A model generated the notes under the pieces. The model did no database searches. It was not told the origin of the DNA and saw only the letters and a list, made by a program, of their open reading frames with translations. A stretch of DNA of 64,000 nt from a virus, in IMG/VR virus record IMGVR_UViG_3300030101_001745, positions 37,547 to 101,546 of that record; one strand, 5' to 3'. The first letter of the stretch is position 1; each line of letters starts with the position of its first letter. Positions 1-64,000 of the stretch are shown piece after piece. Made by a program: the position numbers and the translations under genes.

Positions 1-3000
1 GTAATCAGTTCTGCTGAGAGAACCAAACTGTCTGGTATCGAGGCTTCTGCTGATGTTACGGATGCTACGAATGTAGCGGCGGCAGGAGCATTGATGGATG
101 GTGACTTCACTTCTAATGGTTTCTTGAAGAGAACTGGTGCAGGTAGTTATTCAGTAGACACCAACACATACATCACCTCACTGGCAACTACAGGTCTAAC
201 TGATATTTCTCAACTAGAAACCAACTTGGCAAGTATTACTGATGACCATGCTGGACTTGTTACTGCTAAGGCAGTCAAGGCGTATGTGGATAGCATTCCC
301 GGTGGCGTGGGTGGAATGTCATTCATATTGGAAGATGGAGATGGCACGGAACTCACGGTTGCTAATGACAAGGAAATCAAGTTTGTACCATCCAGTCTTC
401 TAACGATAAACTGGACTGATGTTGATAATGGAACGGATGCTGACCCATACGACCTGACATTTACGGTAGATAATGACCTTGCGAACTATGATAACTCAAA
501 CAGTTCATTCTCAACTACAACTGCATTGACTAATGCAACTGCGGCTACTGCCATAACTGGAAAGGTTCTCACAAATCTAGGAACTGGAACTGGTGGAGCG
601 ATAGCGGCAACTGATACTATTCTAGCGGCCATGCAGAAACTAGAAACTAGAACTGCATTGAATGATGCTAAGGTAACTAACACCGATGTAAATGTAAACG
701 AAGCCAACTTAAGAACAAGGCTTGCAGATATCAGTAGCAATGTTACGATTGGTGATGCAACTGATGTAACTGTGACAACATCGGGAGCATTAGTAGTAAC
801 TGGTAACTTAACTGTTAATGGTACTACAACTACTGTTAATACCAACACTGTGAACATAGGCGACAACATAATTGTTCTCAATTCTGATGAGACTGGTACT
901 CCTTCACAGAATGCTGGAATAGAAGTGGAAAGGGGAACTGCTTCTAACAAAACCCTGACATGGGATGAAACTAATGATAAATGGACTGTTGGTTCTGAAA
1001 CATTCGTAGCGGGAGCATTCACAGGAGATTTGACTGGGGATGTTACTGGAGATGTTACAGGAAATGCAGATACTGCTACTACTCTCGCTACGGCTAGAAG
1101 CATAGCAGGACAGTCATTCAATGGTTCTGCTGACATCACAATAGCAACTACTGACCTATCTGATATTTCCGCATTAGATACTGACCTATCATCAGTAAGT
1201 GCTAACGATGATTCTCTTGCTACGGCTAAAGCCATCAAGACCTATGTAGATGCTCAAGTAGATACAGTAGATACGATTGCTGAATTGGCTGATGTTAATC
1301 AGAACAACCCTACTGCTGGACAGGTATTCATTAGAGATACTTCCTCGACACCAGCAAAATGGAAGAACGCACATCTAACAGCAGGAACGAATGTTTCAAT
1401 CACCAATGGTGATGGCTCGATTACAATAGCATCTACTGACACAACGTTCACCGCCGCATCTAACAATGGGCTTGTTCTAAGTGGTACTGCTTTCAGCATT
1501 GACGACCCTGTGAACACCAACATTACTCTGATGAGTTCTGGTTCAGATGGAAGCGCATCAAATCCTGCACAGAGAAATGCAAATACTGCTGACCAATTAC
1601 TAATCTGGGATGATAGCGCAGGTGAATGGGCTTACATAAATCTAGCACATCTGGCAGATTTTGCTGTAGATAATGGTGGAGCAGGTGGAATCAAGGCATT
1701 CAAGACAATCTCAGTTAGTGGTCAAGATGACATTGTTGCAGATGCTTCTGCTGATACTCTAACACTAACTGCGGGTTCAGGAATTACAATAGCCAATACT
1801 GCATCATCGGATACCATTGCTTTCTCAGTTGCAAGTGGGGATATCAGCAACGCAATGCTTGCGAATGACTCAGTAAGTTTCGGTGGTGTAAGTCTAGACT
1901 TAGGACAATCGGATGCAACCCCTGCGTTTGACTTGACAGATGCAACTAACTATCCAACTTCCTCATTGACTGGTACGATTACAAACGCACAACTTGCAGG
2001 TTCTATTGCTAATGCGAAACTAGCAAACTCTAGCATTACTGTAAGCGATGGTTCTAACTCAACGGCTACTGCTCTTGGTGGAACGATTACCTTTGCCGCA
2101 ACTGCAAATGAAACCACAGTAGCGGAGAGTAGTGGCACAGTTACAATAGGATTACCTGATGATGTAACAATTGCTAGTGACTTAACACTATCAGATGGTA
2201 AGGCAGAGATTACACAAAGCGATGGTTCAGCACATGGGTTGAAGGTTTACAGAAACGATGATTCTACCAGTACACCGTTGGTGTATTTCCATGATGACCA
2301 CGCATTCAACGACAGCCCTGTTCTTCATGTAAAAACAGATAGAACAGACGAACATGGAGATGCCGCTATCTTTGAAGGCAGAGTGGGAATGGGTACTACT
2401 GCTCCCGGTACGAACCTACACATCTCAGACGACACGACCTCCTTAGTTACTGGTCTACTAGTCGAAAATGTAGGTAGTGATGGAGACTCAGCAACAGTAG
2501 CAGGTATCGAGATAAAGAATGGTGCAGGTACAGATAGCAGTACGCACATCGAACAGGATGCATTTGGTCAAACAATGATGTATACTGGTCAAGGTGCTAA
2601 GAATCGTTTCTTGCTTGTTAGTGCTGATGCAAGCACTTTCACTGTTGATGGTGATTTGAAGGTAGGCGGAAACGACATCAAATCATCTTCCGGCGATACT
2701 GTAATGACTCTAAGTAATGATGATGTTACCTTTGCTTCTAGAGTTACTATTGGAGATTCATATCTAACAGATGACGGGTCTAACTTTCAACTCTATGGTA
2801 ATTCTGCATTCCAATTCTTTGCTCTTGGTCAATATGGCGCACACACATTCTACACCAAAGATGGCGTAAATGGTGGAAGCAACGTAAAGCAATTCAAGGT
2901 TGATTATAGAGGATTCTTAGAATTAGGAAACAATAGAGACAAGAGTATCTTTGTTGAAGCAACTGCCCATGATGCGGCAGGTAAAGACCTCACAATATCT

Positions 3001-6000
3001 GCCGGAGATACTACTGCCGGAACTACAGACAACATAGCGGGTGGAGACTTAATTCTTGAAAGTGGACAAGGTAAGGGAACTGGTGCAGGTGGAGACATAA
3101 TCTTCAAAGTCGCAAATGCAGGTAGTAGCGGAAGTTCATTGAACTCCCTAGCAACTGCGATGACAATCTCAGATGATACTACGATTTCAACTGCTTCTAA
3201 CTTTACAGTAGGTGGAAACCTAACCGTATCTGGAACTACCACGACTGTAAACTCAAACACAGTGAACATCGGAGATAGCATAATCACATTGAACTCTGAT
3301 GAAACAGGTACACCTTCGCAAGATGGTGGTATAGAGATTGAGAGAGGAACCTCCACAAACAAGTCATTCTTTTGGGATGAGAGCGAGGATGAATGGACAA
3401 TAGGTTCTGAGAACTTCAAAGCAGGTAGTCTTGAGGGTTCAGGTGCGGCAATAACTGCAATAAACGCAAGCAATATCTCAAGCGGAACTCTAGCCGCCGC
3501 AAGAGTTGCTACGTTAAATCAGAATACCACAGGTAGAGCAGGTGGATTAGATGCCGCTAATGACAGGGATTTGGCTCCCGAAGATTTGTCATATGCGAAT
3601 GACTTCAACGTATTCTTCACTTCTAAGGAAGGATTGGAAGATGGTTCTACTTCTGGTAGCAATTACCAAGATGCAATTGTATTGAATACATGGTCTGATG
3701 GAACAGGTGGAGATGCAAACCTACTAGCATTCGACAAGTCCGAGATGAAGATTTACCATTATCAAGCAGACCAAGCCGCTACAAATTGGGGTACTGCAAA
3801 AACAATCGCATACACTTCTGATATTACTGCGGCGGCAGGAGATGGAATCACTCTAGCGAATGGTGCGAATAACAGAATAGTAACTGCTACTGGTTCTGCG
3901 GCACTAACTGGTGAATCGAATCTCACCTACGATGGTTTCACTCTTCTCCTAGAATCACAAGCAACTTCTGGTGAAGCACCTATCTTTGAATTATACAAAA
4001 ACGATAGCGGCCCTGCTGTTGGAGAAGCGATGGGAACAATCAAGTTCTCTGGTGAAAATGACGCTGACCAGAAAGTGACTTATGCTGAGATTCAATCATT
4101 CATAGAAGATGAAACTGATGCTACTGAGAATGCCGCTTTGCAGTTCTTCGTGCAGGAGATGGGAACTCCAAGAGAGAATCTGAGACTTGCATCTAACCAA
4201 ATTACATTCAACAATTCTGAGAGAAACGTAGATGTGCTAATTAAATCAGACGATGGTTCGACAAACTTCTTCTCGGATGCGGGTAACAATCGTATTGGAA
4301 TAGGAACTACAAGCCCTTCTGATGCATTACACATCAGAGCCGCTAGTGACCACCCACTTGTGATTGAAAACACTACCAATGCCGGATTCGCAGGTATTCA
4401 ATTTAGTGACTCTAGTAATTCGTCTTATGCACAGAAGGGAGAGTTGAGATTTAATCACGCAGACTCACAATCGGATGGCTCTGGTGCTTCGTTCCACTTT
4501 ACATCTACTGAATCGTTAAATGTCATTATGCCAAAACTGTCAGTACATTCGACATTATCCGGTAATGATGCTACAACACTAACCGGACAAACTGCATTCA
4601 AGGTAGACTGTGATGATGGGTCAGGACAAGGTGGAGGGCCGGGTTTCCAAATTAGACTAGAAGCAACTAATGACCACAATGGCCCCAATTATCAGAAAAC
4701 CATCATGGGCGATGGTGGAGGTATGAGAGTTAAGAACATCTTTGGAAACTATGGATTCTCAGAATGGTGGTTAGGTGGGACTGCTGATGGTAATAAGCCG
4801 ATTATGTCTCTTGCGGCAGGTGGAAGCACAAGTGCAGGTGCGGCTCAAGATGGAATATTAACACTCTATTCAACTACTTCGGCTTGGGCAAACAATACAT
4901 ATTCACCAACCAATAACACGGCAAAGGTCGTATTAGACGCAGGTGGAAACTCTTACTTTACTGGTGGTAATGTCGGAATAGGAACAGCAAGCCCCACCGG
5001 AACACTAACTGTCACAAGTGCAGGACACGACATTATTCACTTAAACAGAACGGTGAACAATGTTGGTTATGGTGCAGGTATAATCGGAAGGCTAGGAAAC
5101 TCAGCATCCACAACTGCCGCACATGAGTACGCCGGAATCTTCTTGCAGATAGAGGACAACACAGATGGTGCGGAAAAGGGTAGCATAGCATTCAACACAT
5201 CAAGTGGTGGAACTGCGGCAGACTCAGGTAGCACTCATGCTATGCAGATTACATCTGCGGGTAATGTAGGAATAGGCACTACGAGTCCTTCAACACCATT
5301 AGCCACTAACGCAAAAGGATTGGTTGTTGCTGGTACGGGCGGTCAATCGGGTTCCGCACAGGATGGTAGTGAAAGAATCCCAACAATTGTTCTCTACGAT
5401 ACTGTGACAGACTACGGTAGCAACACGGCAACAGTAGGAGAAGCAAGAGGTTCTATCGAGTTCTATTCCTCAGAAACATCGAACAATTATCCGGGGATTG
5501 CTGCTTCTATCAAGGCAATCAACGAAAGCACATACAATAATGCTATGGGTCTTGGTCTGTTTACAAGTAATAACCTAGCAACTGCCACTGAGAAGGTAAG
5601 AATAGACGCTGATGGTAATGTCGGAATAGGCACTACGAATCCTGCTTTCCCATTAGAAGTTGATGGATTCATTTCAACAGCCAGTGGGATTGTCCACATG
5701 GGCGATACTAACAACACCATTTCGTTTGGTACTGACATTCAAAATTTCAATACCGCCGGAACAACGAGGATGAAGATTGATAGCGATGGTGACATAGGAA
5801 TAGGCACTACGACTATAAATGCTAAACTGCATATTCGTGATGAGAATGATGGTAATGACCAATTCTCCGGTATTCGTTTCTTCCCCGCAGATTCAGAGAC
5901 AAGTGCTACTGATAATGACTTCTATCATAATATCACAGGTTTCAGAAAGGGAGGATTGATGCTAAGTGGTGGACAAACCGGAAACTACACTAGAACATAC

Positions 6001-6492
6001 GCAACTCTCAACAATGATGGTTTCAAGGTATTCACGAATGCAGGTGATAACACCGCAGTCAATATGTCTACACAACAAAGACTGTTGATTCCAACGGGTG
6101 GAGGTTCTGCTACACTTTCTGTTGGTCTAGATGTAAGCGGTGCGTTGACGGCTACTACGAAGTCTTTCGATATAGAACACCCAACCAAAGAAGGAAAGAG
6201 ATTGCATCACGGTTCTCTGGAAGGGCCGGAACACGGTGTCTACATCAGAGGTAGATTAGAGGGAGATGTAATCGAACTACCTGACTACTGGCTAGGTCTA
6301 GTTGATGAAGATACAATCACAGTTCAACTAACTCCCAACAAGGGCTTCCAGCAGATTTACGTTGACCATATAGAGGACAACAAGGTATATGTGGGAACAC
6401 AAACAGATACAGCAATAGACTGCTTCTACTTCATACAAGCAGAGAGAAAGGACATTGACAAGGTGGAGGTAGAATATGACGCTGTGGTTTGA
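1..6492 (+). CDS. Very large tail fibre/adhesin (5'-truncated; frame is open from position 1)
   Basis: Thr/Gly/Ser/Asp-rich beta-repeat protein with repeated GNVGIGT motifs and a duplicated 'GNLTVxGTTTTVN...GIEVERG' module. The C-terminal 'TKSFDIEHP...LxHGSLEGPE...LPDYW' domain is typical of marine phage fibre C-termini. No stop upstream of 91 in frame 1. Confidence 0.85.
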   Translation, partial: VISSAERTKLSGIEASADVTDATNVAAAGALMDGDFTSNGFLKRTGAGSYSVDTNTYITSLATTGLTDISQLETNLASITDDHAGLVTAKAVKAYVDSIPGGVGGMSFILEDGDGTELTVANDKEIKFVPSSLLTINWTDVDNGTDADPYDLTFTVDNDLANYDNSNSSFSTTTALTNATAATAITGKVLTNLGTGTGGAIAATDTILAAMQKLETRTALNDAKVTNTDVNVNEANLRTRLADISSNVTIGDATDVTVTTSGALVVTGNLTVNGTTTTVNTNTVNIGDNIIVLNSDETGTPSQNAGIEVERGTASNKTLTWDETNDKWTVGSETFVAGAFTGDLTGDVTGDVTGNADTATTLATARSIAGQSFNGSADITIATTDLSDISALDTDLSSVSANDDSLATAKAIKTYVDAQVDTVDTIAELADVNQNNPTAGQVFIRDTSSTPAKWKNAHLTAGTNVSITNGDGSITIASTDTTFTAASNNGLVLSGTAFSIDDPVNTNITLMSSGSDGSASNPAQRNANTADQLLIWDDSAGEWAYINLAHLADFAVDNGGAGGIKAFKTISVSGQDDIVADASADTLTLTAGSGITIANTASSDTIAFSVASGDISNAMLANDSVSFGGVSLDLGQSDATPAFDLTDATNYPTSSLTGTITNAQLAGSIANAKLANSSITVSDGSNSTATALGGTITFAATANETTVAESSGTVTIGLPDDVTIASDLTLSDGKAEITQSDGSAHGLKVYRNDDSTSTPLVYFHDDHAFNDSPVLHVKTDRTDEHGDAAIFEGRVGMGTTAPGTNLHISDDTTSLVTGLLVENVGSDGDSATVAGIEIKNGAGTDSSTHIEQDAFGQTMMYTGQGAKNRFLLVSADASTFTVDGDLKVGGNDIKSSSGDTVMTLSNDDVTFASRVTIGDSYLTDDGSNFQLYGNSAFQFFALGQYGAHTFYTKDGVNGGSNVKQFKVDYRGFLELGNNRDKSIFVEATAHDAAGKDLTISAGDTTAGTTDNIAGGDLILESGQGKGTGAGGDIIFKVANAGSSGSSLNSLATAMTISDDTTISTASNFTVGGNLTVSGTTTTVNSNTVNIGDSIITLNSDETGTPSQDGGIEIERGTSTNKSFFWDESEDEWTIGSENFKAGSLEGSGAAITAINASNISSGTLAAARVATLNQNTTGRAGGLDAANDRDLAPEDLSYANDFNVFFTSKEGLEDGSTSGSNYQDAIVLNTWSDGTGGDANLLAFDKSEMKIYHYQADQAATNWGTAKTIAYTSDITAAAGDGITLANGANNRIVTATGSAALTGESNLTYDGFTLLLESQATSGEAPIFELYKNDSGPAVGEAMGTIKFSGENDADQKVTYAEIQSFIEDETDATENAALQFFVQEMGTPRENLRLASNQITFNNSERNVDVLIKSDDGSTNFFSDAGNNRIGIGTTSPSDALHIRAASDHPLVIENTTNAGFAGIQFSDSSNSSYAQKGELRFNHADSQSDGSGASFHFTSTESLNVIMPKLSVHSTLSGNDATTLTGQTAFKVDCDDGSGQGGGPGFQIRLEATNDHNGPNYQKTIMGDGGGMRVKNIFGNYGFSEWWLGGTADGNKPIMSLAAGGSTSAGAAQDGILTLYSTTSAWANNTYSPTNNTAKVVLDAGGNSYFTGGNVGIGTASPTGTLTVTSAGHDIIHLNRTVNNVGYGAGIIGRLGNSASTTAAHEYAGIFLQIEDNTDGAEKGSIAFNTSSGGTAADSGSTHAMQITSAGNVGIGTTSPSTPLATNAKGLVVAGTGGQSGSAQDGSERIPTIVLYDTVTDYGSNTATVGEARGSIEFYSSETSNNYPGIAASIKAINESTYNNAMGLGLFTSNNLATATEKVRIDADGNVGIGTTNPAFPLEVDGFISTASGIVHMGDTNNTISFGTDIQNFNTAGTTRMKIDSDGDIGIGTTTINAKLHIRDENDGNDQFSGIRFFPADSETSATDNDFYHNITGFRKGGLMLSGGQTGNYTRTYATLNNDGFKVFTNAGDNTAVNMSTQQRLLIPTGGGSATLSVGLDVSGALTATTKSFDIEHPTKEGKRLHHGSLEGPEHGVYIRGRLEGDVIELPDYWLGLVDEDTITVQLTPNKGFQQIYVDHIEDNKVYVGTQTDTAIDCFYFIQAERKDIDKVEVEYDAVV

Positions 6493-6922
6493 GGAACTCA
6501 AAAAGGAGAAGGATGCTTGCTACCGTAAGGTAAGAAGCAGATACAAGAAGTGGCCTTCTGCTTATGCTTCTGGTGCATTGGTTCAATGTAGAAAGAAGGG
6601 TGCGGCTAATTGGGGTAACTCAAAAAAGAAAAAGAAAGTAAAGAAGGCAGAAGGTTGCGGTTGTGCAGAATGCGAAGAAAAGAAATCTGATGGTCTTTGG
6701 AAAGATTGGGTAAGTTGTGCATCTTGTACTGATGACAAAGAAGGAACGGAGCCGTGTGGTAGAAAGGATGCATCGAAAGGAACAAAAAGAAGATGTAGAC
6801 CAACCTGCTCTGCTTGTGAAGATTACAAGAGAAGAGGCGGAAAACCTAAGAAAAGAAAGTCTGGTACGTTTAGCAGAGAAGAAGACAAGGGACTTCGTGG
6901 TTGGTTTGAAAGGAGAGGTTAA
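6476..6922 (+). CDS. Small basic Cys-rich protein, putative internal head protein
   Basis: Lys/Arg-rich with 'WPSAYASGALVQCR', 'PCGR' and 'CRP' motifs that I recall from marine phage small proteins; N-terminal W-motif MTLWFEELKK. Confidence 0.6.
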   Translation: MTLWFEELKKEKDACYRKVRSRYKKWPSAYASGALVQCRKKGAANWGNSKKKKKVKKAEGCGCAECEEKKSDGLWKDWVSCASCTDDKEGTEPCGRKDASKGTKRRCRPTCSACEDYKRRGGKPKKRKSGTFSREEDKGLRGWFERRG

Positions 6923-6923
6923 G

Positions 6924-7214
6924 ATGACTTGGGAAAAAGTAGTAAAGAAAAAATGCGGGTGTGGGCAAGACCCATGTAAAACATATGGTAGTGTAAAGAA
7001 ATACGACATAGAGAAAGGAAAGGGAGAAAGACATTTCTACATGGAAAACGGTAAACCGAAACAATACATTGGGCCTACACACAAACACCCAGATGGAACG
7101 CTAATGTCTGGTGAGAAACACGTAGAAGGTGAAAGTAAAGTTCTACAACACTTCTACGAATTAAGCGAAGATGCTTTGAGACATCTAAGTAAGGATACTA
7201 CGGAGATAAAGTGA
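6924..7214 (+). CDS. Small His-rich hypothetical protein, putative virion protein
   Basis: Start reassigned to ATG 6924 after GGAGAGG; begins MTWEKVVKK; contains 'THKHPDGTLMSGEKH'. Confidence 0.6.
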   Translation: MTWEKVVKKKCGCGQDPCKTYGSVKKYDIEKGKGERHFYMENGKPKQYIGPTHKHPDGTLMSGEKHVEGESKVLQHFYELSEDALRHLSKDTTEIK

Positions 7215-7215
7215 A

Positions 7216-7485
7216 ATGGAAATTTGGTTTGACGCAATGTGCAAATCTGGTAGGTGTACCAGAAGCACGAAGAAAACGTCATCCACGGCTAAAGGAAAGA
7301 AGTGGATGAAGTGTGTCAGGAAACCCGGTGGAGGATACAAGAGAGTACATTGGGGTCAAAGGGGAGTAACGGTTTCTGGTAAGAGAAAGGGAAAGAGAAG
7401 AAAGTCTTTCAGAGCAAGACACAAATGTTCTACTTGTAAAGGAGGAAACAATTCCCCGCGATGTATGGCTTGTAGAGATTGGTGA
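7216..7485 (+). CDS. Small basic protein, putative nucleic-acid-binding head protein
   Basis: 'VHWGQRG...RRKSFRARHKC...ACRDW' motif resembling small proteins of T4-like cyanophages and giant viruses (from recall); N-terminal MEIWFDAMCK. Confidence 0.6.
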   Translation: MEIWFDAMCKSGRCTRSTKKTSSTAKGKKWMKCVRKPGGGYKRVHWGQRGVTVSGKRKGKRRKSFRARHKCSTCKGGNNSPRCMACRDW

Positions 7486-8261
7486 TTGCTGTGGGATTCT
7501 ATAGTGGGCCAGTCATAGTTACTGATAGTCTCATCTTTAACTTCGATGCAGGTAATGACAAATGCACAGATGCAGATGATGACCTTACTAGCATGAGGGA
7601 TATAGGTTCAGTAGACCATTCTTCTAGAACAGATAGAGCAATGCATGGTGATGGTATAACTGCGAATATATCATTTCCAACCAACACAGGTGCAGTCAAG
7701 GCAATCAATACAGGAGTCACATTTCGTAGAAGTGATGGCGACTCTGCTGACCCTTCTAACTTTGAAAACAGAATAGATTTGGATGATGATATTCTATTTG
7801 CAGACCAAGATGCTTGGTCTTTTGAGTTTTGGGCGAAGCCCGATTCCGATTCAGAACATACGTTTCTGAGTCTAGCAGGTAGGGGAGCAACAAGTCCGTG
7901 GTTTATTTGGCAACATGGTAGTACCACATTCTATCCTCGCTATCGAGATAACAACGGAAACTACTACAGAGATAGTTCTAACACAAATTGTGCTGACCCC
8001 GATGACTGGCATCAAGTTGTATTTACTGCTGATACTAGCAGGAACATATCCTTCTACAAGGATGGTGAATTGTTAGGTGGCTCTGTTCAAGCCGCAGATA
8101 CTCAAACTCAGATAAACAGACTCATGGCAGGTTATTCATCTGGAACTTCTAGATATGGATTTCAAGGTAGTATGCTTTGCACTAGGATATACGCTAAGAC
8201 ACTATCAGCCGCAGAAGTATTGCAGAACTTCAATGCAACGAGAAGGAGAGTGGGAATATGA
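7479..8261 (+). CDS. LamG/concanavalin A-like tail protein
   Basis: 'LIFNFDAGN', 'WSFEFWAKP', 'WHQVVFT', 'FYKDG', 'RIYAKTLSAAEVLQNFNA' form a LamG signature. Confidence 0.8.
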   Translation: MVIAVGFYSGPVIVTDSLIFNFDAGNDKCTDADDDLTSMRDIGSVDHSSRTDRAMHGDGITANISFPTNTGAVKAINTGVTFRRSDGDSADPSNFENRIDLDDDILFADQDAWSFEFWAKPDSDSEHTFLSLAGRGATSPWFIWQHGSTTFYPRYRDNNGNYYRDSSNTNCADPDDWHQVVFTADTSRNISFYKDGELLGGSVQAADTQTQINRLMAGYSSGTSRYGFQGSMLCTRIYAKTLSAAEVLQNFNATRRRVGI

Positions 8262-8476
8262 AATACAGAATAAACGGAGTAGATTATACTGAAAGACAAT
8301 TGGAAAATATACTCGGCGGTGCTGTTGCTAAGTATTGTGATGAAGAGGGAAACCCAATCGTGGAACTACAAGATGCCGCATTACTAGCATTAGAGCAAGG
8401 TAGCAGTTTTACCCCATTGACATTTGAAGAGGCTATGATTCAGTCTAGGTTATTGCATAAGGAGGAAGAGGAATAA
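8258..8476 (+). CDS. Hypothetical protein
   Basis: 72 aa, ATGA overlap with the upstream gene and coupled to the next gene. Confidence 0.6.
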   Translation: MKYRINGVDYTERQLENILGGAVAKYCDEEGNPIVELQDAALLALEQGSSFTPLTFEEAMIQSRLLHKEEEE

Positions 8477-9213
8477 TGGGTGTAGCAGGTGGGCCTAGAA
8501 TACCACAAAGCGGTATGCAATTGAATCTCGATGCTTCCAATAGCAAGAGTTCTCCCGGTAGTGGTACAACGTGGTTCGATGTAAGTGGAAATGGCAGAGA
8601 CTTCACTTGGTCATCTGCACCCACATATAACACAAGACCTGTTGTCGGTGGTTATCAACAACCGGATTCGATTGATGCGGCTATGGCTAGTGGCCCCGCC
8701 GCGAATAGTTTTGGTATTGACTCATCAAGTGGTGCTTCTTTTATCTTCTATTGCACTAATGATTCGCTAACGAGTAAAGGTGCATTCAAACTTCCTATGG
8801 GTTCAGGATTAAGCGGCGGAGCATCAAGAGGATATTCAATACATTTACCGTGGGGTAATGGCTACATCTATTTTGACACAAATGGCTCTACATCTACTAG
8901 TAGCGGGGGAGGTAGAGTGAACACCAGTAGCAATATAGGTAGTCATATCAATTTCTTTTGGGTTCATGCTTTTACCAAATCAGCCGATGGTGCTACCATG
9001 AAAATATACAGAGATGGTGAGGTAGTAGCATCTAGGACAAATGCAGGTGCTTGTCCAACATTGAATTCAGACGCATTCACTGTAGGTGGTACTGACGAAT
9101 ACACAAGTGGTTGGGATGCCAAGATGGGTGCTTTCCTATGCTACAACAGGGAACTTAGTGCAGATGAGGTAAAGCAAATAACTGCCGCATTGCGTGGAAG
9201 GGATGGTGCTTAG
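8476..9213 (+). CDS. LamG/concanavalin A-like tail protein
   Basis: 'LNLDASN...SGTTWFDVSGNG' and 'KIYRDG...YNRELSADEV' LamG signature. Confidence 0.8.
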   Translation: MGVAGGPRIPQSGMQLNLDASNSKSSPGSGTTWFDVSGNGRDFTWSSAPTYNTRPVVGGYQQPDSIDAAMASGPAANSFGIDSSSGASFIFYCTNDSLTSKGAFKLPMGSGLSGGASRGYSIHLPWGNGYIYFDTNGSTSTSSGGGRVNTSSNIGSHINFFWVHAFTKSADGATMKIYRDGEVVASRTNAGACPTLNSDAFTVGGTDEYTSGWDAKMGAFLCYNRELSADEVKQITAALRGRDGA

Positions 9214-10752
9214 ATGGCGGATAGCGATAAGGACATCCTGATTACTCCGAATGTGAGTCAAACTTCCCAACCAGAAATCAAACTGGTAGGTAAAGACAAC
9301 TCCCCAATGTACCTCAAGGTATTGGATGATAACACCCTATCATTTGAAGGAACAGAGGGACAGGTTTTCTCAATCGGGCCTACAATGTCAAGTGGAGATA
9401 TATTCAACGTGAGTGATATCTCTGGTGTGCAGAATATGGCCGTCAATGCCGATGGTTCAATCAAGATTATCCCAACCGGAACAAACCCATCTAGTAATTT
9501 GTATGTAGGAGATTTGAGACATTGCTTCGTCTACGCTAGAGGAACAGGAAACAACAATGCGGCAAACTCTCTGATTTACGTTAATGGTAAGAAGATAGTA
9601 GATAGTGCTACTAGAGGTATGTATCTAACAATAATCAACCAAGTTGATTTGAGTGTTGTATCTTCTACTAACTATGATACATTTTCTAATCAAACCAACA
9701 ACGACAATCTTGCTACTGCCATAGGAAATATGACAGACCAACAGATAGGAATTCTAGTCTCAGAGGATGCTTGGGAAACTAGCAATACTACTAATTCTGC
9801 GAATCTAGTGGCCGCGGCTAAGTTAGTTGGGCTTACAAAACTAGGCAACATAGGAAACGCAAATGCATCCAATAGAAGACCCTACGCGGCTATCTTCATG
9901 GGTTCGGGAGATGATGCGAATGCCGCTAACAAATTCGTAATTGAGAGAATGTCTGATGCTGATGCTGATGCTCCTATGGCTTCGATATCTGCTGTTCTAG
10001 TCTCGGATGGAACTCATGCTTCTATCATGGGTTCTAACAATGTAAATGCGATTTGGGGTGCAGATTCAAACCATGAGGAACCTGCTCTCATCGCAGACGA
10101 GGACAACAACATAGACATTCTAGGTGGTAGTGGTGGAAATGGACAGGTAAACATCAGTAGAACAAGTGGTGCAACTGTCTTCCTACAAGCACAATCCGCA
10201 ACAGGAATAGTGGGAACCTCAAGCAATCATACTCTAGCCCTTACTACAAATGGTTCTCAGAGACTCAAGATAAACAATGTCGGGGGAATCGAAGCAGTAT
10301 CCAACGCGAACGGTTGGAATCTTTGGCATAAGGTGACTTGGGGCAAGAATGACTATGGAACTTCCAATGGGGATGGTCATGGCCTCAAAAGAATGACATT
10401 CGATGATGACGAGGCAGGTTCGCCAGTCTATTCCGTACCTAGAGATATTACGATAAGAGCAGTTGTCATTAGAACCAACGGTGTTGTTCTTTCCGGTACT
10501 ACTGCTCAAGTGGTGAGAATATTCGCAAATGGAAATGCAGGGACAGGAACCCTACTCGATGTTTCCTATAACGCCAGCCAATTCACAAGACACAACTCTG
10601 AGAACTCCAACGCAACTCATCATTCACTAGTGACCACAGGACTCAGTACCTCCTACAATGCAGGTGATACATTAGCGGTAAGAAGAAATTCGGGTGCAGT
10701 TGATATGGGTGATTACATAGTGGATGTTTGGTTTAGTATTGATAATGCTTAG
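9214..10752 (+). CDS. Tail fibre/receptor-binding protein with ILEI/PANDER-like (GG-type lectin) domain
   Basis: 'RGMYLTII...YDTF...LATAI...IGILVSEDAW...RRPYAAI' resembles the ILEI fold; followed by a beta-repeat fibre segment. Confidence 0.6.
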   Translation: MADSDKDILITPNVSQTSQPEIKLVGKDNSPMYLKVLDDNTLSFEGTEGQVFSIGPTMSSGDIFNVSDISGVQNMAVNADGSIKIIPTGTNPSSNLYVGDLRHCFVYARGTGNNNAANSLIYVNGKKIVDSATRGMYLTIINQVDLSVVSSTNYDTFSNQTNNDNLATAIGNMTDQQIGILVSEDAWETSNTTNSANLVAAAKLVGLTKLGNIGNANASNRRPYAAIFMGSGDDANAANKFVIERMSDADADAPMASISAVLVSDGTHASIMGSNNVNAIWGADSNHEEPALIADEDNNIDILGGSGGNGQVNISRTSGATVFLQAQSATGIVGTSSNHTLALTTNGSQRLKINNVGGIEAVSNANGWNLWHKVTWGKNDYGTSNGDGHGLKRMTFDDDEAGSPVYSVPRDITIRAVVIRTNGVVLSGTTAQVVRIFANGNAGTGTLLDVSYNASQFTRHNSENSNATHHSLVTTGLSTSYNAGDTLAVRRNSGAVDMGDYIVDVWFSIDNA

Positions 10753-10760
10753 GTGATTGT

Positions 10761-11075
10761 ATGGTTGAACATGGGATAGAGGATGAAGAAACACCGAGCA
10801 ATGTGACAGTACATTACAATGTAGGGCCGGGGCATCCAGAGTATGATGAGAACGGTCATATTAGTTTTGCTTGGGAAGACCTTAGAGCAAGGAGAGCCAT
10901 GCGCTTGAAGAAAGTAGACATCTATCAAGGTGTATTAGTTTACAATACTCTAACAGAAGAACAACAAAATGAGTTGGCTACATACAGACAGGCACTTCTA
11001 GATTTGCCAAGTGACTACGATGACCCATTTGAGGCAATGGCAAACCTACCAACAATACCATCTTGGCTAAATTAA
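10761..11075 (+). CDS. Tail fibre assembly chaperone-like protein
   Basis: 'WEDLRARR..L..VD...YRQALLDLP...PTIPSWL' is typical of tail assembly chaperones; last gene after the fibre genes. Confidence 0.7.
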   Translation: MVEHGIEDEETPSNVTVHYNVGPGHPEYDENGHISFAWEDLRARRAMRLKKVDIYQGVLVYNTLTEEQQNELATYRQALLDLPSDYDDPFEAMANLPTIPSWLN

Positions 11076-11466
11076 CTCGCAATCCCACCATCGAAAGCGA
11101 TTCAATCTTACTTTCTTCAACGGTAAATCCAAAATGCAACCCCATTGTAAATTAGTTTTCTAGATGACCCTTATAACCCACCCTAGAGAGAACGATTTTT
11201 GGCCCACTCCATGGCGAGGTAATCCAACCTGCCCAACCACGAAATTAGACCACTTGCAAACACAATCATGAAAGGAGTGTAGAAACTCAGAGGTATTTCA
11301 AAAGACAAGTCATGTAAGAAACTCATGTCCAGAATTTCAATCATGGCTCTTCACTCCTAAAATATTTGGCTATTTCTTTGAATTCATTTACTAGAAGAAA
11401 CGAAGCGCAAAAAAGAAAGAAGCCCATTAGGATATAGACGGGAAGAAAGGGTGAGTATTCCATAGT

Positions 11467-11658
11467 TTATCTTACCTGCGCTTTCCAATATTCCCAATCC
11501 CAATCTGGATGTTTTTCCATTAATTTTTCTAATCTAATATCATGCCTATCCTTTTCATTAGCCATCTGGTAAACCTCCCGACATCCATGAAAGCGCGGTG
11601 TAAAAATTACACCATAAATATTGTCGTTAAAATCTACACAATCTACCTTACTACACAT
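11467..11658 (-). CDS. Small hypothetical protein
   Basis: 63-aa ORF at the end of the minus-strand block. Confidence 0.35.
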   Translation of the reverse strand: MCSKVDCVDFNDNIYGVIFTPRFHGCREVYQMANEKDRHDIRLEKLMEKHPDWDWEYWKAQVR

Positions 11659-11756
11659 TGAGATTTGGTTTTCGGAACTTCATATACTCTCGGATTTGAT
11701 GTTTCGCAAATACTGAAGTTTCTCCGTAGTTCTTCAGTTATTAAAATCGGCTTCTA

Positions 11757-11804
11757 TATAGAAAACTACTTTTTCATATAAAAAACTACTTTTTCATATA
11801 GAAA
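11757..11804. repeat. 20-bp tandem repeat (about 2.4 copies) TATA(G/A)AAAACTACTTTTTCA
   Basis: Copies at 11757-11776, 11777-11796 and a partial copy at 11797-11804. Confidence 0.85.
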
Positions 11805-11827
11805 GCAAAAAAAAGTGTTTAGAAACC

Positions 11828-11879
11828 AAAAAAAAAGTTGACCCAATGGCCGGAAGATTACTCTTCCCGCCAAAGGGCT
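11828..11879 (-). terminator. Hairpin plus U-tract terminator of the minus-strand operon
   Basis: Minus strand GCCCTTTGGCGGGAAGA-GTAA-TCTTCCGGCCATTGGGT followed by T9. Confidence 0.6.
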
Positions 11880-11995
11880 TTACATTCTTTACATTCCCAG
11901 ATTAGGATTTTTTCTAAAGAGCCAACTACATGGCCTTTGATTCTTCTTGGGATTGTTCTTTTTTCGCAGAACTTGCACTTACTGCGGAGGGACAC
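11858..11995 (-). CDS. Small Zn-ribbon protein (not in ORF track)
   Basis: GTG start; MSLRSKCKFCEK...WECKECKALWREE with two CxxC motifs. Confidence 0.55.
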   Translation of the reverse strand: MSLRSKCKFCEKRTIPRRIKGHVVGSLEKILIWECKECKALWREE

Positions 11996-12161
11996 GACCA
12001 GACCTCTGCTCTTCAAGAATCTGATTTTCCAATCTGGTCATATACTCGTCTATTGTCTTCTCATCATATTTGGAACTACCAAAGGTAGCAAAGAAAAGTA
12101 GGGACATCCCCATGATGAAAAATATCCCTAGAATCCACTCAAATGTCGTTGCCATTACCAA
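11979..12161 (-). CDS. Small single-pass membrane protein
   Basis: Hydrophobic N-terminal helix followed by a charged tail. Confidence 0.55.
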   Translation of the reverse strand: MVMATTFEWILGIFFIMGMSLLFFATFGSSKYDEKTIDEYMTRLENQILEEQRSGRVPPQ

Positions 12162-12751
12162 TCAACTCCTAGGTCGAGGACTTCCTCTTGGTCTAATGAG
12201 AAGCCCTTGACTACTTTATTGTTCTGTCCATGTTCCCACAATTTGTAGACCAATTCGCAATCCATGAGGCAGTATTCTGCTACCTCTGCATAACCGCCCG
12301 CTTTCCAGACTTTGGGAGCATCCTCGCTCTTCATCAGTTTCTCTGCACCTAGCGTATGGTGGACTAGATTATTCAAGGAATACCTCTCCTTGAATTCCTT
12401 TTGTAGTATGTGGCTAGTGTCAATGTATGCTTCCGCATCCATATACTTCTTGATACAATAGATGTCCATCGCATTCTTCAATACTGGTAGGTCAAACCCT
12501 ACTATGTTGTGTCCTAGTAGTTTACCTCCCTTCTCAAAGTGGTCATCCAAGTCAAACTTCAACTCAGACATAGACTTTACAATCGTATTGGGGAGTTTCA
12601 AGTCATCCAATGCCTTGTCTATGTAGATGGTTCCTTTGTCTCCATCGTAAGTACATACAGTAGAGACTCGGAACATGTGGGTATTACCCCACCCACCTAT
12701 CTCATGGGCGTAGTTTTTGGTTTCCAAATCAATTGCTAGTACAGACATCAT
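12155..12751 (-). CDS. DnaQ/YprB-like RNase H-fold 3'-5' exonuclease
   Basis: ExoI 'AIDLET', ExoII 'GHNIVGFD', ExoIII 'YCLMD'. Confidence 0.8.
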   Translation of the reverse strand: MMSVLAIDLETKNYAHEIGGWGNTHMFRVSTVCTYDGDKGTIYIDKALDDLKLPNTIVKSMSELKFDLDDHFEKGGKLLGHNIVGFDLPVLKNAMDIYCIKKYMDAEAYIDTSHILQKEFKERYSLNNLVHHTLGAEKLMKSEDAPKVWKAGGYAEVAEYCLMDCELVYKLWEHGQNNKVVKGFSLDQEEVLDLGVDW

Positions 12752-12990
12752 GATTCCTCTGTGTCAGCAGACCAGATAGAATCCAATTTCTTTTTAGCAG
12801 ATTTAGCGGGGTCTGGGTCTTCTATTACAGATTCCCTAGCCATGAACGCAACAAGTTTGTCACCTGCTACGCTTATCATGGTCTTTACTTCCCAACCTTC
12901 CTGTCCATAAGTATTCAAAGATTCGATGATTATCTTCGGACCTTCTGCAACTTGGAAAACAAGATACATGTTTTCATATTGCTTCTTCAT
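12748..12990 (-). CDS. Hypothetical protein (DUF4177-like)
   Basis: 'LNTYGQEGWEV' motif; overlaps its neighbours. Confidence 0.55.
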   Translation of the reverse strand: MKKQYENMYLVFQVAEGPKIIIESLNTYGQEGWEVKTMISVAGDKLVAFMARESVIEDPDPAKSAKKKLDSIWSADTEES

Positions 12991-14474
12991 TCTTTAACCT
13001 CCTTTTCGACAATCTTTGTGTAAACCGACCTTCCCTTCTTGGCCTCGTTGAATACTCCAGTCTTAGCCAATTCTTTGTAGTTTCGGTATATCGTAGCCTG
13101 TCCTTTACCTGTTGATTTACGGACATTCTCCAATAACTGTTGCTTGTTCACTCTCCCTTCACTGTCTGCTACGGTTTTTAGGTTTTCATATTCTGCCTTG
13201 AATACTTTGATTCCTAATTTGTCTTGACCAGATATTCTCTCCTGTCTAAGTGAAGTATCCAACCACGATATGAGAGACTTGTAACATGCTCGTATCAATC
13301 TAGAAGACTGTTGAACGTGCTTGTCTGTGACATAGTATCTGTTCTTCTTGGTTCTGATGGTAGGGGCTTCTGTGATAGCACACAATACTGCCATCCTCGC
13401 CATGCTTCCTTGCATCCTAGTGATGAAGTTGTTAGCCAATGACAACACCGATGGCCTACTTGACTGAACATAATTCTCAAACTTCTTTGTTTCAGCCTTG
13501 ATTGAATCTCTAAAGTTAGGAGCGAATCTCATTGTCTTCGTTCTATCCTTTCCGTTTTCTTCAAAGTGTTCTTTCAGACATTCATACACCTTTACTATCG
13601 CATCTCCAAACTGATTGATAGGTTGTGCGCTATCTGCAACTGTACCATATGAGTCTGCTACTTTTGCACGTAGTTCGTTCTGTAGTTCTATTGGTATCTC
13701 TCTGATGAAGAGTACCGACCTCTGCATTAAACCAGTCTCTGCAATAACCCTAGTCATGTTACTTGGGATGTAGGTAGTTGCGAAGATGCTTCTCTGGCAA
13801 TCGCAAACTAGAACATGGCCCTTAGCCAACTTCTTCTTGATAAGGTGATTATTTCCATGAAGCGAATTCATGAACTTGTTCATGTACATCACAACGTTCT
13901 CCTTGTGTTGTGAACTCTTGAAGACACCAGAATACTCAAACTCGTCATATGCGACTAATCCACTACCTTCCAATGCGCCATACACTTGTACGGGAACATC
14001 CACTACAGTAGCATTACCTTCATCGTCAGTCAACGTTTCTCTTTCTTCTGTTATCGTTCCAATCAAACCTGCATCAGTTGTGTCTTCGACATCCATGATA
14101 TCGAAGTTGGTTCCGTGGTTCGCATTGAGAACCTCAAACACATAGTTGGATACAGGGCCGAAGAAGTTGTACAATTCGGACTTTCCAGTACCAGATGTCT
14201 GCATCCATATCAATTGGATTCTGGTATCATCTGTCCTTCTTCCATGTGGTATTGCGGCCATGTCCTTACATATCTGACCTAGTAGAACAAAGTATGACAA
14301 TGCCGCAGGTATCTCATTGTAGTAAGACACCTCTGATGCAGAATTGACATACTGCTCAACTAGGCTAGGTAACTTCCGTTGCCTTGCCTTCGGGACTTCT
14401 TTTGACAAAGACTCCCAATACTCACGTTCAACGTGAGCCTCTCTTGCTTCTCTTGCTATTTCTTTTTCATTCAT
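12987..14474 (-). CDS. Divergent MCM-like AAA+ replicative helicase with C-terminal wHTH
   Basis: Walker A 'SGTGKS', 'TDAGLIG', Walker B 'YDEFE'; C-terminal HTH 'GKGQATIYR'; located next to primase. Start moved to MNEKE. Confidence 0.65.
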   Translation of the reverse strand: MNEKEIAREAREAHVEREYWESLSKEVPKARQRKLPSLVEQYVNSASEVSYYNEIPAALSYFVLLGQICKDMAAIPHGRRTDDTRIQLIWMQTSGTGKSELYNFFGPVSNYVFEVLNANHGTNFDIMDVEDTTDAGLIGTITEERETLTDDEGNATVVDVPVQVYGALEGSGLVAYDEFEYSGVFKSSQHKENVVMYMNKFMNSLHGNNHLIKKKLAKGHVLVCDCQRSIFATTYIPSNMTRVIAETGLMQRSVLFIREIPIELQNELRAKVADSYGTVADSAQPINQFGDAIVKVYECLKEHFEENGKDRTKTMRFAPNFRDSIKAETKKFENYVQSSRPSVLSLANNFITRMQGSMARMAVLCAITEAPTIRTKKNRYYVTDKHVQQSSRLIRACYKSLISWLDTSLRQERISGQDKLGIKVFKAEYENLKTVADSEGRVNKQQLLENVRKSTGKGQATIYRNYKELAKTGVFNEAKKGRSVYTKIVEKEVKE

Positions 14475-14476
14475 AT

Positions 14477-15172
14477 TTATATCTCCATTTTTGTTTCTTT
14501 GTTCAGAGTGTTTATTACTCTCTCTGCTAGAGTTTGGCCTACGCCTTCTATTTCGCACAATTCTGAAATTGTTGCTTCTCCTATTTCCATGATAGAACCA
14601 AATTTGTCTAACATGAGTTTAGCCTTATTCAGACTAATTCCTTTGATTGTAGTCAGAACATCCACCCTCAAATCGGTGGTGGTTATTCTCTTTACAATTC
14701 TAGGAGTGTATACTTCTCTGGTGATTGGTTGCATTTTACATACCGTACAAATCACCTCTGCGGCAGTCAATGAGTCCTTGACCCATACTACACTACAATC
14801 GGTATCTAGTATTATTCTGCCTAATGCACCATAGAACTTTTTCCAAGTCAAGGTGCGTAGGACTTTTGGATTGATATCAGACTTGACATGTGCAAGATGT
14901 TGTCTGAATGCTTTGTCAAATGAACCGTGTACTATCACAAGGTTATTGTCAAAGGCTCTATCCATGTTATCTAGTTGCTTCCACAGTCGCTTGTTCTGTA
15001 CTGACTGTAGGAAGTCGAAGGATGACTTCGCTTCAAAGCAGACGTTGTTGAAGGTATAGTCTCCAAACTCAATCCATTCTTTCTCAAAGGGTATGTTCAT
15101 CTTTCTTGCTTTCTCTTCCACTTGTTCCGTTAGAACAGAATTTTCCCTACTGTCAATAATGAGTTTGTTCAT
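14477..15172 (-). CDS. ERCC4/XPF-family structure-specific nuclease with HhH
   Basis: 'IIDSRE', 'GDY', 'EAKSSFDFLQS...RLWKQL'; C-terminal HhH 'IEGVGQTLA'. Confidence 0.85.
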   Translation of the reverse strand: MNKLIIDSRENSVLTEQVEEKARKMNIPFEKEWIEFGDYTFNNVCFEAKSSFDFLQSVQNKRLWKQLDNMDRAFDNNLVIVHGSFDKAFRQHLAHVKSDINPKVLRTLTWKKFYGALGRIILDTDCSVVWVKDSLTAAEVICTVCKMQPITREVYTPRIVKRITTTDLRVDVLTTIKGISLNKAKLMLDKFGSIMEIGEATISELCEIEGVGQTLAERVINTLNKETKMEI

Positions 15173-15289
15173 CTGAAAACCTCCCTGTGATTACATGAAT
15201 TGCATTTCATTACTGCCTTCTGTATCTTTGTACCTGCTCTTTGATAGGGGAGTTTGGTAGCAAACATCCTACCTTTGCATATTGGACAC

Positions 15290-15484
15290 TTAACTCCCCG
15301 CATTTCTTTTCCTCCCATGTCTATCTACCTTAGAGTAATCTGTCATTGTCTGTATCTTTTTACAGTCTAGGCAAATTCTCTTCTTCACATTGGGAGGTGA
15401 TGGTAGTTTACCCCATCTATTACATGGGCATCTGTTATCCTTGAACCGAATGCTACTCATCAGGATACCTCCAACACCTGCCAA
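15290..15484 (-). CDS. Small Cys-containing hypothetical protein
   Basis: CPC...CLDC motifs. Confidence 0.4.
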   Translation of the reverse strand: MAGVGGILMSSIRFKDNRCPCNRWGKLPSPPNVKKRICLDCKKIQTMTDYSKVDRHGRKRNAGS

Positions 15485-16445
15485 TACAATATCCTTGTGG
15501 TATTAGAACAGACTCGCAACCCGGAGCATGATACCCCTTCTGCACGATTCCCCTAACATATTTCTCACTTAGACCACGATTCCAATCAAGCCAGATACCC
15601 GGCTTCTCTGCTATTGTCTCCAATTCATCCATAACCATACTTACTATCTTCTCCTGTTGTGGTAGCCCGATGTGTCTCTCACCTATGCTTAGTAAATCTC
15701 TATACCATTGAATGAGATACACCCTAGCATAGTGACTAGGATTCTCAACTGTAATGGCGTTCTGCAAGCATGGCAGGATAGGTAGGTTTGCCAGTTTGTC
15801 TGGCATTTCAATCTCGGTGTCTGATACACTAACTGGTTTGACTTTCGGCCAATCAATCAGTTTGCCACCATACACGAAGTCTTCCTGTACTTGTTTCTTC
15901 GCCATCTCAATGATAGTATCAACATTTGCCGTCTTATCCATATCTAGTGGAATACAATAGTATCCATCACTACTTAGGTTGAGTGTGTTTGGTATCCTAC
16001 GAAGTCTGGTGGTCTGAATGCCTGTCCTGTCTAACGTAGGATAATCCTTAGCCAACTCGGTATAATACGCTTGAATGCTTCTGATATCATCTGCTCTCTT
16101 ACCATAAGCGATGATGTGAAAACCTTTGCCAGAAAAGAATGGTCTGAACTTGATACCCTCGTCTTGAAACTTCTTACATACTCCACGGAAATCTCTGTGG
16201 GCATTATCCAATGGTTCACCGTGAGCATCAAAATCCAGAAACATCTTGTCTAGAATAGCAGAACTATCTATCTTGGTATTGTCCGTGAACCTCTCAAACT
16301 CATACACGGTCATGTAGCAGTTCATTCTGCCATTGTTCATGTTCAACCATTTCAGATATTCTTCTCTACTCTTCACTAGTTTTCTTGGTATTTGCCTTGA
16401 GCCTTTGATGTGACTTCCGGCCCAAACTTCCCTTGGGTATCTCAT
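15453..16445 (-). CDS. Archaeo-eukaryotic primase (PriS-PriL fusion)
   Basis: 'FLDFD', 'FSGKGFH', 'RLRRIPNT' AEP motifs; C-terminal 'LPC...H.AR...PGC...GYCIGRC' resembles the PriL Fe-S domain. Confidence 0.85.
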   Translation of the reverse strand: MRYPREVWAGSHIKGSRQIPRKLVKSREEYLKWLNMNNGRMNCYMTVYEFERFTDNTKIDSSAILDKMFLDFDAHGEPLDNAHRDFRGVCKKFQDEGIKFRPFFSGKGFHIIAYGKRADDIRSIQAYYTELAKDYPTLDRTGIQTTRLRRIPNTLNLSSDGYYCIPLDMDKTANVDTIIEMAKKQVQEDFVYGGKLIDWPKVKPVSVSDTEIEMPDKLANLPILPCLQNAITVENPSHYARVYLIQWYRDLLSIGERHIGLPQQEKIVSMVMDELETIAEKPGIWLDWNRGLSEKYVRGIVQKGYHAPGCESVLIPQGYCIGRCWRYPDE

Positions 16446-16719
16446 TCTTATCATCTCCATTAAAATTAATATTTGCATTCATTAGTAATTCTTTGACTTC
16501 TATCGCTACGTCTTCCTTCAATCTGGTAATGAGGATTCTCTGAAAGTCCTCACCTATGTCCTGCCATACGAAATCTAATTTCTCCTTAGCAGACATATCT
16601 GTGTATATCCTTTCAGCGAACGTATCAACCAGAGCAGACATATCCTGCATCTCTGCAAAAGTCCATTGTTTTTCTTGTAGCATTTCTTCTATTCTATCTC
16701 TCACTATATCACTCCCCAT
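16366..16719 (-). CDS. Hypothetical protein
   Basis: ORF with SD-like context between polB-C and primase. Confidence 0.5.
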   Translation of the reverse strand: MGSDIVRDRIEEMLQEKQWTFAEMQDMSALVDTFAERIYTDMSAKEKLDFVWQDIGEDFQRILITRLKEDVAIEVKELLMNANINFNGDDKNEIPKGSLGRKSHQRLKANTKKTSEE

Positions 16720-16939
16720 ATTTTTGCTATTAGTAATAGCGACAAGAGTATGTTTACTCCTGCGGCTATCGTTCTGAACAAGGCCATTCTAGCAAAACGG
16801 TCTTGACTCCAGTATTCCAATTCATCTCCATTCATTCATTCTTCCTCTCTTATTTGTTCCTCTATGCATTTTCTACACCATCTATTTCCCATCATTATGA
16901 AATCATTACATGTCTCACATTTTACGGTGACTATGCCAT

Positions 16940-17854
16940 TCAAACTAACCATTCCCCCAAGGCACTTTGATTTCTATCTTTCTTAATTGCCTGTAAGTCC
17001 CATTCCATTGCATGATAGATTGGTGTGGCTTTCTTTAGAACCGACTCTGCATAATGTCTCCAATCTGGTTCATGCCATGACTCCGATAGTTCCTTCTCCG
17101 TTATGAAGGAGAAGTAGGATGGTCTTGTTGACCTACCAGAGAACGGATGTGTGTATGTGGCGGGAGAGTGTGGGTCAATCCTAAAGTACAGATATGAATC
17201 TGTAATAGGTGTATCCGATATAGTATCGTGATACAATACACCCTCTATCCCAGAACCGATGGTAGGTCGCTTTCCTTCTGATGTGACATAATCTGGTTTA
17301 TCACAACACTCTCTTCCCATCTGCTTTCTCTCCATCAACTCATGAAGGGTAAAGTTACTCTTCCAACCGTTCTTCCTACAGTTGTTACAGATTACCTTGA
17401 ACCTAGATTCTTTGTATCTCGTTCTTGTTAGAACATCGCTAACAGGAATCTTACCTTTTAATACTGCATTGTAAAGACCATGTAGGTAATCAGTTACCTC
17501 TTCTTCACTACATGCATTGACCCACATGTTCAAGACTTGTGTTTGTGTCTCCTTACCTAGTTTAGTGATAGACTGTCTCTTGGCAGTAAAACCAGTCATT
17601 GAGAACTCGTCTTCTTCAAGGAACTCCCCATCTTTCCAAGTAATCAACCCTGCGTTCCTGTTCTTTGTCACACCTACACCTAGAGTTTTGAAATACTTCT
17701 CAAACTCTAACTGTACAGGATGCTCATCCAAACCTAGAATGTTTGGAAACAACTTCTGTACTTCCTTGTTTATATGCTCTACTGCTTCCTTACCTTTCTC
17801 AACAGATTCACAATCTACATAGATGGAATCCGTGTGTCCATAAACTACCTTCAT
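16940..17854 (-). CDS. polB: Family B DNA polymerase, C-terminal subunit (motif C, thumb)
   Basis: Starts 'MKVVYGHTDSIYV'; 'LEFEKYF', 'KNRNAG', 'GFTAKR'; CxxC...CC Zn insertion. Confidence 0.9.
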   Translation of the reverse strand: MKVVYGHTDSIYVDCESVEKGKEAVEHINKEVQKLFPNILGLDEHPVQLEFEKYFKTLGVGVTKNRNAGLITWKDGEFLEEDEFSMTGFTAKRQSITKLGKETQTQVLNMWVNACSEEEVTDYLHGLYNAVLKGKIPVSDVLTRTRYKESRFKVICNNCRKNGWKSNFTLHELMERKQMGRECCDKPDYVTSEGKRPTIGSGIEGVLYHDTISDTPITDSYLYFRIDPHSPATYTHPFSGRSTRPSYFSFITEKELSESWHEPDWRHYAESVLKKATPIYHAMEWDLQAIKKDRNQSALGEWLV

Positions 17855-18087
17855 TATTCTCTCTCCTTGTAATTATCATGGTCTTTAGGTAACTTGTGTT
17901 GCCTTCTTTCCATCATGTTTCTAAGATAACCGCTAATGTTAGTGGCTCCTGTTCGGAAACGCTTCTCAGCAATCTTGTCTCCTTTCGGAACCATTTCGGC
18001 CATTAGGCCATCTAACCATGCTCTTCTTCCTACCCAATCTAATATTTCATATTCTACGTGTGCTACGCTTCTCGCTCTTCTTTCCAT
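17854..18087 (-). CDS. Hypothetical protein between the split polB halves
   Basis: 77 aa; TAATG coupling to polB-C. Confidence 0.6.
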   Translation of the reverse strand: MERRARSVAHVEYEILDWVGRRAWLDGLMAEMVPKGDKIAEKRFRTGATNISGYLRNMMERRQHKLPKDHDNYKERE

Positions 18088-18266
18088 TTTATCAATTCCT
18101 TTTTTATTTTCATAATCATTTTTTCATCTAAATGTGGGAATGGATTCACCATTCTCAGATAGTCGTGTAGCCAATGTCCGATACATACTTTGCACACGAA
18201 ACCATGTTCCGTCATACAACCCTCGGACTCTACATGACATACCGTACATCTAGCCACCTCTCCCAT
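18063..18266 (-). CDS. Small Zn-finger protein between the split polB halves
   Basis: CTVC...CKVC. Confidence 0.55.
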   Translation of the reverse strand: MGEVARCTVCHVESEGCMTEHGFVCKVCIGHWLHDYLRMVNPFPHLDEKMIMKIKKELIKWKEEREA

Positions 18267-18317
18267 GTCGCTTCCTCCATGCTTTCCTCGCTTTGAAGTA
18301 AGACTCCCAAGTTTGGC

Positions 18318-19997
18318 TCATTCGTATCGCCTCGCTTGGTAGGCCGCTTCTCTAATTGCTTCTCTAGCACTAGCAGTAATTGCCTCTGCTAATTCGATAT
18401 CACACCAACCGTATCCTTGGAATCCAACAATCCCATAGAACGAAGCCATTAATCTCTTGACCGCTAGTTGGTTGTTGTTCCACATAACGTACTCGGATTT
18501 GTCAGATGCATTTTTCATATTCACCTTGTACTCATTCCTCAACTTCTTCAATCCCAAAAGAGAACGTGGCAGAAGTCCTAAGTCATCCGTCTTGAAGTAT
18601 CTCATATTCGTGTGAGTTGATTCACTGAAATCCTTGGGAGTGCTGATATTTACTGCAAACTCAGTTGGTACTCTCGATTTTGTCTCCCACGAAATGTTTC
18701 TTGCAATCATCATGCTCGGATACAGACCCGCGAAGTCAAATGCGGCTACACCGAAATGTAGCCCATTTGTGCCTTCACTAAGCGGGTCATATACCATCGC
18801 CCCATCATATGACCTAGACTCTCCTTTCTTGCCTGTAGGAGCCTTCCAAGAAGCATTACGCATGAAGTAAATTCCTGCCATCTTAGTCGCATGATGACAT
18901 GCATCATACGGTGCTTTCAGAAGTCTCTGTAGAGATAGTATTGCTTCCGTGATGTGATTGGTAGTATCTAGTTCAACTAGCAATTCTACGTCTATCCTAG
19001 CATACTCCAGATAGACATCTGAATCCTCCAACCAAGCCCTAGCAAAGAATTCGTTCTTGTCTGGAAACCTATTACTCACTAGTTTCTTCTTTCCAAGAAC
19101 GGTTTCACCTATGTAGTCAAGTGCCATTGAAGGCAATGTTCCTCTCTGAGAATCCAACCATTGTCTTTCAAACGCCGCATCTAGAGCAACACATATCCTA
19201 CCCTTGATTGGTTGGTATGTAGGTGAGTAACTGTTCACCTTTCTCTTATCCATAGCGACTTGCTTTGTCTTCTTATCCCAATACACTCCACTAACTTCAT
19301 CACAAGGAGAAAGCAGTTGAGCATCTAACTTGTTATGGATGAGCCTCTCAATCAACTTAGGCAGGTCGAACTTCCAACCGAACCAAGAGATAAGCATGTC
19401 TGGGTCATGGAAGATGATATCGCTAAGGAAAGCCTGTAGCATCTTCTTCTCAGAAGAATAAAACTTCGCACCTTGTCCTAGCCCATCTGTGTCTCTACCA
19501 TCTGGATACCAAACATATGTCTTGTACCAATTGTCATAACTGTCGTATGTAGCAATACAAGTAATCGCGCCGTCATGTTCTCCACCTTGCATCCATTCCA
19601 TATCCCAATACAACTTTCTCATTTCATACTCTGGAAAGAAATCCGGGTTCTCTATAGCATACCTGTGATGATGTGCAACATCTCCTTCGTATGTGTCAAT
19701 ATTGTTTCTGTCAAACCAGTTTCTCATCAACTTAGCATAGTGTGGTTTTGGTGGTGACCAAGAAACTTGCTTTAGTCTATCACCGTCAAGATTGACGAAA
19801 TCAGTCTTCTCGTATGATGGCTTCAATGTGAAACTACCATAGGCATCTCTACCCTTGCACTCATTCATCTCAACCTCACTATCCTTGATGTAGAACCTAG
19901 GCTTGAATTCATCGAAGGATACTTCCTTCGTCTGAACCTTCTTGTATTCATCTCTCCATCTAAGCAGTATTCCCTTTGTCGTAGTATCAATAATCAT
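18318..19997 (-). CDS. polB: Family B DNA polymerase, N-terminal subunit (exonuclease, motifs A and B)
   Basis: ExoI 'WDMEW', ExoII 'FDLP', ExoIII 'YARID', motif A 'FDFAGLYPS', motif B 'KRLMASFYG'; ends just before motif C. Confidence 0.9.
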   Translation of the reverse strand: MIIDTTTKGILLRWRDEYKKVQTKEVSFDEFKPRFYIKDSEVEMNECKGRDAYGSFTLKPSYEKTDFVNLDGDRLKQVSWSPPKPHYAKLMRNWFDRNNIDTYEGDVAHHHRYAIENPDFFPEYEMRKLYWDMEWMQGGEHDGAITCIATYDSYDNWYKTYVWYPDGRDTDGLGQGAKFYSSEKKMLQAFLSDIIFHDPDMLISWFGWKFDLPKLIERLIHNKLDAQLLSPCDEVSGVYWDKKTKQVAMDKRKVNSYSPTYQPIKGRICVALDAAFERQWLDSQRGTLPSMALDYIGETVLGKKKLVSNRFPDKNEFFARAWLEDSDVYLEYARIDVELLVELDTTNHITEAILSLQRLLKAPYDACHHATKMAGIYFMRNASWKAPTGKKGESRSYDGAMVYDPLSEGTNGLHFGVAAFDFAGLYPSMMIARNISWETKSRVPTEFAVNISTPKDFSESTHTNMRYFKTDDLGLLPRSLLGLKKLRNEYKVNMKNASDKSEYVMWNNNQLAVKRLMASFYGIVGFQGYGWCDIELAEAITASAREAIREAAYQARRYE

Positions 19998-19998
19998 T

Positions 19999-20766
19999 CT
20001 ATCGCCTCAAGTAAGGTGCTTTGACCAACAAAGAGTTAGCAGTAGTTATGATAACCGGAGAGTCATCTCGCAAATAAAGAGTCACATAGTTGTCGCTTCC
20101 CAGAAACTTGGTAATGTTACCAGTAAACTCAACAGATGCACCATCACCACTTGACTCAGCAACGAGTATGTCAGCAGTAAATCCGTCTGTCATACTACGT
20201 TGACTCGATAGGGTCAAGGACTCACCATCAAAGACAAACTTGTATCTAGCCAAGTTAGTGACATCACAACCCTTCACCGCATTGAGCAACTCCGTGGTTG
20301 GTATCTTCACCATGTTGTCATACTTGGTCTTACCAAACGTGGGGTAGTCTTCTTCTGAAAGGATTGCATCAAACCTCTCCCTAACTAGATTCACCATAGT
20401 GATTGCCGGATGCTCTACGACAACAGGTAACTTAGCCTTACTGTTACCATCGTCTAGAGTCACAAAGCCATCAACCGACATGGTGACATCATCCTCAAAG
20501 GGACTCAGATACTTACCCAACTTGGTGATATCCAACACACACGTTCCGTCTAGCGAATCACCATCCTCTTGCAATATACTATCTTTAATAATACAAGCAG
20601 TAGTGTTGTCACCATTGGTTAGTATTGTCTGACCATTCACCACTTCGATGTGAACGTAGTTGGATAGTACGCCATTCTTTGCAGACTCACCATCGTAATA
20701 CTTTCCTCTCATCTCTACTCTATCTAACATTTCATTAAATTCATTCTTCTTCATTTCTATTCTCAT
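19999..20766 (-). CDS. pcn: PCNA-like sliding clamp
   Basis: 255 aa acidic protein with a two-domain beta/alpha pattern and 'VTLYLRDDSPVII...KAP' C-terminus; adjacent to polB; RFC present. Confidence 0.7.
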   Translation of the reverse strand: MRIEMKKNEFNEMLDRVEMRGKYYDGESAKNGVLSNYVHIEVVNGQTILTNGDNTTACIIKDSILQEDGDSLDGTCVLDITKLGKYLSPFEDDVTMSVDGFVTLDDGNSKAKLPVVVEHPAITMVNLVRERFDAILSEEDYPTFGKTKYDNMVKIPTTELLNAVKGCDVTNLARYKFVFDGESLTLSSQRSMTDGFTADILVAESSGDGASVEFTGNITKFLGSDNYVTLYLRDDSPVIITTANSLLVKAPYLRR

Positions 20767-20888
20767 TTTTATTCCTCAAATATTCTTCATATTCTCCTTC
20801 CAATGTTCCCCAATCCTCACATTCGGAACATACTGTAGCACCATAATAGCACAGGTTCTCATGACAAACCGTACATTCAACTGCGTGT

Positions 20889-21176
20889 CTATTCTTCCCC
20901 ATGATTCATCGCCTCATATCTTGCAAGTCGTTGCTCTAACTCAAACTTACCAAACTCTATCACAGACCGTAGAGATGTCTCAAACTTCTCATCTCCGAAC
21001 AGGCTTGCCATTCTGTAGGGTATCACTATCAAACAGTCACATGCATCACAACATCTACCATCAGCAACAGGTTGAGCATTGTTTCCATGTGTCCAATACA
21101 CCTTACCATTGTGGCTTCTGTGTTCTATGTCTTTCTTACAAAGAACACATTGTATAACTTCCTCACTCATACCCAT
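20889..21176 (-). CDS. Small Zn-binding protein
   Basis: 'CVLC...GNNAQPVADGRCCDAC'. Confidence 0.6.
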   Translation of the reverse strand: MGMSEEVIQCVLCKKDIEHRSHNGKVYWTHGNNAQPVADGRCCDACDCLIVIPYRMASLFGDEKFETSLRSVIEFGKFELEQRLARYEAMNHGEE

Positions 21177-22033
21177 CCCGCCATACTAGCAGTAGGACAT
21201 ATGCTGAAATAACTGCAACTAGCACAAGACCTTTCGTTGTACTTACCTTCAAAGGCATTATTCTCGTAAGCATGTACCAAGTTGGCGATGCCTTTCAACA
21301 TAGCACTCTCACTAATCTTCTTCACCTTCTCCACTTGGATATGGTTTGCTACGGGAAAGTACCAACCCCAATGGGTCATCTCATATTGTGGGTCTATGCC
21401 CTTTTCTCTAAGGTGAGCATCAGTTGATTCATCAAATAGCAACTTGTAGAATGCCATTTCCTTTCTCATACCTGTAGCCTTATGTTTGCCCCATGCACCT
21501 GTTTTCAACTCCATGGGAATGTAACCACCTTCACTGAAATACAACCTGTCGATTATACCTTGCAGGTGAACCAGATAGTTTCTCTTTAACTCAACATGGT
21601 CAAAGGCACTAGCCCTAACTAGAAACTCAGCATCCAACATTACTTCATTTAAGACTGGTAGGAAATCCTCAGTTTCTCCTTCATCCTTAGCATCCATCAA
21701 ACGATTAGCATCGAAACATGCCATCGAATAGTAGACATCTGTGTAGTCATCTATTGGATAGAGACTGTAGTTGTATGCTATCAATTCCTCTAGTGTCTCC
21801 ATACTCTCTGCCTTCTTCAAGTCGTAGACGTTGAAGTAATCCTCTCTGGCATTGTGTATGATAGTCCCTTTGGTCATAGCCTCAGTAGTATCCTGTGGTA
21901 GTCTCTCTCGATAGTTGAAGTGATATTTCTGTGGACACCAGTTGTATGAGCCTTGCGAAGATTTTGTTATCTTCAATATAGGCCCATCTGGATACTCATC
22001 TACCTTCCAATCATATGTGAATTCTCTCATCAT
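21167..22033 (-). CDS. Cas4/RecB-like PD-(D/E)xK exonuclease
   Basis: N-terminal 'CP', 'GTIIH', 'GIIDRL...ELKTG', C-terminal CxxCxYxxxC Fe-S motif. Confidence 0.85.
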   Translation of the reverse strand: MMREFTYDWKVDEYPDGPILKITKSSQGSYNWCPQKYHFNYRERLPQDTTEAMTKGTIIHNAREDYFNVYDLKKAESMETLEELIAYNYSLYPIDDYTDVYYSMACFDANRLMDAKDEGETEDFLPVLNEVMLDAEFLVRASAFDHVELKRNYLVHLQGIIDRLYFSEGGYIPMELKTGAWGKHKATGMRKEMAFYKLLFDESTDAHLREKGIDPQYEMTHWGWYFPVANHIQVEKVKKISESAMLKGIANLVHAYENNAFEGKYNERSCASCSYFSICPTASMAGWV

Positions 22034-22293
22034 TCTTTCAAGTCTCCTATGGGGTTATTCTTCTTCATTCCATACCACCCTTCTGTTACGAAGGGCAGAC
22101 CCATATACTCAGCATAGTGCTTCTCTGTGCAGAAACCTCTGATGCCTACAGGCGTATCTTCAACGTAGAAGGTAGCAGGTTCATCGCACAATGCACAAGT
22201 GAACACTTCTCTATGTCTGAATTCAGCCAACTTACTTTTTGAAAGACCTATGATTACTTTAGCACCTGTTGGGTCTGCCCTTCCATACTTCAT
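22030..22293 (-). CDS. Small TRASH/Zn-finger-like protein
   Basis: CALC...FCTEKH. Confidence 0.5.
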   Translation of the reverse strand: MKYGRADPTGAKVIIGLSKSKLAEFRHREVFTCALCDEPATFYVEDTPVGIRGFCTEKHYAEYMGLPFVTEGWYGMKKNNPIGDLKE

Positions 22294-22473
22294 CTAAAGC
22301 ACCTCGTAGAGCAGTATGACATTCACCAATATAGAAATCCAACATGCAGTCTTCCAGAAACCCTCTCTTTTGATGTGGAAGTTGTGCATCCACATAACTA
22401 AGTCATTGGCTTCCTTGTCCTTGGCCTTGTAGTATTCCTCATCCGTTTCGTAATGATATCTCTTGACTGACAT
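22294..22473 (-). CDS. Small membrane protein (not in ORF track)
   Basis: 59 aa MSVKRYHY...WISILVNVILLYEVL; fills the gap with coupled junctions. Confidence 0.5.
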   Translation of the reverse strand: MSVKRYHYETDEEYYKAKDKEANDLVMWMHNFHIKREGFWKTACWISILVNVILLYEVL

Positions 22474-23351
22474 CAGAACCTACCTTCCACAAACGGGGGG
22501 AACCCGAACCATTCGTTTTCCTTCTCCCCAGAGTTGACCTTGAAGGTTTCCCAAGTCTTACCAACTGCTGAAGGATTGGTCTTGCAATCTCTTAAGATAG
22601 CCTTGTAGGACACATCGTTTCCAAGAGTTACCTTCTCGCACCATACAGTCTGTAGCATTCTCTGTGGTGTGTTCTTGTGCCAATCTGCTTCCCAATGTGT
22701 TGGGCCTTCGCTTAGATTAGCACTACCATAGATAGGCTTCAGGTGTGTGATGATGAACCTATGTGTATCTAGGTTCATGAATGTATCTTGTATTCTCTTG
22801 TAGATATCATTTCTTACCTTCCATTGGAAAGGTTTCACAGTCAGATTGATTGTATCTCTAATGATGTCCTGTCTGTCTTGGTTCATGTTCACCAATGCTT
22901 CTCGCATTATGTCTCCAGAACCATCGTACACCTTGTCCATACCATCTATTGCAACTGCCTTTACCTTGCCTTTCTCAATCTCTTCCTTGGTTTCATCTAG
23001 CCATGCTAGAGCATTCTCAAAGGTTTCATTCCAATCATACGTTCCATCTGCTCTCAGAACATTAGGAACGTAGATGTCTATTCCTTCATCTCTATCATGA
23101 GCAGAATCCCATGTAGCCAAAGCACCGTCATCGAAGTCAAGTACACGAACCGTGTACCCATCTTTCTTCTCCTGTTCGCTTCTGCAATCTAGAACGATAC
23201 CTGTCTTGGTAGTCTTGGGATGCCCAAGGACTGCACAGAGAAGAAACTCATTGTCTCTCCTTTGTCTAGCAAGTCTCTGTTGCCTTATTGCTTCTCTTCG
23301 TTCTTCATAAGATATCCTATCTTCTTTCTTGTTCGTTGTATTCCATGCCAT
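22473..23351 (-). CDS. P-loop ATPase (Sak4/AAA_24-like recombination protein)
   Basis: Walker A 'GHPKTTKT', 'VLDFDDG', Walker B 'VAIDG', 'IITH'; located between Cas4-like nuclease and SSB. Confidence 0.65.
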   Translation of the reverse strand: MAWNTTNKKEDRISYEERREAIRQQRLARQRRDNEFLLCAVLGHPKTTKTGIVLDCRSEQEKKDGYTVRVLDFDDGALATWDSAHDRDEGIDIYVPNVLRADGTYDWNETFENALAWLDETKEEIEKGKVKAVAIDGMDKVYDGSGDIMREALVNMNQDRQDIIRDTINLTVKPFQWKVRNDIYKRIQDTFMNLDTHRFIITHLKPIYGSANLSEGPTHWEADWHKNTPQRMLQTVWCEKVTLGNDVSYKAILRDCKTNPSAVGKTWETFKVNSGEKENEWFGFPPFVEGRF

Positions 23352-23613
23352 CATTATCACCATTTTCATATTGTACCTTATCATTTCCTGTTATCTTTAG
23401 GAGTTTATTTAGTCCTTCATAGGACACTCTGAGCCTTATCTCCTTACCAGACATGGTATGGAGTTTAACCCAGAACTCACCAGTTTCGTGGTTCTTCTTC
23501 CAAGTAGTGAAGTCAACGTTGTTCACAGGGACAGAATAACTGCCCCCATGAATTACGTGGTCACCGCTTCCCATTGATGAGATTGTGAATGAGGGATAAT
23601 ATCCCTTACTCAC
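23317..23613 (-). CDS. Hypothetical protein (PH-like beta protein)
   Basis: ATGA overlap with the RPA-like gene. Confidence 0.5.
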   Translation of the reverse strand: MSKGYYPSFTISSMGSGDHVIHGGSYSVPVNNVDFTTWKKNHETGEFWVKLHTMSGKEIRLRVSYEGLNKLLKITGNDKVQYENGDNDGMEYNEQERR

Positions 23614-24929
23614 TTGTCTCCCTCGCTAAAGCCTAGGTCATCAGCATCGGGTAAAATCCAGTCATCATCATCACCATCGCTAGTGATTGCATCTGGAACC
23701 GAGCCTGTGATACTGGTAGGTAGTAGCCCTAGTACATTGATTGATACTGGTCTTAACTCACCAGTCTCTTGGTCTGTACCTTGGGTTGTTCTTCCTACTA
23801 CTACGACCTCAGAACCGATACCGAAGTTGATTGGTATCTTCTCTGGAATCCAACATGTCACACCTAGAGACTGTTGCTCCCCACCATAGTCGAAGTCACC
23901 TGCTCCGAAGGTAGTGATGTCATCTAGGTTGATTATCCTGTTTCCAGTCTTCTCTGATACATTCATGTTGATGCTATTCACAGTACCATCCGTGAAGACG
24001 AACCTATCTGTGTAAGCCTTCTCTTCGACAGTAGCGTGGTACGCCTCAAGGTCGATTAGAGGACTGTAGTTAGCAGACGAATGCTCCATGAGTGCATCTT
24101 GGAATTCACTCACATCCTCGTCATCAAAGTCCATCTTCAACTCATGGGTGTTATCTAGGTCATCGTCATACAGCAGAGAACCTAGGGTCGTTGCCTTAGC
24201 CCCATGTATCTTGCTTGGGTCGTTGCTATTCAAGACACAGGAGAAGTGTAGAAGCCTGAAGGTATCTGGTGTGAACTCTTCAGCAGATGGGCCTCGGTAG
24301 TGGAAGAACCACTTACCCATCTTACCATCTACCATTCCGAAGAATACACCTTGCATTCTCCATTCCTCCTTTGGTAGAGGTTTTCCATACCGAGCCTTGT
24401 TCCAGTCTTGGTCAAGCGTGTCTAGGGGAATCACAAAGGTTCCCTCGCTTACCTCAACGTGGTTCTCAGGTAGTTGTGGTAGGTTCTTCTCTACTTCCTT
24501 ACCTCGGTATGTCTGCTTCACATCATACGTTCCGTCAGACGTAGCAGTAGCGATAGCAACAATACCCATGTTGTAGGCATTACTACCATCTCTCTCGTAC
24601 TCAGCAACTGCTTTCTCCCTCTGAATCGCCATCATATCAAACGGGTCATCGGCAGTTGCAAAGAAGCCAGATGCTTGCTTGTAAAACGCATTGCTTCCAC
24701 CGGAGTTACTGCTTCCGGCAGGTGCAGGTTTTGCTTGCATTGACCTCAAGTTGACGAAATACTGTCGCCATAACGACAGAGCCAACTGCTCATTCTCGGA
24801 GGGGTCTACGTTGTTCTTTTCACAGATTGACGTAAACTTCTCCAATGCTTCTTCAACATCCATTCCTAGATGCTTCGCGGCATTTCCTATTTCTGTTTCC
24901 ATTTTCTTACTTATTTCCATTTTTTTCAC
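23610..24929 (-). CDS. RPA/SSB-like OB-fold ssDNA-binding protein
   Basis: N-terminal helical domain, OB-like C-terminus ('GSEVVVVGRT...INVLG') and acidic tail; replication context. Confidence 0.6.
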   Translation of the reverse strand: MKKMEISKKMETEIGNAAKHLGMDVEEALEKFTSICEKNNVDPSENEQLALSLWRQYFVNLRSMQAKPAPAGSSNSGGSNAFYKQASGFFATADDPFDMMAIQREKAVAEYERDGSNAYNMGIVAIATATSDGTYDVKQTYRGKEVEKNLPQLPENHVEVSEGTFVIPLDTLDQDWNKARYGKPLPKEEWRMQGVFFGMVDGKMGKWFFHYRGPSAEEFTPDTFRLLHFSCVLNSNDPSKIHGAKATTLGSLLYDDDLDNTHELKMDFDDEDVSEFQDALMEHSSANYSPLIDLEAYHATVEEKAYTDRFVFTDGTVNSINMNVSEKTGNRIINLDDITTFGAGDFDYGGEQQSLGVTCWIPEKIPINFGIGSEVVVVGRTTQGTDQETGELRPVSINVLGLLPTSITGSVPDAITSDGDDDDWILPDADDLGFSEGDK

Positions 24930-25181
24930 CTATTGTTTTCTTTTTTTTGTTTTTAGAATTTCCAATACGGCTTCGGCACTTATGACCACTCCGGCCAATA
25001 TCCAAAACCAATCGGAATCTAATGTTAATACCCCTGCTAGTTTTAGCAAGGGGAGTATAGTTAGGAGTAATCCCCCAACTAGTATTATCTCATACCTTAG
25101 CATGAGATGTTTGAAGTCGTCAAAGTTAACTTCGCCGTCTTCATTCAAATCTAATATTTTCTTCACCATTATTATCACCAT
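24930..25181 (-). CDS. Small membrane protein with EF-hand-like motif
   Basis: 'DLNEDGEVNFDDF' followed by two hydrophobic helices and a basic tail. Confidence 0.6.
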   Translation of the reverse strand: MVIIMVKKILDLNEDGEVNFDDFKHLMLRYEIILVGGLLLTILPLLKLAGVLTLDSDWFWILAGVVISAEAVLEILKTKKRKQ

Positions 25182-25272
25182 TCATATTACCATCTTCCTC
25201 TCGGCCCGCTATCCATTAGTTTGTAAATAAATCTCCATACAACAAATATCAATAGAACCGTCAAGCCATCCA

Positions 25273-26190
25273 TCAAATCAACTGTCCTATCATCCAAGAA
25301 GCCAGAACCTTTGGAGTCATATTACTGCTTCTCCATTCTGCCTCTCCGATGACCCTCAACATTTTGAATTTTCTATCGGAATCCATATCAGACTTAATAA
25401 CAACATCATGGAGATTAATGCAAATCTCCTTCATTGTCGCAGAGTCTTGAATCAATTTATGCACACCCGATATAGAATTGTCATAGTCATTAGAATTTAG
25501 ATTAGATACTAGTGTTGTATATGGTTGAAGGGACTTGTCTATCTGGCTTGAGAGTGTCGAATCACTATTCACAGATGCCTGTAACTCGCCTATCCCCCTT
25601 CTCAAATCACCATGTAAGTGACTAATAAAAGTTGTCAAGTCCTCTATGGTGTACCGATTCTTGTGTCCTTCTTGGTCTAGGATGTCACATAGGACATCCA
25701 TGATGTGGTCATCACTAATCCTGCCGAAGCCATAGTTTGCACATCTAGATTGTAGTGGATAGATAATCCTGAACTTCTCATTGGCAGTCATGATGAATCT
25801 GCAATTATCAGCATACCTCTCCATGATTCTCTTGAGAGCGTTCTGCGAATCCTTGGTCATACCATCCATCTCATCCAATAGGATAATCTTGAATGGTGCA
25901 TCACCGATGACTTGGGTAGAAGCAATCTCCTTGATTTTGTTTCTAACCGTATCCAACCTTCTGTCGTCTGATGCATTAATCTCAAAGAAGTTACCAGACT
26001 TGAATTCGCCTAGTATCTCATTGGACAAAGCAGTAGCCGCCGCAGTCTTACCTACACCTGCTACACCATACAACAAGACGTTCATCATGTCATCTGGATT
26101 CTTCACCCATCTCTCAGCATCCATAACGAATCCCGGTTGTCCAACTATCTTGCTCAATCTATCTGGTCTATATTTCTCTGTCCACAACAT
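25273..26190 (-). CDS. rfcS: Replication factor C small subunit (clamp loader)
   Basis: 'WTEKYRP', Walker A 'GVAGVGKT', 'EINASD', 'LDEMD', 'LQSRC', 'GDLR'. Confidence 0.95.
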   Translation of the reverse strand: MLWTEKYRPDRLSKIVGQPGFVMDAERWVKNPDDMMNVLLYGVAGVGKTAAATALSNEILGEFKSGNFFEINASDDRRLDTVRNKIKEIASTQVIGDAPFKIILLDEMDGMTKDSQNALKRIMERYADNCRFIMTANEKFRIIYPLQSRCANYGFGRISDDHIMDVLCDILDQEGHKNRYTIEDLTTFISHLHGDLRRGIGELQASVNSDSTLSSQIDKSLQPYTTLVSNLNSNDYDNSISGVHKLIQDSATMKEICINLHDVVIKSDMDSDRKFKMLRVIGEAEWRSSNMTPKVLASWMIGQLI

Positions 26191-26705
26191 TATGCATTCA
26201 CCCCGTACCATGATGTATACCACCAAGGTTTGTTCTTCTTCCAAGTAGCAATCCTTGCTTTGTCTTGGATGTAGTATTGTCTGTACTTATCTATCTCAGA
26301 CATATCATCGAATCCCTTGACCTGTCTGCATTTCATGTTCTCTGAAATAGCAATGGCAAAGGGAGTCAATCCTATGTCTGGTAGTGCTTCGACTACATCA
26401 ATCCAAATGTGGTTGTAGTCATTCATTGTTAGTTCGCACTTGTGAGTCTTGCCATACCTAGAGGTATACTCTTCACAAAGAGAACCTGCGTGTTCCCATA
26501 GCCATAGGAAGTTATCTCTGCTTTCCCTAGCCCAGATGGTACAAGGATGGTTCAACATTACTGGTCTGTAAGGGCTATCGAATCCTAGGTAGTCTGCGAT
26601 AGTTGACATCATCTGCAAACTTTCCAAAGGCATCTTTACTACGTGCTTGTCGATTACGTTGCTTGCTGAAACAACTGGCGACTTATCTGTACAAAATATA
26701 TTCAT
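26190..26705 (-). CDS. Pyrimidine dimer DNA glycosylase (DenV/endonuclease V-like)
   Basis: 'MNIF...DKHVVKMPLE..QMMST...NHPCTIW...EY..RYGK.H...YRQYY...K'. Confidence 0.75.
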   Translation of the reverse strand: MNIFCTDKSPVVSASNVIDKHVVKMPLESLQMMSTIADYLGFDSPYRPVMLNHPCTIWARESRDNFLWLWEHAGSLCEEYTSRYGKTHKCELTMNDYNHIWIDVVEALPDIGLTPFAIAISENMKCRQVKGFDDMSEIDKYRQYYIQDKARIATWKKNKPWWYTSWYGVNA

Positions 26706-26915
26706 TCACTCTTCCTCCTGTATCAATCTCTCTAGGTAAACTGCTAAGTCCATCGCTTCTTCTTGAGCATGGATTAGCCATTCCTTGCGTGTTAGGTCTT
26801 TACGTTCCATAGTAGTGCCGTATTTTCTCTGCCCTGCTACGCTTCTTCTTGCTATCTTTATTATCACATTGTCTTCTATCTCACTCATTGTTTCACATTC
26901 CCTTGATTGTTCCAC
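26706..26915 (-). CDS. Small helical protein, MazG/NTP-pyrophosphatase-like
   Basis: 'RS..G..KYGTTM.R.DL...WL.HAQEEAMDLAVYL' with acidic EExxD. Confidence 0.45.
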   Translation of the reverse strand: MEQSRECETMSEIEDNVIIKIARRSVAGQRKYGTTMERKDLTRKEWLIHAQEEAMDLAVYLERLIQEEE

Positions 26916-27051
26916 GTTATACTGTGGAAATACTCCTTCGCACTCATTGGCTTACTGGTGTTCACCCATCTCATAGGAAATGCTTGCATTCCCGTTCCAG
27001 ATGTTTGTAGCCATATCATTTCTATTCTTTCATCTATTTCTTCTTCCATTT

Positions 27052-27906
27052 TTATATCCACCTTCTTAGGTCATTGTTAGCGTAAGTTACATCTAACTTC
27101 TTCTTTCTTGTCTTAGCACCTAACTTCAACATTCTAGTCTCTGTGCCATCTAATTCGTTCTTCATGTAGGCTTTGAAACCTTCATCTTTCATCAGGTCAG
27201 CGAGAAGGTATCTCTCTGTACCCTTGAGTCCTAACTTGTAGCAAATCTTCTCCAAGTTGTTTCTCTTCATTCTCTTCGGCATTTGTATCTTCCTGTACAT
27301 TCTACCATCATGTGCATACGCAAGCAACTCGTAGAAGTAATCGTTAGACCACCTACGCTTCACTATGCAATCCGCAAATGATAACTTGTTGGGATGCACA
27401 TTAGGAGATAACCAAGAAACAAACTGAACATCCGGTGGGGCATTCAGTTTCAACTTGGTAGCAACATCATCTCTATCTGCATTCTTTAGATAGTCCATTA
27501 CCAAGGAATAGATGTCAATCTCGTAATTGACTGGTTCCTCGGCATGTGGTGCTTTCTCCTTCAACTCATCACGTAGTACCCTAGACCGCTTCAACATACA
27601 CATGTCGAAGATTGGCTTTGGTACATCCTTCTGATTATCAGATGTCAATACCACTTGACCGTTGTATCCAGATAGAGTCCTCATTATCAAATCCTTCTTG
27701 GGTTTGAAATTCACCTCTTGGATTATGATACCCCTCTCTAATGGGATGCTCCAGATATCCTCGATGTCATACTCATTAGCGTATGTGATAATCGGAGTAT
27801 CTGATACGAAAGACATCGCTTTGTCTATCTTCTTGCTTCCGGGTTTTCCTACAATTATTATTGGTTTGCTATCATTATGTTTCTTTATCGTTTTTATTAA
27901 ACTCAT
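27052..27906 (-). CDS. Degenerate RFC large-subunit-like protein
   Basis: 'PIIIVGKPGSKK' degenerate Walker A, 'IIIQEV' degenerate Walker B, 'VVLTSDN'; PIP-like C-terminus 'NNDLRRWI'; near rfcS. Confidence 0.55.
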   Translation of the reverse strand: MSLIKTIKKHNDSKPIIIVGKPGSKKIDKAMSFVSDTPIITYANEYDIEDIWSIPLERGIIIQEVNFKPKKDLIMRTLSGYNGQVVLTSDNQKDVPKPIFDMCMLKRSRVLRDELKEKAPHAEEPVNYEIDIYSLVMDYLKNADRDDVATKLKLNAPPDVQFVSWLSPNVHPNKLSFADCIVKRRWSNDYFYELLAYAHDGRMYRKIQMPKRMKRNNLEKICYKLGLKGTERYLLADLMKDEGFKAYMKNELDGTETRMLKLGAKTRKKKLDVTYANNDLRRWI

Positions 27907-28255
27907 TCAATTCGCCTCTTACTTCAAAGAGTTCATCGTAGTGGCAATTACATGAATGGCATTCTACTTGCGCCATGTACCACTTCAATCCATTCTTTAT
28001 TCCATTCTCATCTTCATCTTGGACACCTGCTTCAAAGTAGAAGTGTCCTTCTCTGTTTTCCCCACATTCCCTACATCCCTTCTTCAACATCTCAAATACA
28101 TAGTGGTCGATTATCTCATCATCGGAGATAGGTGGGAATGTAGGCGACATTGATATTCTCAATTGGCATGGGGAACAATGTCTTTTCTGGAACCCCGTTG
28201 GTCGGAGTTCACATCTAGGGCATAGATTGATGCCCTTAATCTCGGTCCTCTTCAC
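27875..28255 (-). CDS. Multi-Cys Zn-ribbon protein
   Basis: Four CxxC pairs. Confidence 0.6.
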   Translation of the reverse strand: MKRTEIKGINLCPRCELRPTGFQKRHCSPCQLRISMSPTFPPISDDEIIDHYVFEMLKKGCRECGENREGHFYFEAGVQDEDENGIKNGLKWYMAQVECHSCNCHYDELFEVRGELNEFNKNDKET

Positions 28256-28265
28256 AGGAATCGTC

Positions 28266-28688
28266 TTAGACTCCTAGTATTTCAATAATCTGATTTAACC
28301 CATCTTGGGTAAGGTGTTCTCCTACAGAGTAGAAAGCCCACACCCTTGCGAACTTTTCCCATCTCCCACCTAGTCTATACTCTAGAGGCAGATTATTTCC
28401 ACAGTTGGGTGCGATTAACATCAAAGCCATCAGATTGTCAATCGAATCAATTCTGGCAATAGTAAGTCCCTTCTTGTTAATCGTAGACTCAATGCGATTT
28501 TGAAGCAATGTTCGTTGCATAGCCTTCAATAACATAGAATGATGCTCATCTATCTTACCTCTTAACTTGAAATTCACCATCATGGTTACTCTGTACCCCA
28601 AAGCAGAGTCTGCATTCTTGGATACTCTGATTACGGGTTGTGCCTTTGCGTAGAGCATTCCCGCAAGATAGTCCCTACTGAACATCAT
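28266..28688 (-). CDS. Degenerate LAGLIDADG-like protein
   Basis: 'YLAGMLYAKA' helix, 'GYRV..MVNF', C-terminal 'GEHLTQDGLNQII' typical of the family. Confidence 0.6.
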   Translation of the reverse strand: MMFSRDYLAGMLYAKAQPVIRVSKNADSALGYRVTMMVNFKLRGKIDEHHSMLLKAMQRTLLQNRIESTINKKGLTIARIDSIDNLMALMLIAPNCGNNLPLEYRLGGRWEKFARVWAFYSVGEHLTQDGLNQIIEILGV

Positions 28689-30244
28689 GCCTCACCTCTT
28701 ACGTCATCTAAGGTATTGCAATCAGCAGGATACTTGTCATGTCGGATTCTCTGTACTCTAGGGAATCTAAGACCGTAGTTTCCATTGGAATCTCTTGATA
28801 CTAAATCAGCAGTCACCTGTAGTACAATCCTTGGTAGTACGTGAAACGTGTCTGTCTTGTTGTCATATCTTTCGACTATCCTCTTGAGTTGTGTAGTCAA
28901 TGACAAAAGGTCTTCATCACTAAGACCAGAGCCAACAGAACCCACAGATGTATAGCCATCATCACTAACGACTCCCACCTCAAACGTACCAAAGACATCG
29001 CTTCTCTTTCCGCCACCATACTTGGTTGATAATATCACGACATCGAAATCTATCCTCGGTGGCTTGTGCTTCAACAAAGCCTTACTTCTCTTAGATTCGT
29101 AAGGCGCATTCAAATCTTTAATCATGATACCTTCGTATCCCTCATTGATTGCGTAGTTGTAGGAAGCAACGCGGTCATTCGATAGAACCCTTGCAATGTG
29201 TGGTCTTAGCACAACAAACTTCTCTAGTTGTTCTAGTCTTGTTCTATATGGCATATCAAGAAGAGACTCAAACCCATCATACATTATGTCGAAGACGACC
29301 AGTTTTACTGGGCAATCTGCTACGGCTTGAGCCTTGTCTTTAGAATGCACTCTCGTTCCTAGTTTCTTGTGTTCTGCGGGAGAACCATCATGGTTGACTG
29401 GATAAATCTCCCCGTCAACAATGAAGGTATCTGTACAGTCTTCCAATATACTAACTACATCTGGATACTGTTCAGTAACTAACTTACCTGCTCTGTTGAA
29501 TATCATAGTAGTATCTGGAGAATGATGTATCTGATACCTGTTACCATCATACTTGATATCAATCACGTATTCTTCTGGTAGTGGTTGGTTGTCTTCTAAC
29601 TTCTTAGCAAGCATCGGCTTGATGTACCTACCAATGTGACTTACTTCTGGTAGATGCGTTTCCCAATCATCTGGATTTGCTTCTGCATATGACAATAACG
29701 TAATCATATCAAAGTCTCTCAACCTTGAAACGAACCTAGAACCATGTCGTTGTGCCATGGCTTTCGTTACTGTTGATGTACTAACGCCATTCCTAGGTGT
29801 CTTCAACCAATATCTAACAAACCACTTCAACTCCAAAGAATCCATCTGTCTGAGAATTTCTTCGTACATGGAATACGCTTGACCATTTATAGAAGAACAA
29901 TCCATATTGAACAATCTCAATACGGTTGTTATGGTAATGTCAGAAGGTGTTTCTGAAACACCACCGAACATATACACACCTTCACCCAAGTCACCATATG
30001 ACTCCGCATACGACTTTATTTCTTCTTCATGCACTCCTAGTATAGAAGCCAACCAAGAGATTGCTCTCTTCTCTCCTATATTGCTAGGCCCATAATCACC
30101 CAAGAGTACAGTCATCATCCCGGCCCATCCGGTGTTGAAAGAACTGAAATTTCTCTCTATTGCTTCGACCTTTGCATTTGTACTGTTTACATTCTCTATT
30201 ACTTCAAGCATCCTCGCCATTCTTATCCACATTTTTATCACCAA
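28685..30244 (-). CDS. lig: ATP-dependent DNA ligase
   Basis: 'KPMLA', motif I 'KYDGNR', 'DGEI', 'FDIM', 'EGIMIK', 'VGSG', 'LRFPR...RHDK'. Confidence 0.95.
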   Translation of the reverse strand: MVIKMWIRMARMLEVIENVNSTNAKVEAIERNFSSFNTGWAGMMTVLLGDYGPSNIGEKRAISWLASILGVHEEEIKSYAESYGDLGEGVYMFGGVSETPSDITITTVLRLFNMDCSSINGQAYSMYEEILRQMDSLELKWFVRYWLKTPRNGVSTSTVTKAMAQRHGSRFVSRLRDFDMITLLSYAEANPDDWETHLPEVSHIGRYIKPMLAKKLEDNQPLPEEYVIDIKYDGNRYQIHHSPDTTMIFNRAGKLVTEQYPDVVSILEDCTDTFIVDGEIYPVNHDGSPAEHKKLGTRVHSKDKAQAVADCPVKLVVFDIMYDGFESLLDMPYRTRLEQLEKFVVLRPHIARVLSNDRVASYNYAINEGYEGIMIKDLNAPYESKRSKALLKHKPPRIDFDVVILSTKYGGGKRSDVFGTFEVGVVSDDGYTSVGSVGSGLSDEDLLSLTTQLKRIVERYDNKTDTFHVLPRIVLQVTADLVSRDSNGNYGLRFPRVQRIRHDKYPADCNTLDDVRGEA

Positions 30245-30437
30245 TTTTATTGAGAATTTTCAAGAGATTCCCTAACTCATCTTTGTTTATTCTTATGCCC
30301 TTCCTTGTGGGCTTTCCTTCGTTGAACCATCGAACGTCAATTACTTCGATGTTCCAATATTCTCCCTCTTGTACCACCAACTCCGTTGTTGCACTTCTAG
30401 GAAACCTAGCCACTATCTTCATCTTATCATTACTCAA
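30204..30437 (-). CDS. PC4-like ssDNA-binding protein
   Basis: 'EYWNIEVIDVRWF...PTRKGIRI' PC4 signature. Confidence 0.75.
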   Translation of the reverse strand: MSNDKMKIVARFPRSATTELVVQEGEYWNIEVIDVRWFNEGKPTRKGIRINKDELGNLLKILNKIGDKNVDKNGEDA

Positions 30438-30829
30438 TCGCTCATCCCCCTTTTGAAATTTGAAAGATGAAGTACGGAAGTGAAGTACCTTGGAGACTCT
30501 AACTCATCAACTCTATGAGCAACCCAAATTACTCCACCGACACTACTTATCTTCACCAACTCATACGTCTTGTCACCTACTTCAAACATGTCTTCTGTTT
30601 GTACCATAGGCACAAGACCGAAGTGCTTCGACAACTCAGACGATACTTCTTCTAGATTCTCAGCAACGTACTTTACAATCAACTGTTGCTGAATGGGAAC
30701 CTTTGCACCGACATTGACTTCTATCTTACCCGACATGTCACATACCTTACACTTGTTTCCTTCGCAAATGGGGCATGTTATCTGCGCTCCAATAGGAGCA
30801 GGAAAATTGATAGAAATCGCTCGCTTCAT
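30434..30829 (-). CDS. Protein with DnaJ-type CxxCxG Zn finger
   Basis: 'CPICEGNKCKVCDMSG'. Confidence 0.55.
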   Translation of the reverse strand: MKRAISINFPAPIGAQITCPICEGNKCKVCDMSGKIEVNVGAKVPIQQQLIVKYVAENLEEVSSELSKHFGLVPMVQTEDMFEVGDKTYELVKISSVGGVIWVAHRVDELESPRYFTSVLHLSNFKRGMSD

Positions 30830-31143
30830 GCAACTACCAAACCTTCTTCTTCCATTCTTTCCCAGAAACCTAGAGCATCTTGGGCGGCTTGTATAACCAT
30901 CGGCATACCATTTGTCTTTCTTTTCTTCTCAAGAAAATCTAGAAAATTCTCTAAGTATGCTTGTCCTAAACCTCTACCCCTATTGGATTCATCTACTATC
31001 CCGAAGTCTACTATTTCCCAACGAGAATCACCCTCATTGTTTATGTCTAGCCTTGCTTCGCCTGTGGCTTGACCGTCATCAGATTCCCATTCCTCATGTT
31101 GTTCAAAATCCTTCAATACGTCTTCCCAAGTCATAGTTCCCAC
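30826..31143 (-). CDS. GNAT-family acetyltransferase
   Basis: Acetyl-CoA motif A 'VDESNRGRGLG' and 'ALGFWERM'. Confidence 0.75.
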   Translation of the reverse strand: MGTMTWEDVLKDFEQHEEWESDDGQATGEARLDINNEGDSRWEIVDFGIVDESNRGRGLGQAYLENFLDFLEKKRKTNGMPMVIQAAQDALGFWERMEEEGLVVA

Positions 31144-31511
31144 AACCTATACATAACAGTACAATTGTACTGATATCCTTCCAAGTCTATTAACACCAAG
31201 GATACTTCTCCCATTGCAGGTGCATGTTGTTGTTTGAATCTCGTATTTTCAATCAAGAAGTAGGGTTTCATCTCTACTGTTTGATTGGTAGTTTCGTTGT
31301 ACATAACTACACTCGCTGAGAATACCTCAAACAATGTAGTGTTGTCACCAAACGATATCGTTGGTAGTGTGGTGTTATTCTCGTAGGTGAAGTTGTGATA
31401 CTCTGTAACCCATAGAGGTTTGTCATCCTCTACTGGTGGGTCTGGTATCATCTCAGCACAACCTGCCAGTGACGAAGATAGAAGGAGTAATGCCAGTAGG
31501 ACTCTCATCAC
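31131..31511 (-). CDS. Lipoprotein
   Basis: Signal peptide with lipobox 'LAGC'. Confidence 0.7.
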   Translation of the reverse strand: MMRVLLALLLLSSSLAGCAEMIPDPPVEDDKPLWVTEYHNFTYENNTTLPTISFGDNTTLFEVFSASVVMYNETTNQTVEMKPYFLIENTRFKQQHAPAMGEVSLVLIDLEGYQYNCTVMYRLWEL

Positions 31512-31662
31512 TATGCTTCCTCCGTTTGTTTCTTAATGAACTTCTCGACTATTGCCATCCTACCTTCTAACTTGATTAGTCTCTCTTGCAATTCCACAAC
31601 AACGTTCACTAAGTCATCTCTAGACCAGTCTTGATACAACGTGTATAGCATATGCTTACGCA

Positions 31663-31908
31663 TCAGAATCCCTCTTCCAATGTCGCTTGGCTACCTTCGA
31701 TTTCATCATCTGTCTCTTGACCGTGAAGCGTGTCCATCATAATCTCATACGACTTCTGCATCTTCTTGTTGTCCCATTGTATATCCTCGCACCATCCTAG
31801 TTTCTCCAGTTCAGTCCTACAATATACAAGTAGGTCTAGGTATTGCTTTCGCTCCTTCTCTATCTTGTTTACTTTCTTCTTTATGTTATCCAATTCTTTT
31901 CCTATCAT
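31663..31908 (-). CDS. Hypothetical coiled-coil protein
   Basis: 81-aa ORF downstream of JAB. Confidence 0.5.
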   Translation of the reverse strand: MIGKELDNIKKKVNKIEKERKQYLDLLVYCRTELEKLGWCEDIQWDNKKMQKSYEIMMDTLHGQETDDEIEGSQATLEEGF

Positions 31909-31910
31909 TT

Positions 31911-32393
31911 TTATTCCTCTTCTATTTTTGGACTTTGAAGCAGTCCATACTTTACTTGCTTTACTATCTCCCTCTTTACGTCATATGCCCAATACTCGTT
32001 ATCACCCAATACTATTGCATTGGCGAGCATTGGCTTCCATGTGTTCAGCGTCTTCCAATCAGTTCCACTGAAATATGCTTGACCAAATGGATGTGTGTGA
32101 ATCCAACACTTGAATGGTAATTTCATACCTTCCAATTCTTCTTCGTCTGCCCCTTCAAAGGAAACGAAACTAGGTGTTCCGACATTGATGAAGACGGTGT
32201 TCTTCGCGTCAACGACTACCTGTACTTCTCTAGGTATGTCGAAAGCCTTCATCGACTTCTCCCAGATAACTGAGAGAAACGCTTCTAATTCGTTGTTTGG
32301 GTTGTTGTATGGTACTGGCCCTGTGGTCAGCGATATACAGGATACAAACGCATCAACAATCTCTCTCTTCCAATTCTCATTCTTAATCTCCAT
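31911..32393 (-). CDS. JAB/MPN+ (JAMM) metalloprotease, deubiquitinase-like
   Basis: Upstream Glu ('PREVQ') plus 'HTHPFGQAYFSGTD' matches the JAMM HxHx7Sx2D motif. Confidence 0.88.
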   Translation of the reverse strand: MEIKNENWKREIVDAFVSCISLTTGPVPYNNPNNELEAFLSVIWEKSMKAFDIPREVQVVVDAKNTVFINVGTPSFVSFEGADEEELEGMKLPFKCWIHTHPFGQAYFSGTDWKTLNTWKPMLANAIVLGDNEYWAYDVKREIVKQVKYGLLQSPKIEEE

Positions 32394-32635
32394 TATGCTC
32401 CACCCATTTCTTTAATCATGACATCCATCTGATTCTCAAATTCATGATATGCTTTGTGACCTGCAATGAAGCCACCCGCATGTCTCTTCGTTCCTAGAAA
32501 CGCTTCACCACATACGGGGCATGTGACTTTCACAATCTGTGCTTGTGGATAGTACCCATCTGTCGATAGAATGTCCACAATATTGTCAATGTCATCCTCT
32601 GTTAAATCCTCTATTTTCTCTGCATCACTCATCAT
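32393..32635 (-). CDS. Small C2H2-like Zn-finger protein
   Basis: 'CPVCGEAF...GHKAYH'. Confidence 0.6.
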   Translation of the reverse strand: MMSDAEKIEDLTEDDIDNIVDILSTDGYYPQAQIVKVTCPVCGEAFLGTKRHAGGFIAGHKAYHEFENQMDVMIKEMGGA

Positions 32636-32874
32636 TCATCACCTGTTTTCATAGTGTCTTCTATCATTGATATCTCATCAACTACATTCTGTGTAGCAGG
32701 ATTGATAATCATCAATCGCACGTTCTTTTGGTAGCCACAAGACTGACACCCATAAACATACAGTACGGGTATCCGTGGTTGGTTTTGTACCAATGCAATT
32801 GGTGTTCCGATATCTAATGTCCATACCATAGGGTCACCACACTTGCATGTCCAATAATCACTAGCGAACTTCAT
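32632..32874 (-). CDS. Small Zn-ribbon protein
   Basis: 'CKCG...CQSCG'. Confidence 0.55.
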   Translation of the reverse strand: MKFASDYWTCKCGDPMVWTLDIGTPIALVQNQPRIPVLYVYGCQSCGYQKNVRLMIINPATQNVVDEISMIEDTMKTGDE

Positions 32875-33455
32875 ACATTCAGCACCACCTTGTCAACAAC
32901 ATCATCGTGGTCATTGAACCACTTCTGAATCCATTGTGCGGCATAACCTGCAATCAGCATGTGCATACAGTTTACTTCCTTACCAGTACCATCCCAATCT
33001 CCGCCTTGGCAGGAGAAAGAACCCTCTGGTCCGTTCAACAGTGTATCTTGGAAGTTCTTATCCACCTTGTAAGAAATCAAAGCCGCATTGCGACCTTGCG
33101 CTCTCAAATCAAGCCACTTGACTTTAGCATCATCACCGTGGCCTTGACGATATAGCATTCTTCTTACTGCTAGATTATCAGCACAACAGATAACCAAGTC
33201 GTATCCCTGCAACTGCTTCTCTGTTAGAACAAGATATGGTTGTGCTTCATACATACCACCCATATCAGAAGAGAAGCAATAGACCTTGAGTTCCCCTAGG
33301 TCATCTGCGCTAAAGTTCTGATACCGCAGATTCTTCTGCTCAACCTTATCATTGTCAAAGGCAGTAACCTGATACACACCAAGTCTGTTCAGTATTGGAA
33401 TTAGATAACTACCTATTCCACCTGCCCCAATCAATAGCACCTTACGATGCCTCAT
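32871..33455 (-). CDS. ThiF/MoeB/E1-like ubiquitin-activating enzyme
   Basis: 'LLIGAGGIGS', 'DNDKVEQKNLRYQ', 'CADNLAVR', candidate catalytic Cys in 'SFSCQ'. Confidence 0.9.
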   Translation of the reverse strand: MRHRKVLLIGAGGIGSYLIPILNRLGVYQVTAFDNDKVEQKNLRYQNFSADDLGELKVYCFSSDMGGMYEAQPYLVLTEKQLQGYDLVICCADNLAVRRMLYRQGHGDDAKVKWLDLRAQGRNAALISYKVDKNFQDTLLNGPEGSFSCQGGDWDGTGKEVNCMHMLIAGYAAQWIQKWFNDHDDVVDKVVLNV

Positions 33456-34416
33456 TCAGAAGCACCTCGTTCTTGTTTCTTTCATTGTTTTTCTTTCCAT
33501 TTTCATTTTCATTCCTCACTCTTATTCCTTTAACTACGTCTTCTATGTCATAACAAGATAAACTTGCTCTGTCTATTGACAATAATTCGCACATTTCCTT
33601 AGCATTATTCCTAATGCCGTAATCAGAACATAGCCAATACTTCACTATGTCTGTTTGTGTAATTGGTTCTCCTATCATTTTAGTAGCAATCCAAACACCT
33701 GCTCCTATTCTATTATTAGATAGTCGCATATTTAGGTCTTCATAGACCCTAGAAACATATTCTATGAACAAAAAAGCCGCATTTCTCTGCGATTCTGTTA
33801 CTTTTTTCATGTTTCCAAGTAAAGAATCTACTGATTCTTGTGGTGTTTCTTTAGCAAACACATATGACTTTCTTGCATATTTTGCTATTTTCTTAGCAAT
33901 TTTAGAGAGATATCTCTTGTCCACTCTAGTAATCCTAGCATGTTTGTCTAGACTAGTTATGATACCTGCTTCTTTCAATACAAAGAAAGTCACACCTGCC
34001 GCTTTACGTTCGTTTGAGTATCCTCTGAGATAGTCGTCTTTGAACATAGCCAGATAATACGCCTTCGCGCTTTCCTTCAAATCCTTAGACGCACCATACT
34101 CAGATAGATACATCATCATCTTGGTATCAACTTCTTTCGTTGCGGCTTTTCTTTTGTGTGTCGCCCAAGTCTCTGTTCTTACATTCTGTTGCCAAAGGTG
34201 AAACTTCTTGTTTACAAACGCCTCACTCTTAGTAATGAAAGAACCTAGATGTCCTTTGTCTGGACTCTTGTTGGGTTGACCACTATCATCCCACTTGACA
34301 AGAACGTGCTTCTCAAAGGGAGCAGTCACGTTGACATACCCACACTCTGAGCATACGTTCTCGCCAAGTGCTTCGTTGAATACTAGGTTGCGAGACTTAC
34401 ACAGTTCGCACTTCAT
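33442..34416 (-). CDS. tfb: Transcription factor B (TFIIB) homologue
   Basis: N-terminal 'CELC...GENVCSECGYV' Zn ribbon; two cyclin repeats ('LRGYSNERKAA', 'ITQTDI...GIRN'). Confidence 0.8.
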   Translation of the reverse strand: MKCELCKSRNLVFNEALGENVCSECGYVNVTAPFEKHVLVKWDDSGQPNKSPDKGHLGSFITKSEAFVNKKFHLWQQNVRTETWATHKRKAATKEVDTKMMMYLSEYGASKDLKESAKAYYLAMFKDDYLRGYSNERKAAGVTFFVLKEAGIITSLDKHARITRVDKRYLSKIAKKIAKYARKSYVFAKETPQESVDSLLGNMKKVTESQRNAAFLFIEYVSRVYEDLNMRLSNNRIGAGVWIATKMIGEPITQTDIVKYWLCSDYGIRNNAKEMCELLSIDRASLSCYDIEDVVKGIRVRNENENGKKNNERNKNEVLLNEAS

Positions 34417-36104
34417 TGTAAGGCTCTCCTTCTTGCTCGCCTTTCTCTCCTTCTGGCTCTCCTAGCATCTTCACGCTCACGTTGTAGTCTCCTTTCCTCC
34501 AACTCTCGTTCAAGTTGTTCTGCGGCTTCCTTCTCTGCTTTGGCCTTCTTCTGAGCCTCATTCGCTTCCTTGGTTTGCCTTCGCTTCTTCTGCTTGCTAT
34601 AGTGAATAGCCATCAACTCGTTAGCAGGTATCCTAGGCTGATTAACCAATACGTCATCAGTTGTTCTATCTCTGACATATCCGTGAATCGTGTATACTCT
34701 GTGAGAAGCAGACTCGTCATTCAGAAGTACCATTGCCCTAGCCGCAATCTGGTCGCCTATGCTTGAGTTGTTGTGTAGGTTATCTATGCAAATGCTATGG
34801 CTAATCTCCCTACCTCGGAACTTCAATCTTGAACTTGACATGTTCTTCTCATTAGAAGTGACACAGTATGTCGAAACATTCTGATGTCCTACCTTCATAC
34901 CGCCTCTACCAGTAATGACCCAATCTCTCACTCTTCCCTTGACATGAATTGCTTGGTCTTCGATACCGGGCCAGTTGACATAGGTTAGTTGTGGGTACTC
35001 TGCATCTAGTCCTCTTAGGAGTTGAGTTGCTCTGTCTTCTACCATAGCATGTTTCCTGTTCTGCTTCAACCATGCGAGCATCATCTTCTCTTGTCCAGAT
35101 GTAGGTTCTGATGGGAATAGATACTTACCTTCCGAATCCTTACTCTTGTCTTCTGTGAATAACTCAATCCACAAATCTCTAGGAGTAATGCCTAGCCATC
35201 TCTTGCTTCTCTTAGCACCATGCCTATACACATTCAAGAATTGGTTCCATTCCTTCGTGGTTATTCCTGCCCAGATATCTTCTGATATCTCAATGGCTAC
35301 TTCTTTCAGACCGATACTCTTGGTGTTGAGCATCACTTCCTGCTTCCTTCCCATCTCATAGAAGAAGTAAGGACTCCTATTCTCAATAGCATAGAGAACA
35401 TTGTGTGGTGTCTCTGTAACCTTGATGATATACTCTTCCAAGACCTCTGCACTTCTGCAATATACTGCTCTCATTAGAATCTTGGCTACTGCATAGATTG
35501 CATCCTTCTTTAGCATCCTAGTGTGGTCAACGTAAAACGAAGACTTCTTTCTCTGAATAGTAAGTGTGACTTCTCCATCTGGAAACTTCCAACCCAGATA
35601 GTGCCTGTAGTTCTTATCATCAGCACCAAGCAGATTGTACTGCTTCTTGGTCGGGCCAAACAGATATTGCTCAACAGTCTTCGCCACTTCAAACAATAGT
35701 GGGTCTTCACTGTGGTTCTGACCTATACCAAGGACTCTCGGTACGTTAATCTCTCTCTCACCAAACTTGTTCATGCTCTTTGTGAAAGAACTAGGTTCAT
35801 GGTAGTACCAATCTTGGTCGGTATCTTGGTGAAGATACTCTCTCTTTCCTTTGACATATATCACTGGCATGTCTTCTTCAAAGACTGACATAGATATGTC
35901 AAGTTTCTTTAGCCTATCTTCAAACCATTCACGGTCATTTGACAAATATACTCTGTGGCGGTGAGAGCCATACAACTGCTTCATCAGTAACTTGTTGTTC
36001 GTGTTGAACAAGAACGATGTGTGCATGTATTCTGTGCCGCGACCTGCTCTTCTATCTCCAATCGAGGGTATTCCTAATTTTATTTTCATATTCATTCTCT
36101 CCAT
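34413..36104 (-). CDS. Hypothetical protein with C-terminal Cys-containing domain (possible E2-like partner)
   Basis: 563-aa ORF; 'HVKG...HSICID...GDQIAARAMVLLND' followed by a charged coiled-coil tail. Function is inferred from context only. Confidence 0.5.
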   Translation of the reverse strand: MERMNMKIKLGIPSIGDRRAGRGTEYMHTSFLFNTNNKLLMKQLYGSHRHRVYLSNDREWFEDRLKKLDISMSVFEEDMPVIYVKGKREYLHQDTDQDWYYHEPSSFTKSMNKFGEREINVPRVLGIGQNHSEDPLLFEVAKTVEQYLFGPTKKQYNLLGADDKNYRHYLGWKFPDGEVTLTIQRKKSSFYVDHTRMLKKDAIYAVAKILMRAVYCRSAEVLEEYIIKVTETPHNVLYAIENRSPYFFYEMGRKQEVMLNTKSIGLKEVAIEISEDIWAGITTKEWNQFLNVYRHGAKRSKRWLGITPRDLWIELFTEDKSKDSEGKYLFPSEPTSGQEKMMLAWLKQNRKHAMVEDRATQLLRGLDAEYPQLTYVNWPGIEDQAIHVKGRVRDWVITGRGGMKVGHQNVSTYCVTSNEKNMSSSRLKFRGREISHSICIDNLHNNSSIGDQIAARAMVLLNDESASHRVYTIHGYVRDRTTDDVLVNQPRIPANELMAIHYSKQKKRRQTKEANEAQKKAKAEKEAAEQLERELEERRLQREREDARRARRRERRARRRALQ

Positions 36105-36381
36105 AATTTTTCATGTAGTATTGTTTTCTATTGTATAATTCCTTCATTGCTTCACCCGGATAGGTGTCAAACATCTTCTTACAACTACGATGTAATTGAT
36201 GTCCTAGTATTCTGTTCAACCTTGCTCTAGACATGTTACCACTCTTGGCAACTTCTATCGCTTGCTCAACGTAAGCCTTACTCGCATTGTCTGGACATAT
36301 ACGGATTATCTCATCTCTGATGAAATCAATCTCGTCTACGTCAAAGTAATGACCTAACTTACGGGTGATTTGGAATCTCAC
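36052..36381 (-). CDS. Hypothetical protein
   Basis: GTGA overlap with the RNR stop. Confidence 0.55.
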   Translation of the reverse strand: MRFQITRKLGHYFDVDEIDFIRDEIIRICPDNASKAYVEQAIEVAKSGNMSRARLNRILGHQLHRSCKKMFDTYPGEAMKELYNRKQYYMKNYGENEYENKIRNTLDWR

Positions 36382-38270
36382 AGTATCTCACACGTTCCCC
36401 CAGAACATGCGAGTTCACCTTGAAGTTGAGTGTTGTCGTCATCCTCCATTATCTGTGAGGTGTCTAACTTCTTTAGTAGTGGTAGGTATTTCTCAAAAGT
36501 CTCTTTGTTACATGCCGTGTTAGGCATCTGCATTTCTATACCATCCTCAACATCGAAACTGAAAGGTAGTAGAGAAAGTCCATTGTAGGAATCTCTGTTT
36601 ATCCACATCCAATCTCTCACCAAATCCCATTCATTCTCACGAACGTTAACTGTTGCTGAAACGTTGTGAGTATTCATTCCGTCTATGTGACCGGGCTTCA
36701 CCCAATTCTCTGTCACATGCTTCACTCTCTCTAAGAAGTCTATAGCAGACTCCGAGCGAGTGACTGCACCTTCTGGTGCTTTTTGAGGAACGAAGACTAC
36801 TATGTTGCCTTCTTCCCATCTATCGTCTTCTATCAAATCTGGAATGTTCTCCATTAGATACTTGGCAATAGGTTCCTCTTTGTTATATCTGATAGTCCTA
36901 ATGAAGTAGTCAGACCACCAAGGGTGAATCCCCGATGATGTTCCGAATACCAGACTAGCAGTTCCTTCTGGTTTAACACAGGTAAGTCTAGCGGCAGGAT
37001 TGATGCCTAGTTTCTCTGCCCAATCCCTGTTCACCATCTTGACGACATCGACTGCTTCATTCAAGTCTAAGTCATCCAACTTACCATTGGCGATACCAGT
37101 CATAGATACACCAAGTAGTGCATCCTTCTCAGTAGTCTTCTTCCATCCTTGACGTAGGAAGTGGAAGTCTGTGTAGGTCGCTTGCAATGTTCCTAGGAAC
37201 GCCGCCGCTTCTACTCTAGCATTCAATTCCTCTTGTGATTCTACGTCTGATACGTTACAGGTAGTCAAGTTACAGAACTGCATGTCCCGTAATCCAATTT
37301 CTGCACAAGGATTGGTTCCCCATTCCTTATCGTTAGTGAAGTAGAAACCCGGCTCATGTCCACCATTTGCCTGTATTATCTCCCACAAGGAATCGTAGAA
37401 TTTCTTGGTTACTCTGTTCCTAACTAGAACCGCAGAGTTGTTAGCATGTTTCCTATATGGGTGACTCTCGTATGTAGTCACCGTCTTCGCAGTCAACATC
37501 TCTCTGTCGTCTGCACTAAATAGTGAAATCATCGCTGACCTTCTGATACCACCAGATAGTACGGCCTCTGCTATTCTACATAGCATGTCATGTACTTCTA
37601 TTGGTCTGAGTTGTGTGAAATTCTCCTTGTCAATCAACATACCTTCTATGATAGTGAGGCAGTTTCTCAATGGTGTTGGGCCGGGAGCCTTGCCACCACT
37701 AGTCTTGAGTAACGCTCCCTTCGGTCTGATATCTGAGTAGTCGAAGCGCGGTGTAGTGCTTCTCTTACCAGTATAAGACTCAAAGAGTACGTTGATTGCT
37801 TCTGCCCATCCTTCTTGTGAATCACCTATCAGATGTCTGTAGGTTCTATCTGGGTTAGGCTTCATGACTTGTGGTAGTTGTGCTATGTGATGCTTCTGCA
37901 CCGAATAGCCTACACCAGTCCCACCTAGTAGTAGAAACATTGCTTCCCCGAAGCACCTAATATCTGTAATGTTCATGAATGAACAGTTGTAGATTCTGTT
38001 AGGTGAACGTAGAATAGCATCTCCTGCAAATTGGTAGGAACGCATAGAAGGTGATACCTTCAACGTCTTCACATAGTCATTGTATACCTTTACAATCTTG
38101 GTGCAGACAGTTTCGTTCCCTTTGAATTTGTCAAGGTGCATGTTCATGTTCCTTGTGATTATTTCATCGAGTGTCTCTCTCCTTCCCAACTCCCAATCAT
38201 ACCTAGCATATTTCGTAGGTACAATCAAATCGCTCATCATTTGTTGTTCTATTTCTAATTTATTTTGCAT
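36378..38270 (-). CDS. nrdJ: Class II (adenosylcobalamin-dependent) ribonucleotide reductase
   Basis: 'YNCSF', 'GTGVG', 'GGIRRSA', 'TNPCAEI', 'CNL', 'TCVKPEGT', C-terminal 'ACSGGTCEI'; no beta-subunit gene. Confidence 0.92.
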   Translation of the reverse strand: MQNKLEIEQQMMSDLIVPTKYARYDWELGRRETLDEIITRNMNMHLDKFKGNETVCTKIVKVYNDYVKTLKVSPSMRSYQFAGDAILRSPNRIYNCSFMNITDIRCFGEAMFLLLGGTGVGYSVQKHHIAQLPQVMKPNPDRTYRHLIGDSQEGWAEAINVLFESYTGKRSTTPRFDYSDIRPKGALLKTSGGKAPGPTPLRNCLTIIEGMLIDKENFTQLRPIEVHDMLCRIAEAVLSGGIRRSAMISLFSADDREMLTAKTVTTYESHPYRKHANNSAVLVRNRVTKKFYDSLWEIIQANGGHEPGFYFTNDKEWGTNPCAEIGLRDMQFCNLTTCNVSDVESQEELNARVEAAAFLGTLQATYTDFHFLRQGWKKTTEKDALLGVSMTGIANGKLDDLDLNEAVDVVKMVNRDWAEKLGINPAARLTCVKPEGTASLVFGTSSGIHPWWSDYFIRTIRYNKEEPIAKYLMENIPDLIEDDRWEEGNIVVFVPQKAPEGAVTRSESAIDFLERVKHVTENWVKPGHIDGMNTHNVSATVNVRENEWDLVRDWMWINRDSYNGLSLLPFSFDVEDGIEMQMPNTACNKETFEKYLPLLKKLDTSQIMEDDDNTQLQGELACSGGTCEIL

Positions 38271-38279
38271 TATCTAAAA

Positions 38280-38445
38280 CCCCCTTAAGTAGTAGGCATT
38301 CCACCTACACGGCAACCACTCGTTGCTGGGAGACTAAGGGTGCGAAATGCACTACTTAGTAGTTACCGCTAATGAATATAATACCCATAAGCGGCTTGCG
38401 TTTTTCCGACCAAGATTACTCTTGATTGTAGGGCTTAACCTACCT
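38280..38445 (-). promoter_or_regulatory. Structured RNA leader upstream of nrdJ (riboswitch-like candidate)
   Basis: Six consecutive hairpins plus alternative pairings involving the SD region. Confidence 0.4.
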
Positions 38446-38448
38446 TGT

Positions 38449-38655
38449 TCAGCGAATTCCACCGACAACCGCAGGTGCAAGCGTGACGTTCTCTACGCTC
38501 TCCCAATTGACGGTATCAACAGTTTCGCGCGTGACCATCTCACCATCAACGAACACCCAATGTGTTGGGTGGTCCGTTATCTGTTCGATGACCTCGGCGG
38601 CTGATGCAACCATCTCGGTATGTCCGGTTTCATTCATTATAGTCAATTTTACCAT
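38449..38655 (-). CDS. Ubiquitin-like (ThiS/MoaD/SAMP beta-grasp) protein with GG-IR C-terminus
   Basis: 68 aa with beta-grasp pattern 'VKLTI...WVFVDGEMV...VENVTLAPAVVGG-IR'; strong GGAGG SD. Confidence 0.8.
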   Translation of the reverse strand: MVKLTIMNETGHTEMVASAAEVIEQITDHPTHWVFVDGEMVTRETVDTVNWESVENVTLAPAVVGGIR

Positions 38656-38677
38656 AATTCATTACCTCCTTTCATTT

Positions 38678-38926
38678 TCATTCTTGTCCCTGTTGGGACA
38701 TGTTCGCTATCTGTCCTTTCAGTTCTTGGACTCTTCCGGTTAAGACGTTAATGGTCTGCTCATAATGCGAGCAGAGTGCCATGTACTGTTGTAGTTGGTT
38801 TGCCAGATTCTGCGCGGTTCCCTGTAATTGTTGGTTGTTCGCGGCCATCTGTTGCAAAGCCATCTCAGTCTCGTCTTCGGCCTTCTTATCTTCATTTTTC
38901 TTTTCGTTTTTCTTGCTCATTTTCAT
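38678..38926 (-). CDS. Gln-rich coiled-coil protein
   Basis: Heptad pattern, 82 aa. Confidence 0.6.
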   Translation of the reverse strand: MKMSKKNEKKNEDKKAEDETEMALQQMAANNQQLQGTAQNLANQLQQYMALCSHYEQTINVLTGRVQELKGQIANMSQQGQE

Positions 38927-40239
38927 TCGCCTCCGTCAGTAAGTTGACGACTCTCTATCTCCCTTTCAAGTTTTATCTCTTGCATAGCCCTAACGCTATC
39001 CAAGATGTTCCTCAAAGTGGAGATTTGTTGTTCTGCTTCCTCGGATGTCATATCCGGTTTCATCTGATATGGAAACCTAGGAACATAGTCCGTTCTTCTG
39101 GCCTCAACTAGTTGTGACCTGTAACTACTAATCTTATCCTTCTGTTCCTTGGTTGCCAGATTGGACATCGTATCCAATGTCTTCTCCAATCTGTCGATGT
39201 CTGCCTTTCCGAGTTTAGGTTCATCACCACTATCTCGGATAGCATAATACATCTTCTTCAAGAAACGCTTGTCCCAAGGAGTCGGAGCATCTTGCCAACT
39301 GAATAGTGGGATACCAAAACGCTTGCAGTTATTGGTGAACCTTGTTTCCACCATTCCACGTGCTTCCATCTTGGCATCAAACTCAGCATCGAAGTTCTCC
39401 AACCATTCGATTCTCTGTTGCTTGGTCATGTCCTTCTTCTCTATGTCCTCAAGATGTTCCTCAATCAAAGAAGAGAACCTGTTCATGTCCAACCATAGTC
39501 TCTCGTTAGGATATCCTCTGGTAGTCTGCTGATTCCTAGGATTCTCTGGATGGTTCCATCTCCATACAATCGAAGCCATTTCTCTCCTTCGTGCAGGGCC
39601 AGAACCCTCTGCTCTCTTCCTAAGATATCTAACGCGCTTGTGTTGTCTGAGTGTACTATCCCAATAGTGCTTGGTGGGATGATATCTAACATTGATTCTC
39701 AGGTCTGCTTCCTTGACCTCATCGAACATCTCTTCAAACTCTTCTCCGTTCTCTGCCCACCATGCATCTTGAATCATGGACTTCACGCGAACGTTAATCC
39801 AATCCTGAATCATTCTCTCGGTGATTGCATCCATGTCAACACCAGTAGACTCTGATATCTCTCTTAGAATCAAGTAAGAAGTAATGTGGTCTGAACCAAC
39901 ACACTCTATGTTTCCGTTCTCGGTATTCTCTATCTCAAAGTGATACACGATGTTGTGTCCACAAAGACATTGATTACATCCATTGGTAGAGTTAGTAACC
40001 CAATCTGGTGCATTCTCGTTTCTTCCATAGGGGTCAGTAACGTTGTACCTAGATGACCACCATACATTACCAGTTGCCTTCCATTCTTTCTTAGCGTCTT
40101 CATAGTTATCAGCAACAGACAACTCAACCATCTTCTGCTTGAGAACCCTGTCCCATCTACCTTCACCTAAGTCACGCTTGGCTTCTATCTTCTCTGTGAC
40201 ACCGTCTTCGATGTCATCTCTAGTATATACTACATCCAT
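38923..40239 (-). CDS. Hypothetical protein with Cys/His Zn-binding motif
   Basis: 'CLCGHNIVYHFEIEN..NGNIECVGSDHI'. Confidence 0.65.
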   Translation of the reverse strand: MDVVYTRDDIEDGVTEKIEAKRDLGEGRWDRVLKQKMVELSVADNYEDAKKEWKATGNVWWSSRYNVTDPYGRNENAPDWVTNSTNGCNQCLCGHNIVYHFEIENTENGNIECVGSDHITSYLILREISESTGVDMDAITERMIQDWINVRVKSMIQDAWWAENGEEFEEMFDEVKEADLRINVRYHPTKHYWDSTLRQHKRVRYLRKRAEGSGPARRREMASIVWRWNHPENPRNQQTTRGYPNERLWLDMNRFSSLIEEHLEDIEKKDMTKQQRIEWLENFDAEFDAKMEARGMVETRFTNNCKRFGIPLFSWQDAPTPWDKRFLKKMYYAIRDSGDEPKLGKADIDRLEKTLDTMSNLATKEQKDKISSYRSQLVEARRTDYVPRFPYQMKPDMTSEEAEQQISTLRNILDSVRAMQEIKLEREIESRQLTDGGE

Positions 40240-40342
40240 GATATCAACCTACGAACGGTAGTAGTGGTGCAACTACAATATACAAAAAGAACATCGCCAT
40301 TACTATGAACACATTTACTATTGCCATGAATAGAAAAAGCAT

Positions 40343-40582
40343 CTAAGCCATCCTCTCATTGTCTCTCTGCTCTGTCAGGAATCCTGCTAGTATAGCATCT
40401 ATCTTATCGAACAGTGGTTGTCCACATCCACCGATAGTCTTGCGATGTAGTGACAACCATATCTTGTGATAAGCATTGATTACTACCTTTGGCTCATCAT
40501 CGTCATTCATTGTTATTACAACAGGTGGCAACTCTTCATCGTTGACCAACCTGAATTCAACTGTTTTTCCATTTTCATTCAT
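40343..40582 (-). CDS. Hypothetical protein
   Basis: 79-aa ORF in the operon. Confidence 0.55.
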   Translation of the reverse strand: MNENGKTVEFRLVNDEELPPVVITMNDDDEPKVVINAYHKIWLSLHRKTIGGCGQPLFDKIDAILAGFLTEQRDNERMA

Positions 40583-40585
40583 CTT

Positions 40586-40786
40586 TCATTCCTCTTCCAT
40601 TAAAGTTTCATATTTCTCTAGCAGTCTTCTTTCCTCTGCTAGTCCTTCTTCGTAGCAACCTATGCTACAATATCCTTCATAACTGTGAAACGTGTCTGTT
40701 AAATCTCCACAGACTTCACAATCATATGTTATTACTTCATCAAATTCATCTGGCCCTACGACCATGTGGTTCTCAATTCGTTCCAT
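40586..40786 (-). CDS. Small Zn-finger protein
   Basis: 'CEVCG...YCSIGC'. Confidence 0.55.
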   Translation of the reverse strand: MERIENHMVVGPDEFDEVITYDCEVCGDLTDTFHSYEGYCSIGCYEEGLAEERRLLEKYETLMEEE

Positions 40787-41690
40787 CTTCTTCTCTCCAT
40801 CTTATGTCCTTTCCACTTTCATATGCTTCATTGAAAGCAGACTTCCAATCCTCTGCATTGTTTGAGTTTCGCTTTAGCAACTCACCGATAGCAGAATCGG
40901 CTAACTCCAATTGATTCTCATTGAAGATAGGTGTCACACTCAGAAGTTGTTCCTCTGCAAACACCGGATAGGTTCCGGGTGCTATTGGATTCAACCCGCG
41001 TGACATTCTTATCTTGTCTCTGTTGTCAAGAGTAAGTTCTACGTCTAATTCGCCACGTTCATCTACAACCTTACAACCCTTACAGAAACCATGTTCCATG
41101 ATTTCCTCAGAGTCCTTGCAGATGTGTGCGTTTGGTGTAGCGCAACAACCGGACCTATCTATCTCACCCTTTACAGGATAAGGATAGTCGCTTGTCGGTT
41201 CACCGTTGATAGTAGTTGTTCGGTTAGAAGCATACCTTACTTTCCGCTTCTCTCTCTTGGGTCTGTTCTCAAACCACTTCCATACGTTCTTGCTTTTCAG
41301 CCAGACGGCAGGTGCAAACACCTTGATGTCGTCTGCTTTCTGAACAACGTACAACACACCATCAACCCATCTTACTACTAGCCACTCATTACCATCTGGC
41401 ATTGTGACTAGACTTCCAACTACTGCTTCTCTTTCAAGAGCAAACCGTAGTCTCTCATGGAAGTGTAGTGGATTTCCAGTTTTACCTACGCTAGATACCA
41501 ATGTCCTACTCATGTTACTTACTGGATTATCCAACTGTTGAGTAGGCATGTCTTCTGGTTGAAGGATACTAGTATCCCCATCTCTACTGAACAGAACCGA
41601 CTCCGTGTTGAGTAGTTCTATCTGGTCTACTTCATCAGCACGAAAGGTCTTCTGTGTTCCATCTGTAAATCTTATTGCCCAATATCTCAT
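40773..41690 (-). CDS. Hypothetical protein
   Basis: 305-aa ORF with a Cys cluster. Confidence 0.6.
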   Translation of the reverse strand: MRYWAIRFTDGTQKTFRADEVDQIELLNTESVLFSRDGDTSILQPEDMPTQQLDNPVSNMSRTLVSSVGKTGNPLHFHERLRFALEREAVVGSLVTMPDGNEWLVVRWVDGVLYVVQKADDIKVFAPAVWLKSKNVWKWFENRPKREKRKVRYASNRTTTINGEPTSDYPYPVKGEIDRSGCCATPNAHICKDSEEIMEHGFCKGCKVVDERGELDVELTLDNRDKIRMSRGLNPIAPGTYPVFAEEQLLSVTPIFNENQLELADSAIGELLKRNSNNAEDWKSAFNEAYESGKDIRWREEDGTN

Positions 41691-41890
41691 TCTTCATCAT
41701 CTCCTAGGTTATTCATCTCTGGTGCGTGAGTTGCAAGAAAGTCATACTCGGCACAATCTTCGCATTCTTCCAATGATGGCACATCATCGCGCTCACCATT
41801 TGCGTAGTTGTTAACGAGTACAACTCCCTTGCCCCCACATAACTTACAATCGTGTTGAGAGTATATTAAGTGTTCAACCAACTCTATCAC
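41687..41890 (-). CDS. DnaJ-type Zn-finger protein
   Basis: 'CKLCGGKG...CEDC'. Confidence 0.55.
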   Translation of the reverse strand: MIELVEHLIYSQHDCKLCGGKGVVLVNNYANGERDDVPSLEECEDCAEYDFLATHAPEMNNLGDDEE

Positions 41891-43328
41891 CCACGTAGTT
41901 GAGAGTCTTCATTGCTCTAGTGATGGCAACATAACACAGATTGGTTTCCTGTTGCCTATCAGCAGGAGTAGTTGCCATAGGATGTGGCATGAGTTGTGGT
42001 TCCAGAATCCATACGTTTTCTGCTTCAAGACCCTTGGCCTTGTGGATAGTGGAGAAGACAACTCCTGCTTTCTTTCCTTGCTCACCGAATATCTCCTTGA
42101 TGTTATCTAGAAGACCACCGACTGTGTTCACATTTCCAGCAAGAGCCAGAATGCAATCGTACTTATCAGTCAAGGACTGAATCTGCTTGTCCTTCTCCTG
42201 TAGTTTCAGAGCATTGATTCTCTTGTCAACATGGTCTGCCAGTGCAGGTAAGAATCTCTCAAGAGTCATTGACGAATCATCTGTCACCTTCTTGACTAGA
42301 ACCTGTAGTGAATAGCCGATGTCTCTACCTAGAACGTAAGCAGGTATGCCTTGGGTAATTAGAGAAAAGCACTCTGAAACCAGAGGCGCGTTTACTCTGC
42401 ATAGAACCAAGTCGCCACCCTTTGGCACGAATGCCGCATTGACATTCACCTCACCTTCTGGTGCATCTTCCCTGCATGTGTAATCTGAGAAGAATCGGTT
42501 GGCTTCTGCTACGATAGACTTTGGACATCTCCATGTGATACTAAGAGTGTAGTCCTTGACTCCGCGAGTAGACTTGTTCACTAGTTCCTCTCTGAATATA
42601 TCTATACTAGCAGAGTCTGCTCCACGGAAACCATAGATTGCTTGCTTGGTATCTCCAACAACTATCATCCTACCACCATTACATGCGCGTAGTATTAGTT
42701 GCCTTTGTGACTCATTGAAGTCCTGTGCCTCATCAACGAAGACAGTATCATAGTGTTCTACTGGTAGTTCTAGAACTACAGGTAGCCATATCATGTCATC
42801 GAAATCCACTACAGAGATATCTTCACACATGTTCCTTATTGTTGGAAGCATGTCGATTGCCATCTTCTCATCCTTGATGCCATCGAACTCAATGTTATAC
42901 TGGTCGATGATTGCTTTGATATCTGAGATGGATTGCCAATCTGCTAGTGAAGACTTCAACAGGCTGATTAGTTTGTTTAGAGCAGGTGCTGATTTGTATT
43001 CAGGACCGAAGATGTTCCGAATGATGTTGTAGACTTTCTTGGTGTCCACCTTTGCATCTTTCCTGAACCTCTTGATAGAAGACAACCCAAGACTGTGAAA
43101 GGTCATAGCCTTACAATCAAGTGGTAGTTTCTTACCAAGTTCAGTCGCAATTGATTTGTTGAATGCCAAGAATCCTTTCTTGCCACCACGAATCCTCTTC
43201 GCGCCTTCTACGATAGTGAACGTTTTACCCGTTCCTGCACCAGCCTTAACGACCATGTGACTATCGCCATTCTCCATTTCATTCCATATTTCTTCTTGTT
43301 CTTTTGTTCCTACTATTGTCATTTTCAT
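41874..43328 (-). CDS. uvrD: UvrD/Rep superfamily 1 helicase
   Basis: 'AGAGTGKT', 'LAFN', 'TFHSLG', 'VDEAQD', 'VGDxxQAIYGFRGA', 'STIHKAKGLE', 'YVAITRA'. Confidence 0.93.
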   Translation of the reverse strand: MKMTIVGTKEQEEIWNEMENGDSHMVVKAGAGTGKTFTIVEGAKRIRGGKKGFLAFNKSIATELGKKLPLDCKAMTFHSLGLSSIKRFRKDAKVDTKKVYNIIRNIFGPEYKSAPALNKLISLLKSSLADWQSISDIKAIIDQYNIEFDGIKDEKMAIDMLPTIRNMCEDISVVDFDDMIWLPVVLELPVEHYDTVFVDEAQDFNESQRQLILRACNGGRMIVVGDTKQAIYGFRGADSASIDIFREELVNKSTRGVKDYTLSITWRCPKSIVAEANRFFSDYTCREDAPEGEVNVNAAFVPKGGDLVLCRVNAPLVSECFSLITQGIPAYVLGRDIGYSLQVLVKKVTDDSSMTLERFLPALADHVDKRINALKLQEKDKQIQSLTDKYDCILALAGNVNTVGGLLDNIKEIFGEQGKKAGVVFSTIHKAKGLEAENVWILEPQLMPHPMATTPADRQQETNLCYVAITRAMKTLNYVGDRVG

Positions 43329-44748
43329 TTCTCCTTTGGAGTGTAATATTGTAGCGAGGGGCAGAGTCATCAAGCATGCCTGACTAGTGCTTCGTATGTA
43401 CCCTAGCCTGACATATGCCGCAAGACTATACGATTACTTTGTGTAGGAATCTCTACACACAAATAGCCCTGAGAGCGTACCGTTACGATAATCGGTAACA
43501 TGAAGTCGAGTGACAGTTAATGTATCTAAAAATCACCCATTATAACAAAATTTTACTCAAATTCCCTTTCTCTTCTGACTCTGGCATCCTTCGTTCATAA
43601 CTTATCTCAGAAGATATTCTCTGCATTACTGCTAAACCTCGCTCTAACTTGGAAGTGTCGCACATTTCCCAATATGTTCTCTACTCGCGTACCTCGCGTA
43701 TGAACAGAGTTCTGCATCCAAGCGTTAACCCATAAAGCGGCATAATAGGCATACAAATCCCTGAATATACCTATTGAAAAATGCTTTAGGGTTTGAGTGT
43801 AAAAGATTCGTTGTTTGTTACTGCATACAAACTCGCTCTTGCGAGTAAAACAACAGGTACGAACACCCACGAAAGTCCACTTGGAATACAAGATTCAAAC
43901 TTGTTTCAACCATGTGGTGCAATCATGTTAAAGGTGGCCCAATTCAACATCGCCCTTGTATGTCTGACATTCAGTATAGGACTGAATATAATCACTAGCC
44001 CCCGTAGTAAAAGTAGGTGTAGAACGGAGAGGTTCTCTAGGGGGAGAACCCGCTGGTAAACAAGAACACGACAGTAGAAAAGTGTTTTTCTCCGTATTAC
44101 CTAGCAAACTACGTCCTACTAATCGGGGGTAGGAGTATGATAATCATTTCGATTATTTTGAGATGGTGGGAGGATATCGCGGCAATGTGGATATCCCCCC
44201 GTCTTGGGTAAAGCCCCAAGAAAAGGTGTGAGTGGTTATGGGGAGAGAACAAGAACGTGCTATGCCGTTGCTACGCAGGGAAATTGGGCTTCTTAACTAA
44301 CGGGCTTGTTAAGCGATTTGTTTTATGACGCTGACGACTACTGTTGGATTTCTCCTTTATAGCGCACAGTTGGCAGAGAAGCCATCTCTACCAAGCCAGT
44401 TACTACACCCGTTCAGAGCCACGGCTAAGTGGTCATAGGAAAGAGTGGAGTCAACCCCTGTATCTTTACTTGTTTCATCCGAAGATGTTCCGTAGAACTC
44501 CCCGTTTCGACCCTTGTGATTTACTCACAATGTCCCACTACTTCATTCATGGGACAAACATGGTATTACCCATATGACAAAGACACCGTTTACTAAGTCG
44601 CTAAACTGTTCAACGATGCCTCATGTCACCTTTCAATCAACCGTCAAGGTTTGGTGTATCGAATCTAATGTATCGAATTTATAATTATCAGATAATTATC
44701 GGTTGTGATAATCCTGAATCGTGCGTATTCGATGGGAACGCACCACTT

Positions 44749-44927
<179 letters not shown>

Positions 44928-45267
44928 TAATACGAAAACCAACTAATATTGAGTATTGTAGTATAGATACTTCTACTGTATATATTGTATTAGTATTATA
45001 CTATATGTAAGTCCTAGATAGACCTTGTGTGAACCTATTCTTTTTTGTTAGTTGAAAAATCTAACAGGTAGGTTTCGACTTTGATATATTGCTCTGGTTA
45101 GGTGAGCGCATTCGATGTCGGTTTCCCTAGGTCATCGGACAATTCCCTCTTGGCCCCCTCGGTATATATACTCCGGCCCATATCCCGGTAATCCGATTCT
45201 ATCTAGAAATCTGCCATACAACCATATGGTTAGGCACTTTGTCGCCTCGACCTGACTATCTAGGGGT

Positions 45268-45299
45268 GGGAGAGCAGGTGAATTAACACCTGCCCCCCC
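45268..45299 (-). terminator. GC-rich hairpin after the cassette-1 gene
   Basis: GCAGGTG-AATTAA-CACCTGC extended by G/C runs. Confidence 0.55.
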
Positions 45300-45334
45300 G
45301 AAGGAGTGTTCAGAAGGGTTCCGAACGTTCACAA

Positions 45335-45805
45335 TCAGAGAGAACCTCCGATTGTTGCCAGAAGACTCTTCTCAGAGCCGTCCCATTCATCGGCCTTGTA
45401 CATTGCTTCGGCCGCCTCCTGTATTTTCTCACTGTGATAGGTGGCCCAATGCTCACCATTCTCAAAGTGGTCGAACTTGCACTTTCCGTGTGGAATCCAT
45501 AGTGCGCGTACAGTTGAAGATGAGTCAAATGCTTGACCCATTGCTACAACAGCCGCGATTGCTAGGTCTACAACAGCCTGTGCCGCCGCAGGAAGAGAGA
45601 AACCTCTACTGTTGACCGGGCTATCTGGGTAATCTCTTACCGTTTCCCTTACAGCAGTAGCGATTCGGCTCTGCCTATCTGGGTTGTCCGTTCCCTTCGC
45701 TATCTGTCTCTTCACATACTCAGCATCGACTTCATCCATCGTGCCTAGGTTTGCAAAGTCATTCATCGTTTTACTAAATTCTGTCCAATTATCCATTGCC
45801 GTCAT
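45335..45805 (-). CDS. Putative early protein (paralogue of 46356-46955)
   Basis: Start at MTAMDNW after AGGTGA SD. Confidence 0.65.
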   Translation of the reverse strand: MTAMDNWTEFSKTMNDFANLGTMDEVDAEYVKRQIAKGTDNPDRQSRIATAVRETVRDYPDSPVNSRGFSLPAAAQAVVDLAIAAVVAMGQAFDSSSTVRALWIPHGKCKFDHFENGEHWATYHSEKIQEAAEAMYKADEWDGSEKSLLATIGGSL

Positions 45806-45956
45806 TTTATTCACCTTTTCTTTGTTGTGGGGTTCTTTACCCTCTGAACAATTGCTCTTGGCCCTTCGGATACATAAGGCGAGTCGAGCAAAGTGACTAC
45901 CATATGGTTGCACACTTTGAACTGTACCCTATGTACCCAGATGGTCACAGGATACT

Positions 45957-46217
45957 ATGTCATTAGTGATATACGAAGTATGCAAGAAAGAGCCAAAACA
46001 GAGGACGCATTATGGAATAGAGGTCTTCCTGAACCATGAAGCAGCAAAGAAGCATCTCAGAGAACTGAATGCTATATCGAACAACAGATTATTCAGACAA
46101 TATCATAAATTGTCTGGGACTGGTCGAAACAGCAAGGATTATTTTGAGGCCCAGAGAATCCAGCATAAAATTACCGAAGGAACATGGCAAATCATAGAGA
46201 GGATAGTGGAAACCTAG
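45957..46217 (+). CDS. Putative early hypothetical protein
   Basis: ATG 58 nt after a palindrome core; followed by a hairpin. Confidence 0.6.
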   Translation: MSLVIYEVCKKEPKQRTHYGIEVFLNHEAAKKHLRELNAISNNRLFRQYHKLSGTGRNSKDYFEAQRIQHKITEGTWQIIERIVET

Positions 46218-46227
46218 CCTCGCATAC

Positions 46228-46258
46228 TGAGGGGGGGAGTACCTCCATCCCCCCCTCA
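46228..46258 (+). terminator. GC-rich hairpin
   Basis: TGAGGGGGGGA / TCCCCCCCTCA 11-bp stem. Confidence 0.6.
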
Positions 46259-46355
46259 CCAAATCGAGGTAGTTTACCAAACAAAGTATGTACAAACCAT
46301 ATGGTTGTTACTTTTGTTCATTACCCTATATACCCATGTCGGTATTAGGTGATAC

Positions 46356-46955
46356 ATGGCAATAAGCGATGAAGAATGGAAAGAAACAAGAACGAAAGTG
46401 GAAGAGTGGGAGAAAGAACACCCAGACCTTGACAAAGAGCAGAAATCAGAGTTGAAGGTAGTACACAAGTGGTTAGACAAGGGTGACAAGATGTCAACAA
46501 GGCGAGGTAGGCTGAGTACATCAATCAAGGAGGTCTTTGAAGACCTTCCAGACTCACCCTTCATCACTGTGAAGATACCAGACGGCCTAACTGCCGAGAT
46601 GATAGCGAGCCGAGAGGCCATTATCACCGATATCAAGGCAGAGAGAACCCGGTCTTGGGAGAATAATGTCTCAGTGAGGATTGTTGAGACTGCTTCTGGC
46701 CGTTCCGATGGTGGATGGTTCATTAGTGGCTCAGAATTCTCTCAGAGGGATGAAACGGCAATCAGAAACGCTCTGAATGCTCAGTTTAGGGGCCACAATG
46801 CAGAACCAAGAACCGGAGATGCATATGGTCGCTGTTGGGACGGCACTTACGAGCCAGAGAGCGAGGATTGGTCTTGGACAGTCTCCTTCACCCAGATTCC
46901 GAAGGCCGACAGGCCCGAGAAACCTAAGAAGAAGGCCAAGAAGTCTTCTAACTAG
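46356..46955 (+). CDS. Putative early protein (paralogue of 45335-45805)
   Basis: AGGTGA SD; ATG 60 nt after a palindrome core. Confidence 0.7.
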   Translation: MAISDEEWKETRTKVEEWEKEHPDLDKEQKSELKVVHKWLDKGDKMSTRRGRLSTSIKEVFEDLPDSPFITVKIPDGLTAEMIASREAIITDIKAERTRSWENNVSVRIVETASGRSDGGWFISGSEFSQRDETAIRNALNAQFRGHNAEPRTGDAYGRCWDGTYEPESEDWSWTVSFTQIPKADRPEKPKKKAKKSSN

Positions 46956-46989
46956 GCAAATCGACTACCGAGGAACCACGTAACCCCAG

Positions 46990-47018
46990 AGGGGGGGTCA
47001 GAACACCGACCTCCCCCT
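46990..47018 (+). terminator. GC-rich hairpin
   Basis: AGGGGGGGTC / GACCTCCCCCT. Confidence 0.55.
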
Positions 47019-47123
47019 TGTGGGCCAACTTGAGGAATTTTCCGATAACAAAGTAATTACAAACCATATGGTAGTAGCACTTTGCTCGCTAATTACCTTA
47101 ACCCCGAAAGGCCACAGGGAACC

Positions 47124-47390
47124 ATGGCACAATTCAGAGGCACAATACAAGGTAATAGAGGCGAAGCGTCAAGACTCGGAGACAAATCAAGCGGTTTAGT
47201 AATGACTAGCAACGGTTGGGAGTCTGGAATCAAGATTAGAGCATACTATGACGCAGAATCAAACAAAGACTGGTTCATACTATGGTCAACTGGTGGTTCT
47301 AACGCACGAACAAGTAATAGGCTACTTGGTGTCTTCACATTAGATAAAGACGGTCAACATTCCTTTCAACTGGAGGGGGTGGAGAGATGA
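47124..47390 (+). CDS. Putative early hypothetical protein
   Basis: MAQFRGTIQG start 61 nt after a palindrome core. Confidence 0.6.
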   Translation: MAQFRGTIQGNRGEASRLGDKSSGLVMTSNGWESGIKIRAYYDAESNKDWFILWSTGGSNARTSNRLLGVFTLDKDGQHSFQLEGVER

Positions 47391-47578
47391 ACACCGGACA
47401 AGTAGATTTGAAACAGTATCAATATGAAATAGATGTCGGGCATTCTAAGTCCGGCTCTAACCATGTAGTAGTATTGAAGTCGCTCAAGGTAAGAAGTGAC
47501 GACTTGAATACTGCACTACAAGAAATATACGCGGCTCTTCGCAGTTTCAACGATTCTGTTGAAGAGTTCCACAAATAA
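47387..47578 (+). CDS. Hypothetical protein
   Basis: ATGA-coupled, GGAG SD. Confidence 0.55.
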   Translation: MNTGQVDLKQYQYEIDVGHSKSGSNHVVVLKSLKVRSDDLNTALQEIYAALRSFNDSVEEFHK

Positions 47579-47995
47579 CACTCCTATAGGACTGAAAGAA
47601 GGATAAGTTTCCACACCCAAGATGAATATGCATGTATGACACATGGGTAGCAACGCGAAACTCCGTAGCCATCGCTAACAACCAACATAACCTAGGCAAT
47701 TTGTTGGGTTGAGAGAAGCATTCGATAGTAAGACTAAGGTACGCGAAAAGCGTGATTCCGAAATTCCTGCTTACAACATTCTAGGTGAACCTCTACCTTC
47801 TGGATGTCCTATAGATACAACTCCTAGTCGGGGGTTGGAGATTGCTGTCCTTGAACATTGAATTAACTCGCAAATTCAGCAATTAAACTCCTTCCCCCGA
47901 CAAACTTCAGGTGCTTGTCCTGACCAAAGTGTACAATACCATATGGTAGTAACTTTGTCAACTTACCTTATCATCTCACCTCGCCAGATACAGAC

Positions 47996-48250
47996 ATGAA
48001 CAAAACTAGGAGAACTAATCTAGAAATAATCTGTGATGAAATAGAGATTGCTAAGAGTGACATCCGAATGATGATGGATAGTATAATCGAGCATAGGATA
48101 AAGACAGGTACAACACGAAACCCGTTGCCTAACGATTACTACATTCACTGTGGATGGATTGAGAGTCTTATCTGGATGGAAACTAAGATGGAAGACTTAG
48201 AAGAGAGGATAGGAAACGGTTGGCAGTTCTCAAAGGGAGGTCAACCCTGA
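47996..48250 (+). CDS. Putative early hypothetical protein
   Basis: ATG 58 nt after a palindrome core. Confidence 0.6.
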   Translation: MNKTRRTNLEIICDEIEIAKSDIRMMMDSIIEHRIKTGTTRNPLPNDYYIHCGWIESLIWMETKMEDLEERIGNGWQFSKGGQP

Positions 48251-48423
48251 TGCCTGAGTATGTAGTGACAAAAACTGTGACAGAAGAGCATGTTTTCATC
48301 ATTGATGCTAGTGATGAGTTAGCCGCAGAGATAGAAGCACTAAATCATGACAAGTATTACTGTAATGCAACTAGTGCTAGTTATACCGATGTGAGCATAA
48401 CTGATGTAAAGGAGTTGTGCTGA
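48250..48423 (+). CDS. Small acidic hypothetical protein
   Basis: TGATG coupling, GGAGG SD, MPEYVVT start. Confidence 0.55.
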   Translation: MPEYVVTKTVTEEHVFIIDASDELAAEIEALNHDKYYCNATSASYTDVSITDVKELC

Positions 48424-48758
48424 TGGCTTACAATCCTAATTTTGACTATGCAGAAGATAAACCTACCATCAAAGGCAGAAATACCAACACTTGGTCTAAT
48501 AGACACAAGGAAGTAATTGAAGGTAAGGCAGGAGACAGCATCAGTAGAAAACAAGGACAAAGAGCCTACTGGTTTAGGTATGGTGCTTGGAGAGAGCAGT
48601 TTGAAAATAACAAAGGTAAAGTCCAAGAGGGCAAGATTAACCTTTGGTTTGCTCAGAGGCTCGCATCACAGTATCCTCACTGGCCCATTTCAGAGAAGCA
48701 CCAAGTATTACTGGACAGGGAAGCAGAGAGACTCGCAAAGGAGGCGGAGGGAAGATAG
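48417..48758 (+). CDS. Hypothetical protein
   Basis: Coupled to the upstream gene; followed by a hairpin at 48740-48777. Confidence 0.55.
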   Translation: MLMAYNPNFDYAEDKPTIKGRNTNTWSNRHKEVIEGKAGDSISRKQGQRAYWFRYGAWREQFENNKGKVQEGKINLWFAQRLASQYPHWPISEKHQVLLDREAERLAKEAEGR

Positions 48759-48903
48759 GTAATCTTCTCTCCCCTCCCATCAGGTATGATTATCCTAACA
48801 AAGTATTCTACAACCATATGGCTTTGCAGTTCAAATTTTTTTCTCAGGTAGATAACAAACAGGGGGCCAAGGTTAATCTAATTGGTAACTTTCGGGCCTA
48901 CCA

Positions 48904-49146
48904 ATGGTATCTAACTCATCTTGGTTTAACATTATCAAGCAAAATGATGAAGCGGGTAAAAGAGGTAGCGATAAAAAACGGGCTACCCATACAAAAGAAC
49001 AAACTACCTTGCCCCAAGAACTCCTAGATACTGCGTTATCGGAAGAACAGGTAAAAGAGATAAAGAGGCGCAATCCAAAGGTAGTTCCCGCGAAGGGAGT
49101 AGAAGAAGGAGGTAACTTGAAGCAAACTAAACTAGGTGATTATTAA
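48904..49146 (+). CDS. Small protein with W-motif (putative virion protein)
   Basis: 'SSWFNIIK'. Confidence 0.55.
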   Translation: MVSNSSWFNIIKQNDEAGKRGSDKKRATHTKEQTTLPQELLDTALSEEQVKEIKRRNPKVVPAKGVEEGGNLKQTKLGDY

Positions 49147-49277
49147 TTTCTACCTAGAAGGTGAACCTTATCTTGGGAATGGAGCAAGGTAGGAAGGTAA
49201 AATTTCGCTAGTGGCACAAAAATTACGGCCCAATTTTTGAGAATCTTTGTTTGCTCTACCAACTAACAGGTGATAAG

Positions 49278-49460
49278 ATGTCAAAAGTACCCTCAAAGAC
49301 AAGAATGAATAACGAGGCATGGTTTGACATACTCAGAATGGCGGGTGCTGTCACAAGCACCTCTTCTGGAACAAGTGCATTATTCAATAACAAAACGGGG
49401 GGCTACTCAATTGCGAACAAGAAAAAGAAGCGCAGGAAACGGCGAGATAAGGAAGGCTGA
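49278..49460 (+). CDS. Small basic protein with W-motif
   Basis: AGGTGA SD; 'AWFDILRM'; Lys/Arg tail. Confidence 0.55.
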   Translation: MSKVPSKTRMNNEAWFDILRMAGAVTSTSSGTSALFNNKTGGYSIANKKKKRRKRRDKEG

Positions 49461-50670
49461 GTTAATCCCCATAACTGATGCAAGCGGGCAAATAGTGATG
49501 GTTCCGCTACCCGGTGGATTGAACGATTTAGCCAAGCGGTTGAAAAAGTGGAAAAATGCCGCAAAGAGTCTTTCTGGTGACAAGTTATTCGTAGCAAGCG
49601 GAGACAATCTCCTGAAGATAATAGAGGCTCATGGAATCACAGGTAGAACGAAGGGAGGTGGCCCCCAAGGTACTGGTGAGAGAAGCGGTAGTGCCATGCT
49701 CGATGTTCTGGATAAACTGTCAAAACCGGGTAAGAGTATGCCCGGACAGAACCTTACCGCGCTGAAGAAACTGGAAGCATTGATGAAAGAGGTAGATAGG
49801 TCAGAAAGCAATCTCAATCCACAGAACGTGATGTTCAGCAACCCCACAGATTTCAATGATGCTGGAATTACCATAGACACCGAGCCAGTTTACGGACACT
49901 ACGTTACCCCAGAGTATGTTGATAGGATAGATACGAGGGCAGATGCTCTTGGCGACAAGTTTGAGGGAAGGAATTGGGGAAAGGCCGCGCCAGAAGATTG
50001 GTACAATGGCAACAAAGGACAAGCAAAGCCTCCTATGTGGCAAGCCATGTATGGTGATGGTACTGGTGAATTCAAAAGTGAAAGCCTGTATACCATAGTA
50101 AAAGACCTCAGAGAGTCATGGGGCAAGTCAACAGGTGCGGGTGGTGGAATACCCAAGCAGAACAGAATCAAGATTCAGTCAACAGCAGGTAAGGGCAGTT
50201 GGCAGAAGGCAATCAAACTAGATGGTATTGAAGACATAGCCAATGATATAATTGACAATATCAAATCCCAGAAGAGACAGAGCAAGTACGTTCGCAGGTC
50301 TGGAACCTTGAACTGGTCTGAGGTAGCAAGCGAGTTTGAGAAGAACCCCATACCCACAGATGGTGAGAGTGACGAGGCGCAAGAACTAGCAGGTCTTAGG
50401 GAGAACATAGAATTAGATTTCATCTGGATATCATTCCCTGCTAGGAAACAAGTCAACAGACTGATGTTCCATTTCATGAAGAAGGCGAATCTGGTTCTAG
50501 ATAACGACTTGCCAAAACTAGGTACAGGTGCAGACACGCTATACCTGTTCGTATCCTTGAAACAGGAGAGAGCGCAACAAGCATCTCGACAGAGAGCAGA
50601 GGAATACAGGCAGAAGAAAGATGGGGAGAAGAACATGAAGAAGTCATGGGAGGAAATTCTCAAATGTTAA
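49324..50670 (+). CDS. Hypothetical putative virion protein (start uncertain)
   Basis: Long ORF with C-terminal 'KKSWEEILKC'. Confidence 0.65.
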   Translation: MTYSEWRVLSQAPLLEQVHYSITKRGATQLRTRKRSAGNGEIRKAELIPITDASGQIVMVPLPGGLNDLAKRLKKWKNAAKSLSGDKLFVASGDNLLKIIEAHGITGRTKGGGPQGTGERSGSAMLDVLDKLSKPGKSMPGQNLTALKKLEALMKEVDRSESNLNPQNVMFSNPTDFNDAGITIDTEPVYGHYVTPEYVDRIDTRADALGDKFEGRNWGKAAPEDWYNGNKGQAKPPMWQAMYGDGTGEFKSESLYTIVKDLRESWGKSTGAGGGIPKQNRIKIQSTAGKGSWQKAIKLDGIEDIANDIIDNIKSQKRQSKYVRRSGTLNWSEVASEFEKNPIPTDGESDEAQELAGLRENIELDFIWISFPARKQVNRLMFHFMKKANLVLDNDLPKLGTGADTLYLFVSLKQERAQQASRQRAEEYRQKKDGEKNMKKSWEEILKC

Positions 50671-50746
50671 CTTGCTGTGATATGAAGATATCAAGAGAGA
50701 ATCTTGCAATCACCGTATGTCCATATTGTGGTGGCGGTGGTAGAAA

Positions 50747-52168
50747 ATGAGTTGGATGACAGTGTTGAAACAACCTGATAATTTCGATGAGCAGATGGCT
50801 AATCTAAAACAACGTCAACAACAGACCAAGAACATAACAAATACACGTTTGGCTAACATACAGCAAAATAGATTAAATCAAGCATATCAATCTGGAAATC
50901 AACAGACTCAGAATGTGCTTCCGCAAGTTACTGCAACTGGAACTGAGGAACAAGGCAAAGCACAAGATGACAACTTCGCGTTCTTTGAGCAACAACAAGC
51001 CGAGACAGACGCGGCTAGAGGAAAAGCCAACGCAGAGAAGCAAAAGAAACAAGCACAACTAGCGAGACAGAAAGACAAGGAAGCGGCTAACAGACGTAGA
51101 TTGATGGAAGGTGCTAAGGCCAAGGTAGGACAACAAGCCTCTAGGTTACTAGGCGAACCTTCGTTACCGAATGTGGAAACGGGAGCAAGAGTTGCAGGTT
51201 TACCCGGCAAGGTAATTCCAGCAGTTGGAAGTGTCATGGATGCTGTGCGCCCTAGTAGTATTGCTTCGGCAGTAAATACAGTAACTGGTGGTGCGGCAAA
51301 TAGGGTTACCAAACCGGGAAGAGAAAAGATAGGAAGACTTGCTAGTGCGGTAGGACAGAGAGTAGCAGACCCTGCGACTAGATTAGCAAGTGGTCAACAA
51401 CTCAGTGAAGAAAAGCAGAAGGAGCAAGAGAGAATACAATCAGAGATGGGAGATTACGCTACGGATGCTAGGGCAAGGAGCATTCTAACTAGGAATGTCA
51501 ATCCAGACGGCACTAGGAGAAAGAAGGATGAGATGAACATAACTGCTGAAGATGAGAAAGTCATAGCAGAGATTCAGAGAATAGAGAGCATACTAGAAGA
51601 CCCAGATAAATTGGCGGCAGGTAATCCAAAAACGGGTAGACCTTATTCTGATGCTGAGATAGAGGCAATGAGATTAAAGATAGAGAACTTGTATGGTGGA
51701 GGAATTAGCGACCCGAAAACAGGTAAGGCACTTCCCATACCAACGCAGAAGAAAAGGAAGTCATCTGCCGCGAGTAATTGGTTTAGCCGATTACTGTACG
51801 GAGACAGAACCAATCCAAAAGCAACAAAGGAAGTAACAAAAATGAAGAAAGTAGATTCAGACCAAGAGTACGACCACTACCGAGTGAACAAGCAACCGCC
51901 TGTTCCACCACTAGCAGAACCTCCGGGTGCGCCACCTCCAGTGGACATGTCTGGAATGGACCCTGCTTCAATGGGGATAGGAATGCCAATAATTCCACAG
52001 ACACCTGCACCTGCGCCTAACATGTCACAAGGGCCACCAGACCCAGAGACTGGAGAACCCAGAACAAGGGGAAAGGAATTCACGGTTGACCCAGAAGAGG
52101 AAGCCGATGACGAAATGGAAACTAGCATGAACAAGAGTGAGTGGTTCAATACATTGAAGACAGAGTGA
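50747..52168 (+). CDS. Low-complexity putative virion/internal protein
   Basis: N-terminal MSWMTVLK, C-terminal KSEWFNTLK; Gln- and Pro-rich regions. Confidence 0.65.
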   Translation: MSWMTVLKQPDNFDEQMANLKQRQQQTKNITNTRLANIQQNRLNQAYQSGNQQTQNVLPQVTATGTEEQGKAQDDNFAFFEQQQAETDAARGKANAEKQKKQAQLARQKDKEAANRRRLMEGAKAKVGQQASRLLGEPSLPNVETGARVAGLPGKVIPAVGSVMDAVRPSSIASAVNTVTGGAANRVTKPGREKIGRLASAVGQRVADPATRLASGQQLSEEKQKEQERIQSEMGDYATDARARSILTRNVNPDGTRRKKDEMNITAEDEKVIAEIQRIESILEDPDKLAAGNPKTGRPYSDAEIEAMRLKIENLYGGGISDPKTGKALPIPTQKKRKSSAASNWFSRLLYGDRTNPKATKEVTKMKKVDSDQEYDHYRVNKQPPVPPLAEPPGAPPPVDMSGMDPASMGIGMPIIPQTPAPAPNMSQGPPDPETGEPRTRGKEFTVDPEEEADDEMETSMNKSEWFNTLKTE

Positions 52169-52172
52169 TTAC

Positions 52173-52829
52173 ATGATTACCAGAAAGCGATGTCAACTCT
52201 GCCAGCATGAGAATCGTGACCAACTTGAGGCAGACCTAGATGACATGGTGATTACTGCTGATGAGTTAGATAGATTGGAGAACTGGCCTAGTGGGACATC
52301 TGCCAAGCACCAGAGGAACCACATGACAGGATACACCAAGTCTGCGAATCCGAAGTGTGTACTCTGTACTTCCGAGAGTCGCTCTGAGTTGGAAACGAGA
52401 ATTCACTCTGGCGAAATCTCACCGTCTGAGGTTGCTGATTTCCTAGGTTGCACAGACGACCAAGTGTTCAGGCACATGACACATCACCTACAACCATTGG
52501 TGCAACAATCTGCGGCGAACCTAATCGCACAGAAGGAAGTCAATGAGATAGATACTCTAAGCAACAACATCAACAGGCTTGAGGCCAAGGTGGATGAGTT
52601 GTTCGCACAGGATGCTCTTGACCCCAAGTACATTGACTCGCTAACCAAGTTGGCAAAGGAAATTCGTGAGAGCCTCAAGTACCTCATGGAGTTCAAGGGC
52701 AAGTTAGTCCACAAGAGACAGGACACAGTTATCGTTCACCAGATGCAAGTAATCAAGGAGGTTCTAGCACAGAACCATCCTGATGTCTGGTTGGATGTGA
52801 GGAAGCAGATGGAGAGTCAGATGCAATGA
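52173..52829 (+). CDS. Terminase small subunit-like protein
   Basis: Two CxxC...HxxxH HTH repeats followed by a coiled-coil oligomerisation region; in the packaging module. Confidence 0.55.
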   Translation: MITRKRCQLCQHENRDQLEADLDDMVITADELDRLENWPSGTSAKHQRNHMTGYTKSANPKCVLCTSESRSELETRIHSGEISPSEVADFLGCTDDQVFRHMTHHLQPLVQQSAANLIAQKEVNEIDTLSNNINRLEAKVDELFAQDALDPKYIDSLTKLAKEIRESLKYLMEFKGKLVHKRQDTVIVHQMQVIKEVLAQNHPDVWLDVRKQMESQMQ

Positions 52830-53311
52830 GTTGGCAAACCATATTGAAGAAGCCATACTCCGTTGGTGGAACAGAAACTCCCTTTTTATATCAAGGAAGC
52901 CAATCAGAAGAAGATACGGGCTACTGGACACCTTACTTTAATCAAGCCGTAGTTTATGCTGTCTACGGTTCTGAAGCCGACACAAAAAGACCTATGAAAG
53001 ATACAGGCAAACCTACAATAAAGCAAGCAAAAGAAACTGAAGAAGACATTGACTTGGAAGATGACCCGGAATATACAATGGCGGGTATGGGTAAGTTGGA
53101 CTATACTTTGGTTTCGGATAAAGTGATTAAGGAATCAATAGATGATTTGATTGAACAACTAGAGTTTGTCGGTTATGATGAATTTGGGAGTAATGGGGTT
53201 AACTACGCACCTGTTCAACAGTTCAATCAATTAATGGAAACTACTGCAAAGTTCTATTCAAACGAAGAGAGAATACAACACGCTGAGAAAATGAAGGAGA
53301 AGATGCAATGA
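52826..53311 (+). CDS. W-motif protein with possible ADP-ribosyltransferase-like core
   Basis: MSWQTILKK; 'LYQGS...GYWTP...AVVYA'. Confidence 0.45.
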   Translation: MSWQTILKKPYSVGGTETPFLYQGSQSEEDTGYWTPYFNQAVVYAVYGSEADTKRPMKDTGKPTIKQAKETEEDIDLEDDPEYTMAGMGKLDYTLVSDKVIKESIDDLIEQLEFVGYDEFGSNGVNYAPVQQFNQLMETTAKFYSNEERIQHAEKMKEKMQ

Positions 53312-53571
53312 GTTGGGAATCTATCATAAAGAAAAAATCTGATTTAACACTACCGAGAGGAATTCAAAAAGTTCTACAAGCAGAAGAAAAAGAATATGAT
53401 AGAGGTCTACTTGTTAAACTTTTGAAAAATGGAGGTTATGAAGTTGCATATTGGTATGACGAGCATAAGCCATATCCAGTTGAGGTTCTAGTTGATGGTA
53501 AATCTATCAAGAAGGATGCTAAGAAAGTGACTTTGAAGTTCCATCCTGAATTAAAGGAGAAATCAAAATGA
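53308..53571 (+). CDS. Small W-motif protein
   Basis: MSWESIIKK. Confidence 0.6.
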   Translation: MSWESIIKKKSDLTLPRGIQKVLQAEEKEYDRGLLVKLLKNGGYEVAYWYDEHKPYPVEVLVDGKSIKKDAKKVTLKFHPELKEKSK

Positions 53572-53626
53572 TATTTACAACTAAGATGGATTTTGAGACA
53601 TGGTATAACCAAGGAGAGATATACAG

Positions 53627-53914
53627 ATGAAATGGAAAGAAGTGATAAAGAAGAAAGGATTGCCAAAGGATTTCGTACCTAGTGATGACTTTAGGGCAGA
53701 TGCAAAGAGATTAGGAATTGCTGTGCGACCAACTCCGTTAACTGATGATGAAATTGAAGAACACATCATAGGGCGGTCTAAGACACCACAGGAGAGGGTA
53801 TCTACAACACCATCTACAGGTCAAGATGAAGAAGCCGCCAAGAGAACCAAGGAAAAGGAAGCGGAACTTCTGGCTAGAATACAAGAAAGGAATAAGAAGG
53901 CAAGGCAGGAATAG
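53627..53914 (+). CDS. Small W-motif protein
   Basis: MKWKEVIKK. Confidence 0.6.
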   Translation: MKWKEVIKKKGLPKDFVPSDDFRADAKRLGIAVRPTPLTDDEIEEHIIGRSKTPQERVSTTPSTGQDEEAAKRTKEKEAELLARIQERNKKARQE

Positions 53915-53916
53915 AT

Positions 53917-55818
53917 ATGTCATGGCAAGACCTACTTAGGGCAGATATAGAATCTGAGAAAACCCCCAAGAAGGTTGACCCTGAAAAGTCAGTTAACAGT
54001 TGGAGAAGAACATCCACTAAATCTAGAATCTTTAGAGTTCTTAGTGGGTTAGAACGTGAACGTTTCAAGTATGGGAAGAAGGAAGACCCCAAGGATAAGG
54101 GCGTTGAGACATTAGATGATGCAGGATTCATTCAAGCAATAAAGGACAGGATGCTTGACCTTCGTTCTGTAAAGAGAGTGTTGGAAAAAGAGATGAGCAA
54201 GTTCAACGACATGAGCGATGAGGAATTCCTAGAGTATAACGATGAAGATATGCTGATGGATGATGAGTGGAGAGCCAACTACAAACAGGCGATGGATGCG
54301 ATAAAGAATCTAACTAGTGGTGGTAGAACAATATCTCCAGAGGTATCGCAACTTGCTAGGAAGTTCGTCAATGGGGATACCCAACCTCTTGTAGATAGGA
54401 TGAAGCAAGCACTTGAAGAGAAACTAGATACTGGAGAAAGAAAGTATCACCGATTCTTGAAAGACCTAAGAGCATGGGAGAACAAGAATGACGAACTGTT
54501 GGATAAGGTAGAGGAACTAGCGAACGAGGAAATAACTGCCTTGTTTGAGAAAGCGGGTTTCTCAGAAGCGATGCAAGCAGAGAGTCAGCAGATTGGTGAC
54601 ATCACAGGACAGTTCGCAGTAAGATACTTGGAGGAAGTGGGTAACAAGGTAGGCTCTTCTGGTAGAAGTTCCAAATTTGCAGGTAGAACTGAGTTTTTGC
54701 CATTTAGGAAGGGGTTGTCATTAGCAGGTAAGGATGATTTCTTCAATGACATATTCATTAGAGACAAAATTCTGTCTCCGGGTATGATTTACATCCTAGA
54801 GAATGAGCAACTAGGTAATATTGACAATATCGGTAGAAAAAGTAGGGCAGAGAACAATGTTTTTGCCAATTTGAAGAGAGAATATGAAAACAATCCAGAA
54901 GGAGAGGGGCTTTCGGCTCTTGCAAGGCTCTTCGGAGAAAATATCACCGATAAAAAGAAGTTTTTACAGGAATTGAGTAAAAATGCGCCTCGTTTGAATG
55001 AATTCAAAGCAATGGTCGAGTCTCAGAGGTTCTCGATACCAGAAAATGACTACGAAGCACTAATTTTAGATGAGAGTGAGGTGGATACTGAGTCCATTAG
55101 TCGTTCTTCCCTGCGAAAATTGAAAAATTCCGAATTTTCACACGTTTTGGAAGGTAAATCGAGAGATGAGGTGTTTGAGTTCCTTTCTCCCATGCAAAAA
55201 GTCCTAAAAAAGATGGAAAAAAGCGGGGAGGGCGGAAGATACGTTCTAAATCCAGAAGCAGACACCATCGAAGAAGACAAAGATGCAATTTCTGCTCTTT
55301 TTTCTGAATCAATCGAGTCTCAGAGAGAAAAAATGGCTCAAGAGGCATTGAACCTACTAGATAAGACTGGTTCAAGAGGCGCAAGAACCTTTGAGGAAAC
55401 AACCACGGTTCCAACTAGGTACTGGAAGAAGATAAAGAGGAATATCAAGGAGAGTGACCCAACGAGTCTGAGTCTTGGTAAGATTATCGTAGTTTTATCT
55501 ACTTTGGAGAAGGCAACCCTACAAAGCAAGGAAGTCGAGCAAGCCGCTAAGGAATATTTTGGATTCTTGCAATTCGTAGCAGACGAAGGTGATGATGAAG
55601 ATACCAATGCGGAAATCATCGAACAGAACAGGAAAGAAGTGGAAGAGAAGAAGGAAGCACTTGAAACTGCATTAAGTAGCAAGTATTCGACCATCAGAAG
55701 TAAATTTCTAGAGATGCTTCGTATAAAGATGAATAGAATCTTAGCAAATCCACAAAAATATCCAACAAAAGGACAATTTAACATGGCTAGTTGGCTGAAG
55801 ACACAGGTGGCAGTATGA
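53917..55818 (+). CDS. Large helical putative virion protein
   Basis: 633 aa; MSWQDLLR. Confidence 0.65.
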   Translation: MSWQDLLRADIESEKTPKKVDPEKSVNSWRRTSTKSRIFRVLSGLERERFKYGKKEDPKDKGVETLDDAGFIQAIKDRMLDLRSVKRVLEKEMSKFNDMSDEEFLEYNDEDMLMDDEWRANYKQAMDAIKNLTSGGRTISPEVSQLARKFVNGDTQPLVDRMKQALEEKLDTGERKYHRFLKDLRAWENKNDELLDKVEELANEEITALFEKAGFSEAMQAESQQIGDITGQFAVRYLEEVGNKVGSSGRSSKFAGRTEFLPFRKGLSLAGKDDFFNDIFIRDKILSPGMIYILENEQLGNIDNIGRKSRAENNVFANLKREYENNPEGEGLSALARLFGENITDKKKFLQELSKNAPRLNEFKAMVESQRFSIPENDYEALILDESEVDTESISRSSLRKLKNSEFSHVLEGKSRDEVFEFLSPMQKVLKKMEKSGEGGRYVLNPEADTIEEDKDAISALFSESIESQREKMAQEALNLLDKTGSRGARTFEETTTVPTRYWKKIKRNIKESDPTSLSLGKIIVVLSTLEKATLQSKEVEQAAKEYFGFLQFVADEGDDEDTNAEIIEQNRKEVEEKKEALETALSSKYSTIRSKFLEMLRIKMNRILANPQKYPTKGQFNMASWLKTQVAV

Positions 55819-58800
55819 CGGTTGATGAATCAGAGTTTGCTATGTGGTTGAAGTCTCCAATGGATGACATTGAAGATTTTTATCTCGCTCAGATAGGGAA
55901 GGACTATCTGGAAGGAGGTAGCAAGTACAATCCTAGGAACATCAAGCAGGATTTACCAAAAGGACAGGAGTTGACTGGTGACAATCTAGATTCAGTATTC
56001 CAAGCACAGATTGGTGAACAGATAGACGGTGAACTAGATGTTCTCATGGAGAATAAGAAAAGGGAATACAAGAGGGAGAAAGACCTACTTTACAGATATC
56101 TTATAGATGATAGCAACGGTTTCACTTCTACGAAAAAGGATGAGAGCAAACTGATTCTCTCTGCTGATGGGGATTACACCGTTCAGCCACATATTGGGGA
56201 GACTGTGAGAGATATACAATCAAAGGGACTTTTGTTCGATGACTTCAAAGATGCGATTAGGCCACTTTTGAAAACCACCTTACGTGGGACGAACATCGGT
56301 AAGAGCCTCTTTGAAGAACAACTGAGATATGCAGTTACTCAGTTATCTGGCGAGAAGGGAATGAAGGCAGGAGATTTGACAAGTTCCTTTGAGGGAGATG
56401 TACAAGCAGTCACAAGAGTTCTTGGTAGGTTCATCAATTTGGTTTCTAGCAAACCAATGAGCGTTTCAGAAAGAAAGCAGGTAATGCAAGGTGAGAGGGA
56501 TGCTAGTGGTTTCGTATACAGGCCGGAGGACAAGACACAGGCAAGGCAACATCTACGAGTTATGGAAGACCAAACTTCATCTCAGTTGGAACCTCTGACA
56601 AATCAGATTAGAGAATTCATAGAAGAGGATGAAGAAGCAGATATCAAAATTACCAGAGCAAATATATCTGGTGAGTATCTCATTGGTGACTTGAACCTAG
56701 CAGACCTTGAGAGCAGAGATGAGATTTACAAGTATTGGGAAGAAGTAGCCACCAAGGACTTCAAGAATCTCCAAGTCAAGTATAATGATTTGAGAAAGGC
56801 TTTCCTCAAGCACAAGGATATCCTCATTGGTGAAGGAGATAATATCAATGAACCTCTAAGCAAACTGATAGATGAGTACCTTGAGTTCGATGCTAAATTT
56901 GAATCTGCATATGATGATGGTATGAATTACGTCTTGCCATTCAAGGCATCACCTATGCAAGCCGCCGCTAAAGATTCATCTGATAAGGTGAGGACTCTCT
57001 TCGATACATTCCTACGAGACATGAATCTGGTAGATACAGGGTCACAGACCGAGTTGGACATGGAGACTCTACGAGAGAGACTTCTAGAAATAGGTGCAGT
57101 AGAGAGAGATGAAACAAGAACTACTGTGACTCAGAGAGGACAAGGAGAAGATGAGACTACTTCTGCATCAGCAAGAACCGAGATAGGGACTGACGGCAAA
57201 AGGCCCATCGAAGACGCGGGCGCACAGTACAGGTCTGAAAGACAGGCTGAGAAAGCAAGATACCTTGAGAGTATAGGAGAAACAGTTAGAGAAATAGATG
57301 AGTTGATAGAAGCCAAAGAAAAGTTTGACTTTGACGCATTGGCAGAAGATGTTGACCCACTATTCGCATATGCATTCGCCAAGGATGGTAGTGCATTCAA
57401 GAACACCGCCATCCTAGAGCGCGAACTAAACAAACTCAAGATAGGATTGGAAACCAACATCTTCGGTTTGGACTTGGATTATGACGAGAAGATTACAGAT
57501 TGGATAGAGTCTCTTTCCAAGGCCGCTACACAAGGAGATACTAGACAGGTATACTACCTTCCACTATCTGCTACCCTAGAAGAAATAATACTAGGAAAGG
57601 GCAGGGAATCAAAGGGCAAGGCTCTGTTCAGAATCATAGAAGCAGTATCTCCTAGAAGACTGGAAACTAACAAGAAGAACATCAGCCAATTCTTGGAACT
57701 TATAGCATCGTTCGTGGAGAAGGGAGACAGAAGGTCTGGCCCATCCAGTAGCGTTAGAACGAAGACCAGTCAACAAGCAATTACTACAGACCCAATGGGA
57801 ATAGACTCCATCTTCCCAGCCAGAAGCAATGACGAATCTTATCTCAATGACATACAAACCGTGAGAAGAGAATTCGATGACCTTCTAGATGCAGTTATTG
57901 ATTACTATGTCATACCCATTGAGGGAATGTACATGCCTTTCGATGATGACAGTTCATTCATTAGTGAACAAACAAGTGGGGGTGTGTTTGGTGCATTGAC
58001 GAAGGGAATGGTAGATGATGGACTGTTCGCAGTCATGGCGAAGGAGAAGGAAGATGGAACGTTCGTTGATAGAGAAGACATCATTGATTTCGCTGATGTC
58101 TTGAAAACTATGTCTGAACCTAGTTTCGGAGAAAACGCGAAAAATTTCAAGTTAATGCTAACAGAGTTACAGAAGGATGTAATGTCTAGAGTATATGGTC
58201 AAAGTCCCAAATCAACATTAGGGGAGAAGATGAAGGAAGAGTTAGGTTCGTACTTCTTCCATATGGCAAAGAGAAACAATGTCGATGACTATGAGAACAT
58301 ACTTCTTTGGAACACCCCTGCAAGAGTATGGAAGGACAGGCACAAGGAGAATCCAAGGAAAGCCGCCGCACCCTTCATCTCATTTGTTAATCACGTTAGA
58401 AGAAATGCTGGAGGTTCTGGCAAGGGTTCCAAGAGTGGAACTGGTAGTGACAAGAGTAGATACTTGAGAGAAAAAGGAAGAGGTAGTGATGACTCTGAAC
58501 TTAGAGAGGCACTACAGGTCTTCAATGAAATCAGAGAGAGATTCAACATTACGAAGAGTATCGAAGAGATGAGGATTCTTGCCGCACATGATGGAATAAG
58601 AAAGATGTTAGGTAAGCCAGTCTACTATGGAACATCCAATCTAGATGACTTCGGACATATAGCCAAGGCACAAGATACGCTAGTGAAGTCTTACAATGTA
58701 GACATTTCAGCAGTAGAGATTGAGAACATTGTTAATGAATTTGATTCTATGGAGTCACTTGCTAAGAAATATGGAGTTCCTTCTGATAGTGTCTATTATC

Positions 58801-58820
58801 TCAAAGCGAATTTCAGGTGA
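55815..58820 (+). CDS. Large acidic helical putative virion protein
   Basis: About 1000 aa; ATGA coupling at 55815; C-terminal HTH-like 'SLAKKYGVPSDSVYYLKA'. Confidence 0.65.
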   Translation: MTVDESEFAMWLKSPMDDIEDFYLAQIGKDYLEGGSKYNPRNIKQDLPKGQELTGDNLDSVFQAQIGEQIDGELDVLMENKKREYKREKDLLYRYLIDDSNGFTSTKKDESKLILSADGDYTVQPHIGETVRDIQSKGLLFDDFKDAIRPLLKTTLRGTNIGKSLFEEQLRYAVTQLSGEKGMKAGDLTSSFEGDVQAVTRVLGRFINLVSSKPMSVSERKQVMQGERDASGFVYRPEDKTQARQHLRVMEDQTSSQLEPLTNQIREFIEEDEEADIKITRANISGEYLIGDLNLADLESRDEIYKYWEEVATKDFKNLQVKYNDLRKAFLKHKDILIGEGDNINEPLSKLIDEYLEFDAKFESAYDDGMNYVLPFKASPMQAAAKDSSDKVRTLFDTFLRDMNLVDTGSQTELDMETLRERLLEIGAVERDETRTTVTQRGQGEDETTSASARTEIGTDGKRPIEDAGAQYRSERQAEKARYLESIGETVREIDELIEAKEKFDFDALAEDVDPLFAYAFAKDGSAFKNTAILERELNKLKIGLETNIFGLDLDYDEKITDWIESLSKAATQGDTRQVYYLPLSATLEEIILGKGRESKGKALFRIIEAVSPRRLETNKKNISQFLELIASFVEKGDRRSGPSSSVRTKTSQQAITTDPMGIDSIFPARSNDESYLNDIQTVRREFDDLLDAVIDYYVIPIEGMYMPFDDDSSFISEQTSGGVFGALTKGMVDDGLFAVMAKEKEDGTFVDREDIIDFADVLKTMSEPSFGENAKNFKLMLTELQKDVMSRVYGQSPKSTLGEKMKEELGSYFFHMAKRNNVDDYENILLWNTPARVWKDRHKENPRKAAAPFISFVNHVRRNAGGSGKGSKSGTGSDKSRYLREKGRGSDDSELREALQVFNEIRERFNITKSIEEMRILAAHDGIRKMLGKPVYYGTSNLDDFGHIAKAQDTLVKSYNVDISAVEIENIVNEFDSMESLAKKYGVPSDSVYYLKANFR

Positions 58821-58824
58821 TTAG

Positions 58825-59364
58825 TTGATTAGAAAATTCCATCCAAGACTGAGAGATTTGTCCCAAGGACAAGAACAGGTAGATGTTCAGATTGGCTCAG
58901 AGGAAGACATGAAGGAATTGTGGGATGCAAGTAATCCAGACATGCAACATGAGATGCGTTCTAATGACAAGTGGAAGTACCCAGTAGAAAATTGGTTTGG
59001 GACAATTGTTAGAGAAGGTGACAAGAGTAGACTCGTATCGGTAATAGGACACGCAGTTAGAGAGGGTAAGGAAGGTAAACCATACGCATACTTCGGTGGG
59101 GCAAAGACACATCCTGACTATCGAGGTAGGGGGTTGATGAGGGGCATACGAGAAAAGGCACTAGAAGGAATTCGTGGGATGCCGAGAATTGCAGGTTTCT
59201 CTACCATGAGACAAAAATCTGGACTTACATTGGACAAGCCAGAAACTGATGAGGTAATTCCAGATGATGTCTTGGCGTTCATGAATGAGAGAATCAAGCA
59301 CCTAGAGAACGTAGATGATTGGGGTGTGTCAAAGTGGATGCAGGTGTTGAGAAGACATGTCTGA
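58825..59364 (+). CDS. GNAT-family acetyltransferase with C-terminal W-motif
   Basis: 'THPDYRGRGLM' motif A; ends 'SKWMQVLRRHV'. Confidence 0.7.
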   Translation: MIRKFHPRLRDLSQGQEQVDVQIGSEEDMKELWDASNPDMQHEMRSNDKWKYPVENWFGTIVREGDKSRLVSVIGHAVREGKEGKPYAYFGGAKTHPDYRGRGLMRGIREKALEGIRGMPRIAGFSTMRQKSGLTLDKPETDEVIPDDVLAFMNERIKHLENVDDWGVSKWMQVLRRHV

Positions 59365-60796
59365 TATGGAAGGTTTAGATTTCGTTTCAGAAATGGATAT
59401 GGAGATATCCAAGACATCGTTTCCCTACTTCTTCCAGAACGTTTTGGGAATGATGTTTCCAAAGTATATGGAAGAGTGGTTGGAAACCATGCAAGGTACA
59501 GATAGAACAGTCATTGTATGTAGTCGTGACCATGGAAAATCTGTCTTCATGCATTGTTGGGTAGTATGGAATCTAGTATTCCAAGAACCTCCATATCAGA
59601 TGCTATACATCTCATCGAACCAGAAGCAGACTCTAGTTCACATGAGGGAGATTGACAGATACTTCAATCACCCATCTCTTAAGAAATACAGACCAAGTAG
59701 AGGATGGGCTATTGGTAACATCCAACTAACCAATGGTAACGCGATTCTAGAGCGTTCCGTTGGTTCTCAGATTCGTGGCCTTCACCCACAGGAAATTATC
59801 ATTGACGACCCTTTGAAGGAGTTTAGTCTCGCAGGTATTCAGCGAGTTACGGATTGGTTCTTTGGTGATATGATACCGACACTACATCATACATCTAATC
59901 TCAGAATGATTGGAACCCCTTTCACATACACAGATATCTTCGCGCAGTTAGAAGACAACCAAGCCTACACTGTTAGAAAGTATCCGTGTTTGAATTCCTT
60001 GAATGAACCATTGTGGCCGGAACGCTGGGACTACGATGCGCTAATGCAAAGAAAGGCTGAGATAGGTTCTTTGAAGTTTACAAGAGAGTACCTTTGTGTC
60101 CCTATTTCCACTGGAACTGCATTGTTCAATCCTGAATTTGTAGAGAAATGTAAGAATAAGGATTACGTGTTAAAATTAGGTCATAGAAAAGATAAGGGCT
60201 ACAAGTATTATGTTGGTGTTGACCCAGCGATATCAACAGATGGTGACTACAATGTAATCACTGTGTTGGAAGTAGATGAGAACAAGAACAAGACTATAGT
60301 TCACATAGATAGAGCGAAGAACGTTGAGTTTAGAGAAAACATAGAGAAGATAAGATTGATTGGACAGATATTCCAACCAGAAGAGATTCTCTATGAAACT
60401 AATACATTTGCCAAAGCATTTACACAGGAACTGAGAAGCATCTCCGATTTGAATATAAGAGATTTCAACACAACTAGAAAGAACAAGCAAGAGATAATTC
60501 TCGCATTGCAAATGAACATAGAAAATGAAAAGTTGAATTTTCCGTATGGTGATGCCGCAAGTAGACGGATTAGTAACATGATAGTAGAGGAACTGTCTAT
60601 GTTCTCCATTACTCACTCTGGTAAATTTGAAGGTGTGGGAGCGCACGATGATTTGGTTATGAGTCTCGCTTTAGCCAATGCCGCATCTCAACATCAAGGT
60701 GAGGTTTTCATGTTATTAGATGACATGGACATCTTTGAAGACCCCACAAGAACAATTAACAATCCCCGTAACGGAATACTTGGGTTGAACTTCTAG
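59357..60796 (+). CDS. terL: Terminase large subunit
   Basis: Walker A 'SRDHGKS', 'IRGLHP', Walker B 'IIIDDP', 'IGTP', RNase H 'GVDPA...D', 'HDDLVMSLALA'. Confidence 0.93.
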   Translation: MSDMEGLDFVSEMDMEISKTSFPYFFQNVLGMMFPKYMEEWLETMQGTDRTVIVCSRDHGKSVFMHCWVVWNLVFQEPPYQMLYISSNQKQTLVHMREIDRYFNHPSLKKYRPSRGWAIGNIQLTNGNAILERSVGSQIRGLHPQEIIIDDPLKEFSLAGIQRVTDWFFGDMIPTLHHTSNLRMIGTPFTYTDIFAQLEDNQAYTVRKYPCLNSLNEPLWPERWDYDALMQRKAEIGSLKFTREYLCVPISTGTALFNPEFVEKCKNKDYVLKLGHRKDKGYKYYVGVDPAISTDGDYNVITVLEVDENKNKTIVHIDRAKNVEFRENIEKIRLIGQIFQPEEILYETNTFAKAFTQELRSISDLNIRDFNTTRKNKQEIILALQMNIENEKLNFPYGDAASRRISNMIVEELSMFSITHSGKFEGVGAHDDLVMSLALANAASQHQGEVFMLLDDMDIFEDPTRTINNPRNGILGLNF

Positions 60797-60807
60797 GGGG
60801 TGAAAAA

Positions 60808-62274
60808 ATAGGCGTTAAAGGTGATAAATTCAGACAAGCGGCACAACTTGCTGATGAACAAGAAGCGTTGGAGCAAGAACAACAGAATCTAATTGACGAC
60901 TTAGATGGTACTCAGAAGCAATGGCTTCTTTCAGTTTCACTAGATGACCATCTTTCTATTGAGAAAAACTTTGCTAGGGAATTTGAGATATCACTAACAG
61001 ATGCAAGAAAGATGTTGAAGAATTCAGTTAACAAGTATGAGATAGAGGGACAGGACATTCCTCAGATGATTAAGAGTCTCAGAAAATACAGAAGGTCATT
61101 GAAAGGCGAACCAAGACAAGCAATCACGAAATCAATTGATGGTTTGATTGAGGCATACTCAGACCATTTGGACAAATCAATAGATTCCATTTATTGGATA
61201 GCCAAGTACAAGCCCGTACTAAAGGAGATGAATTGTAGTGAAGACAATCTCCTGAAACTATCAAAGATTCAAGATGTAGCCACTAGAAGGGAATTGGTAG
61301 ACGTTCTTTGTAAGTATTGGGAAGACAGGCAAGACTTCAACATGGTAGAATATCAGAAGGGATATGGAGAGTTAAGCAAGTCGATGACTGCATCTAAGAG
61401 AGAGTTCAAGCAGATTATCAAGAATCATATTCATCGTGAGAATCAGAAGGATGTCTTAGCAGATTACATAGTAAAGTCGGTTTCAGAGGAACCCGGCATT
61501 TCTTCTAGACAGATACATGAGAGACTTCCTAAGAATCTATTCAAGAAATCTAGTCCAACTATCATCTCAAAGATAGCGAAGGTCAATAACATAACACAGG
61601 TAGATGGTGCATTCTACAAGTTATCAGATGATATCAAGAAAGACATCTATGCCTATACTGCCGCCTTCATAGATTCGGATGGATACATAACAATGGATAG
61701 GAACTTCAATCCTAGAGTTGGACTGGTTGCTACAGGAGATAGAGGCAAGGCATTCATGATGGAGATGCACAAGTCTCTTGGATGTGGCAGATTACACCTA
61801 GACCAGAAATCACCACAAGATACTAGACCAGTTAACAGGCTGAACTTCTACTCTGCGGCTGATGTCACAGAGTTACTAACAAAGTGTCTTCCACACTTCA
61901 AGATGAAGAAGGGCAATGCGGAGATACTTCTTGAATTAGTTAGAATGAAGAAGTCTCACAAAAAGGCCGATTGGTACAAGCAGAGAAGAGAGGAACTGTT
62001 CAAGTTGATGAAGTACGAGAACCATAAAGACCATGTTGGCTTCAACTGGTCAGAGTTTGATATTGATGTCAATAGCATAGAGAAACTCTATGGTAATTCT
62101 AAGATGAACGAAATGGATAAGATAGAAGGTATCTTGAAGTCGTCTGATGTGGATGATGCCATAGACGACTTGGAAGAGATTGCTGAAGAGCATGATTTAT
62201 CCGAGGATGAATGGAGTTCAGTAGATGATGCATCGGATTATCTCTTTGAACACAAAGTAATGGAGAAGGAGTGA
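60808..62274 (+). CDS. Helical/wHTH-LAGLIDADG fusion protein
   Basis: 'YTAAFIDSDG' LAGLIDADG motif preceded by a wHTH ('PGISSRQIHERL'); likely ATA start at 60808 after a GGGGTGA SD. Confidence 0.75.
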   Translation: MGVKGDKFRQAAQLADEQEALEQEQQNLIDDLDGTQKQWLLSVSLDDHLSIEKNFAREFEISLTDARKMLKNSVNKYEIEGQDIPQMIKSLRKYRRSLKGEPRQAITKSIDGLIEAYSDHLDKSIDSIYWIAKYKPVLKEMNCSEDNLLKLSKIQDVATRRELVDVLCKYWEDRQDFNMVEYQKGYGELSKSMTASKREFKQIIKNHIHRENQKDVLADYIVKSVSEEPGISSRQIHERLPKNLFKKSSPTIISKIAKVNNITQVDGAFYKLSDDIKKDIYAYTAAFIDSDGYITMDRNFNPRVGLVATGDRGKAFMMEMHKSLGCGRLHLDQKSPQDTRPVNRLNFYSAADVTELLTKCLPHFKMKKGNAEILLELVRMKKSHKKADWYKQRREELFKLMKYENHKDHVGFNWSEFDIDVNSIEKLYGNSKMNEMDKIEGILKSSDVDDAIDDLEEIAEEHDLSEDEWSSVDDASDYLFEHKVMEKE

Positions 62275-62275
62275 C

Positions 62276-63925
62276 ATGGTAGAAGAGAAGAGAAGATTCA
62301 GCATATTCAATTTGTTTAGGCAATCAACGCCTAAACCACAGGACAGGACAATATACAATCCGGGAATTCAAGAAAAAGACACATCTTATTTTCTAACGAG
62401 TCCAGTCATATACTCACTAGCAAAGCAATCCACAATAGTCAGGACTTGCATCACCCAACTAAAGCAAGAGATATTCCGAAGGGGATACAAGTGGGAAGAA
62501 GCATTTGTTCTCAAGTGTGGTGATTGTGGTGAGAAGCATGAGAGTCCAGTCAAGAAATGTAAGTCATGTGGTTCTGCAAACTTACAGAAGCCAGACAAAG
62601 CGCAATTAGATTATGCTCATAAATTCCTAGAAGGATACGTCAACAAGTCCGAACAATTATTCATTGACGTTCTGAAAGAACTAGAGGATGACTTGAACAT
62701 AATGGATGATGCATACTTAGTGCTAGTAAAGGAATACTACATGGATAACACCAATTGCATCAAGATGCACAGAATAAAGGAATTGTATCGAGGTGACCCT
62801 GTAACTATGCACATCTATTCAAATGAGGTTGGTGAAAGGGGAGTAAAGGGATTCACATGTCTAAAACACAGGAATCACATTTCCGAAGAAGCATCCGACC
62901 TTTGCGAACACTGTAATTCTGCTTTACATGCTGTGCATTATGTCAACAGGGCAAATGGTGAAGAGCAGTATTTCATAGAAGGAGAGGTCGTACACTTCAG
63001 CAAGTATTCACCATCTAGGCTGTATGGTGTCTCACCGATTCTTACTCTCTGGAACATGGTAACGACCTTGATGGCAATGGAGAACTACGTTAACTCATCA
63101 TACACCAAGGCTAGAATGCCAAGAGGATTGTTGGCAGTACAAACCAGAAACATAGATTCGATGAAGTCGTTCTGGCGTAGTGTAAAGGAGAAGATGGAAG
63201 TTGACCCTCACTTTATTCCAGTCATGGGCGTAGAAGCAGAGAACGGCAAAGGTTCTGTCGAGTGGGTCAAATTCATGGACAGTTTGAAGGAGATGGATTA
63301 CATTGCCGTCAAAGACGAACTCCGAGATAGAATCTCAGCATTCTACGGTGTGAGTAAAATCTTCATGGCAGACAACTCCGCAAGTGGTGGATTAAACAAC
63401 GAGGGTATGCAGATACTAGTAACCAATCGAGCAGTAGAGATGGCTCAGACTATCTGGAACAACTATGTGTTTCCCTTCATGGTCAAGCAGTTTGGAATTA
63501 CAGACTGGACTCTCAAGTTACCACCTTCCGAAGAAGAGGATGAAATTGCTAAGTTGAGGAAGAGGGAGATTGAGGTTAACGTTGCGGCGGCAATCAAGAA
63601 CCTAGGATTTGAGGTTGACATGGATGATGAAGGTAGATTCAACTACTTCAAGCCAGAACCAAAAGAACAAGAAGGTGCTAAGGGCGAGGAAGATTCACCA
63701 ATAGAACTAGACCCATACGCAGGTACTAACATTGACCAATCACAACTAGGACAGATGATGGAGTCTGGTAACAAGCCAACAATGGCAGAGGCAGGACAAC
63801 CCGCAGAGGTAAAATCAAGAAACAAGCCATCTATGAACAAAGGCCCAGACAAGAGATTTAGCGGATTACCTAGAGAAGCAGGTAATGAAAACGTGGATAA
63901 AAGGACAGAGAGGCGAGTCGGTTGA
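62276..63925 (+). CDS. Portal protein (HK97-like) with Zn-ribbon insertions
   Basis: 'DAYLVL', 'EVVHF...LYGVSPI', 'PRGLL', 'RISAFYGVS'; downstream of terL. Confidence 0.88.
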   Translation: MVEEKRRFSIFNLFRQSTPKPQDRTIYNPGIQEKDTSYFLTSPVIYSLAKQSTIVRTCITQLKQEIFRRGYKWEEAFVLKCGDCGEKHESPVKKCKSCGSANLQKPDKAQLDYAHKFLEGYVNKSEQLFIDVLKELEDDLNIMDDAYLVLVKEYYMDNTNCIKMHRIKELYRGDPVTMHIYSNEVGERGVKGFTCLKHRNHISEEASDLCEHCNSALHAVHYVNRANGEEQYFIEGEVVHFSKYSPSRLYGVSPILTLWNMVTTLMAMENYVNSSYTKARMPRGLLAVQTRNIDSMKSFWRSVKEKMEVDPHFIPVMGVEAENGKGSVEWVKFMDSLKEMDYIAVKDELRDRISAFYGVSKIFMADNSASGGLNNEGMQILVTNRAVEMAQTIWNNYVFPFMVKQFGITDWTLKLPPSEEEDEIAKLRKREIEVNVAAAIKNLGFEVDMDDEGRFNYFKPEPKEQEGAKGEEDSPIELDPYAGTNIDQSQLGQMMESGNKPTMAEAGQPAEVKSRNKPSMNKGPDKRFSGLPREAGNENVDKRTERRVG

Positions 63926-64000
63926 GCAGATTGCTTGAAGTCGCAAGAAAATGGAAAGAAGAAATTGACAAACTAAATGAAGAGACAGATGAAAGAATTA
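63922..64000 (+). CDS. Next head gene, 3'-truncated
   Basis: TTGA overlap with the portal stop; frame open to the window end. Confidence 0.4.
   Translation, partial: MSRLLEVARKWKEEIDKLNEETDERI

Follow-up and report, generated by a model that had tools for sequence, protein, structure and literature searches.

A palindrome-joined array of small genes in a magrovirus genome: a candidate promoter/operator module that may double as a recombination hotspot

Described cassette systems and the virus lineage

Integron cassettes are promoterless and are expressed from a common Pc promoter, with IntI encoded beside the array; their attC sites are long imperfect inverted repeats (R''/L''...L'/R') of variable length. 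The promoter-early stem-loop (PeSL) cassettes of T4-type phages (Arbiol et al. 2010, PMC2839356) are small, non-essential ORFan genes that occupy a hyperplastic region flanked by conserved modules; each is bordered by a repeated module with an early promoter and by a stem-loop rich in polyG/polyC tracts. Recombination between these modules leads to insertions, deletions and replacements between relatives (PMC2839356). For archaeal viruses of Sulfolobales, a 2024 Nat Commun paper (PMC11065993) describes consensus regulatory sequences in front of early anti-defence genes, in which a strong BRE/TATA with virus-specific flanks is highly similar before many small, unrelated single genes; the same paper proposes inverted repeats as repressor binding sites in some such viruses and names the regulator Aca8. 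Halovirus HF2 carries class I and class II intergenic repeats that bear promoters and keep their positions within the genus (Russ, Pfeiffer and Dyall-Smith 2021, PMC8707807).

Group B magroviruses have tailed-virus genomes of ∼100 kb in which the replication set is of archaeal type and the catalytic domain of PolB is split (PMC5434244). The genome analyzed here is assigned, by gene content, to the magroviruses, tailed viruses of Marine Group II archaea: its 101,546 bp encode a terminase, a portal protein, RFC, an ATP-dependent ligase and a PD-(D/E)XK nuclease, as well as an XPF/ERCC4-HhH nuclease and a TFB homologue. PolB is encoded in two ORFs, split within the catalytic domain. Because of the split PolB, RFC, the ATP-dependent ligase and the size of ∼100 kb, the genome matches those of group B. 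The virus is an abundant one in the ocean.

Sites, units and promoter geometry

The array spans 45221-48822 of the window, which is the whole 64,000-nucleotide stretch analyzed, and lies in a strand-switch region with minus-strand replication genes on one side and plus-strand late genes on the other. Six intergenic palindromic cores, placed at these positions by the first-pass annotation, were recovered as five exact copies of ACCATATGGT (starts 45221, 45899, 46296, 47063 and 47938) and one of ACCATATGGC (start 48813). Within the 101,546-bp genome, cores in such form are confined to the array; two further copies of CCATATGG elsewhere in it have no arms. Core matches with at most one mismatch numbered 10 in the window, versus 2.15 ± 1.46 in shuffles (maximum 6). 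Each unit runs from a core through a CTTTG arm, an ACC(C/T)TA box, the ORFs and a G/C-tract hairpin to a CAAAG arm and the next core. At each joint the order is the hairpin of the upstream unit, a spacer of 36-44 nt, the CAAAG arm, ACCATATGGT, the CTTTG arm and an ACC(C/T)TA(T/A) box. The CAAAGT/ACTTTG arms are present as first described, though their distance from the core varies (4-8 nt for left arms, 4-6 nt for right arms).

Site 1, at the array boundary (45221-45241, unstranded), has a core (45221-45230) and a right arm ACTTTG (45236-45241) and lacks a left arm; two related arrays, L130 and L131, likewise begin with a site that has none. For the flipped unit 1, which is read on the minus strand, site 1 serves as the downstream joint. 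Site 2 (45872-45932) is bidirectional: its leftward box, CCTTATGT at 45872-45879, is on the minus strand, its rightward box, ACCCTAT, is at 45926-45932, and between the two lie the left arm CAAAGT (45889-45894), the core (45899-45908) and the right arm ACTTTG (45914-45919). Site 3 occupies 46282-46329 (left arm 46282-46287, core 46296-46305, right arm ACTTTTG 46310-46316, box ACCCTAT 46323-46329), site 4 occupies 47049-47101 (left arm 47049-47054, core 47063-47072, right arm 47079-47084, box ACCTTAA 47095-47101) and site 5 occupies 47925-47971 (left arm 47925-47930, core 47938-47947, right arm 47952-47957, box ACCTTAT 47965-47971). At site 6 (48799-48842), a left arm (48799-48804) precedes the variant core ACCATATGGC (48813-48822), to which CTTTG (48822-48826) is joined directly, giving CCATATGGCTTTG; the tract AAATTTTTTT (48833-48842) follows. 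Outer arms had been reported as missing at both ends, which is correct for site 1, but at site 6 the CTTTG abuts the core. Of the 23 distinct copies of the site 6 variant in relatives, 22 come last in their array; site 6 is a conserved element of its own that marks the array end.

Each of the five units has its own candidate promoter box, one or more small genes and an end hairpin. Unit 1 is inverted, as had been noted: its ORF u1 (45335-45805, minus strand, 156 aa), a family F2 paralogue of u3, is read from the leftward box of site 2; a leader of 66 nt follows that box, and a GGTG Shine-Dalgarno sequence precedes the ATG. The u1 product is predicted to be all-alpha (pLDDT 89) and had no PDB match. 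The remaining units are on the plus strand. Unit 2 holds u2 (45957-46217, 86 aa), an ORFan shared only with L132, a relative that is 95% identical, and unit 3 holds u3 (46356-46955, 199 aa, family F2). Unit 4 contains u4a (47124-47390, 88 aa; phrog_5927, a PHROG with no assigned function) and u4b (47387-47578, 63 aa; family F3, in at least 12 related arrays), followed by an ORF-less, well-folding 3' part (47579-47905; z −3.37 for the whole stretch) that gave no match in an Rfam search. Unit 5 (47996-48758) contains u5a (84 aa), u5b (57 aa, 48250-48423), which is precisely missing from L132, and u5c (111 aa). Pfam searches of all cassette ORFs gave no matches and PHROG gave no informative ones; the two most widespread cassette proteins yielded confident structure models that matched no known fold. 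No DNA-binding protein for the palindrome was identified among the cassette proteins (Pfam, models).

The GC-rich hairpin that had been proposed for each unit was found in all five as a G/C-tract hairpin at the unit end (−26 to −33 kcal/mol, z −2.4 to −6.5), 36-44 nt ahead of the next core. That of unit 1 (45268-45299, minus strand; −26.7 kcal/mol, z −3.65) is 38 nt from the site 1 core. The plus-strand hairpins lie at 46228-46258 in unit 2 (G7...C7; −26.9 kcal/mol, z −4.57), 46989-47019 in unit 3 (−26.4 kcal/mol, z −2.40), 47827-47901 in unit 4, at the end of its ORF-less part (−33 kcal/mol, z −6.47), and 48740-48777 in unit 5, where it overlaps the u5c stop codon (−28 kcal/mol, z −3.67).

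Sites 2-5 share core, arms and box ahead of unrelated ORFs. The distance from box start to ATG is 31, 33, 29 and 31 nt at these sites (u2, u3, u4a and u5a), and that from core start to ATG is 58, 60, 61 and 58 nt in units 2-5, in agreement with the 58-61 nt given originally for four units. No other ORF in the genome has this box at 29-33 nt from its ATG; in relatives the distance peaks at 29-34 nt (60 of 222 arm-plus-box half-sites). Since the host is archaeal, as indicated by the split PolB, RFC, ligase and TFB homologue, the box first described as TATA-like becomes a TATA/BRE candidate in the literal sense. It is best read as a predicted BRE/TATA-type core promoter centered ∼25-26 nt upstream of the ATG; by geometry, TATA would be centered ∼26 nt upstream of the predicted start, with BRE directly upstream. 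With box starts only 29-33 nt from the ATG, the mRNAs of units 2-5 would be leaderless. Note that we infer promoter activity and the timing of expression from geometry and analogy.

Distribution of the element and unit changes at the core

Arrays of the element occur in ∼60 related IMG/VR contigs. These hold 402 distinct CCATATGG sites (164 with two arms, 162 with one and 76 bare), copy statistics that are ascertainment-biased because the loci were gathered by the motif itself. The bare cores have neither arms nor boxes and are spaced 100-150 bp apart in ORF-less arrays. The core is invariant whereas arms and spacers drift, and across relatives the core-to-arm distance (0 or 4-11 nt) and the arm-to-box distance (mostly 4-10 nt) vary. 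In the comparison with L132, site modules are 93-99% identical versus 90-93% for ORFs. The element spans the whole virus clade, down to a helicase identity of 47%. Among 185,579 prokaryote genomes, the two-armed pattern occurred at 36 loci, versus ∼27 expected by chance; none of the 36 was in a Poseidoniales-titled record, and the sole array among them was on a 14.7-kb contig of a marine MAG. The element is thus virus-specific and does not occur in prokaryote genomes beyond chance. We found no paper describing it.

Internal homologies in the arrays end within 20 bp of a core in 23% of cases, versus 7% for random positions. The near-core ends represent 25 distinct junctions, nearly all with the partner end equally far from one of its own cores, and homology blocks of 89-96% identity stop, in either partner, just where the 10-bp core is reached. 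The difference between L055 and L076 is exactly one 550-bp unit plus one core, the two flanks each matching a different partner core. L130 and L131 share units in a different order, and their first unit (family F2) is on the plus strand, versus the minus strand here and in L132 and L134. Recombination between modules of the PeSL type is thus seen in the L055/L076 indel, the L130/L131 order and the enrichment of homology ends, with no instance relative to L132. L132, at 95% identity, keeps all six sites and the unit order and has undergone no change at a site; it differs only by a gene deletion within unit 5, located at a CTGATG microhomology. The first-pass annotation would have given up its proposal of shuffling had gene order proved fixed in related genomes and the site free of breakpoints; this is not the case, because unit order varies among relatives. 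Left halves follow the upstream unit fairly well and right spacer-arm strings do not follow the downstream unit, a pattern more suggestive of gene conversion, or of exchange driven by homology, than of clean cut-and-paste.

Interpretation of the array

We favor, with a probability of roughly 60%, a co-regulated promoter/operator module that doubles as a recombination hotspot, in the manner of PeSL. The observations behind it are the anatomy, the clade-wide conservation, the promoter geometry and the homology breakpoints mapped to the core in relatives. That shared promoters also drive shuffling had been suggested at the outset, and box geometry, module conservation and unit changes at the core bear this out. 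The array shares with PeSL its small ORFan genes, a repeated promoter module with a G/C-tract stem-loop and recombination between modules; boxes lie at predicted promoter distance, there are five hairpins, and an array of varying content sits between replication and late modules. PeSL promoters are of the sigma-70 type, whereas archaeal BRE/TATA elements and leaderless mRNAs are predicted here, and a conserved −35 hexamer at 16-17 bp was not seen at the array sites. Because the host is archaeal and no such hexamer was seen, the resemblance is one of analogy and not of membership. Furthermore, PeSL has no counterpart of the invariant 10-bp perfect palindrome with CAAAG/CTTTG arms; PeSL occurs among near-identical phages, whereas the magrovirus element is clade-wide; and inversions occur in magrovirus arrays, unlike PeSL. 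Excised mini-circles are a further feature of PeSL cassettes.

The Sulfolobales virus motifs share with the array one long upstream sequence, including BRE/TATA, repeated before several unrelated small genes. They are A/T-rich TTTAWATA promoters in which a purine-rich BRE is overlapped by the inverted repeats (PMC11065993), whereas here the box has the palindrome upstream of it; the hosts are Sulfolobales rather than Marine Group II, and the passages of that paper considered here describe no role as a recombination joint. The HF2 repeats are likewise conserved, intergenic and promoter-bearing in a tailed archaeal virus, but they are A/T-rich motifs of 58 and 29 bp found genome-wide and not in one cassette array, and the abstract of PMC8707807 speaks of neither a palindrome nor cassette shuffling.

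Integron-like site-specific recombination had been the other initial proposal. The array does share with integrons a row of small cassettes, a repeated palindromic site between them and unit-wise gain, loss and reordering, but IntI is absent, a short, 10-bp perfect palindrome replaces attC, each cassette has its own box (29-33 nt before the ATG, or with a leader in unit 1) and cassettes are invertible. Profile searches of the complete 101.5-kb genome gave no match to Phage_integrase (PF00589) at E ≤ 0.1, with controls matched, and none to Resolvase (PF00239), Y1 transposase (PF01797) or a Rad51-type (RadA) recombinase; the original remark that the window contains no recombinase thus extends to the complete genome. 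Because none of these enzymes is encoded and the cassettes carry their own predicted promoters, the array was rejected as an integron.

A dedicated enzyme may still act at the site: an unrecognized viral or host nuclease or recombinase would cut in ACCATATGGT and rejoin half-sites, with the promoter link secondary. Breakpoints at the very core edge, in both partners, would also fit such an enzyme, as would the precise presence or absence of one unit plus one core in L055 versus L076, the complete half-sites retained in inversions such as unit 1, the invariant core amid drifting arms, the 76 bare cores in ORF-less arrays and the XPF/ERCC4-HhH and PD-(D/E)XK nucleases of the genome. The idea that half-sites are joined within the core also agrees with the anatomy, flipped unit 1 included. 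We nevertheless regard this mechanism as unlikely, given the four profiles without a match, a search beside the arrays that found no candidate enzyme, the identical unit order of L132 and the right spacer-arm strings that are not tied to the downstream unit. If it were correct, magroviruses would run an integron-like cassette exchange in an archaeal virus, the cassettes would be complete, self-promoted, invertible transcription units, and the bare-core arrays of relatives would be empty or RNA-only cassettes. Conversely, the palindrome may be an operator or promoter with no part in recombination, breakpoints seeming to fall at it because nothing else is conserved between the fast-evolving units. 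Site modules are indeed better conserved than ORFs, BLAST alignments naturally stop where similarity stops, and the nearest relative, L132, has no site-linked change; yet the exact unit-plus-core indel with flanks matching different partner cores, and the variation of order and orientation in whole-unit blocks, make this quite improbable.

Protein-binding repeats of a replication origin or of packaging (ORB-like or iteron) were also considered. The array adjoins a 1.8-kb non-coding stretch rich in A/T repeats at the cumulative GC-skew minimum (44-46 kb), the non-coding segment 43914-45190, with A/T-rich inverted repeats, is 96.9% identical to L132, and CCA-N2-TGG resembles the dyad of archaeal ORB elements. 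However, sites occur at every unit boundary with fixed promoter geometry rather than around the A/T-rich stretch, no Cdc6/Orc winged-helix domain was found in the genome, and the skew minimum coincides with the gene-strand switch, itself enough to produce it, so that an origin or packaging role is very improbable. The probability of an RNA-level or single-strand element, in which arm and spacer would form small hairpins with CTTTG in the loop and act, within the transcript or single-stranded DNA, in processing, termination or template switching, is similarly slight. Spacer lengths on either side of CTTTG are correlated (r 0.66), the flanks are complementary beyond composition, and real flanks fold better than partner-swapped ones (−4.1 versus −2.1 kcal/mol). 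These features hint at a structure in DNA or RNA and not at a simple duplex operator, and they count against the module we favor as well. Stems in the window are just 3-6 bp, though, Rfam gave no match, and if the box is a promoter, transcription would begin downstream of the element, which would be transcribed by read-through only.

Further points weigh against a promoter/operator module that doubles as a hotspot: no DNA-binding protein was identified, L132 as the nearest relative has no change at the sites, the copy statistics are biased by the way the loci were gathered, variable core-arm and arm-box distances are unusual for a rigid activator-promoter pair, and 10 bp of identity is short for ordinary homologous recombination. 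Under this reading, the array would comprise five autonomous transcription units with the boxes as core promoters, units 2-5 being leaderless and unit 1 a unit of the same kind, flipped, with a leader and a GGTG ribosome-binding site. At the array end, the T-rich tract of site 6 may terminate array transcription or may be the A/T-rich promoter of the late operon. The palindrome would most likely be the operator for a dimeric sequence-specific DNA-binding protein, which would switch all units on or off together; we infer the existence and identity of this protein, as well as the recombination mechanism. Because every joint repeats the core with its arms, in both orientations, the core would also be the point at which units are exchanged, inverted, gained or lost during co-infection or replication. 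By analogy, the units would be a set of early accessory or anti-defence genes.

Sites, units and geometry of the putative promoter

Reading of positions 44900-49200 and a pattern search gave five exact copies of the core ACCATATGGT (starting at 45221, 45899, 46296, 47063 and 47938) and a sixth core, ACCATATGGC, starting at 48813. The six cores proposed in the first-pass annotation were thus recovered, and cores with at most one mismatch number 10 in the window versus 2.15 ± 1.46 after shuffling, with none of 100 shuffles reaching 10. Elsewhere in the complete 101,546-bp genome there are only two further copies of CCATATGG, both armless. The CAAAGT and ACTTTG arms are present as described, but their spacing varies: the left arm is separated from the core by 4-8 nt and the right arm by 4-6 nt. 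In units 2 to 5, the ATG lies 58, 60, 61 and 58 nt from the core start, in agreement with the 58-61 nt first reported for four units. As was also proposed, all five units close with a stable 3' hairpin built on G/C tracts (-26 to -33 kcal/mol, z -2.4 to -6.5), and the hairpin is separated from the next core by 36-44 nt in each.

Unit 1 had been described as inverted and, when read on the minus strand, it is a complete unit bounded by half-cores: half-core, arm, box, leader, ORF, hairpin, 38-nt spacer, arm and half-core. This anatomy is the expected residue of inversion by exchange within two cores. The box of unit 1 is followed by a 66-nt leader and a GGTG ribosome-binding site, placing this unit outside the 58-61 nt geometry.

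In units 2 to 5, the ACC(C/T)TA(T/A) box starts 31, 33, 29 and 31 nt before the ATG, so that its TATA-like part is centered ~25-26 nt ahead of the ATG, the standard distance between an archaeal TATA box and the start site. Nowhere else in the genome does an ORF carry this box at 29-33 nt from its ATG; outside the array, genes are tightly packed and share no upstream motif. For related arrays (among the matches listed), the distance from the start of the box to the first ATG of an ORF of at least 30 codons has a sharp peak at 29-34 nt (60 of 222 half-sites), with the remaining half-sites having longer leaders or no ORF. In sequence, the box (ACCCTAT or ACCTTAT) is similar to the core's left half (ACCATAT). 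From this geometry, we infer that the box is an active promoter at leaderless distance and that its transcripts begin at the start codon. Sigma-70 promoters (-35/-10) and Bacteroidetes promoters (-33/-7, TAnnTTTG) were rejected because their spacings do not fit.

The last site (site 6, 48799-48842) was thought simply to lack its right arm. Instead, CTTTG abuts the core and is followed by a AAATTTTTTT tract. The corresponding variant, ACAA-CCATATGG-CTTTG with AAATTTTT(T/A)TTT within the following 3-8 nt, has at least 23 copies in related loci and, among the matches listed, is the last site of its array in 22 of 23, facing the late operon. Oligo-T tracts are the usual terminator signal in archaea, and AAA followed by a T-rich stretch resembles BRE/TATA. 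By these analogies, the array-end tract would be either a terminator that insulates the late genes or a promoter for the late operon.

Two ORF-poor stretches are located in or near the array. The 3' third of unit 4 (47579-47905, plus strand) has no ORF and folds far better than its shuffles (-91.3 kcal/mol, z -3.4), with long-range pairing of 47584-47611 with 47787-47814. It has no Rfam match, nor did an Rfam search of 43300-49400 match anything; a structured RNA and a long 3' UTR are both possible readings of this segment. The second stretch, 1.8 kb devoid of credible ORFs (43400-45220), separates the helicase gene from site 1. This stretch includes a (GA)15 run (44791-44820) and A/T-rich inverted repeats (44759-44779 with 44834-44854, and 44749-44762 with 44914-44927), and positions 43914-45190 are 96.9% identical to the closely related locus L132, above the conservation of the ORFs. 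Its position at the GC-skew minimum makes the stretch a candidate for an origin or a region of non-coding RNA.

Evidence for exchange of units among related viruses

Relatives were compared for changes of units at the site. L132, the closest relative among the matches listed (helicase 98% identical, array ~95% identical), shares all six sites and the unit order of the window and exhibits no site-linked change. Its sole structural difference is the loss of u5b (48253-48419, 57 aa) inside unit 5, between two start codons, at a junction with CTGATG microhomology where stop and start codons overlap. Since u5b is precisely absent, genes are also gained and lost inside units, independently of the palindrome. 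Identity to L132 is 93-99% for site modules versus 90-93% for ORFs.

Other relatives point to changes at the site. The more distant loci L130 and L131 (helicase 76% identical) have the same units in the orders A-(D,C)-X-B-E and A-B-(D,C)-X-E, respectively. The first unit always codes for a protein of family F2 in the arrays compared (here, L132, L134, L130 and L131), and its strand is minus here, in L132 and in L134 but plus in L130 and L131. When internal homology was traced in the arrays of related loci (among the matches listed), 23% of its ends were no more than 20 bp from a core center, versus 7% of random positions. These ends are offset from the core center by 5-20 bp, right ends lying past it and left ends before it; at least 25 junctions are distinct, and for nearly all of them the end in the partner is equally far from one of its own cores. 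The clearest case concerns one core of locus L055. Its left flank matches that of one core in locus L076 (36/50) and its right flank that of the next L076 core; between these two cores, L076 carries a 550-bp unit starting with arm and box. The L055/L076 indel, the enrichment of homology ends and the changes in order and orientation support low-rate exchange at or within the core in this clade.

Host machinery and candidate readers of the palindrome

The 101,546-bp record is rated complete in IMG/VR, and the window comprises its final 64 kb. Its minus-strand arm encodes a family B DNA polymerase in two ORFs, RFC, a PD-(D/E)XK nuclease and an ATP-dependent ligase, and its plus-strand arm encodes terminase and portal. 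The polymerase (18318-19997 and 16940-17854, minus strand) is split inside the catalytic domain with small ORFs between. Both this split and the size of ~100 kb agree with group B magroviruses of Marine Group II archaea, for which a split polymerase and a size of ~100 kb were reported (PMC5434244). A TFB (TFIIB) homologue of 324 aa is also encoded (33442-34416, minus strand), with an N-terminal TFIIB zinc ribbon whose score of 29 bits is at the Pfam cut-off. Its cyclin-repeat core matches Pyrococcus TFB (PDB 1AIS/1D3U, E 1.6e-5). This homologue (family F8) is conserved in at least five related loci; a term search of the 2017 magrovirus paper (PMC5434244) found no mention of TFB, TFIIB or “transcription factor”. 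The archaeal-type replication set, the TFB homologue and the magrovirus match therefore indicate archaeal host machinery. ORFs of 3473 and 2461 aa raised the possibility of a crAss-like or N4-like phage carrying a virion RNA polymerase, a reading rejected because there is no DFDxD motif; the archaeal replication set and a terminase only distantly related to those of Bacteroides phages also argue against it. A nucleotide search against GenBank phages matched nothing. One small ORF of the replication arm, a member of alignment A1, matches the PC4 transcriptional coactivator/single-strand DNA-binding domain (PF02229, E 1.2e-4).

The first-pass annotation found no recombinase in the window, and this extends to the complete genome, which encodes no tyrosine or serine recombinase, Y1 transposase, Cdc6/Orc winged helix or Rad51/RadA. 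Between L130 and L131, at a resolution coarser than the base pair, the left halves of sites track the upstream unit and the right spacer-arm strings do not track the downstream unit, a pattern pointing to gene conversion or to exchange driven by homology between sites, and away from clean cut-and-paste. Since an identity of ten base pairs is short for ordinary homologous recombination, action of a dedicated enzyme on the palindrome is retained as a reading, one that we consider unlikely. Two candidates for structure-specific nucleases might act on hairpins or on intermediates of recombination: a short XPF/ERCC4 nuclease carrying a tandem HhH domain (14477-15172, minus strand) and the PD-(D/E)XK nuclease (21167-22033, minus strand). 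The ACC element beside TATA could be recognized by the viral TFB homologue; monomeric TFB does not account for the palindrome.

Cassette ORFs have no Pfam domains, and searches of all of them with Pfam and PHROGs yielded a single match of note, to the uncharacterized family phrog_5927. Confident models of the two most widespread cassette families, F2 (u1 and u3; all-alpha, pLDDT 89) and F3 (u4b; beta-hairpin plus helix, pLDDT 81), had no PDB match (Foldseek, E≤0.001) and provided no DNA-binding candidate. The two families share a short motif, H-(G/S)-K-S-G-(G/S), seen as KHGKSGGG in F2 and GHSKSGS in F3 (alignments A2 and A3), and F2 proteins have a C-terminal W-D-G and an acidic tail.

Distribution and comparison with known systems

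IMG/VR was scanned using the pattern CAAAGT, a gap of 3-9 nt and ACCATATGGT, which matched at least 120 stretches. Among the matches listed, many have 3-14 clustered cores on contigs of ~90-100 kb, and de-duplication left at least 402 distinct sites (164 two-armed, 162 one-armed and 76 bare), counts that are ascertainment-biased because the loci were collected with the motif itself. The core is invariant across related sites, partly by construction of the search, and the arms and box are conserved blocks with variable spacers between them. Spacer lengths on either side of CTTTG are correlated (r 0.66), and the flanks of CTTTG are complementary beyond composition and fold at -4.1 kcal/mol versus -2.1 kcal/mol for swapped partners. 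Hence, at many half-sites, CTTTG could lie in the loop of a small hairpin, the stems in the window being only 3-6 bp. Armless and boxless bare cores, TA-CCATATGG-TA, occur every 100-150 bp in ORF-less stretches of four related loci (L050, L064, L075 and L119) and have no counterpart in the window.

The two-armed pattern, in which 20 bases are specified, was found at 36 loci across the genomes of 185,579 prokaryote species versus ~27 by chance, all but one being single hits in unrelated bacteria and none of the 36 being titled Poseidoniales. Because this is near the chance level, a reader of the full site would not be serving a set of host sites of that form. The sole array (L163, NZ_NZTP01000027.1), on a 14.7-kb contig of a marine “Altibacter sp.” MAG, has five two-armed sites plus the array-end variant and probably derives from a magrovirus, having been wrongly assigned to a flavobacterial MAG.

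The closest working analogue of the magrovirus joint is PeSL of T4-type phages, wherein an early promoter and a polyG/polyC stem-loop lie between ORFan genes and inter-module recombination shuffles genes (PMC2839356). This analogy, drawn in the first-pass annotation, is supported by the promoter-type box and G/C hairpin between small genes and by units reshuffled among relatives; an integron proper was rejected, as the array lacks three defining features of integrons. Within archaeal viruses, the closest analogue is a common BRE/TATA-containing sequence that precedes early anti-defence genes and in some cases includes inverted repeats to which a repressor would bind (PMC11065993); intergenic repeats of halovirus HF2 also carry promoters (PMC8707807). 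The magrovirus joint differs from these in its invariant perfect palindrome with arms, leaderless geometry, inversions and clade-wide conservation. Term searches of magrovirus papers (PMC5434244, PMC11706807 and PMC10160649) did not return “promoter”, and the two of them searched for “palindrom” and “intergenic” contained neither; repeats of this kind were not mentioned. A full-text literature search for CCATATGG gave only unrelated papers among the matches listed. This putative regulatory and recombination joint of magroviruses is real, conserved and, apparently, undescribed.

Magroviruses, which are uncultured, are among the most abundant archaeal viruses of the surface ocean. The combination of palindrome, box and hairpin is a clade-wide, easily searched signature that locates magrovirus accessory genes, which are probably early or anti-defence genes, and it yields start codons of putatively leaderless genes that gene callers misplace. 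The signature also provides concrete objects for 5'-end mapping, DNA pull-down and searches for recombinants in long reads. Should the palindrome prove to be a genuine site of recombination, it would represent a novel type of cassette platform; as an operator alone, it would still show that the PeSL principle, whereby regulatory modules also serve as shuffling points, has arisen independently in archaeal viruses.
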